Positions 1 to 32,000 of a DNA stretch of 32,000 nucleotides are shown here, in pieces. The position numbers and the translations under genes are program-made. The stretch lies in contig NZ_OMOH01000014.1 of NCBI RefSeq assembly GCF_900289195.1, positions 17,488 to 49,487 on the forward strand. Direction: 5' to 3'. The number at the start of each line of letters is the position of its first letter. Position 1 is the stretch's first letter. The notes beneath the pieces were generated by a model. It saw nothing but the letters and a program-made list of their open reading frames with translations, did no database searches and was not told where the DNA came from. The DNA comes from Propionibacterium ruminifibrarum (GTDB lineage Bacteria; Actinomycetota; Actinomycetes; Propionibacteriales; Propionibacteriaceae).

Positions 1-1
1 C

Positions 2-1459
2 TACGGCCTCTTCCCGATCGGCTGGATCCTGCTGGCCGCCATCTGGATGTACCAGGTCACCGTCATCTCGGGCCGCTTCGACGACCTGCGGCGCACCTTC
101 TTCCTCATCTCCGACGACCCGCGCGTCCTGGGCATCCTCATCGCCTTCTGCTTCGGCGGTCTGCTCGAGGCCCTCGCCGGCTTCGGCGCCCCCGTCGCCA
201 TCGCCGCGGCCATGCTCATCGCCGTCGGCTTCGGCAAGCTGCGCGCCGCCGTCACCGCCCTGGTCGCCAACACCGTCCCCGTCGCCTTCGGCGCCGTGGG
301 CCTGCCCGTTCTGATGGCCGCCCGCACCGGCGGTCTCGAGGTCTCCCAGGTCGCCCCGGTCACCGCGCGCATCTGCGCCATCCTCTGTCTGGTCGTCCCC
401 TTCCTCATGCTCGGGATCATGGACGGCAAGCAGGGCATCAAGCAGTGCTGGCCCTTCGGCCTCTTCGTCGGCGTCATCTTCGGCGCCGTCAAGTGGGTCA
501 TCGCCGGCACCGGCCTGTACAACCTCACCGAGATCTTCGCCGCCGTCATCTCCGTCGGCCTGGCCATGATCTTCCTGCGCTTCTGGAAGCCCAAGGGCGG
601 CGCCGAGGCCGCCGAGCGCATCGGCATCCCCATGGACCCGGCACTCGAGACCGAGCCCGTCACCAAGAGCGAGGAGAGCGGCGCCAAGCTCACCACGGGT
701 CGCATCCTCATGGCCCTCGTCCCCTACATCCTCGTCATCGTGATCTTCGGCATCGCCGCCCTCCCCTCGGTCAAGGCCCTGCTCGCCAAGGCCGACGTGA
801 AGATGGCCTGGCCCGGCCTGGGTGACCTGCTGAGCACCACCGGCGCCGCCAACGCCCACCAGACCTACACGTGGCAGTGGCTGAGCACGCCCGGCTTCCT
901 GCTCATGATCGTCGCCATCCTGGTCGGCATCATCTACAAGGTCTCGGCCAAGGACCTGTTCGGCGAGCTGCTCGTCAACCTCAAGAAGATGAAGTTCTCG
1001 CTCATCACCATCGGCCTCGTCGTCGCCCTCGCCTACGTCATGGGCGACTCCGGCCAGACGCTGGCCCTGGGCCTGTTCATCGCCGGCGCCGGCGCCGTCT
1101 ACCCGTTCCTCGCCCCGATCCTCGGCTGGATCGGCACCTACGTGACCGGCTCCGACACCTCGGCGAACATCCTGTTCTCCGGCCTGCAGTCGGGCATCGG
1201 TGAGCAGGTCGGCGCCGCGCACGCCCTCGGTCTGGACGGCATGCGCTCCCTGCTCGTCGGCTCCGGTGCCGCCGGTGGTGTCGTCGGCAAGATGATCTCG
1301 CCCCAGTCCCTGACCGTTGCCGCCACCGCCATCGGCCTCGCCGGCGGCGAGTCCACGATTCTGCGCAAGGTGTTCAAGTACTCGATCATCCTCATCGTGT
1401 TCATGTGCATCATCGCCGGTCTGATGTCGACCCCGATCCTCAGCTGGCTGCTTCCCTGA
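2..1459 (+). CDS. lctP: L-lactate permease (LctP/LldP family), 5' end cut by window edge
   Basis: The frame is open from nt 2 (YGLFPIGWILLAAIWMYQV...) to the stop at 1457-1459. The product is polytopic and hydrophobic with LctP-like blocks (FGGLLEALAGFGAPVAI, GWIGTYVTGSDTSANILFSGLQ). GC3 bias is strong and lutABC follows directly. Confidence 0.85.
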   Translation, partial: YGLFPIGWILLAAIWMYQVTVISGRFDDLRRTFFLISDDPRVLGILIAFCFGGLLEALAGFGAPVAIAAAMLIAVGFGKLRAAVTALVANTVPVAFGAVGLPVLMAARTGGLEVSQVAPVTARICAILCLVVPFLMLGIMDGKQGIKQCWPFGLFVGVIFGAVKWVIAGTGLYNLTEIFAAVISVGLAMIFLRFWKPKGGAEAAERIGIPMDPALETEPVTKSEESGAKLTTGRILMALVPYILVIVIFGIAALPSVKALLAKADVKMAWPGLGDLLSTTGAANAHQTYTWQWLSTPGFLLMIVAILVGIIYKVSAKDLFGELLVNLKKMKFSLITIGLVVALAYVMGDSGQTLALGLFIAGAGAVYPFLAPILGWIGTYVTGSDTSANILFSGLQSGIGEQVGAAHALGLDGMRSLLVGSGAAGGVVGKMISPQSLTVAATAIGLAGGESTILRKVFKYSIILIVFMCIIAGLMSTPILSWLLP

Positions 1460-1501
1460 AGCTGATTCCTCTCGCCCATCAATGTCAACGGAGGTTCTTC
1501 C

Positions 1502-2296
1502 ATGACCACCACCACCTCGCCCGGCACCCGGGCCGGTACGTCGGGTCTTCCCGGCGCCGGTCTGGACGTCGCGGTGTTCATCACGTGTATCAATGACGTT
1601 CTGTTCCCGCAGACCGGCATCGCCATGACCAAGCTGCTGGAGCGTCTGGGCTGCAGGGTCCACTTCCCCAAGGAGCAGACCTGCTGTGCGCAGCTCACCA
1701 CGAACACCGGCTACTTCAAGGAGTCGATGGGCATGGTGGAGTCGTATGTGAAGGCCTACAGCGACTACGACTACGTCGTCGCGCCATCGGGCTCCTGCAT
1801 CGCCGCCGTGCGCGACCAGCACCCCATGCTGGCCGAGCACGCCGGTGACAAGGGCCTGATGCGCGACGTCGAGCACACCAGCAAGATCTCGCTGGACATC
1901 AGCGAGTTCCTGGTCGACGTCCTGGGCGTCACCGACGTGGGCGCCTACTTCCCGCACCTGGTTACCATCCACCCGAGCTGCCACGGCATGCGCCTGCTGA
2001 AGCTGGGCGACCGCCCCTTCAAGCTGCTCGAGAACGTCAAGGGCATGACGACGGTCGACCTGCCCGCCGCGGAGCAGTGCTGCGGCTTCGGCGGCACCTT
2101 CTCCGTCAAGAACCCTGACATGAGTTCCACGATGACGGCCGACAAGGCCCGTCACATCCGTGAGACCGGCGCCGAGTACGTCGTCGGCTGGGACAACTCC
2201 TGCCTGCTCAGCATCGGTGGTGTCCTCTCCCGCCAGAACGCCGGCGTGAAGGCCATCCACATGGTGGAGATCCTGGCCAACACCGAGGAGGACTGA
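1502..2296 (+). CDS. lutA: Lactate utilisation protein A (LutA/YkgE, CCG-domain Fe-S oxidoreductase)
   Basis: ATG 1502 is preceded by ACGGAGG. Cys-rich CCG-type motifs are present (KEQTCCAQL, AAEQCCGFGGTFS). lutB follows 5 nt later. Confidence 0.85.
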   Translation: MTTTTSPGTRAGTSGLPGAGLDVAVFITCINDVLFPQTGIAMTKLLERLGCRVHFPKEQTCCAQLTTNTGYFKESMGMVESYVKAYSDYDYVVAPSGSCIAAVRDQHPMLAEHAGDKGLMRDVEHTSKISLDISEFLVDVLGVTDVGAYFPHLVTIHPSCHGMRLLKLGDRPFKLLENVKGMTTVDLPAAEQCCGFGGTFSVKNPDMSSTMTADKARHIRETGAEYVVGWDNSCLLSIGGVLSRQNAGVKAIHMVEILANTEED

Positions 2297-2301
2297 CTGC
2301 C

Positions 2302-3834
2302 ATGACCACTGAACTGCGTCGCATCACCGAGGGCAACTACGGCGTCGCCCGCCTGACGCCCGCGCCCGAGCACGGCGGCACCTTCCTGGGACAGCCGAAG
2401 TTCCCCAAGGCCGTCAAGAACGAGCTCAAGCTCGTCGTCCAGCGCAAGAACATGCGCAACGCCACGACGACGATCCGCAACAAGCGCGCCCTGCGCGTGA
2501 CCGAGACCCCCAACTGGGAGGACATCCGTCAGGCCGCCTACGAGGTCAAGAACCGCGTCGGCCGTCACCTCGACTACTACCTGGAGCAGGCCGAGAAGTC
2601 CCTCACCGCCAACGGCGTCCACGTGCACTGGGCCCGCGACGCCGAGGAGGCCAACCGCATCGTCGGTGAGATCGCCAAGGCCAAGGGCGTCCAGGAGGTC
2701 GTGAAGATCAAGTCGATCACCACGCAGGAGACCGACCTGAACGAGCACCTCGAGGAGCAGGGCATCGCCGCCTGGGAGACCGACCTCGCCGAACTCATCG
2801 TCCAGCTCGGCCACGACCGTCCCAGCCACATCGTGGTTCCCGGCATCCACCGCAACCGCGCCGAGGTCCGTGAGATCTTCCTGCGCGAGATGAAGAACTA
2901 CGGCCGCCCGTGCCCCGAGGACATCACGTCCAACCCGCCCGAACTGGCCAACGCCGCCCGCCTGCACCTGCGCGAGAAGTTCCTGCGCGCCAAGGTCGCC
3001 GTCTCCGGCGCCAACTTCATCCTCGCCGACACCGGGTCGCTGGTGATCGTCGAGTCCGAGGGCAACGGCCGCATGTGCCTGACCCTGCCCGACACGCTCA
3101 TCTCGCTCGTCGGCATCGAGAAGGTCCTGCCGAGCTATGACGACCTCGAGATCTTCCTCAAGCTGCTGCCGCGCTCGGCCACCGGTGAGCGCATGAACCC
3201 GTACAACTCCGTGTGGAGCGGCGTCACCCCGAACGACGGCCCGCAGGAGCAGCACGTGGTCTTCATGGACAACGGCCGCACGAACGTGCTCGCCGATCCG
3301 GTCGGCCGCGAGGTGCTGCGCTGCATCCGCTGCGCGTCCTGCATCAACGTCTGCCCGGTCTACGAGCGGGCCGGCGGCCACGCCTACGGTTCGGTCTACC
3401 CGGGCCCGATCGGCATCACGCTGACCCCGCAGCTGCGCGGCATCGATGACCCGGTCGACCGCGGCATGCCCTATGCCTGCACCCTGTGCGCGGCCTGCGT
3501 CGAGGTCTGCCCGGTCAAGATCCCGTTCACCGACATCATCGTCCACCTGCGCAACCGCGTCGCCGACGCCGAGCGCAAGGAGTTCTCGACCGATGTCGAG
3601 GTTGCCGCCGAGAAGGCCCTCATGAAGGCCGCGGCCTGGGTGCTCGGCGACTACAAGCACTGGGAGACGACGATGTACGCCACCCGCGCCGCCGGCCGCG
3701 TGGTGGGCAAGCACAAGATCGGCCCGCTGCCCGTGCCGGTCGCCAACCGGTGGCTCGACTACCGCAACGTCGATCACATTCCCAGCCAGACGTTCCGCGA
3801 CTGGTGGAAGGCCAACCGCGGAGAGGAGAAGTGA
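2302..3834 (+). CDS. lutB: Lactate utilisation protein B (LutB/YkgF, 4Fe-4S protein)
   Basis: 510-aa ORF with two ferredoxin-type clusters (CIRCASCINVCPVY and CTLCAACVEVCPVK) following a LUD-like N-terminal region. Confidence 0.9.
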   Translation: MTTELRRITEGNYGVARLTPAPEHGGTFLGQPKFPKAVKNELKLVVQRKNMRNATTTIRNKRALRVTETPNWEDIRQAAYEVKNRVGRHLDYYLEQAEKSLTANGVHVHWARDAEEANRIVGEIAKAKGVQEVVKIKSITTQETDLNEHLEEQGIAAWETDLAELIVQLGHDRPSHIVVPGIHRNRAEVREIFLREMKNYGRPCPEDITSNPPELANAARLHLREKFLRAKVAVSGANFILADTGSLVIVESEGNGRMCLTLPDTLISLVGIEKVLPSYDDLEIFLKLLPRSATGERMNPYNSVWSGVTPNDGPQEQHVVFMDNGRTNVLADPVGREVLRCIRCASCINVCPVYERAGGHAYGSVYPGPIGITLTPQLRGIDDPVDRGMPYACTLCAACVEVCPVKIPFTDIIVHLRNRVADAERKEFSTDVEVAAEKALMKAAAWVLGDYKHWETTMYATRAAGRVVGKHKIGPLPVPVANRWLDYRNVDHIPSQTFRDWWKANRGEEK

Positions 3835-3836
3835 CC

Positions 3837-4493
3837 ATGGACGCCAAGCAGGAGATTCTCGCTCGCATCCGCCGGGCCACGGTGGACGTCACCGAGAAGG
3901 ACCCGGTCAAGGACCAGCCCGTCAACTGGACCTACGGCCTGGGCATCGAGATGGATGACGTCGTGGGCACCTTCGAGCAGAAGGTCATCGACTACTCCGC
4001 CACCGTCGTGCGGTCGAAGCCGGCCGGCGTGCCGGAGGCCGTCGTCGCCGGGCTGAAGGCCACCGGCGCCACGGACTCGGTCGTCGTCCCCGCCGGGCTG
4101 GAGAAGTCCTGGCAGGACGCCATGACCGCCGCCGGTTTCGAGGTCCGTGTCGACGAGCCGCAGCTCTCCCACGAGACCCTCGACCAGACCGACGCCGTCG
4201 TCACGGCAGCCGCCTCCGGCATCGCCGACACCGGCACCATCGTGCTCGACCACACCGAGGACCAGGGCCGCCGCGCCCTGTCCCTGGTACCCGACCGGCA
4301 CGTCTGCGTGGTCAAGGCCTCGCAGGTGGTCTCCGACGTCCCCGAGTCGGTGCAGAACCTGCGCCCCTCGGTCGAGGCCGGCCACCCGCTGACCTTCATC
4401 TCCGGCGGCTCGGCCACGAGCGACATCGAGCTGTCCCGCGTGGACGGCGTGCACGGTCCCCGCACCCTCTACGTGGTGCTCGTCGAGGACTGA
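3837..4493 (+). CDS. lutC: Lactate utilisation protein C (LutC/YkgG, LUD domain)
   Basis: In-frame ATG at 3837 (MDAKQEILARIRRA...) lies 2 nt after the lutB stop. The longer 3486 start would overlap lutB by about 350 nt and is rejected. Confidence 0.85.
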   Translation: MDAKQEILARIRRATVDVTEKDPVKDQPVNWTYGLGIEMDDVVGTFEQKVIDYSATVVRSKPAGVPEAVVAGLKATGATDSVVVPAGLEKSWQDAMTAAGFEVRVDEPQLSHETLDQTDAVVTAAASGIADTGTIVLDHTEDQGRRALSLVPDRHVCVVKASQVVSDVPESVQNLRPSVEAGHPLTFISGGSATSDIELSRVDGVHGPRTLYVVLVED

Positions 4494-4515
4494 GCCTTCC
4501 TCACACCAACCGACC

Positions 4516-4558
4516 GCGGCGGGGCCGACACACCCACTGGGCGTGCCGGCCCCGCCGC
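4516..4558 (+). terminator. GC-rich hairpin terminator after lutC
   Basis: Perfect 12-bp arms GCGGCGGGGCCG (4516-4527) and CGGCCCCGCCGC (4547-4558), with partly self-pairing loop sequence, 23 nt after the lutC stop. There is only a weak T run (GTTGT). Confidence 0.55.
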
Positions 4559-4670
4559 GTTGTCGGACATGCGCGTCCGCGCCGCCTTGGTTAGGGTTGA
4601 ATGACGCCCGTCCGGGAACGGCACGGTCCGGTGCCACCGCCCCGATCAATCACGCAAGGAGCCCCCGTCC

Positions 4671-5021
4671 ATGGCCGAGACACGCAAGCACAACCCCCGC
4701 ACCAGCAGCATCGGCGAGCGGGTGAGGGAGGCCATCGGCGGGGTGCCGCGCGTGAACCCTCCGGACCACGACGAGAGCCCCGCCGCCGGCGACGACCCCT
4801 TCGTGACCGCTCCGGAACCCGAACTCGACGAGGCCCCGATCATCGGTGCCGCCGCCGACCCGATGGGCGGGTACACGCTGCGTGCCGGTGACCAGCCGGG
4901 ACTCATCACGCTCGGCGCCGACCAGCTGGGCCGGCTGGCCAGGGTCATCCGCACCGAGGACGCCCCCGGTGACGGGGACGAGGACGACGAGTTCTGGGAC
5001 GACGAGGACATCGAACCCTGA
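4671..5021 (+). CDS. Hypothetical acidic protein (116 aa), no family recognised
   Basis: ATG is preceded by AAGGAG about 10 nt upstream. GC3 is very high throughout. The C-terminus is Asp/Glu-rich (GDGDEDDEFWDDEDIEP). Confidence 0.6.
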   Translation: MAETRKHNPRTSSIGERVREAIGGVPRVNPPDHDESPAAGDDPFVTAPEPELDEAPIIGAAADPMGGYTLRAGDQPGLITLGADQLGRLARVIRTEDAPGDGDEDDEFWDDEDIEP

Positions 5022-5053
5022 CCGGCGCGCCTGGCGCGTGACGGCCGAGGGGC

Positions 5054-6439
5054 TCAGCCCCGCCTGCGCAACGCGTCGACGTCCAAGACCTCCGCCTGGC
5101 CGGCGTCGATGCCCTCGGCGGCCTCCTCCCACGGATCGTGGACGGGGCCCTCGTCCCCCTCCAGGTCATCGACGAATCCCAGGGAGGGGTCGTAGGGGTT
5201 GATCAGCCGGTGATCGCCGCCGTCGACCGTCACGAGCACGTCCCTGCTCATCGCCTCGTCCGGCAGCGTGTTCAGCACATCGCGGACGTAGCCCTTGGTC
5301 GCCTTGACCAGGGGCGCCTCGCGGTCCTCCCGCTGGGACATGTACCAGCGGTAGTCGAGGACCTCGTGGTAGATCTGGGCGGGGTCGCGTTTGCCGCTCA
5401 GCTCGGGCGGAATCGCGCTGATGACCGGTTCGAAGCATTCGGTGAGCCACTGGTGGGCCACGACGGACTCGTCGGCGTCCTGCAACTGCATCCGCGCCCG
5501 GAAGGTGTCCAGGTCGTTGAGCAGCCGCCTGGCCTGGTTCTCCTCCGTGTCGAGCCCGGTCAGGCGCATGAGGCGCCGGGAGTGGTGTCCCGCGTCGACG
5601 ACCTTCGGCTGGATCGAGATCGTCCGGCCGTCGGGGCTGGTCTGGATGTCGAGCTCGGCGACGTCGAAGCCCAGGGCGTTGAGGCGGCGCACGCGGGACT
5701 CGATGCGGTACAGCTCCGAGTCGGAGAACTCCTCGAGACCGGTCAACTCGTCCCACAACTCGTGGTACCGCGACTCGATCGTCTCGACGAGGCTGAGCGG
5801 GTCGAGCGACTCGTCCAGCAGGCCGCCGGCCTCGAGATCGCAGAAGTCGCCGAAGATGTTGACGCGCGCGATCTCGAGGTCGTGGGAGCGCTGACCGTCG
5901 GTGAGCTGGTCGTGCAGCTCACCGGTCTCCGCGTCGACGAGGTAGGCGGCGAAGGTGTCCGCGTCGCGGCGGAAGAGGATGTTCGACAGGGAGACGTCCC
6001 CCCACATGAAGCCCAGCAGGTGGAGGCGGGCCAGCAGGACGACCATGGCGTCGAGCAGGCGCATGACGGTGTCGTGGCGCACGCCGGGGCTGAACAGTGA
6101 GCGGTAGGGCAACGCGAAGTCCAGGTGTCTCGTGATGAGAACGGGGTCGAGCGGGACGCCGTCGGCGTCGACGCGTCCGCTGACCACGGCGACGGGTTCC
6201 ACCGAGGGGGTGCCGAGACGCCTCAGATCGTGTAGCAGACGGTACTCGTGGATGGCCACGTGCTCGACGACCTCCTTGGCGCCGTAGACCTGGTCACCCA
6301 CCTTGATGAACCGCACGACGTGGCGTGAGATGCCGCGCGGAAGCGCGACGAGATGCTCAACCGGCCATTCAGCCAGCGGTGTGCCCCAGGGCAGGGGAAT
6401 GAGCCGGGCATCCGGCTTCGCTGACAGAAATCGTGGCAC
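5054..6439 (-). CDS. DUF4032-type protein with N-terminal atypical (RIO/Kdo-kinase-like) kinase fold
   Basis: Long GC3-biased ORF. It has an N-terminal LPWGTPLAEWP motif, a catalytic-loop-like LHLLGFMWGDVSLSNILF and a metal-binding-like AYLVDAETGE. I prefer the GTG start at 6439 because the ATG at 6499 would place a perfect 16-bp hairpin inside codons 2-13. The start remains uncertain (alternative 6499). Confidence 0.65.
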   Translation of the reverse strand: MPRFLSAKPDARLIPLPWGTPLAEWPVEHLVALPRGISRHVVRFIKVGDQVYGAKEVVEHVAIHEYRLLHDLRRLGTPSVEPVAVVSGRVDADGVPLDPVLITRHLDFALPYRSLFSPGVRHDTVMRLLDAMVVLLARLHLLGFMWGDVSLSNILFRRDADTFAAYLVDAETGELHDQLTDGQRSHDLEIARVNIFGDFCDLEAGGLLDESLDPLSLVETIESRYHELWDELTGLEEFSDSELYRIESRVRRLNALGFDVAELDIQTSPDGRTISIQPKVVDAGHHSRRLMRLTGLDTEENQARRLLNDLDTFRARMQLQDADESVVAHQWLTECFEPVISAIPPELSGKRDPAQIYHEVLDYRWYMSQREDREAPLVKATKGYVRDVLNTLPDEAMSRDVLVTVDGGDHRLINPYDPSLGFVDDLEGDEGPVHDPWEEAAEGIDAGQAEVLDVDALRRRG

Positions 6440-6460
6440 GGGACCAGTGTGCCACCCGGC

Positions 6461-6495
6461 GGCGTCCAGCGGGGCGTTTCGCCCCGCTGGACGCC
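6461..6495 (-). terminator. Perfect 16-bp hairpin between metB and the DUF4032 gene
   Basis: GGCGTCCAGCGGGGCG-TTT-CGCCCCGCTGGACGCC. It begins 26 nt downstream of the metB stop on the minus strand. No U-tract follows. Confidence 0.5.
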
Positions 6496-6521
6496 GCATC
6501 AGCGCAGGGTCATGGCCCCGG

Positions 6522-7709
6522 TCAGGCCTGCGCGGCCCGTGCCGCGCGCTCGAGGGCGGCGGTCAGGTCGGCCGTGAGATCACCGATGGGCTCGATGCCG
6601 ACCGACAGCCTCAGCAGGGAGTCGCTGATACCCGCCGCCGCCCTCGCCTCGGGCGTCATGCCCACATGGGTCATGGTCGCCGGGTGGGCCAGCAGTGACT
6701 CGGTGCCGCCGAGGGACTCCGCCAGGTCGATGGCGACCAGGCCCTCGGCGAAGGCCTTGACCGCCTCGAAGCCGCCGTCCAGCTCGAAGCTGAGCAGCGA
6801 GCCGAAACCGTTCTGCTGGCGGGCGGCCAGCTCATGGCCCGGATGATCGGGCAGGCCCGGGTAGTTGACGACCGGCACCATGTCGCTGGCCTGCAGCAGC
6901 TCGACGACGGCGGCCGTGTTCTCCTGGTGGACGCGCAGGCGCGCGTCGATCGTCCTCAGCCCGCGCAGGGTCAGCCACGAATCCCAGGAGCCGCCGGTCA
7001 GCCCGAGGGTGCCGGCCCAGTGCTGCACCTGCTCACCGAGCTCGGTGGTCGAGGAGACGACCACGCCGCCGACCACGTCGGAATGGCCGTTGATGAACTT
7101 CGTCGTGGAGTGCAGCACGACGTCGGCCCCCAGGTCGATGGGGTTCGACAGCAGCGGCGAGCAGAAGGTGTTGTCGGCCACGAGGAGCGCGCCGTGGGCG
7201 TGGGCGAGTTCGGCGGTGGCGGCGATGTCGGTGATGCGCAGGAGCGGGTTCGAGGGCGTCTCGACCAGGACCAGCTCGGCCGGGGCGGCCAGGGCGGCCT
7301 GGACCTGGCCGGGATCGGCCATGTCGATGAAGTCGATCTCGATCCGTTCGCGGGAGGCCAGGTGGTCGAGCAGCCGCCACGTGCCGCCGTAGCAGTCGGC
7401 GGGGGCGACGACGCGTCCCCGCGGCCCGACGAGCGCCTCAATGGTGGTGGTGATCGCGCCCAGACCCGAGGCGGTGACGGTGGCGTCGACGCCGTGCTCC
7501 AGGTCGGCGAGCGCGCGGGCCAGCAGGGAGCGGGTCGGGTTGGTCGTGCGGGCGTAGTCGAAGGGCGGTTTCCCCTGGCCGAGGCAGGGGAAACGGTAGT
7601 TGGTGCTCGGGTACAGGACGGGGGTCACCGAACCGTATTGGGTGTCCGTGTCGAAGCCGGCGCGCACGGCGCGGGCGAGGGGGGACAGTGCGGGCTCTTC
7701 CTGGCTCAT
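6522..7709 (-). CDS. metB: Cystathionine gamma-synthase (Cys/Met-metabolism PLP enzyme)
   Basis: ATG 7709 is preceded by AGGAGG. The PLP-lysine motif HSTTKFINGHSD is present. Long blocks are colinear with E. coli MetB as I remember it (ARQQNGFGSLLSFELDG, LAESLGGTESLLAHPATMTHVGMTPEARAAAGIS). The upstream extension to 7952 is rejected. Confidence 0.85.
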   Translation of the reverse strand: MSQEEPALSPLARAVRAGFDTDTQYGSVTPVLYPSTNYRFPCLGQGKPPFDYARTTNPTRSLLARALADLEHGVDATVTASGLGAITTTIEALVGPRGRVVAPADCYGGTWRLLDHLASRERIEIDFIDMADPGQVQAALAAPAELVLVETPSNPLLRITDIAATAELAHAHGALLVADNTFCSPLLSNPIDLGADVVLHSTTKFINGHSDVVGGVVVSSTTELGEQVQHWAGTLGLTGGSWDSWLTLRGLRTIDARLRVHQENTAAVVELLQASDMVPVVNYPGLPDHPGHELAARQQNGFGSLLSFELDGGFEAVKAFAEGLVAIDLAESLGGTESLLAHPATMTHVGMTPEARAAAGISDSLLRLSVGIEPIGDLTADLTAALERAARAAQA

Positions 7710-7714
7710 GGGTG

Positions 7715-7800
7715 CCTCCTGGTCGTGCATGGGCGCTGCCGACGCCCTGATCCGACGATAGCCGCCCGGCCCCCGCCGCGCCGACGGGTTCACCAGGAGG
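7715..7800 (-). promoter_or_regulatory. Candidate SD-sequestering leader helix of metB
   Basis: On the minus-strand RNA, CCUCCUGGU (7800-7792) is perfectly complementary to ACCAGGAGG (7723-7715). The latter contains the metB SD, 5 nt before the AUG. A 68-nt GC-rich insert lies between the two arms. Confidence 0.35.
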
Positions 7801-7803
7801 ACA

Positions 7804-7846
7804 GCATGAGGGGCGGGCCCGGACCAAGCGGGCCCGCCCCTCATGC
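7804..7846 (-). terminator. Strong hairpin terminator after msiK
   Basis: 17-bp perfect arms GCATGAGGGGCGGGCCC / GGGCCCGCCCCTCATGC (18 bp with G7821-C7829) and a 7-nt loop, 27 nt after the msiK stop. Confidence 0.6.
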
Positions 7847-7872
7847 GGCCGGGCGAGTTGTTGTGTCGGGGA

Positions 7873-8952
7873 TCAGGAGATCCTCTCGGTGGTCGTCTTG
7901 TCGAAGACGTGCACCTTCGCGGGGTCGATGTGCAGGAGGACCCGCTCGCCACGGGACGGGGGAGTGCGGGTCGTGACCCGGGCGACGACCTGCTGGTCGT
8001 GGGGGACGCCGGTCAGCGAGCCGTACAGGTACGAGTCGGCGCCGGTCTCCTCGACCGCATTGACCGTCATCGTGAGCCCCTCGCCGGTGGGCGAGAGCTC
8101 GAAGTTCTCCGGCCTCACCCCCAGGACCACATCGGCGCCGGTGGCGCGCTCGGTGGTCTCCCGCGGAACGGGGAGCACAAGATCGCCGAGCTCGACGCCG
8201 CCGTCGACGACCCTGGCCGGGAGCAGATTCATCGCGGGCGAGCCGATGAAACCGGCCACGAAGAGGTTCTTCGGGCTGTCGTACAGGGCGAGCGGGCGGT
8301 CGACCTGCTGCAGCTTGCCGTCCTTCATGACCGCGACACGATCGCCCATCGTCATGGCCTCGACCTGATCGTGGGTGACGTAGACGGTGGTGACGCCCAG
8401 ACGGGTCTGCAGGGCGGCGATCTGGGTGCGGGTCTGCACGCGGAGCCTGGCGTCGAGATTGCTGAGCGGCTCGTCCATGAGGAAGACCTGCGGGTCGCGG
8501 ACGATCGCGCGGCCCATGGCGACGCGCTGGCGCTGGCCGCCTGACAGGTTCTTCGGCTTGCGGGTGAGCAGGTCCTCGAGTCCGAGCAGCTTGGCGGCCT
8601 CGAGCACCCGGCTCTCGCGCTCGTCCTTGGCCACGCCCTTCATCTTGAGCGCGAAACCCATGTTGTCCGCGACGGTCATGTGCGGGTAGAGCGCGTAGTT
8701 CTGGAAGACCATGGCGACGTCGCGGTCCTTCGGTGCCAGACCGGTGACGTCCTGGTCGCCGATCCACACCGAGCCGGAGTTGACCTCTTCCAGCCCGGCG
8801 AGCATGCGCAGCGATGTCGACTTCCCGCAGCCGGACGGGCCGACGAGCACCATGAACTCGCCGTCCCCGATCTCGAGGTTGAGCTTGTCGACCGCCGCAT
8901 GGTCGGCGCCGGGATAGATACGGGTAGCGTCCTTGTAACTGACAGTGGCCAT
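7873..8952 (-). CDS. msiK: Sugar ABC transporter ATP-binding protein (MalK/UgpC/MsiK family), orphan ATPase
   Basis: ATG 8952 (MATVSYKDATRIYPG). Walker A GPSGCGKST, signature LSGGQRQRV and Walker B VFLMDEPLSNLD are present, with a C-terminal MalK-type regulatory domain. No permease or binding-protein gene is adjacent. Confidence 0.85.
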   Translation of the reverse strand: MATVSYKDATRIYPGADHAAVDKLNLEIGDGEFMVLVGPSGCGKSTSLRMLAGLEEVNSGSVWIGDQDVTGLAPKDRDVAMVFQNYALYPHMTVADNMGFALKMKGVAKDERESRVLEAAKLLGLEDLLTRKPKNLSGGQRQRVAMGRAIVRDPQVFLMDEPLSNLDARLRVQTRTQIAALQTRLGVTTVYVTHDQVEAMTMGDRVAVMKDGKLQQVDRPLALYDSPKNLFVAGFIGSPAMNLLPARVVDGGVELGDLVLPVPRETTERATGADVVLGVRPENFELSPTGEGLTMTVNAVEETGADSYLYGSLTGVPHDQQVVARVTTRTPPSRGERVLLHIDPAKVHVFDKTTTERIS

Positions 8953-9007
8953 GAGCCACCACACCTTTCCACGGGCAGGAACGTGCCCGACGATCCGTAG
9001 TAGAGCA

Positions 9008-9028
9008 GGACGAAGGACGTCTTCGTCC
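9008..9028. promoter_or_regulatory. Palindrome in msiK upstream region (operator or 5'UTR hairpin)
   Basis: GGACGAAG-GACGT-CTTCGTCC, 8-bp perfect arms, about 56 nt upstream of the msiK ATG. It lies just downstream of a possible ATGACC-17 nt-GAGAAT promoter on the minus strand. Confidence 0.3.
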
Positions 9029-9187
9029 GCACCCGTATTCTCGCATACGGCGGGCGGCCGGTCATGAGAGCTGCGGCGCTCGGTCCCCCCACCCCTCACC
9101 CAGAGCTTTCTTGCCACATCCGTCGCTCTCGGGCATCATTGTCCCGTGGAATTTCCTCTGATGCGCACCTTCGCCGCTGGTTGTCGA

Positions 9188-9265
9188 ATGACCAGCGCCA
9201 TGTGTCACATCTGCTGACCCGGCTGTCGCGCCTGGTCGGGCCGACCGGCGCGTTGACACATGGCG
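9188..9265 (+). promoter_or_regulatory. Structured element in metN leader (long-range 12-bp helix, nested hairpin, 9-codon uORF)
   Basis: CGCCATGTGTCA (9196-9207) pairs with TGACACATGGCG (9254-9265). This encloses an 11-bp GC hairpin (9227-9252). The uORF ATG 9188..TGA 9217 (MTSAMCHIC) overlaps the left arm. Confidence 0.3.
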
Positions 9266-9393
9266 TCAAGGCCCAGAGGCATCCGCCCCTGCCGATCCCC
9301 TGCCCAAGGACGAGTGCGGCTGCGGGCCGTCCCACATCCCTTCTTCGACAATCCATCACGGCCGCAGTGTGGCCTCAACGGGAGGTAGTACAG

Positions 9394-10506
9394 GTGATCG
9401 AACTCACCGGCGTCAACGTGACCTTCCCCGGGCACAGTCCCGGGGAGCGGATCCACGCGGTACGCGACGTCGATCTGACCGTCAACGACGGTGACGTCTA
9501 CGGCATCGTCGGCTACTCAGGGGCAGGCAAGTCCACCCTCGTACGGACGATCAACCTGCTGCAGCGCCCCACGTCGGGTTCGGTCAGGGTCGACGGGCAG
9601 GAGATGACCATGCTCACGCCGACCCAGCTGCGCACCGCCCGCAAACGCATCGGCATGATCTTCCAGCACTTCAACCTGTTGGGATCGCGCACCCTGTTCG
9701 ACAACGTCGCCTACCCGCTCAGGGGCAACGGCCGGACGAAGAGCGAGATCCACGCCCGCGTCATGGACCTGCTCGACCTGGTCGGCATGGCCGACCGGGT
9801 CGGCGCCTACCCGAGTCAGCTGTCCGGCGGCCAGCGCCAGCGCGTGGCCATCGCCCGCGCCCTGGCGAACGATCCCACGGTGCTGCTCTGCGACGAGGCC
9901 ACCAGCGCCCTCGACCCGAAGACCACCAGCGGAATCCTCGACCTGCTCGGCCGGCTCAACGCCCGGACCGGGCTGACGATCGTCCTCATCACCCACGAGA
10001 TGGGCGTCATCAAGCAGATCTGCTCCGACGTGGCCGTCATGGAGGACGGCCGCATCATCGAGCGGGGCTCGGCCGTCGACGTCTTCACGAACCCGCAGCA
10101 GCCGCTCACCCGCGACTTCATCGACACCGCGAACCACGTCGACGCCGGCATCACGACGGTCATCACCCACCCCGACCTGATCCGGCTCGGCAACGGCGAC
10201 CGTCTCGTCTCCCTGCAGTTCGCCGGTGGCTCCACCGGCGACCCGATGGTCGCCACGCTGGCCCGCGACTACAACGTCAACGCGAACATCCTGTTCGCCA
10301 ACGTCGAGGTCATCGCGGGCACGCCGGTGGGGAATCTGCTGCTCAGCCTGTCGGGCGCCCAGCCCGACCTGGACGCGGCGGAGGCCTGGCTGGCCCGTTC
10401 CGGCGTGCGCGTCCACAACTACAGCGAGGCCGAGATCGAATCCATCCGGCGCCGCGCCACCGATGAACCCGGAACCCCCGGCGACGACCAGGAGGAACAG
10501 CGATGA
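9394..10506 (+). CDS. metN: Methionine ABC transporter ATP-binding protein
   Basis: GTG 9394 has GGAGG 8 nt upstream. Walker A GYSGAGKST, signature LSGGQRQRV and Walker B LLCDEATSALD are present, with a C-terminal NIL-like domain (NANILFANVEVIAGTPVGNLLLSL). The upstream 9064 extension is non-protein-like. Confidence 0.9.
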   Translation: MIELTGVNVTFPGHSPGERIHAVRDVDLTVNDGDVYGIVGYSGAGKSTLVRTINLLQRPTSGSVRVDGQEMTMLTPTQLRTARKRIGMIFQHFNLLGSRTLFDNVAYPLRGNGRTKSEIHARVMDLLDLVGMADRVGAYPSQLSGGQRQRVAIARALANDPTVLLCDEATSALDPKTTSGILDLLGRLNARTGLTIVLITHEMGVIKQICSDVAVMEDGRIIERGSAVDVFTNPQQPLTRDFIDTANHVDAGITTVITHPDLIRLGNGDRLVSLQFAGGSTGDPMVATLARDYNVNANILFANVEVIAGTPVGNLLLSLSGAQPDLDAAEAWLARSGVRVHNYSEAEIESIRRRATDEPGTPGDDQEEQR

Positions 10507-11195
10507 TCGACTGGCTCACCAACGCGGCGCACGTCCTCCTGCCGAACGTTTCGAGCAGACCCGGCGACCTGTGGGACGCCACCGTCGAGACCTGCTACAT
10601 GACGGCCGTCTCGGCGCTCATCGCCGGCGTGCTGGGCATCATCCTGGGCACGCTCCTGGTCGTCGTCGACCGGCGCGGCATCCTGCCGCACCCGGTGCTG
10701 TACTGGGTGCTCGACAAGCTCGTGAACCTGTTCCGCTCGATCCCGTTCGTCATCCTCATCGCCCTGGTCGGCCCGCTCACCCGCATCCTGACGGGCACGA
10801 CGATCGGCACCACGGCCGCCCTCGTCCCGCTCGTCATCGGCACGGTGCCGTTCTACGCCCGCCAGATCCAGAACGCGGTGCTCGAGGTCGACCCGGGCGT
10901 CATCGAGGCGGCCCAGGCGATGGGCTCCGGCCCGATGGAGATCATCTTCCGCGTCTACCTGCGCGAGGCCCGGCCCGGCATCATCCGCGTCTCGGCGCTG
11001 ACGATCATCAGCCTCATCGGACTCACGACGATGGCCGGCATCGTCGGCGGCGGCGGCCTGGGCGATCTGGCGATCTCCCGCGGCTACAACCGATTCCAGA
11101 CCGACGTCACCATCGTCTGCACGCTCGTCATCCTCGTCCTCGTCTACGTCTCCCAGGCGATCGCCGACTTCCTGGTCAAGCGCGTCACCCACTGA
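10503..11195 (+). CDS. metI: Methionine ABC transporter permease
   Basis: ATGA overlap with the metN stop. It is a multi-TM protein with an EAA-type loop (VIEAAQAMGSGPMEIIFRVYLREARPG). Confidence 0.9.
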   Translation: MIDWLTNAAHVLLPNVSSRPGDLWDATVETCYMTAVSALIAGVLGIILGTLLVVVDRRGILPHPVLYWVLDKLVNLFRSIPFVILIALVGPLTRILTGTTIGTTAALVPLVIGTVPFYARQIQNAVLEVDPGVIEAAQAMGSGPMEIIFRVYLREARPGIIRVSALTIISLIGLTTMAGIVGGGGLGDLAISRGYNRFQTDVTIVCTLVILVLVYVSQAIADFLVKRVTH

Positions 11196-11230
11196 ACACA
11201 CTCGACAACTTCTATCGTGAAGGAGAACTC

Positions 11231-12112
11231 ATGAAGCTCAAGCTCGCGGCCGCCGGGTTGGCCGCCGTCCTGTCCGTCGGCCTGGTCGGCTGCTCCGGCT
11301 CGTCCTCGGACTCCTCGTCCGGGGCGGACCAGGAGCGGGTCACCGTGAAGGTCGGTGTCGTCGGTGACAACAACGAACCGTGGGAGACCGCCGCCGAGGC
11401 GCTGGAGGAGAACGAGAACATCGAGATCGAGCTGGTGAAGTTCTCCGACTACGTGCAGCCGAACCAGGCGCTGAGTGACGGTTCGGTCGACCTGAACAGC
11501 TTCCAGACCCAGATCTACCTGGAGACCTACAACTCCGAGCACGGCACCGACCTCACCTCCATCGGCTACACCCTCATGGCCCCGCTCGGCATCTACTCCA
11601 ACGAGGTCGACTCGGTCGACGAGCTGCCCGACGGGGCCACCGTGTCCATCCCGGACGACGCCTCCAACGGGGGCCGGGCCCTCAAGCTGCTCGAGAAGGC
11701 GGGGCTCATCACCGTCGACCCCGCCGCGGGGTTGACCCCGACCACCGATGACATCACCGACAACCCGAAGAACCTGCAGATCACCGAGCTCGACGCCGCG
11801 CAGACCGCCCGCTCGCTGGAGGACGTGGACGCCGCGGTCATCAACTCCGGCATGGCCGTCGACGCGGGGCTGATCCCGAGCACCGATTCGATCTTCATCG
11901 AGGAGGTCGGTGAGGAGTCCACGCCGTACTACAACGTCATCGCGGCCCGCGCCGAGGACACCGACAACGAGACCTACAAGAAGGTCGTGGAGTACTACCA
12001 GAGTGACGCGGTCGCCCAGACCATCACCGAGTCCACCAAGGGCTCCCAGATCGCCGTCTGGGACGGTGCCCCGTCGGCCTCCCCGAGCGCCGCGCAGAGC
12101 ACAGCGGCCTGA
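11231..12112 (+). CDS. metQ: MetQ/NlpA-family methionine-binding lipoprotein, copy 1
   Basis: ATG 11231 is preceded by AAGGAG. It has a signal peptide with lipobox LVGC and NlpA-family blocks (FSDYVQPNQALSDGSVDLNSFQ, SNGGRALKLLEKAGLI). The long 10226 ORF extension is rejected. Confidence 0.9.
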   Translation: MKLKLAAAGLAAVLSVGLVGCSGSSSDSSSGADQERVTVKVGVVGDNNEPWETAAEALEENENIEIELVKFSDYVQPNQALSDGSVDLNSFQTQIYLETYNSEHGTDLTSIGYTLMAPLGIYSNEVDSVDELPDGATVSIPDDASNGGRALKLLEKAGLITVDPAAGLTPTTDDITDNPKNLQITELDAAQTARSLEDVDAAVINSGMAVDAGLIPSTDSIFIEEVGEESTPYYNVIAARAEDTDNETYKKVVEYYQSDAVAQTITESTKGSQIAVWDGAPSASPSAAQSTAA

Positions 12113-12226
12113 CACGACTCGTCCCGCACGTGACCGGCTCGTCGCCCAGCGGATCCGCGGCGGGCCCGTCACCCGGGACATCGCATCGCACGAAACCGAA
12201 CAGCACATCGCAGGGAAGGAACCGTC

Positions 12227-13093
12227 ATGAAGCTCAAGCTCGCGGCCGCAGGGTTGGCCGCCGTCCTGTCCGTCAGCCTGGTCGGCTGCTCCGGATCGTC
12301 CTCGGACAGTGAGGAGACCACCACCGTCAAGGTCGGTGTCTACGGTGACAACAACGAGCCGTGGGAGACCGCCGCGGCGAACCTGGAGGAGAACGAGAAC
12401 ATCGAGATCGAGCTGGTGAAGTTCTCCGACTACGTGCAGCCGAACCAGGCCCTGTCGGACGGTTCGGTCGACCTGAACAGCTTCCAGACCCAGATCTACC
12501 TGGAGACCTACAACTCCGAGCACGGCACCGACCTCACCTCCATCGGCTACACGATCATCGAGCCCATGGGCCTGTACTCGAACACCTACGACGACCTCGA
12601 CGCGCTGCCCGACGGGGCCACCGTGACCATCCCGAACGACGTCTCCAACGGGGGCCGGGCCCTCAAGCTGCTCGAGAAGGCCGGGCTCATCACCGTTGAT
12701 CCCGAGGCCGGCGTGACCGGCACGAAGGAGGACATCACCGACAACCCGAAGAACCTGCAGATCACCGAGCTCGACGCCGCGCAGACCGCCCGCTCCCTGA
12801 GCGACAGCGACCTGGCCGCCATCAACGCGGACATCGCGGTCGACGCCGGCCTGCTGCCCAGCGAGGACGCGCTGCTGCGCGAGGAGGTCGGTGAGGAGTC
12901 GGCGCCGTACTACAACGTCATCGCGGCCCGCGCCGAGGACACCGACAACGAGACCTACAAGAAGGTCGTGGAGTACTTCCAGACCGAGGAGGTGGCCCAG
13001 ACCATCGCCGACGCCTACAAGGGCTCGCAGTTCCCCGTGTGGGAGGGCGCCCCGTCCCTCAGCCCGAGCGCCGCGCAGAGCACGGCGGCCTGA
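12227..13093 (+). CDS. metQ: MetQ/NlpA-family methionine-binding lipoprotein, copy 2 (tandem paralog)
   Basis: ATG 12227 is preceded by GGGAAGGAA. The signal peptide and lipobox match copy 1. Long stretches are near-identical to copy 1 at the DNA level, interrupted by diverged segments. Confidence 0.9.
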   Translation: MKLKLAAAGLAAVLSVSLVGCSGSSSDSEETTTVKVGVYGDNNEPWETAAANLEENENIEIELVKFSDYVQPNQALSDGSVDLNSFQTQIYLETYNSEHGTDLTSIGYTIIEPMGLYSNTYDDLDALPDGATVTIPNDVSNGGRALKLLEKAGLITVDPEAGVTGTKEDITDNPKNLQITELDAAQTARSLSDSDLAAINADIAVDAGLLPSEDALLREEVGEESAPYYNVIAARAEDTDNETYKKVVEYFQTEEVAQTIADAYKGSQFPVWEGAPSLSPSAAQSTAA

Positions 13094-13173
13094 CCGGCGC
13101 GTTCACAACCATCCGGCGGCCCGGGCCGGCGGGAGCCCCGCAGGCCCGGGTCACCACAGCAACGGAAGACACC

Positions 13174-14364
13174 ATGAGTTTCACCCAGCAGGGCATCCAC
13201 GCCGAGATCGAGGCGCTCACCGGGCGCATCATCGCCGACCGGCGTCATCTTCACCAGCACGCCGAGACGAGCCTGAAGGAGTTCGGCACGGCGAAGTACA
13301 TCGCCGACCGTCTCGATGAGCTGGGCATCGGCCACGTCAAGGTCGGCGAGACCGGCGTGCTCGGCACCCTCGAGGGCGCCGGCCCGGGCAGGACGCTCAT
13401 GCTGCGCGCCGACATCGACGCCCTGCCGCTGCGCGACGGGTGCGGCGCCGAGTGGGCCAACACGACCAGCGAGGCCAACCACGCCTGCGGACACGACGGC
13501 CACGTCAGCGCCCTGCTGGCCGCCGCCGAGGTGCTCGCGGCGCACCGCGCCGACTTCAACGGCACCATCAAGTTCGCCTTCCAGCAGGCCGAGGAGATCG
13601 GAGCCGGCGGCCTCATCTTCGAGAAGCAGGGCGTCCTCGAAGGCCTCGACCAGGTCTTCGGCCTCCACCTGTCCTCCGAACTCCCGGTGGGCACGGTCAG
13701 CGCGACCGCCGGCCCCCAGTGGGCCAGCGTCGACCACTTCTCGATCGACGTGCACGGCAAGGGCGGCCACGTCTCCAGGCCGCACCTGTGCCGTGACGCG
13801 CTCGTCGCGGGCGCCTCGATCGTCGTCGAGGCCCAGCAGATCGTGTCCCGCGAACTCGACCCCTTCGCCGAGGCCGTCGTGGGCATCGGCACGTTCACCT
13901 CGGGCGAGAACTACAACATCATCGCCTCGTCGGCGCACATCGAGGGCACCGTGCGCGCCTTCGACGAGCAGGTGCGCGCCACCGTGCTGGCCTCGCTCGA
14001 ACGCATCGCCGACGCCACGGCCCGTGCCCACAACACGACCGCCGAGTTCACCCGCACCGTCTACGCCGACGTCCTCGACAACGACCCCGAGGCGGCGCGC
14101 TTCGCCGCCCGGGTGGCCCTCGAGGTGCCGGGCGTCGAGCAGGTCGTCACCAACAGCCCCAAGAGCGCAGGCGGCGACGACTTCGCGGTCTTCCTGCACC
14201 ATGCGCCAGGCGTCTACGCCCGGGTCGGTTCCGGCGGCACCCCCGCCACGAGCCACCCGCACCACACCTACGAGTTCGCGCTCGACGAGGCGGCCCTGCC
14301 GATCGCCGCAGAGCTGCACGCCGGCTACACGCTGCGCTGGCTGGCCGGCGGCTACGAGGGCTGA
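13174..14364 (+). CDS. M20D-family amidohydrolase (N-acyl-amino-acid / hippurate hydrolase type)
   Basis: ATG 13174 (MSFTQQGIHAEIEAL...). The metal-binding motif HACGHDGH is present, together with GTIKFAFQQAEE and M20 dimerisation-domain-like sequence. It is on the same strand as metQ copy 2, 80 nt downstream. Confidence 0.85.
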   Translation: MSFTQQGIHAEIEALTGRIIADRRHLHQHAETSLKEFGTAKYIADRLDELGIGHVKVGETGVLGTLEGAGPGRTLMLRADIDALPLRDGCGAEWANTTSEANHACGHDGHVSALLAAAEVLAAHRADFNGTIKFAFQQAEEIGAGGLIFEKQGVLEGLDQVFGLHLSSELPVGTVSATAGPQWASVDHFSIDVHGKGGHVSRPHLCRDALVAGASIVVEAQQIVSRELDPFAEAVVGIGTFTSGENYNIIASSAHIEGTVRAFDEQVRATVLASLERIADATARAHNTTAEFTRTVYADVLDNDPEAARFAARVALEVPGVEQVVTNSPKSAGGDDFAVFLHHAPGVYARVGSGGTPATSHPHHTYEFALDEAALPIAAELHAGYTLRWLAGGYEG

Positions 14365-14385
14365 CCCGCCCCGTACCGAACCGAT

Positions 14386-14427
14386 CGAGGCCCCGCACCC
14401 GACAATCCGACGGGTAGCGGGGCCTCG
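14386..14427. terminator. Bidirectional hairpin between convergent amidohydrolase and ABC genes
   Basis: CGAGGCCCCGC(A)CCCG ... CGGG(TA)GCGGGGCCTCG, giving 11+4 bp arms with a 1-nt bulge. It sits between the stops at 14364 (+) and 14449 (-). Confidence 0.6.
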
Positions 14428-14448
14428 CGCACCCCAGGGGCGAGACGC

Positions 14449-16188
14449 TCAGCGCACGCTCCAGCGGGCGGTCCGCCAGAAGTCCTGCACCAGCGCGGCG
14501 AACATGCCGTCACCTGCGGCGAGCTCGGCCGGGGAGCCCTGCTCGACGATGCGGGTCGGGCCGCCGTGCTCGCGCCCGGACAGGACGTAGACCTGGTCGG
14601 CGTTCATGATCGTCGACAGGCGGTGGGCGATGACGACGACCGTCCGCCCGGCCGCCAGCTCGGCCAGCGTCTGCGTGATGGCCGACTCGTTCTCGGCGTC
14701 CAGCGCCGAGGTGATCTCGTCCAGCAGCAGGATGGGGGAGTCCTTCAGGAAGGCGCGGGCGATCGAGACCCGCTGCCGCTCGCCCCCCGACAGCCGCAGC
14801 CCGCCCTCACCGACCCGGGTGTCGAGGCCGTCGGGCAGGGCGGCGACGACGGCGTCCAGCCCGGCCCTCGAGATGGCTGCGGCCAGCTCCGCCTCGCTCG
14901 CGTCCGGGCGGGACAGGCGCACGTTCTCGGCGATCGTCGTGTCGAACAGGTAGACGTCCTGGAAGACCATCGAGACCATGCCCATGAGCTCGGCGGAGTC
15001 GATGCGCCGCACGTCGACGCCGCCGACACTGATCGAGCCCGAGCCGACGTCCCAGAAGCGGGCGATGAGCTTGACGATCGTCGACTTGCCGCAGCCCGAC
15101 GGGCCCACCAGCGCGGTGATCCGGCCCTCGTCGGCGCGCAGTGACAGGTGCTCGAAGAGCGTGTCGTCGGCCTCGTAGCCGAAACCCACATCGTCCAGGA
15201 CGATGCCGGTGCCCGACGGGTGCCGGGGGTGCGCCGGCTCGGGCAGGGCCGGGGTCTGGACGATCTGTTCGATCGTGTCGAGGCTCACCATGTCCTGCTG
15301 CAGGGCGGCGGCGTAGAACACCGACTGCGAGATGGGCGTGGTGAATCGGGCCGCCATGACGCCGATGGCGACGAAGGCGGCGACGTCGAGCCCGCCGCCC
15401 AGCACGACGCCCAGGCCGGCGGCCAGTACTGCGGCGAAGAAGGCCTGGCCGAGCAGGCCGAAGGCGATGGCCGGGCGTCCCTGGGCCGTCATGATCGCGT
15501 CCAGCCCGCGGTTCTCGTCGTCGAGGGCCTTCGCGAGGGGCGGCCAGGCGGTGCCCGAGATGCCCTGGGCGCGCAGCACCGGCTGCAGGTGGGCGTGCTC
15601 GATGGTTGCCGAGGCGGTCCGTGCGGCGATGGCGGGCGCCTCCTGGTGCTCTGTCATGAGCAGCCGCGAGGCCCAGTTCCACAGCAGGACGACGACCGGC
15701 ACCACGAGGGCCATGATGAGGCCGAGACGCCACTCGTAGCAGAAGGTGACGACCATCACCGTGAGCGGGGTGACGATTCCCGAGATGAACTGCGGCAGCA
15801 CGACGGGGGCCAGGTGCGACAGGTTGTCGGTCTCTGTCGAGATGGCCGAGGAGACCCGCCCGACCGAACCCGAGTCGAACCAGCCCAGCGGCAGCCGCAC
15901 GACGCGCGAACCGATCCGTGCGACGGCGTTGCCGCAGACGTCGTAGGCGCTCACCCTGTTCGCACGGATCAGGGTGGCGGCTTGGACGACGAAGGAGGCC
16001 GCGCCGAACCCGATGAGTACCCACATCGGGCCCCACGCCCGGGAGGGGTCGGGTCCGAGGAAGGCGCGCAGGAAACCGATGAACGCGCTGAAGGCGATGC
16101 CCTGCAGGACGGCCGCGACGACGTAGCCGGCGATCAGCAGGTAGATCGTCGAGGGCCGGTCGAAGAAGGTGTTGAAGCGTCTAAGCAT
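14449..16188 (-). CDS. ABC transporter permease/ATP-binding protein (type-I exporter fold half-transporter), subunit 2
   Basis: N-terminal 6-TM domain plus C-terminal NBD with Walker A GPSGCGKST, signature LSGGERQRV, Walker B ILLLDEITSALD and H-loop VVIAHRL. Its ATG overlaps the upstream gene's stop by 8 nt. Confidence 0.85.
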   Translation of the reverse strand: MLRRFNTFFDRPSTIYLLIAGYVVAAVLQGIAFSAFIGFLRAFLGPDPSRAWGPMWVLIGFGAASFVVQAATLIRANRVSAYDVCGNAVARIGSRVVRLPLGWFDSGSVGRVSSAISTETDNLSHLAPVVLPQFISGIVTPLTVMVVTFCYEWRLGLIMALVVPVVVLLWNWASRLLMTEHQEAPAIAARTASATIEHAHLQPVLRAQGISGTAWPPLAKALDDENRGLDAIMTAQGRPAIAFGLLGQAFFAAVLAAGLGVVLGGGLDVAAFVAIGVMAARFTTPISQSVFYAAALQQDMVSLDTIEQIVQTPALPEPAHPRHPSGTGIVLDDVGFGYEADDTLFEHLSLRADEGRITALVGPSGCGKSTIVKLIARFWDVGSGSISVGGVDVRRIDSAELMGMVSMVFQDVYLFDTTIAENVRLSRPDASEAELAAAISRAGLDAVVAALPDGLDTRVGEGGLRLSGGERQRVSIARAFLKDSPILLLDEITSALDAENESAITQTLAELAAGRTVVVIAHRLSTIMNADQVYVLSGREHGGPTRIVEQGSPAELAAGDGMFAALVQDFWRTARWSVR

Positions 16189-17953
16189 GCCGGGCTCCTG
16201 TCATCGTCTGGTTCTGCGCGGCCCACAGCTCGGCGTACTGCCCGCCGGCCGCCAGCAGCTGGTCGTGGGTGCCGACCTCGGCGACTCGCCCGCCGTCCAC
16301 GACGGCGATCTGGTCGGCGCTGCGGATGGTCGACAGCCGGTGGGCGATCATCACGACCGTCCTGCCCCGGGCCAGGGCGGTGATGGCCCGCTGGATCTCC
16401 AGCTCGGAGTGGGCGTCGGCCTGGGCCGTGGCCTCGTCGAGGATGAGGATCGGGGGAGCGGCCAGGAAGGCGCGGGCGATGGTCAGGCGCTGCGCCTCGC
16501 CGCCGGACAGGAAACCGGCGCCCTCCCCGAGCATCGTGTCGTAGCCGTCGGGCAGCGTCATGATCCTCTCGTGGATGTGCGCCGCCCGGGCTGCCTCGAC
16601 GATCTCATCGCGGGTGGCATCGGGCCTGCCCAGGGCGATGTTTTGGGCGACCGTGTCGGTGGCGGTCATGATCTCCTGGAAGACGAGCGACATCGAGCTC
16701 ATGAGCTGCTGGTTCGTCTGGTCGCGCACGTCGACGCCGCCGATTTTGATCCGGCCCGAGTCGACGTCCCAGAAGCGGGCGATGAGTTTGGCCAGCGTCG
16801 ACTTGCCACCGCCGGAGGGGCCGACGAGCGCGGTCACTGTGCCGGGACGGCAGGTGAGGCTGACGTCCTTGATGACCGGTGTGCCGGGCTCGTACGAGAA
16901 GGACACGTGCTCCAGCTCGATGAGGGAGCGGTCGGCGGTGTACACGGCCGGGGCGGCCGGCTCGGGCAGTTCCTCGGCTGACAGTACGTCGAGGGTTGAC
17001 CGCGCCGCCTCGGCCGCCGCGTAGACCTGCTGGAAGATCTGCACCAGCGCCATGAGGCCCTCGGGGATGCCCACCCAGACGAGGGCGAAGGCGAGCACCG
17101 TGAGGGGCTGGGTCCATCCCATGCGGACGAACCAGTAGCCGATGCCGGTGGTGAGGGCCAGGATCGTGGCCGGCTGCATGGCCGCGCCGACGATCGCCAC
17201 CCCGATTCCCGAGGAGTTCATCCACTCCATTGAGACGTCGGCGTGCCGCCTGCGGGCGGCGTCGAAACGGCCGAACACCGTGGCGGTCATGCCGAAGTTC
17301 TTGACCTCCTTGATGCCGTCGACCATCTCGACGGTCACCGCGGCGAGTTCGCGTTCGGCGGCCGAGTAGTCCTCGAAGCTCCTGCCCATGGCCCGCAGGC
17401 TCGGCAGCATGCACAGGGCGAGCAGCAGCAGCCAGCCGGCGATGAGCGCCCCGGCGAGGCGGGCGTCCAGCCACAGCAGATAGCCGAAGCCCACGACGAC
17501 GACCCCCAGGGTGTTCGCCAGGTCGCCCGACAGGTGCGTGACGAGTGAGTGGATCGAGCTGGTGTCCGAGGTGATCGCCTTGCGGACCACGCCGCTGGAC
17601 CGGTCGTTGAACCAGCCGAGCGGCACGTGCTTGAGCTTGTCGACCAGGCGCAGCCGCAGCTCGTAGCGCAGCGCCGCCTCGGTGCGGTGGTTCGCGCCGA
17701 CGGCGCCCGTGTAGGCGACCCCGTGCACGACCATGGCGGCGGCGGACGCCACGACCCAGCCCCACAGGTGGGCCCGTGGCGCGCCCGACCAGAGCCCCCG
17801 GGCGATCTCGACCAGCCCGATGTACGGCACGATCTTCAGGGCCGAGCCGATGAAGGCGGCCAGGCCGCCGAGCAGCATCGAGCGGTGCGCGCCGGCGGTC
17901 AGCTCCCAGACGTTCTTCGGCGGCCTGCCGGCCGCAGGTGGTGGTGTGCTCAT
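16181..17953 (-). CDS. ABC transporter permease/ATP-binding protein (type-I exporter fold half-transporter), subunit 1
   Basis: ATG 17953 (MSTPPPAAGRPPKNVWEL...) is preceded by GAGGAGGGAAG. It has a TMD plus an NBD with Walker A GPSGGGKST, signature LSGGEAQRL, Walker B ILILDEATAQAD and H-loop MIAHRL. The 18496 extension is an Arg/Pro-rich shadow frame. Confidence 0.85.
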   Translation of the reverse strand: MSTPPPAAGRPPKNVWELTAGAHRSMLLGGLAAFIGSALKIVPYIGLVEIARGLWSGAPRAHLWGWVVASAAAMVVHGVAYTGAVGANHRTEAALRYELRLRLVDKLKHVPLGWFNDRSSGVVRKAITSDTSSIHSLVTHLSGDLANTLGVVVVGFGYLLWLDARLAGALIAGWLLLLALCMLPSLRAMGRSFEDYSAAERELAAVTVEMVDGIKEVKNFGMTATVFGRFDAARRRHADVSMEWMNSSGIGVAIVGAAMQPATILALTTGIGYWFVRMGWTQPLTVLAFALVWVGIPEGLMALVQIFQQVYAAAEAARSTLDVLSAEELPEPAAPAVYTADRSLIELEHVSFSYEPGTPVIKDVSLTCRPGTVTALVGPSGGGKSTLAKLIARFWDVDSGRIKIGGVDVRDQTNQQLMSSMSLVFQEIMTATDTVAQNIALGRPDATRDEIVEAARAAHIHERIMTLPDGYDTMLGEGAGFLSGGEAQRLTIARAFLAAPPILILDEATAQADAHSELEIQRAITALARGRTVVMIAHRLSTIRSADQIAVVDGGRVAEVGTHDQLLAAGGQYAELWAAQNQTMTGARHA

Positions 17954-17985
17954 GGAACGCTTCCCTCCTCGACGGGCGGGGCCGG

Positions 17986-18630
17986 TCAGACGATGCCGGC
18001 CCGCTTGAACTGCTTCCTCGTCAGCGCGCGGCCCCAGTGGCAGCCGATGACCGCGGCCACGACGCCGAGCACGCAGAACACGGCCATCGTCAGCGGGTTC
18101 AGCAGCTCCGTGCCCGCGCGGGCCACCTCGAGGGCGGCGTTGTCGGCGTACTGGTCCAGGTAGGCCTGCTTCATCCAGACGAAGGGGATGTACTCGCCGA
18201 TCGCGTAGCAGGCGATGAAGGCGCTGTAGGCGACGGTCATCGCGCGGAAGGAGCGGCGCCCGAGCCGGGAGTAGATGAGTTCGGCGACGACACCGCCGAG
18301 GATCGTCATGTAGCACATGGAGCCGCCGGGGGCCATCGTGATGAGGCACAGGCCGAGGATGAGGCCGGTGATGAGGAACGAGCCGGGGCGCTGCACCTTG
18401 CCGAGCAGGACGGTGAAGACCAGGCCGCCGAACAGGCCGAAGATCACCGGCAGCAGCACCATGATGATCGGCACGGCGGCCATGACCATGCCGCACAGCA
18501 TGAACAGCACGATGTACAGGGCGATGAACACGCCCATCGTCACGTAGTCGCGGACCGCCGAGTTCTTGTACCGGGCCCGCTCCTGGGGCGCCGTGCGGCC
18601 CTGGGCGGTGTCGGGTTCGGTCTGGCTCAT
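17986..18630 (-). CDS. Putative ECF transporter S component (MptD / Trep_Strep TIGR02185-like)
   Basis: ATG 18630 forms an ATGA overlap with the ATPase stop. The product is 214 aa with about 6 TM segments and a C-terminal tail RKQFKRAGIV, which I recall as typical of the Trep_Strep family. It sits directly after the ECF A-A' and T genes. Confidence 0.7.
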   Translation of the reverse strand: MSQTEPDTAQGRTAPQERARYKNSAVRDYVTMGVFIALYIVLFMLCGMVMAAVPIIMVLLPVIFGLFGGLVFTVLLGKVQRPGSFLITGLILGLCLITMAPGGSMCYMTILGGVVAELIYSRLGRRSFRAMTVAYSAFIACYAIGEYIPFVWMKQAYLDQYADNAALEVARAGTELLNPLTMAVFCVLGVVAAVIGCHWGRALTRKQFKRAGIV

Positions 18631-20111
18631 GGATGTCTCCGTTCTGTCGAGGGTTGCCGGGTGCCGCCGTGCGGGCCGCAGGTGACGGCTTCCAGCCGCA
18701 TCCGGCGGTCGCCGATGCGGATCACGTGGTCGAAGGTCTCGGCGGCGAACTCGGTGTCGTGGGTGATGACGAGCACGAGCGCGCCCTCCTCGGCGACCTG
18801 CCGCAGCAGTCCCGAGAGGGCGCGCATGGCGGCTGCGTCGAGGCCGCTGGTGGGTTCGTCGAGGCAGATGACCGGGGCCTGTTTCATGCAGGCCAGGGCG
18901 ATGCCCACGCGCTGCTTCTGGCCGCCGGAGAGGGTCAGGGGGTGCTGCCCGGCCAGCGCGTCGAGCCCCATCCGGGCGAGCAGCTCGTCGGCCCGCCGTC
19001 GGGTCCGCTCGCCCGGTTCGGGGCCGATGAGCAGTTCGGCGCGCACCGATTCGCCGAGCAGCTGGTACTCGACGTCCTGCATGACGTAGGCGCACTGGCG
19101 GGTGCGCCGGCGGCGCGGCCAGTCGGAGCCGCCGAGCCGGACACGGGCGCCCCGGCAGGCGAGCAGGCCGAGGACGAACCTGACGAGCGTCGTCTTGCCG
19201 CAGCCGTTGGCGCCGGTGACGCCCACCACGCCGCGGGCGGGCAGGTGAAGGTCGTCGATGCTCCACAGCACGTCGTGGCCGGGGTGGGCGAAGCGGGCCG
19301 AGGCGATGTGCAGGCCGCCGTCCGGGATCGGCCCGGTGCACGGGCGCGACTCGAGGGCGGGCGGGTGCAGCCGGCGCAGGCCCCGGTCGGTGAACCACTG
19401 GGCGTCCCGGGCGGCGATGTCGTCGGCGCCCAGGTCGGTGACGACACGGCCGTGGTCCATGACGACGACACGGTCGAGGACGCCGTCCAGGTAGCCGAGG
19501 CGGTGGTCGGCGACAACCACCGTCACCCCGCGGGCCCTGAGCGAGCCGATCACCCCGGTGAGCATCGCCAGGGCCTCGGTGTCGAGGTTGGCCGAGGGCT
19601 CGTCGAAGAGCAGGATGCGCGGGCGCATCATGAGGGCGGCGCCGATGGCGACCTTCTGCTTCTCGCCGCTGGACAGTCTCGCGAGCCCCCGTCCCAGCAG
19701 GTGTTCGAGGCCCACCGCCGCCGCAGTCTCGTCGATCCGCCGGGTGATCTCGGCCGGCTCGATGCCCGCGTTCTCGCAGGGGAAGGCCAGCTCGCTGCGC
19801 ACGTCGAAGGTGAAGAATTCCGAGCGGGGGTCCTGGAAGACGTAGCCGACACGGGACGCCAGCTCGGCCGTGGTGTACTGCGCCACCGGCGAGCCGTCGA
19901 CGAGTACCCCGCCGCGTGTCTGCGCCTCATGGAACCCGGGAACGAGCCCGTTGATCGAGCGCAGGGCGGTGGTCTTGCCGCACCCCGAGGGGCCGGTGAG
20001 CAGGACGGTCTGCCCGTCGGGGATCAGCAGGTCGATGCCCTCCAGGGCCGGCGGCAGGGGGCCGTCGTCGCCCAGGTAGGCGACGCGGAACTGCTGGAAC
20101 TCGATGCCCAT
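18627..20111 (-). CDS. ECF-type fused tandem ATPase (EcfA-EcfA' duplicated ABC domains)
   Basis: Two complete NBDs are present: GPSGCGKTT / LSSGEKQKV / ILLFDEPSANLD, and GANGCGKTT / LSGGQKQRV / VICLDEPTSGLD. There is no TMD. Confidence 0.85.
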   Translation of the reverse strand: MGIEFQQFRVAYLGDDGPLPPALEGIDLLIPDGQTVLLTGPSGCGKTTALRSINGLVPGFHEAQTRGGVLVDGSPVAQYTTAELASRVGYVFQDPRSEFFTFDVRSELAFPCENAGIEPAEITRRIDETAAAVGLEHLLGRGLARLSSGEKQKVAIGAALMMRPRILLFDEPSANLDTEALAMLTGVIGSLRARGVTVVVADHRLGYLDGVLDRVVVMDHGRVVTDLGADDIAARDAQWFTDRGLRRLHPPALESRPCTGPIPDGGLHIASARFAHPGHDVLWSIDDLHLPARGVVGVTGANGCGKTTLVRFVLGLLACRGARVRLGGSDWPRRRRTRQCAYVMQDVEYQLLGESVRAELLIGPEPGERTRRRADELLARMGLDALAGQHPLTLSGGQKQRVGIALACMKQAPVICLDEPTSGLDAAAMRALSGLLRQVAEEGALVLVITHDTEFAAETFDHVIRIGDRRMRLEAVTCGPHGGTRQPSTERRHP

Positions 20112-20112
20112 C

Positions 20113-20871
20113 TCAGCCGACCAGCACCTTCAGCCCGGCGACGGCCGCGACGCAGGCGCCCGCCAGCGCCACGTCGACGGGCTGGACGCGCGGCGCGACC
20201 AGGGCGGTGCGGCGGGCGTCTGGGTCGAGCCCCTTGCAGACTGCGACGGCCGCCAGCTCGTCGGCGATCCGGCCGGTGCGCATGAGCACCGGGACGACGA
20301 GATGCTCGCACTGGGTGACCGGGTGCCGCACCCAGCGCCGCCAGGCGGGCTGGGCGTGGCGCAGCCGTGCGCCGGAGCGGATCACGCGGATCTCGCCCAC
20401 GAGGGTGGGCACGTAGCGGTAGACGACGATGAGGACGACCAGGAGCGTTCCGGGCACGAGCAGTTTCTGCATCGCCGCCATGACCTCGCCCATCGGGAGC
20501 GAGCGGAACACGAGCCAACCGGTGACGTAGATCGGGTAGGCCTTGACGACGAGGGTGAGTGCGATGCCGAGGAAGGGCACCAGGGGGATGGCGCCGCCGA
20601 TGGTGCACAGCCGCTGGGCGATCAGCAGGAGCGCGTAGACGGCGCCCAGCTTCCAGGCGCCCCGGGCCGCGCCGAGCAGGAGGCACAGGGTGAGCGCGAA
20701 GAGGGTGGCAAGCACCGAGCCGAGGCCGGTGCGGACGACGGCCGACTCGACGGCCATCGCCGCGATCATCACGAGGCCGGCCCTCAGATCGGGCTTGGCA
20801 GGGGCCGCGGCCTGGGTGGTGTCGCGGTGAGTGGGCGACAGCGCCTGCGCTGTGCTGGTTATCAGATCCAC
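20113..20871 (-). CDS. ECF transporter transmembrane (T) component, EcfT/CbiQ family
   Basis: 252-aa membrane protein with coupling-helix-like Arg motifs (IRVIRSGARLR, MRTGRIADELAAVAVCKG). Its stop lies 1 nt before the ATPase start. The GTG start at 20871 is uncertain and its SD is weak. Confidence 0.7.
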   Translation of the reverse strand: MDLITSTAQALSPTHRDTTQAAAPAKPDLRAGLVMIAAMAVESAVVRTGLGSVLATLFALTLCLLLGAARGAWKLGAVYALLLIAQRLCTIGGAIPLVPFLGIALTLVVKAYPIYVTGWLVFRSLPMGEVMAAMQKLLVPGTLLVVLIVVYRYVPTLVGEIRVIRSGARLRHAQPAWRRWVRHPVTQCEHLVVPVLMRTGRIADELAAVAVCKGLDPDARRTALVAPRVQPVDVALAGACVAAVAGLKVLVG

Positions 20872-21116
20872 CGATCCGACGTTACCTTCTTAGGTGAGCC
20901 TTCGCTATATGCATGTCGTATTGCTCAATGTCGGCGTGGCTACTGTCGTGACCGGGCGTAAGACCTTGTTCGCCGGGTAATCCCCGTTCTGGTGGCCGGG
21001 AGACGATCCCGCGGGCGAAAGCGATGCCCGGGGCCCGCCCCGTCAGAGTTGGACGGAGCCGTGCCCAGCAGCTGGAACCCGTCATCGTGCTCCGGCGCGC
21101 AGGTAGCCTAGGCCAC

Positions 21117-21980
21117 GTGAGTCATGAGCCCAGGCGCGCCGCCGAGCCCGTCCAGGATGCGCCCGCCGACCTTCTCGCCCCGCATGGCGCCGCCGACGAG
21201 CATCCCGGAGCCTCCACCCGGGCCGCCGGGGCGCCGGGTGATGCCCTGGCCGCCGTCCCGGCCGATGAGGAGAAGGACTGGTGGGACGACCCCGCCATGC
21301 CCTGGCGGCACAAACCCGGCAGGTCCGACATCGCCTGTCTCGCCTGGATGGGCGTCATCGGTGTCGTCGGCCTCGCCATGATGCCGCTGCGGGCCTGGCT
21401 GCTCGGCGCCGTCGGCCGCATCCCCGTGCTGGTGGCCGTCACCGGCTCACGCACTGGCGCCGCCACGTTCGGCGCCGTGATGAGCGAGGGCGGCTACCGC
21501 TCGATGATCCCCTGGGTGCTCGTCCTGGTGGCCGGCACCGTCACGAGTTGCAAGTTCGACTGGGTGTATTGGTGGGCCGGCAAGCTGTGGGGCCGCGGCA
21601 TGATCGAGGTCTGGGCCGGCCGCTCCGAACGCGCCCGGCGCCGCTACGAGAGGGTCGAACGCTGGGCCGACAAGGCCGGCTGGCTCGGCATGTTCCTGGC
21701 CTACGTGCCCATCCCGCTGCCGCTCATGGCCGTCGTCTTCGTCCTGGCCGGGGCCAACCGGATGAGCGTGCGGCGCTTCCTCGCCATGGACTGCACCGTC
21801 TGCCTCATCTGGCTGCTCGGCTGCACCGGCATCGGCTACCTGGTCGGCGCACCCATCACCGCGGTGCTCGATGTCTACTCCAGGATCGCCAACTACGTGG
21901 CGATCGCCCTCGTCGTGGTCGTCTTCGTCGTCGCCTTCGGCAGCTCCTGGCGCAAGAGCAGGGAAGCGGCGCGGGCCTGA
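21117..21980 (+). CDS. DedA/VTT-domain family membrane protein
   Basis: DedA-like core (WAGKLWGRGMIEVW, GMFLAYVPIPLPLMAVVFVLAG). GC3 stays high from GTG 21117 onwards and is poorer upstream. The start is uncertain (alternatives 21024 or ATG 21297). Confidence 0.55.
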   Translation: MSHEPRRAAEPVQDAPADLLAPHGAADEHPGASTRAAGAPGDALAAVPADEEKDWWDDPAMPWRHKPGRSDIACLAWMGVIGVVGLAMMPLRAWLLGAVGRIPVLVAVTGSRTGAATFGAVMSEGGYRSMIPWVLVLVAGTVTSCKFDWVYWWAGKLWGRGMIEVWAGRSERARRRYERVERWADKAGWLGMFLAYVPIPLPLMAVVFVLAGANRMSVRRFLAMDCTVCLIWLLGCTGIGYLVGAPITAVLDVYSRIANYVAIALVVVVFVVAFGSSWRKSREAARA

Positions 21981-22003
21981 CGCCGCCCCGGCGCCGCCCG
22001 TCC

Positions 22004-22522
22004 TCAGCCCCGGCGTTCCGCCAGCGCCCGTAGGTAGCCCTCGTACGCCTCGTCGCCGAAGGCCACGAGGATCGCCGTGCCCACCCGCGTGGGCGTCTCG
22101 GCGAGCGTGTCCACCGCGATGCGGGTCGCGTCCGCCGTCGGCCACCCGTAGACACCGGCCGAGATCGTGGGGAAGGCGACACTGGCCGCGCCCAGCTCGT
22201 CGGCCACTGCCAGGCAGTTGCGGTAGCAGTCGGCGAGGACCTGCGCACGGTCCTGGGTGCGGGAGAAGACCGGGCCGGCGGTGTGGATCACCCAGCGCGC
22301 CGGCAACCGCCCGGCCGTCGTCGCCACGGCCTGCCCGCGCGGCAGCCCGTCGGGCAGGCTCGTCGCCCGTAACTCTCGGCAGGCCTCCAGCACGGCCGGG
22401 CCGCCTGCCCGGTGGATGGCGCCGTCCACCCCGCCGCCGCCCAGCAGCGATGGGTTCGCGGCGTTGACGATGGCATCGGCCGCTACCGTGGTGATGTCTG
22501 CGCGCACGACCTGAATGTCCAT
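22004..22522 (-). CDS. ymdB: Macro-domain protein (O-acetyl-ADP-ribose deacetylase, YmdB-like)
   Basis: 172 aa with macro-domain motifs DAIVNAANPSLLGGGGVDGAIH and VAFPTISAGVYGWP. Confidence 0.85.
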   Translation of the reverse strand: MDIQVVRADITTVAADAIVNAANPSLLGGGGVDGAIHRAGGPAVLEACRELRATSLPDGLPRGQAVATTAGRLPARWVIHTAGPVFSRTQDRAQVLADCYRNCLAVADELGAASVAFPTISAGVYGWPTADATRIAVDTLAETPTRVGTAILVAFGDEAYEGYLRALAERRG

Positions 22523-22548
22523 GAGGTCATTGTGACGCGGAGGGATCG

Positions 22549-22577
22549 ATTGGTCACGACGCGGGTCGGTAATAATG
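22549..22577 (+). promoter_or_regulatory. Candidate promoter for the small membrane protein / K+ channel pair
   Basis: TTGGTC (22549-22554), 17-nt spacer, TAATGT (22572-22577, fits TANNNT), 29 nt before ATG 22606. GGAG lies 5 nt before the ATG. Confidence 0.35.
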
Positions 22578-22605
22578 TGGGCGAGAGCGTCAGGATCGGA
22601 GTGTC

Positions 22606-22989
22606 ATGAACCTGGAAAAAGTCGTCTTCGGCTTCTTCGTCACCCTTGCCGCCACACTGAACCTCGGCTTCTTCCTGGGGCGGATCGACGACCCGGCCCA
22701 GCACAACGGCTATGAGCTGGCAGCGGCACTGGTCGTGAGCCTCATCACCACCGTGCTGAAGTTCGGCGACCGCACCCAGTTGGGCGCCGTCCACCTGGCC
22801 ACCTCGCTGGTCGCGGACCTTCAGCTGGCGGCCGCCGCGATCATCTGGGTGTGGGCGACCCAGATCGCCGCGACGACGATGACGTCCGAGCACATCTCCC
22901 TCATCGTCTCGATGTCGGGCGGCGCCCTGCTGGCCAATCTCATCTCGGTCGTCCTCCTGATCAGCGAGATCATCCAGATCAGGCGTTGA
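22606..22989 (+). CDS. Small 4-TM membrane protein of unknown function
   Basis: 127 aa with four hydrophobic segments. Its stop lies 7 nt before the channel ATG. Confidence 0.6.
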   Translation: MNLEKVVFGFFVTLAATLNLGFFLGRIDDPAQHNGYELAAALVVSLITTVLKFGDRTQLGAVHLATSLVADLQLAAAAIIWVWATQIAATTMTSEHISLIVSMSGGALLANLISVVLLISEIIQIRR

Positions 22990-22996
22990 GTCCGCC

Positions 22997-24739
22997 ATGC
23001 CCGCAAGCTCAACGCGGACGCGCCGCCAAGGGGCGTTGACCGACGTCTTCTTCCTCATCCTGCGAAGGATGCGGTTCCCGCTGCTCTTGCTCGTCGGGAT
23101 CTACGCGGTGTGCACCATCGGGCTGAGCCTCATCCCCGGCGTCGACGCACAGGGCAATCCCACCGAGCCGATGGACATGTTCACGGCCTTCTACGTCGTG
23201 AGCTTCACCGGCACGACGATCGGGCTCGGCGAGATCCCGGAGGCCTACTCCACGGCCCAGCGACTGTGGATGCTCGGCACGATCTACGCGACCGTCATCG
23301 GCTGGTACTACTCGCTGGTGAGCATCCTGGCCCTGCTGCAGGAGAACTCCTTCCAGAACGCCGTGCGCCAGTCCCGCGGCGTCCGCAAGATCTACTCGAT
23401 CCGCGAGCCCTTCTACATCGTCGTCGGCGCCGGCGAGACCGGCACGCTCGTCTGCCACGGCCTCGACCGTCTCAACCTGCGGTTCGTCGTCATCGAACGC
23501 GACGATGAACGGCTGGCCCGGCTGCGGCTGGAGGAGTTCCACCAGGACCCGCCGCTCATCGCCGCCGACGCCTCCCAGCCGCAGGTGCTGGCGAACGCGG
23601 GCCTGCTCGCACCGCACTGCCGCGGCGTCATGGCCCTGACCGACGACGACGAGAAGAACCAGGCCATCGCCGTCACCACCCGGCTGCTCGCCCCGCGCGT
23701 CGCCGTCCTGGCGCGCATCCGCAACCAGGAGACCGAGACCCATGTCGGTGTCTTCGGCGGCGACCTGGTCGTCAACCCCTTCGAACGGTTCGCGCGCCAG
23801 CTCACCGCCGCCATCACGACCCCCGAGCGCTACCGGCTCCGCGAGACCCTCGTCGGGCTCAAGGGCGAGCCGATGCCAGAACCCCGCCAGCCGCCGCGCG
23901 GCAAGTGGATCATGTGCGGGTTCGGGCGCTTCGGCCACGCCATGGTCGAGGAGCTGCGCGGTTCGGGCATCGAGGTGTCGGTCATCGACATCGCCCACTA
24001 CGACGAGGGCGGCGTGGACGTGCGCGGTTCGGGCATCGACTCCGAGTCGCTACTCGCCGCCGGCGTCAAGGAGGCCGACGGCCTCGTCGCCGGCAACGCG
24101 TCCGACACGAAGAACCTCGCCATCGCCGTGACCGCCCGCGACCTTAACCCCGACATCTTCATCGTCACCCGCCAGAACCAGACCGCCAACGCACCGCTGT
24201 TCGACGCCTTCACCGATGACCTGTCCATGGTGCCGAGCCACATCGTCGCCCAGGAGTTCCTGGCGCGCATCACCACGCCCCTGCTCGGCCAGTACCTCAA
24301 GCGCATCAGCCAGTACTCCGAGAAGGAGTGCAAGCTGCTGTGCGACCGGCTGGCCCGTTACGGGCGCGGCCGCATCCCGGAGCTGTGGGACGTCGTACTG
24401 CGCCACCACGGCGCCGAGGCGGTCTGCGAGGTGCTGGCTCAGGGCCGCACCGTCACGGTGGAGCACCTGCTGACGGATCCGACCTCGCGCGGCTGGCGCA
24501 GCGAGGCCGTCGTCCTCATGATCCGGCGCGGCGCCAAGACGATCGACCGGCCGGGTCCCGAGTTCGAACTGAAGACCGGCGACCGGCTGCTCGTCGCCGG
24601 CTCGGTGCGCGGGCGCATCGACGTCGAGGTCGTGCTGCGCAACCCCAACGCGCTCTGCTACGTGCAGACCGGGCAGGAGGGCACCGGCGGTGCCCTGTGG
24701 CGGAGGATCAGCCAGGCCCGCCGCAGGCGCAACGGCTGA
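22997..24739 (+). CDS. 2TM K+-channel-family protein with tandem RCK (TrkA-N) domains and TrkA-C-like tail
   Basis: TM1, pore helix and filter (FYVVSFTGTTIGLGEIP), then TM2. Two Rossmann motifs follow (IVVGAGETG and IMCGFGRFG). The C-terminal KTGDRLLVAGS resembles TrkA-C. Confidence 0.8.
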   Translation: MPASSTRTRRQGALTDVFFLILRRMRFPLLLLVGIYAVCTIGLSLIPGVDAQGNPTEPMDMFTAFYVVSFTGTTIGLGEIPEAYSTAQRLWMLGTIYATVIGWYYSLVSILALLQENSFQNAVRQSRGVRKIYSIREPFYIVVGAGETGTLVCHGLDRLNLRFVVIERDDERLARLRLEEFHQDPPLIAADASQPQVLANAGLLAPHCRGVMALTDDDEKNQAIAVTTRLLAPRVAVLARIRNQETETHVGVFGGDLVVNPFERFARQLTAAITTPERYRLRETLVGLKGEPMPEPRQPPRGKWIMCGFGRFGHAMVEELRGSGIEVSVIDIAHYDEGGVDVRGSGIDSESLLAAGVKEADGLVAGNASDTKNLAIAVTARDLNPDIFIVTRQNQTANAPLFDAFTDDLSMVPSHIVAQEFLARITTPLLGQYLKRISQYSEKECKLLCDRLARYGRGRIPELWDVVLRHHGAEAVCEVLAQGRTVTVEHLLTDPTSRGWRSEAVVLMIRRGAKTIDRPGPEFELKTGDRLLVAGSVRGRIDVEVVLRNPNALCYVQTGQEGTGGALWRRISQARRRRNG

Positions 24740-24774
24740 CGGGACATCGCTGCTGCGATGACGTCCTTGCCCCG

Positions 24775-24792
24775 GCCGCCCCGCTCGGGGCG
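24775..24792 (+). terminator. Short GC hairpin after channel gene
   Basis: CCGCCCC-GCTC-GGGGCGG, 36 nt after the stop at 24739. Confidence 0.4.
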
Positions 24793-24834
24793 GGGGGCTG
24801 TCGCTCTCCTCTCCTGGTGTTCGCCGTGGTAAGT

Positions 24835-24859
24835 CCCGGCCGTCCCCGGCGGGGCCGGG
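24835..24859 (-). terminator. GC hairpin after MMPL gene
   Basis: CCCGGCC ... GGCCGGG, 7-bp arms, 10 nt beyond the MMPL stop (24869) on the minus strand. Confidence 0.4.
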
Positions 24860-24868
24860 CGAGGGATG

Positions 24869-27130
24869 TCACTGCTGCGCCGCGCCGTCCTTCACCCGGT
24901 CCTGCCCGCCGAGGCGCCGGTACAGCCTGGCCAGCGGCTCGGGGGCCCACCAGTTCCACTGCCCGAGCACCGTCATCGTCGCCGGCACGAGCAGCAGCCT
25001 CACGAGGGTGGCGTCGGCGGCGACCATGATGGCCAGTCCCACCCCGATCTGCTTGATGGCGATCATCTCGCCCGAGACGAAACCCAGGAAGACGGCGATG
25101 ATGATGGCGGCCGCCGAGGTGATGATCCGCCCCGAGCGCTGCAGGCCGCGGGCGACTGCCTCGTCGTTGTCGTAGCCGGCCTGCCAGTACTCGGCGATGC
25201 GGGCCAGCAGGAAGACCTCGTAGTCCATCGCCAGGCCGAAGCCGAAGGCCATGAGGCAGGCCACGATGAAGGTCTCCAGACCTGCGGTGCGCGGCAGCCC
25301 CAGGTGGCCGCCCTCGAACAGCCAGGCCGTCGCCCCCAGTGAGGCGACCAGCGAGAAGGTGTTGATGATGAGCGCCTTCAGCGGGACGACGAACGAGCCG
25401 GTCATGCAGAACAGCAGCACGAGGACGGCCGCGACGACGATGAGCGCCGCCCAGGGCGCGCCCTGTGCGATCGAGTCGGTGAAGTCGGTCTGCTGGGCTG
25501 CCTGTCCGCCCACCCAGACCCGGTAGCCGGGGTCCATCGCGCGGATCTGGTCGACGGCGTCGGTGGCTCGCGGGCCGACCGGGTCGTCCACGTCCATGAG
25601 GACGCTGATGAGCGTCATGTGCTCGTGGTCGGCAAGATCGGTGGCCGTGACGTGGGTGACGCCGTCCATGGCGCCGAGGTCTGACACGAACCCGGCCGTG
25701 TCGGGCGGGTCGGTCTGCGCGACGATGCTGATCGTCGGGCTGGCCAGCGCCGGGTAGTCCTCCTGGAGGATGTCGTAGCCGGCGTGCACGTCGGAGCCGG
25801 CGGGCATGTACTCGGCGAAGTTGGTGCGCAGGCGCAGCGAGCCGATGGGGGAGGCCATGGCGGCCAGCAGCGCGACGACGGCGAGCATGACGATCCACGG
25901 GTGCGCCACGACGCGGCGCGACAGGCGGCTGAACACGCCGTCGTCGGACGAGCTGTCGCCCACTGCGGCGAGCACGCGCCGCAGCCCCGGCACCCGGCTC
26001 AGGGCGCTGGGGCGGACGAGGCGGGCGCCGAGCAGCGTGATGATCGCCGGCACGAGCGTGAGCGTGCACGACACGGCGAGCAGGGTGACGATGACCGCGC
26101 CGGCGCCGATCGTCCTGAGGATGGGGGAGCGCATGACGAACAGGCCGGCGATCGAGCAGGCGATGGTCAGCGCCGAGAACGAGACGGTGCGGCCCGCGGT
26201 GGCGACCGTGCGCACGACGGTGGCCCTCACGAGGGCCTTCATCTCGTCCCCGGCGGGCAGTTCGCCGCCCGCCCCGGCCAGCTGGGCGGCCGCCTCCTCG
26301 CGGTAACGGCTGACGAGCAGCAGGCCGTAGTCGATCGACAGGGCCAGTCCGATGATCGAGATGACGTTGAGGATGAAGGAGTTGACGTCCTGGACGAAGG
26401 TGAGGCACCACAGTGCGCCCAGACCGACGAGGATCGAGACGACCGCCCCGACCAGCGGCAGCCCCGCGGCGAGCAGGCCGCCGAAGACGATCACCAGCAG
26501 GACGAGCGCCACCGGCAGGCTCACCGACTCACCTCGCACGAGGTCCTCCTGCACCAGGTCGGTGATGGAGTCGGCGATGAGGGTGGTCGACACGGTGTGC
26601 GCGTTCGCCGTGGCGTCGTACTCGTGCAGCGCGTCGAGCCAGGCCCCCTGGGCGGCCTCGGCGACCCGTTCGTTGGCGTCCTGGGACTCGTGGTCGCCGA
26701 GCCCCTCGTCGAGGGTGACGAGCGTGGCGAAGCCGTCGCCGTTGCTCGACAGCAGCGCCAGGGCCTCCTGCGATGTGGGGTCGGGCAGCATGAAGGCGTC
26801 ATGGACGGAGGCGACGCCGTCGATGCCGGCCAGCTCGCCGCGGGCCGCGGTGGCCGCCGCCGCGACCCCCGGCCAGTCGCCCGCCACGTCGACCCCGCCG
26901 GCGACGACGATGACCGTCTCGCCGCTGTCGTCGTCGGAGAGGGTCAGCGAGTAGACGACCTCGGAGTCGCTGTCGGGCGTCGTGGCCTCCGTGCTCGCCA
27001 GCCGGTCGAAGAGACCACCGGTGCCCAACCCCTGGACGGCCAGGGTGGTCATGACCGCCAGCAGCACCGCCCACCCGATGACGAAACCCACCGGGTGACC
27101 GGACACGACGCGGCCGATACGGGTGAACAT
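24869..27130 (-). CDS. MMPL-family (RND superfamily) membrane transporter
   Basis: 753 aa. Two repeated halves each have a TM bundle plus an extracytoplasmic loop, and conserved MMPL-like blocks are present (LSIDYGLLLVSRYREE, GLAMDYEVFLLARI). AAGGGAG lies 6 nt before ATG 27130. Confidence 0.85.
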   Translation of the reverse strand: MFTRIGRVVSGHPVGFVIGWAVLLAVMTTLAVQGLGTGGLFDRLASTEATTPDSDSEVVYSLTLSDDDSGETVIVVAGGVDVAGDWPGVAAAATAARGELAGIDGVASVHDAFMLPDPTSQEALALLSSNGDGFATLVTLDEGLGDHESQDANERVAEAAQGAWLDALHEYDATANAHTVSTTLIADSITDLVQEDLVRGESVSLPVALVLLVIVFGGLLAAGLPLVGAVVSILVGLGALWCLTFVQDVNSFILNVISIIGLALSIDYGLLLVSRYREEAAAQLAGAGGELPAGDEMKALVRATVVRTVATAGRTVSFSALTIACSIAGLFVMRSPILRTIGAGAVIVTLLAVSCTLTLVPAIITLLGARLVRPSALSRVPGLRRVLAAVGDSSSDDGVFSRLSRRVVAHPWIVMLAVVALLAAMASPIGSLRLRTNFAEYMPAGSDVHAGYDILQEDYPALASPTISIVAQTDPPDTAGFVSDLGAMDGVTHVTATDLADHEHMTLISVLMDVDDPVGPRATDAVDQIRAMDPGYRVWVGGQAAQQTDFTDSIAQGAPWAALIVVAAVLVLLFCMTGSFVVPLKALIINTFSLVASLGATAWLFEGGHLGLPRTAGLETFIVACLMAFGFGLAMDYEVFLLARIAEYWQAGYDNDEAVARGLQRSGRIITSAAAIIIAVFLGFVSGEMIAIKQIGVGLAIMVAADATLVRLLLVPATMTVLGQWNWWAPEPLARLYRRLGGQDRVKDGAAQQ

Positions 27131-27158
27131 GGCGGCTCCCTTGTCTGGCTACCCGAGC

Positions 27159-27164
27159 ATTATC
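27159..27164 (-). promoter_or_regulatory. Possible -10 box (GATAAT) for the MMPL gene
   Basis: The minus strand reads GCGATAATGC about 29 nt upstream of the ATG. No convincing -35 is present. Confidence 0.25.
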
Positions 27165-27202
27165 GCAGCGGCCAGGGCGCAGGATCGCTGCCCCTTAGGT
27201 CT

Positions 27203-27229
27203 CGTCGTGCCCGGTTCCCGGGCACGACG
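27203..27229 (-). terminator. Perfect 12-bp hairpin between tRNA-Thr and the MMPL gene
   Basis: CGTCGTGCCCGG-TTC-CCGGGCACGACG. It lies upstream of the putative MMPL -10 box, so it more likely terminates upstream transcription (or acts as an operator) than forms a 5'UTR element. Confidence 0.4.
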
Positions 27230-27547
27230 GCTTGGGCGTCCGGCCTGCCCGCCGTGAGTCCCGAAACCGGGCCGGAGAGTGCGCTGCACCTGGGCAGGCT
27301 CACACCGGTCCGCAGCACCGAGGCCTCATGTCTCGGACAGCGGTCAGTGTGGGGGTTGGGTGCCGGTGATGCGTTGGCGTGCGAGGGCTGCCAGGGCGAC
27401 GGCGGCCACCCAGGTTGAAGCAAGTACCGGCGACCGAAACATCATCGCCCATCGAGCGCACACTGTGCGGGGTGCGGACCAGATCTTGTGCTCGATGAAG
27501 GGCGTCTCATCCGAGCAGGCATCCCAGCGATGGGGCCGTCCCATGTC

Positions 27548-27623
27548 GTGGAGCCCCCGGAGGGAGTCGAACCCTCGACCCTTCGCTTACAAGGCGAATG
27601 CTCTGGCCGCTGAGCTACGGAGG
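27548..27623 (-). tRNA. tRNA-Thr (anticodon UGU), CCA encoded
   Basis: The reverse complement folds as a cloverleaf: acceptor GCCTCCG/CGGGGGC, D stem GCTC/GAGC, anticodon stem TTCGC/GCGAA with loop CTTGTAA, T arm GAGGG-TTCGACT-CCCTC, discriminator T, CCA. Total length is 76 nt. Confidence 0.9.
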
Positions 27624-27635
27624 CGTCGCCGGACT

Positions 27636-27662
27636 GGCCGGCTGCCCGCTCGGCGGGGCCGG
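27636..27662 (-). terminator. GC hairpin between manA stop and tRNA-Thr
   Basis: GCCGGC(TG)CCCGC-TCG-GCGGGGCCGGC. It ends 13 nt before the tRNA 5' end and starts about 75 nt after the manA stop. Confidence 0.35.
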
Positions 27663-27736
27663 CGAGCAAGAACCATTGTGCCGTCCCGCACCGGATCCGG
27701 CCAATCGCCGACGGCTACGGCCGTGCGGGGTCCTGC

Positions 27737-28927
27737 TCAGTCGGGTTCGCCGGAGGCCGCGATGAAGGCCAGGCAGTTGCCGCGCAGGCGGATCTGCTCG
27801 TCGGCCTCGAAGAAGACCGACTGTCCCTGGTGTATCTCGCCGAGGTCGCCGCCCTGTCCGTCCTGGATCATGACGTGGCCCTCGATGACGAGCAGGATCC
27901 GCGCGCGGCCGGCGCCGGGCAGCTCGGCCGGGCGGTCCAGCGCCAGTTCGGCCCGCCACAGCGAGAACTCGGGGTCGTCGGTCGGGTAGTACGCGATGCC
28001 GGCTCCGATGGGGGATGCCGTGATGATGTCGGGCTCTCCCGGCATGAAACGCAGCAGCGAGACGAGGGCGTCGACATCGATGTGCTTCGGGGTCAGGCCG
28101 CCGCGCACGACGTTGTCCGAACTCGCCATGATCTCGATTCCGGTGCCGTTCAGGTAGGCGTGCAGCACGCCGGCCGGGACGTGCAGCCCCTGTCCGGCGC
28201 TCAGGTGCACGTGGTTGAGCAGGAGCGCGGCGAGGATCGTCGGATCGCTGGGGTAGAACTCGTCTAGGTGGATGGCCAGGCGCGCGAAGTCCCCCGTCGG
28301 CCCCTTGTCGTCGGCGTGGTCGAGCGCCGCGCTGAGTACGCCGTTGATCATGGCCTGGTGCGCCTCGTCGGGGCACAGGCACTCCAGGAAGACCTCGGCC
28401 AGGCCGGCCTCGGCGCCACGATGGCGCAGGGGACCGATCAGCGGCTCCAGCGACTCGCGTGGCTTGAGGGCGTCGAAGAGCTCGGCCGTCCTGAGCGGGT
28501 CACGGAAGCCCCACAGGGCCTCGAAGGGACCGAGCGCGACGAGCAGTTCCGGCTTGGGCCAGGTGTCCTTGTAGGTACGCGTGGGGTCGTCGATCGGGAT
28601 GCCCAGGGCCTCCTCGGCCGCGAAACCGGCGAGTGCCTGGTCGTGCGAGGGATGGGCCTGGAGGCTCAGCGGACGGGCCGCCGCCAGGATCTTCAGCAGA
28701 TAGGGGAACTGCCCGTCGAAGCGTTCCCGGGCCGCCCCGAGGACCTCGGGTCTGGCGGCGACGACCTGGTCGAGTGTCGTGTCGCCGACGACCGCCGGAC
28801 TGGTGGGGTGAGCGCCCAGCCAGTACTCGGCCTGAGGCATGCCGTCGGGTTCCCTGCAGAGAATCGCCGGGATGGCGTCAGGGGAACCCCAGGCGTAGTT
28901 CTTCACGACGCCCGTCAGTGGTCGCAT
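27737..28927 (-). CDS. manA: Mannose-6-phosphate isomerase, class I
   Basis: ATG 28927 (MRPLTGVVKNYAWGS) has AAGGAAGGA 7 nt upstream. PMI type-I motifs are present (NYAWGS, PLSLQAHPS, HAYLNGTGIEIMASSDNVVRGGLT). Confidence 0.85.
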   Translation of the reverse strand: MRPLTGVVKNYAWGSPDAIPAILCREPDGMPQAEYWLGAHPTSPAVVGDTTLDQVVAARPEVLGAARERFDGQFPYLLKILAAARPLSLQAHPSHDQALAGFAAEEALGIPIDDPTRTYKDTWPKPELLVALGPFEALWGFRDPLRTAELFDALKPRESLEPLIGPLRHRGAEAGLAEVFLECLCPDEAHQAMINGVLSAALDHADDKGPTGDFARLAIHLDEFYPSDPTILAALLLNHVHLSAGQGLHVPAGVLHAYLNGTGIEIMASSDNVVRGGLTPKHIDVDALVSLLRFMPGEPDIITASPIGAGIAYYPTDDPEFSLWRAELALDRPAELPGAGRARILLVIEGHVMIQDGQGGDLGEIHQGQSVFFEADEQIRLRGNCLAFIAASGEPD

Positions 28928-29076
28928 GAGTGGTCCTTCCTTGATGTGGCGCGCAGTCACAGACCGACCGACCCCCTTGGACCGCCTGTGTCAGGTCTTC
29001 CCGCTTATAGTGTCACGGACCCACTTGCTTCGCCATGCGGGACGCCCATGCGGGGGGCATTGCCAGGGCAGCCATG

Positions 29077-29109
29077 AATGACAGCGGTGTCATTCCGGTG
29101 GGCTAGAAT
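29077..29109 (+). promoter_or_regulatory. Palindromic operator plus -10 box of a probably leaderless DUF3263 gene
   Basis: AATGACA-GCGG-TGTCATT (29077-29094), then TAGAAT (29104-29109). The -10 box ends 6 nt before ATG 29116 and no SD is present. Confidence 0.4.
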
Positions 29110-29115
29110 CGGGGC

Positions 29116-29394
29116 ATGTCCCAGGTGATGCACGAGACCGACCGGGCCGGCGTCCTGTCCGAGCGCGACGCCGCCATCCTCGACTTCGAGAAGTCCTGGT
29201 GGACGGCCCGTGTCTCCAAGGAGCAGGAGATCCGCGACCGCTTCGGTCTGTCATCGGCCCGCTACTACCAGATCCTCAACGCCCTCATCGACCGCCCCGA
29301 GGCCCTCGAGCACGACCCCCTGCTGGTCAAGCGCCTGCGTCGCCTGCGTGAACAGCGTCACCGTGATCGCTCGGCTCACCGGCTGGCTCGCTGA
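29116..29394 (+). CDS. DUF3263-family small protein
   Basis: 92 aa (LSERDAAILDFEKSWW...GLSSARYYQILNALIDRPEALEHDPLLVKRLRRLRE), which matches my memory of the actinobacterial DUF3263 family. Confidence 0.7.
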   Translation: MSQVMHETDRAGVLSERDAAILDFEKSWWTARVSKEQEIRDRFGLSSARYYQILNALIDRPEALEHDPLLVKRLRRLREQRHRDRSAHRLAR

Positions 29395-29560
29395 CCCCTC
29401 CTCTTCCTTTCTCCCGGCTCCTGGTCGCTCCCCTGTCGGCGGGGTCCCGCGCGTCTGCGCGAGCAGCGGCGCCGGGGGCCAGACTCATCTGTCTCATCCC
29501 CTGCGCCCACTAGGCTTCTGCGGATTGAGTCAAGGAGGCTCAACTCTGCGATCAAAAACT

Positions 29561-29587
29561 TTTGCACTCGCCATGTTCGAGTGCTAA
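29561..29587. promoter_or_regulatory. CIRCE operator 1 (HrcA binding site)
   Basis: TTTGCACTC-N9-GAGTGCTAA, against the consensus TTAGCACTC-N9-GAGTGCTAA. Confidence 0.85.
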
Positions 29588-29591
29588 AAAT
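29562..29591 (+). promoter_or_regulatory. Candidate groEL promoter overlapping CIRCE-1
   Basis: TTGCAC (29562-29567), 17-nt spacer, TAAAAA(T) (29585-29591). Confidence 0.35.
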
Positions 29592-29595
29592 GTGG

Positions 29596-29622
29596 TCAGC
29601 ACTCGGTGTGGCTGAGTGCCAC
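29596..29622. promoter_or_regulatory. CIRCE operator 2 (degenerate)
   Basis: TCAGCACTC-N9-GAGTGCCAC. The core AGCACTC/GAGTGC is conserved. It starts 8 nt after CIRCE-1. Confidence 0.7.
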
Positions 29623-29639
29623 CCGAGGATCGGGGGTGA

Positions 29640-31385
<1,746 letters not shown>

Positions 31386-31417
31386 TCCGCCACCCTGAGA
31401 TGACTCGCTGAGTCCTT

Positions 31418-31451
31418 GTGAGAGGCCGGCCCGCCTGCGGGCCGGTCTCTC
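31418..31451 (+). terminator. groEL terminator hairpin
   Basis: TGAGAGGCCGGCCCG-CCTG-CGGGCCGGTCTCTCA (15 bp with one G-U pair), followed by CGCGTTTC, 33 nt after the stop. Confidence 0.65.
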
Positions 31452-31706
31452 ACGCGTTTCACCGGGCGGGGAATCGGTCGAGCCCAGACGGCTGGATGCA
31501 GGACCACTCTCGACGCCCGGTCGTCGAGGGCGGCAGCGGCTCGGGGTGGATGGGCGCAGGGCCTGGACCGGGAGGCACGGGAGGGACGCCGGTTCGTGAC
31601 CGCCTCGCGTGGCACGTACCCTTGCCCGCGATGGCAACAAAGTGGTGGTTGACTAGGGTATTGGCTGGGTTGTTGCAGTGGGCCGGGGTGCTGATGGAGG
31701 ACTCGG

Positions 31707-31735
31707 CTTGCGTCCCGGTGGTGATCGGGGTAATG
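31707..31735 (+). promoter_or_regulatory. Candidate upstream promoter of a putative rrn operon
   Basis: TTGCGT (31707-31712), 17-nt spacer, TAATGT (31730-31735). Confidence 0.3.
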
Positions 31736-31856
31736 TTCTCCGAGCTGCCGCAAGGCAGTGTGACAACTCAAGAAGGGCTTCCGGCAAGGGTTTCAGGTGC
31801 CTCTCGGCTGCTGATCTCGAGCTGGTCGTCCTGCTGGATCTCGGGTAGATCCGATT

Positions 31857-31884
31857 TTGAAATCGGCTGCGCGAGGTCTACAAT
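31857..31884 (+). promoter_or_regulatory. Candidate strong sigma-A type promoter
   Basis: TTGAAA (31857-31862), 16-nt spacer, TACAAT (31879-31884), in a locally AT-richer non-coding stretch. Confidence 0.45.
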
Positions 31885-31935
31885 GAATGGGCTGCCGCCG
31901 TGGTGCTGGTTTTGTGCTGGTGTTGTGGTGTGTGG

Positions 31936-31961
31936 TTGTTTCTTGATAACTCAACAGCGTG
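31936..31961 (+). promoter_or_regulatory. rRNA-operon leader element (boxA-like antitermination region)
   Basis: GTTGTTTCTTGATAACTCAACAGCGTGC resembles the TTGAGAACTCAA(C/T)AG(C/T)GTG leader motif I recall upstream of actinobacterial 16S genes. T-rich sequence follows to the window end. The 16S gene itself is not in the window. Confidence 0.45.
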
Positions 31962-32000
31962 CTTCTAGTTTTTTGTTTTGATTGGGTGCCAATCTTTTTG

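Follow-up and report, generated by a model that had tools for sequence, protein, structure and literature searches.

The pairing of an ECF importer with IrtAB-like half-transporters is not new: it has already been described as the "mpt" cluster of M. avium paratuberculosis (MAP). The genes mptABC ("IrtAB-like") and mptDEF were described between 2004 and 2014, have been mutated, and are regulated by zinc and Zur. (mptABCDEF is MAP3736c-MAP3731c and lies on the LSP14 island.) The cluster is induced by zinc starvation, not iron starvation, and no IdeR site was found. In MAP, mptABC is next to mptDEF, and an MFS gene and an NRPS ("sid") cluster also lie alongside. Expression of mptE was unaffected by the deletion of mptD, and the authors inferred that mptEF is transcribed separately.

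Two haem systems are also relevant. In Streptococcus pyogenes, siaD-siaE-siaF-siaG-siaH lie at the distal end of the MtsR-regulated shr/sia haem operon, and siaFGH is reported to be a haem importer. In Staphylococcus lugdunensis, haem is imported by the Fur-controlled ECF transporter LhaSTA, whose S component, LhaS, reportedly coordinates haem via a histidine. A previous reading of our locus from its sequence alone (the sequence-only reading) knew of no functional characterization of this arrangement. That claim does not stand, given the work on MAP and the same gene set in the sia operon.

The best solved relatives of both half-transporters in our locus are IrtAB (from M. tuberculosis and M. 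thermoresistibile) and YbtPQ (from Yersinia and E. coli). The genes for IrtAB and YbtPQ are iron-regulated. To our knowledge, these are the only characterized importers in their clade and the only characterized ABC importers with the exporter fold, and we know of no linkage to ECF genes for either one. Another point of comparison is YkoEDC, a group-I ECF transporter from B. subtilis. The module is a dedicated one whose A and A' ATPases are fused, but it is involved in thiamine-related vitamin transport and is controlled by a riboswitch, not by metal.

The five-gene unit of Propionibacterium ruminifibrarum

We analyzed a 32-kb stretch of DNA from P. ruminifibrarum (the window). Its features of interest are:

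20890 to 20908, no strand assigned: DtxR/IdeR-type iron box, a predicted operator (ATAGCGAAGGCTCACCTAA on the minus strand)
20113 to 20871, minus strand: ECF T (transmembrane coupling) component, 252 aa (PF02361, CbiQ)
18627 to 20111, minus strand: fused ECF A-A' ATPase with two NBDs, 494 aa (two ABC_tran domains; TIGR01166, cbiO)
17986 to 18630, minus strand: ECF S (substrate-capture) component of the MptD/Trep_Strep family, 214 aa (PF09605, TIGR02185)
16181 to 17953, minus strand: half-transporter 1 (ABC1; TMD-NBD), IrtA/YbtP-like by full-length, TMD-only, and independent-profile matches
14449 to 16188, minus strand: half-transporter 2 (ABC2; TMD-NBD), IrtB/YbtQ-like by the same three kinds of matches
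14386 to 14427, minus strand: GC-rich hairpin without a U-tract (from RNA folding), a likely transcript end

Open reading frame coordinates and translations place all five genes (T, A-A', S, ABC1, and ABC2; 14449-20871) as listed. The stop codon of T is 1 nt from the start codon of A-A' (TGAgATG), A-A' and S overlap by 4 nt, S and ABC1 are separated by a 32-nt spacer that contains a ribosome-binding site (GAGGAGGGA), and ABC1 and ABC2 overlap by 8 nt. The sequence-only reading had reported these junctions, which the coordinates and sequence bear out, and had argued from the packing for one operon; junctions of 32 nt or less support this, with the five genes translationally coupled. GC3 is 0.93-0.95 wherever the stop-to-stop frame corresponds to one gene, and GC1 exceeds GC2 in all five frames. 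In DNA with 70% GC, this codon-position pattern indicates that the five open reading frames are coding.

A divergent VTT/DedA gene marks the upstream edge of the unit, and a convergent M20 peptidase gene marks the downstream edge. The 84-nt spacer before the peptidase gene holds a strong hairpin: the predicted fold of 14360-14455 (minus strand) has an energy of -61.6 kcal/mol (z = -4.0 versus shuffles). A simple scan that requires a T-run found no terminator in this region, but the hairpin at 14386-14427 is likely the transcript end. We found no siderophore, haem, or reductase genes in the 32-kb window.

The ECF module and the half-transporter pair

We compared each of the five proteins to family models. 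T matches CbiQ (PF02361) with 43.9 bits (cutoff 25). In coupling-helix motif I of T, the arginine is invariant; the window has LRH while most relatives have LRG. In motif II, the window has CKG instead of the TRG of most relatives. (This conservative change from arginine to lysine is shared with C. cystitidis.) A-A' has two ABC_tran domains and matches cbiO (TIGR01166) at 246.5 bits (cutoff 211.8); the next best models are ECF_ATPase_1 and ECF_ATPase_2, both under their equivalog cutoffs. The Walker A motifs of the four NBDs (in A-A', ABC1, and ABC2) are GPSGCGKTT, GANGCGKTT, GPSGGGKST, and GPSGCGKST. All four NBDs also keep the signature motif, a Walker B that ends in D-E, and the H-loop histidine. 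A D-loop of AQAD is confined to ABC1.

S is matched almost end to end by both Trep_Strep (PF09605; 151.6 bits, cutoff 28.7) and TIGR02185, the "MptD family putative ECF transporter S component" (90.6 bits, cutoff 76.45). In the HMM search, none of the models for vitamin or metal S components matched. The close relatives of S carry the NCBI family name MptD (TIGR02185), and a protein from a Propionibacteriaceae MAG is 100% identical to it. Members of the family are expected to be strongly hydrophobic and to have about 190-210 amino acids; S has 214, with a basic motif at its C-terminus (RKQFKRAGIV), in which K206 and F208 are nearly invariant among 68 family members. The sequence-only reading had assigned these genes in the same way, including MptD/TIGR02185 for S. 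It had also described S as unlike the familiar vitamin S components, and the four NBDs as canonical except for AQAD in ABC1. The HMM searches and our direct reading of the motifs agree.

The AlphaFold2 model of S (pLDDT 92.6) is helical throughout. Its best fold match in the PDB is the ECF S component 5EDL (probability 1.00, TM 0.49/0.52, E = 0.018), and PanT ranks tenth. 5EDL, presumably the structure of YkoE from YkoEDC, is the closest solved fold (TM of only about 0.5), and we could not detect sequence similarity to it. By itself, the fold is modest evidence that S is an S component. The assignment is strengthened by the S-T-A-A' context, which is kept in every locus with flanking sequence. 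Across the MptD/Trep_Strep family, almost none of the putative binding residues are conserved, which suggests that its paralogues have different substrates. The orthologous group of the window's S has no conserved histidine. Judging from these sequence matches, T, the fused A-A', and the MptD-family S form a dedicated (group-I) ECF importer.

ABC1 and ABC2 each contain ABC_membrane and ABC_tran domains. (In ABC1, no Pfam domain beyond ABC_membrane and NBD-type ATPase families reaches its cutoff.) Neither protein meets any equivalog model, and multidrug and lipid exporters are among their HMM matches. We then compared them to proteins with solved structures. At full length, ABC1 is most similar to IrtA (352 bits) and YbtP (292 bits), compared with 255 bits for Sav1866, and ABC2 to YbtQ (272 bits), YbtP (247 bits), and IrtB (227 bits). 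With the TMD alone, ABC1 matches IrtA at 71 bits and YbtP at 50 bits, with MsbA as the next family at 30 bits; the TMD of ABC2 matches YbtQ at 59 bits and IrtA at 44 bits. We also built independent profiles from the distant ECF-linked partners, without any sequence from the window. The ABC1 profile gives 151 bits for IrtA, 141 bits for YbtP, and at most 68 bits for generic exporters. The ABC2 profile also ranks YbtQ (93.6 bits) and IrtB (93.0 bits) at the top, with a smaller margin (TM288 has 76 bits).

These matches put each subunit of the pair in the IrtAB/YbtPQ clade of siderophore importers: ABC1 pairs with IrtA and YbtP, and ABC2 with IrtB and YbtQ. Both ATP sites are canonical, as in the characterized pairs, but the similarity of the TMDs is remote (50-70 bits). 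The sequence-only reading had suggested a resemblance to IrtAB and YbtPQ, and the TMD-only and independent-profile searches place these proteins at the top. Its "exporter" label is not favored, because both subunits group with established importers. There is one clear difference from IrtA. ABC1 begins at the TMD and aligns to IrtA residues 282 to 843, and the N-terminal siderophore-interaction (FAD reductase) domain of IrtA is absent. This makes the pair IrtAB-like and not an IrtAB orthologue.

We also considered a thiol/haem exporter of the CydDC type. ABC1 scores 247.8 bits against CydD (cutoff 435) and 230.8 bits against CydC (cutoff 329), and ABC2 scores 246.4 and 241.2 bits against the same models. 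We rejected this candidate because these scores are below the equivalog cutoffs and because, with the TMD profile, CydD has 60 bits versus 151 for IrtA.

Gene neighborhoods in two phyla and predicted iron boxes in Actinobacteria

The sequence-only reading had proposed checking whether the ECF genes and the pair are linked in related genomes. The linkage is conserved: of 25 loci across Actinobacteria and Firmicutes, 19 have an IrtAB/YbtPQ-like pair no more than 6 kb away from an MptD-type S gene. Put another way, an mpt-type cluster (MptD-type S, T, and A adjoining IrtA-like TMD-NBD genes) is present in the window and in 18 further loci. Overall gene orders are permuted, but the order of the two half-transporter subunits is preserved across phyla. 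In the other 6 loci, the ECF genes occur without the pair (some S genes are solitary or without the pair), so the link between the two machines is not an obligate one.

The neighboring genes vary. In one locus (L004), the cassette is accompanied by a divergent MFS gene, a gene for a PPTase, another MptD-type ECF set, and additional iron boxes. It also encodes two adenylating enzymes that resemble DHB-AMP ligases, which act on aryl acids (549 and 347 bits, versus 229 and 153 bits for the next family other than DHB), one of which is fused to a carrier domain. Repressors of the DtxR/MntR family are encoded inside the cassette in two loci (L011 and L024); the one in L011 is most similar to MntR (74 bits, below the cutoff). 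A FecCD/Peripla_BP_2 importer adjoins the cassette in L022, FeoAB is near it in L026, and a TetR regulator adjoins the pair in L021. Some loci in Firmicutes have TetR or AraC regulators without a clear Fur box. Biosynthesis genes are absent from the cassettes of the window, of C. cystitidis, and of one locus in which the cassette is the cargo of a mobile element.

The window's promoter contains an iron box that the sequence-only reading had overlooked. This box (ATAGCGAAGGCTCACCTAA) lies 18 nt upstream of the GTG start codon of the T gene, at 20890-20908, and has 4 mismatches to the 19-bp palindromic consensus TWAGGTWAGSCTWACCTWA. No other sequence in the 32-kb window comes within 6 mismatches of TWAGGTWAGSCTWACCTWA; such a site turns up somewhere in 8% of shuffled windows. 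Boxes with 2-3 mismatches occupy the same position in L001-L006, L008, L018, L019, and L022. Including the window, 11 of the 12 actinobacterial loci with upstream sequence have a box at the start of the operon, and three of these (L018, L019, and L022) have no other site with up to 4 mismatches in 11-20 kb. When the promoters are aligned, the invariant columns fall in the core of the box; the remainder is unalignable. There is no gene for DtxR or IdeR in the 32-kb window. Because the box recurs in 11 of 12 actinobacterial loci, the operon is probably repressed by iron via a DtxR/IdeR box.

How does the locus compare to the described systems? MAP shares IrtA-like TMD-NBD genes (mptA, mptB, and mptC, all nearest to Rv1348), MptD, a cobalt-type (CbiQ) permease, and a cobalt-type ATPase, with the components compared by description. 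MptD of MAP gave its name to the family that includes the window's S. Induction by metal starvation, which is predicted for the window, is another likeness, and the location of the MAP cluster, on horizontally acquired DNA beside MFS and NRPS-type genes, resembles L004 and L024. On the other hand, MAP has three IrtA-like genes instead of two, and its order is ABC genes, then S, T, and A, while the window has T, A-A', S, ABC1, and ABC2. MAP's mptEF was read as a separate transcript, but the window's junctions are all 32 nt or less. Finally, MAP has regulation by Zur and zinc without an IdeR site, while the window has a predicted DtxR/IdeR iron box. As the MAP cluster, the one member with experimentally tested regulation, answers to zinc via Zur, the metal may differ between lineages.

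The sia genes are also similar by description, with two putative ABC transporter genes (siaD and siaE) and then ECF S, T, and A, but they lie within a haem-receptor operon (shr, shp, and siaABC) and the window lacks such genes. LhaSTA is likewise a dedicated ECF importer that is regulated by iron, with haem as its iron chelate, and its order, S-T-A, is also the order in staphylococcal MptD-family loci. It differs in lacking an adjacent TMD-NBD pair and in being controlled by Fur instead of DtxR. No S. lugdunensis protein is among the best 120 matches listed.

What the operon may transport

We have moderate confidence, from the gene content and the predicted operator, that this is an mpt-type uptake locus for chelated iron (a metallophore or possibly haem) that is induced by iron starvation, and that both machines import. 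When iron is present, a repressor of the DtxR/IdeR family would very probably bind the 19-bp box, which overlaps the promoter; when iron is low, the repressor would be released and all five genes would be transcribed. S may bind a small metal chelate on the outside and topple against T, driven by ATP hydrolysis by A-A', which would free the chelate inside. The pair may import a metal-metallophore complex via its type-IV fold, as its two characterized relatives do. Since the pair lacks IrtA's reductase domain, iron release would have to happen elsewhere. The likeliest class of substrate would be an aryl-capped (catecholate or phenolate) metallophore, with haem as the second candidate. Such a metallophore could be a xenosiderophore or could be synthesized elsewhere in the genome. 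As for why two importers would be inherited together, we favor the idea that there are two routes or that one chelate comes in two forms (for example, free and membrane-associated).

Instead, the pair might export an apo-chelator and the ECF module might re-import the metal-loaded form. The apo-chelator could be a new metallophore, in line with the model that the sequence-only reading had offered, or, in a recycling variant, a spent one that has given up its metal. We consider this unlikely. Most type-IV ABC transporters are exporters, and tight co-inheritance across phyla, in permuted orders, suggests a functional partnership and not redundancy. Biosynthesis-like genes do adjoin the module in L004 and MAP. 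But the usual candidate for the exporter is the MFS protein encoded beside those genes, and both subunits of the pair group with two experimentally established importers, not with exporters. We favor import because the cassette often occurs without biosynthesis genes, even on a mobile element, which fits uptake piracy. (Export of a spent xenosiderophore would be compatible with such cassettes.)

It is quite unlikely that the MptD-type S binds haem, a property reported for SiaF and LhaS, so that the ECF module would import it as an iron source while the pair would import haem or relieve its toxicity. The ECF haem importers SiaFGH and LhaSTA, which are controlled by iron and metal regulators, are precedents, with the gene set of one (siaD and siaE plus S, T, and A) and the S-T-A order of the other seen in mpt-type or MptD-family loci. 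Also, where close relatives of the window bear an organism name, it is Propionibacterium acidifaciens, P. australiense, or Pseudopropionibacterium massiliense, all of which are host-associated. However, LhaS reportedly uses a histidine, and none is conserved among the orthologues of the window's S. Moreover, the TMDs of the partners look like those of siderophore importers and not of the haem-handling CydDC, and the relatives hold genes for aryl-acid adenylation, not haem genes. A metallophore for zinc, manganese, nickel, or copper, with the box bound by a non-iron sensor of the DtxR family, seems improbable to us. It would fit the induction of MAP's mptABCDEF by zinc starvation and the MntR-like repressor in L011, and YbtPQ imports yersiniabactin complexes of several metals. 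Against this, the box fits the IdeR/DtxR iron-box consensus with 2-4 mismatches at 11 loci, and a Zur-type motif (GANAANNNTTTTC) is not visible by eye in the window's promoter. Most improbable of all is that the locus has no role with metals and consists of a drug or peptide efflux pair beside a functionally unlinked ECF importer for an organic micronutrient. The multidrug and lipid exporters among the HMM matches, the TetR regulator in L021, and the S genes without the pair would be consistent with this. But the linkage is kept across phyla with the order of the subunits preserved, iron boxes lie in the promoters and metal repressors in the cassettes, the TMDs are specifically akin to those of IrtAB and YbtPQ, and the MAP cluster answers to metal starvation.

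Overall, the assignment of the pair to the IrtAB/YbtPQ clade, the iron box, and the linkage of the pair to S across phyla are new beyond the sequence-only reading. The window would be annotated as a predicted iron-repressed mpt-type uptake operon instead of as an "ECF transporter plus multidrug exporters." More tentatively, the ECF module and the pair might be interdependent halves of one conserved, mobile metallophore cassette. For example, one machine might import the metal-loaded chelate and the other return the spent chelate, or they might import two physical forms of the chelate. The cassette might have been re-wired to different metal regulons by operator swapping, with a DtxR/IdeR iron box in the window, Zur in MAP, and its own DtxR/MntR-type repressor in Firmicutes. 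ECF transporters are known mostly as importers of vitamins and Ni/Co; if this idea is correct, it would be the first functional partnership of an ECF transporter with a type-IV ABC transporter. The analysis also places the unexplained mptD virulence phenotype of MAP, and possibly S. pyogenes siaDE, in a concrete context. Co-inheritance from Actinobacteria to Firmicutes, behind metal-responsive operators and sometimes on mobile DNA, suggests a widespread and largely unstudied route by which Gram-positive commensals and pathogens may acquire chelated metals.

Anatomy of the operon and its ECF components

The sequence-only reading had described five tightly packed minus-strand genes (14449-20871). 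The five ORFs are where it placed them and their translations match its description, so its gene anatomy is right, and the ORF coordinates and the Pfam and NCBIfam models show that the feature is real. The codon-position GC of the ORFs also has the signature of real genes (the GC content of the window is about 70%). In gene order, the first two genes are 1 nt apart, the next junction is a 4-nt overlap, the third is a 32-nt gap that contains a ribosome-binding site (GAGGAGGGA), and the last is an 8-nt overlap. A divergent DedA/VTT gene borders the operon on one side and a convergent M20 peptidase gene on the other, and a strong hairpin folds from the 84-nt spacer 3' of the last operon gene. Scans of this high-GC DNA for sigma-70 promoters and T-run terminators found none and are uninformative.

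The remaining genes of the window are housekeeping genes (Lut, MetNIQ, a MalK/MsiK-type ABC ATPase, TrkA, MMPL, and GroEL), with no siderophore or haem genes among them. We rejected a functional tie between the operon and its MetNIQ and M20-peptidase neighbors. Among the relatives examined, an M20 gene lies 3' of the module (the ECF genes plus the half-transporter pair) only in the nearest one, P. australiense (locus L002). Since no other locus examined has an M20 gene at this place, it is probably local synteny and not a functional partner.

Features around the operon:
Window 12895-14364, plus strand: M20-family peptidase gene, converges on the operon end
L002:7459-9024, minus strand: M20-family peptidase gene, converges on the operon end in P. 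australiense
Window 8968-9004, minus strand: msiK RNA motif (Rfam RF01747; 45.6 bits, gathering score 33)
Window 27549-27624, minus strand: tRNA-Thr (anticodon TGT), between the MMPL-family and phosphomannose isomerase genes

The MalK/MsiK-type ABC ATPase gene (frame 7873-9135, minus strand) carries the msiK motif in its 5' region. A gap of about 1 kb (11196-12226) separates the MetI-like permease gene (which ends at 11195) from the MetQ/NlpA lipoprotein gene. Within it, GC drops locally to 0.65, there is no convincing coding frame, and all Rfam families score below threshold. The long antisense ORF over this gap (11144-12523) has no Pfam match.

The T component matches CbiQ in Pfam, and the 494-aa A-A' protein has two ABC_tran domains and scores above the cbiO subfamily cutoff (Pfam and NCBIfam). 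Two coupling-helix motifs are common to the T proteins of the family; in the second, lysine replaces arginine in the subgroup that includes the window. The 214-aa S protein is above the cutoffs of Trep_Strep (PF09605) and TIGR02185 ("MptD family putative ECF transporter S component"), which is the family that the sequence-only reading had proposed. None of the S-component models in Pfam or NCBIfam that have a defined substrate matches it, and on these searches we rejected its assignment to a known S component for a vitamin or a metal.

The S protein is 100% identical to a protein of a Propionibacteriaceae MAG. Searching its sequence against the PDB gave zero relatives. The 68-sequence alignment of the family (A1) contains no conserved stretch, and a profile search with it returned close relatives only. 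The AlphaFold2 model from the 68-sequence alignment is confident (pLDDT 92.6, pTM 0.85). Its PDB fold matches are led by the ECF S component 5EDL (probability 1.00, TM about 0.5, E = 0.018) and include PanT. The resemblance of the modelled fold to ECF S components is modest but consistent.

The half-transporter pair and its conservation

The other two proteins (580-590 aa) are ABC_membrane plus ABC_tran half-transporters (Pfam), and neither attains any equivalog cutoff in NCBIfam. Direct reading confirms the NBD motifs that had been claimed, among them the AQAD D-loop in half-transporter 1. Against single-chain half-transporters in the PDB, the full-length first protein scores 352 bits with IrtA and 292 with YbtP, versus 255 with Sav1866. 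The second scores 272 with YbtQ, 247 with YbtP, and 227 with IrtB. Because the NBDs dominate these scores, we also searched with each TMD by itself. With TMD1, IrtA (71 bits) and YbtP (50) are essentially the sole matches, the next family being MsbA (30), and the best match of TMD2 is YbtQ (59 bits).

We also used independent profiles of distant ECF-linked partners from Firmicutes and remote Actinobacteria, built without the window protein or any close orthologue of it. The subunit-1 profile scores 151 bits with IrtA, 141 with YbtP, and 78 with YbtQ, versus at most 68 bits with generic exporters (Sav1866, TM288, MsbA, and CydD). For subunit 2, YbtQ (93.6) and IrtB (93.0) rank first. Judged by the TMD-only and independent-profile scores, the pair is an IrtAB/YbtPQ-type heterodimer, subunit for subunit, and "IrtAB/YbtPQ-like" should replace the "exporter" label of the sequence-only reading. 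(Unlike IrtA, which has an N-terminal reductase domain, the window pair lacks one.) A CydDC-like exporter is rejected by the NCBIfam models and the TMD profile scores.

We gathered 27 loci from a scan of a genome collection and from individual contig look-ups. (The scan used a narrower alignment, A2, and gave 17 loci from two groups only.) In 19 of the 25 informative loci, the MptD-type S gene has a TMD1-like/TMD2-like pair within 6 kb, so the synteny of the ECF genes and the pair, a check named by the sequence-only reading, is conserved in relatives. The TMD1-like gene always comes first in the pair. The ECF order is T-A-A'-S in Propionibacteriaceae, Corynebacterium cystitidis, and Clostridia and S-T-A-A' elsewhere. 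The pair is missing from Pseudopropionibacterium massiliense (L006), from staphylococci (L023) and an Enterococcus (L027), from L007 and L009, and from L019, where the S gene is solitary. In P. massiliense, it is absent between the S gene and a PPTase gene (L006:10072-11668); the same PPTase gene follows the pair in L004, from a Propionibacteriaceae MAG. A weak 25-bit TMD1-like match in P. massiliense (10072-10917) may be a deletion remnant.

In a gut metagenome (L024), the cassette and its regulators are the cargo of an integrative mobile element, whose genes include a relaxase, a MobC/NikA-like protein, ArdA, a topoisomerase, and an integrase.

Features of L024:
L024:8828-16733: cassette, in the gene order AraC regulator, S-T-A-A'-ABC-ABC, DtxR-family repressor
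L024:1-8548 and 16795-20407: mobile-element genes flanking the cassette

With 1,360 member sequences in the S-protein cluster P0314 and 2,895 in P0315, this type of element is very common in gut data. We rejected the assignment of P0314 to S. pyogenes; this cluster is the gut mobile element.

Iron boxes and metal-related neighbors

The site ATAGCGAAGGCTCACCTAA lies 18 nt before the start codon of the operon's first gene. It has four mismatches to TWAGGTWAGSCTWACCTWA, the actinobacterial DtxR/IdeR iron-box consensus, and is the sole site in the 32-kb window within six mismatches. Only 8% of shuffled windows have a comparable site anywhere. A three-mismatch box is at the same position in all Propionibacteriaceae loci that include the promoter (7/7), and the P. 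acidifaciens promoter has two boxes in tandem. Two-mismatch boxes lie 2 nt before the T start in C. cystitidis, 5' of the module in an actinobacterial MAG, and 5' of the solitary S gene of another MAG; none of these loci has another site with up to four mismatches in its 11-20 kb. The Corynebacterium locus L020 has no iron box. In an alignment of the promoters, the invariant columns belong to the box core, and the flanks fail to align. Because the box is unique in the window, conserved in position, and invariant in its core, the operon is very probably iron-repressed, with repressor binding predicted from the sequence.

In Clostridium cavendishii (L015), sites resembling Fur boxes, with 2-3 mismatches, lie around the module, one of them about 150 nt upstream of the ECF T gene. 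Fur-box scans of other AT-rich Firmicutes loci gave only noise.

Fur-box-like sites:
L015:4062-4080
L015:5587-5605
L015:7516-7534

The gene context of relatives repeatedly points to metals. DtxR/MntR-family repressor genes are inside the cassette in C. argentinense and L024, AraC regulators adjoin the pairs, a FecCD/Peripla_BP_2 importer adjoins the L022 module, and FeoAB neighbors the L026 module. Near the L004 module are a divergent MFS (aromatic-acid-type), a PPTase, and two adenylating enzymes whose best score, by far, is with DHB-AMP ligase (one is fused to an N-terminal carrier domain). A second, divergent MptD-type ECF set also flanks this module. No condensation domain was found within the 20 kb examined. 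These flanks look like a small cluster for an aryl-capped metallophore.

Features of L004:
L004:3-7775 and 14222-14959: flanking gene sets
L004:6392-6410: extra iron box, 1 mismatch
L004:2767-2785: extra iron box, 4 mismatches

Related systems and the proposed function

The sequence-only reading knew of no functional characterization of this arrangement. The idea that none exists is contradicted by the literature on two systems. In Mycobacterium avium subsp. paratuberculosis (MAP), mptABCDEF was described as two putative ABC transporters, with mptABC called "IrtAB-like" and mptE and mptF annotated as a cobalt-type permease and ATPase. The cluster adjoins an NRPS "sid" cluster and an MFS, and an mptD mutant is attenuated. 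Experiments showed that zinc starvation, not iron starvation, induces the cluster via Zur (FurB), and the cluster lacks an IdeR site. The MtsR-regulated haem operon of S. pyogenes has siaD and siaE (putative ABC transporters) followed by siaF, siaG, and siaH (ECF S, T, and A), and siaFGH was reported to import haem. In S. lugdunensis, LhaSTA is an ECF haem importer under Fur.

A search from a staphylococcal member of the S family found many staphylococci, with no S. lugdunensis or S. pyogenes among the matches listed. Literature searches under the family names (Trep_Strep, TIGR02185, and PF09605) found nothing relevant, and haem reviews contributed nothing further. We set aside the ECF-like haem system of L. 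sakei, which has a different S component and transcobalamin-like partners.

The best-supported reading is that iron starvation would induce this mpt-type operon (IrtAB-like genes plus an MptDEF ECF module) for the uptake of chelated iron, and that the ECF module and the IrtAB/YbtPQ-like pair would both import. The sequence-only reading had offered, as pure inference, the example of export followed by ECF re-import; it is possible that the pair and the ECF module act in this way or in recycling. We prefer import by both machines because ECF systems are importers and because the pair groups with the two proven importers of its fold. Also, the cassette often occurs by itself with no biosynthesis genes, including as mobile-element cargo, and where biosynthesis-like genes do occur, there is an MFS as well, a candidate exporter.

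The leading candidate for the substrate would be a catecholate or phenolate metallophore, with haem second, given that L004 has aryl-acid adenylating enzymes and that the substrates of IrtAB and YbtPQ are aryl-capped. The metal may differ by lineage, since the MAP cluster is zinc-regulated. The mpt-type arrangement itself was already known from MAP. What is new is the predicted iron-box control of the operon, how widespread and mobile the cassette is, and the assignment of the pair to IrtAB/YbtPQ at subunit level across phyla.
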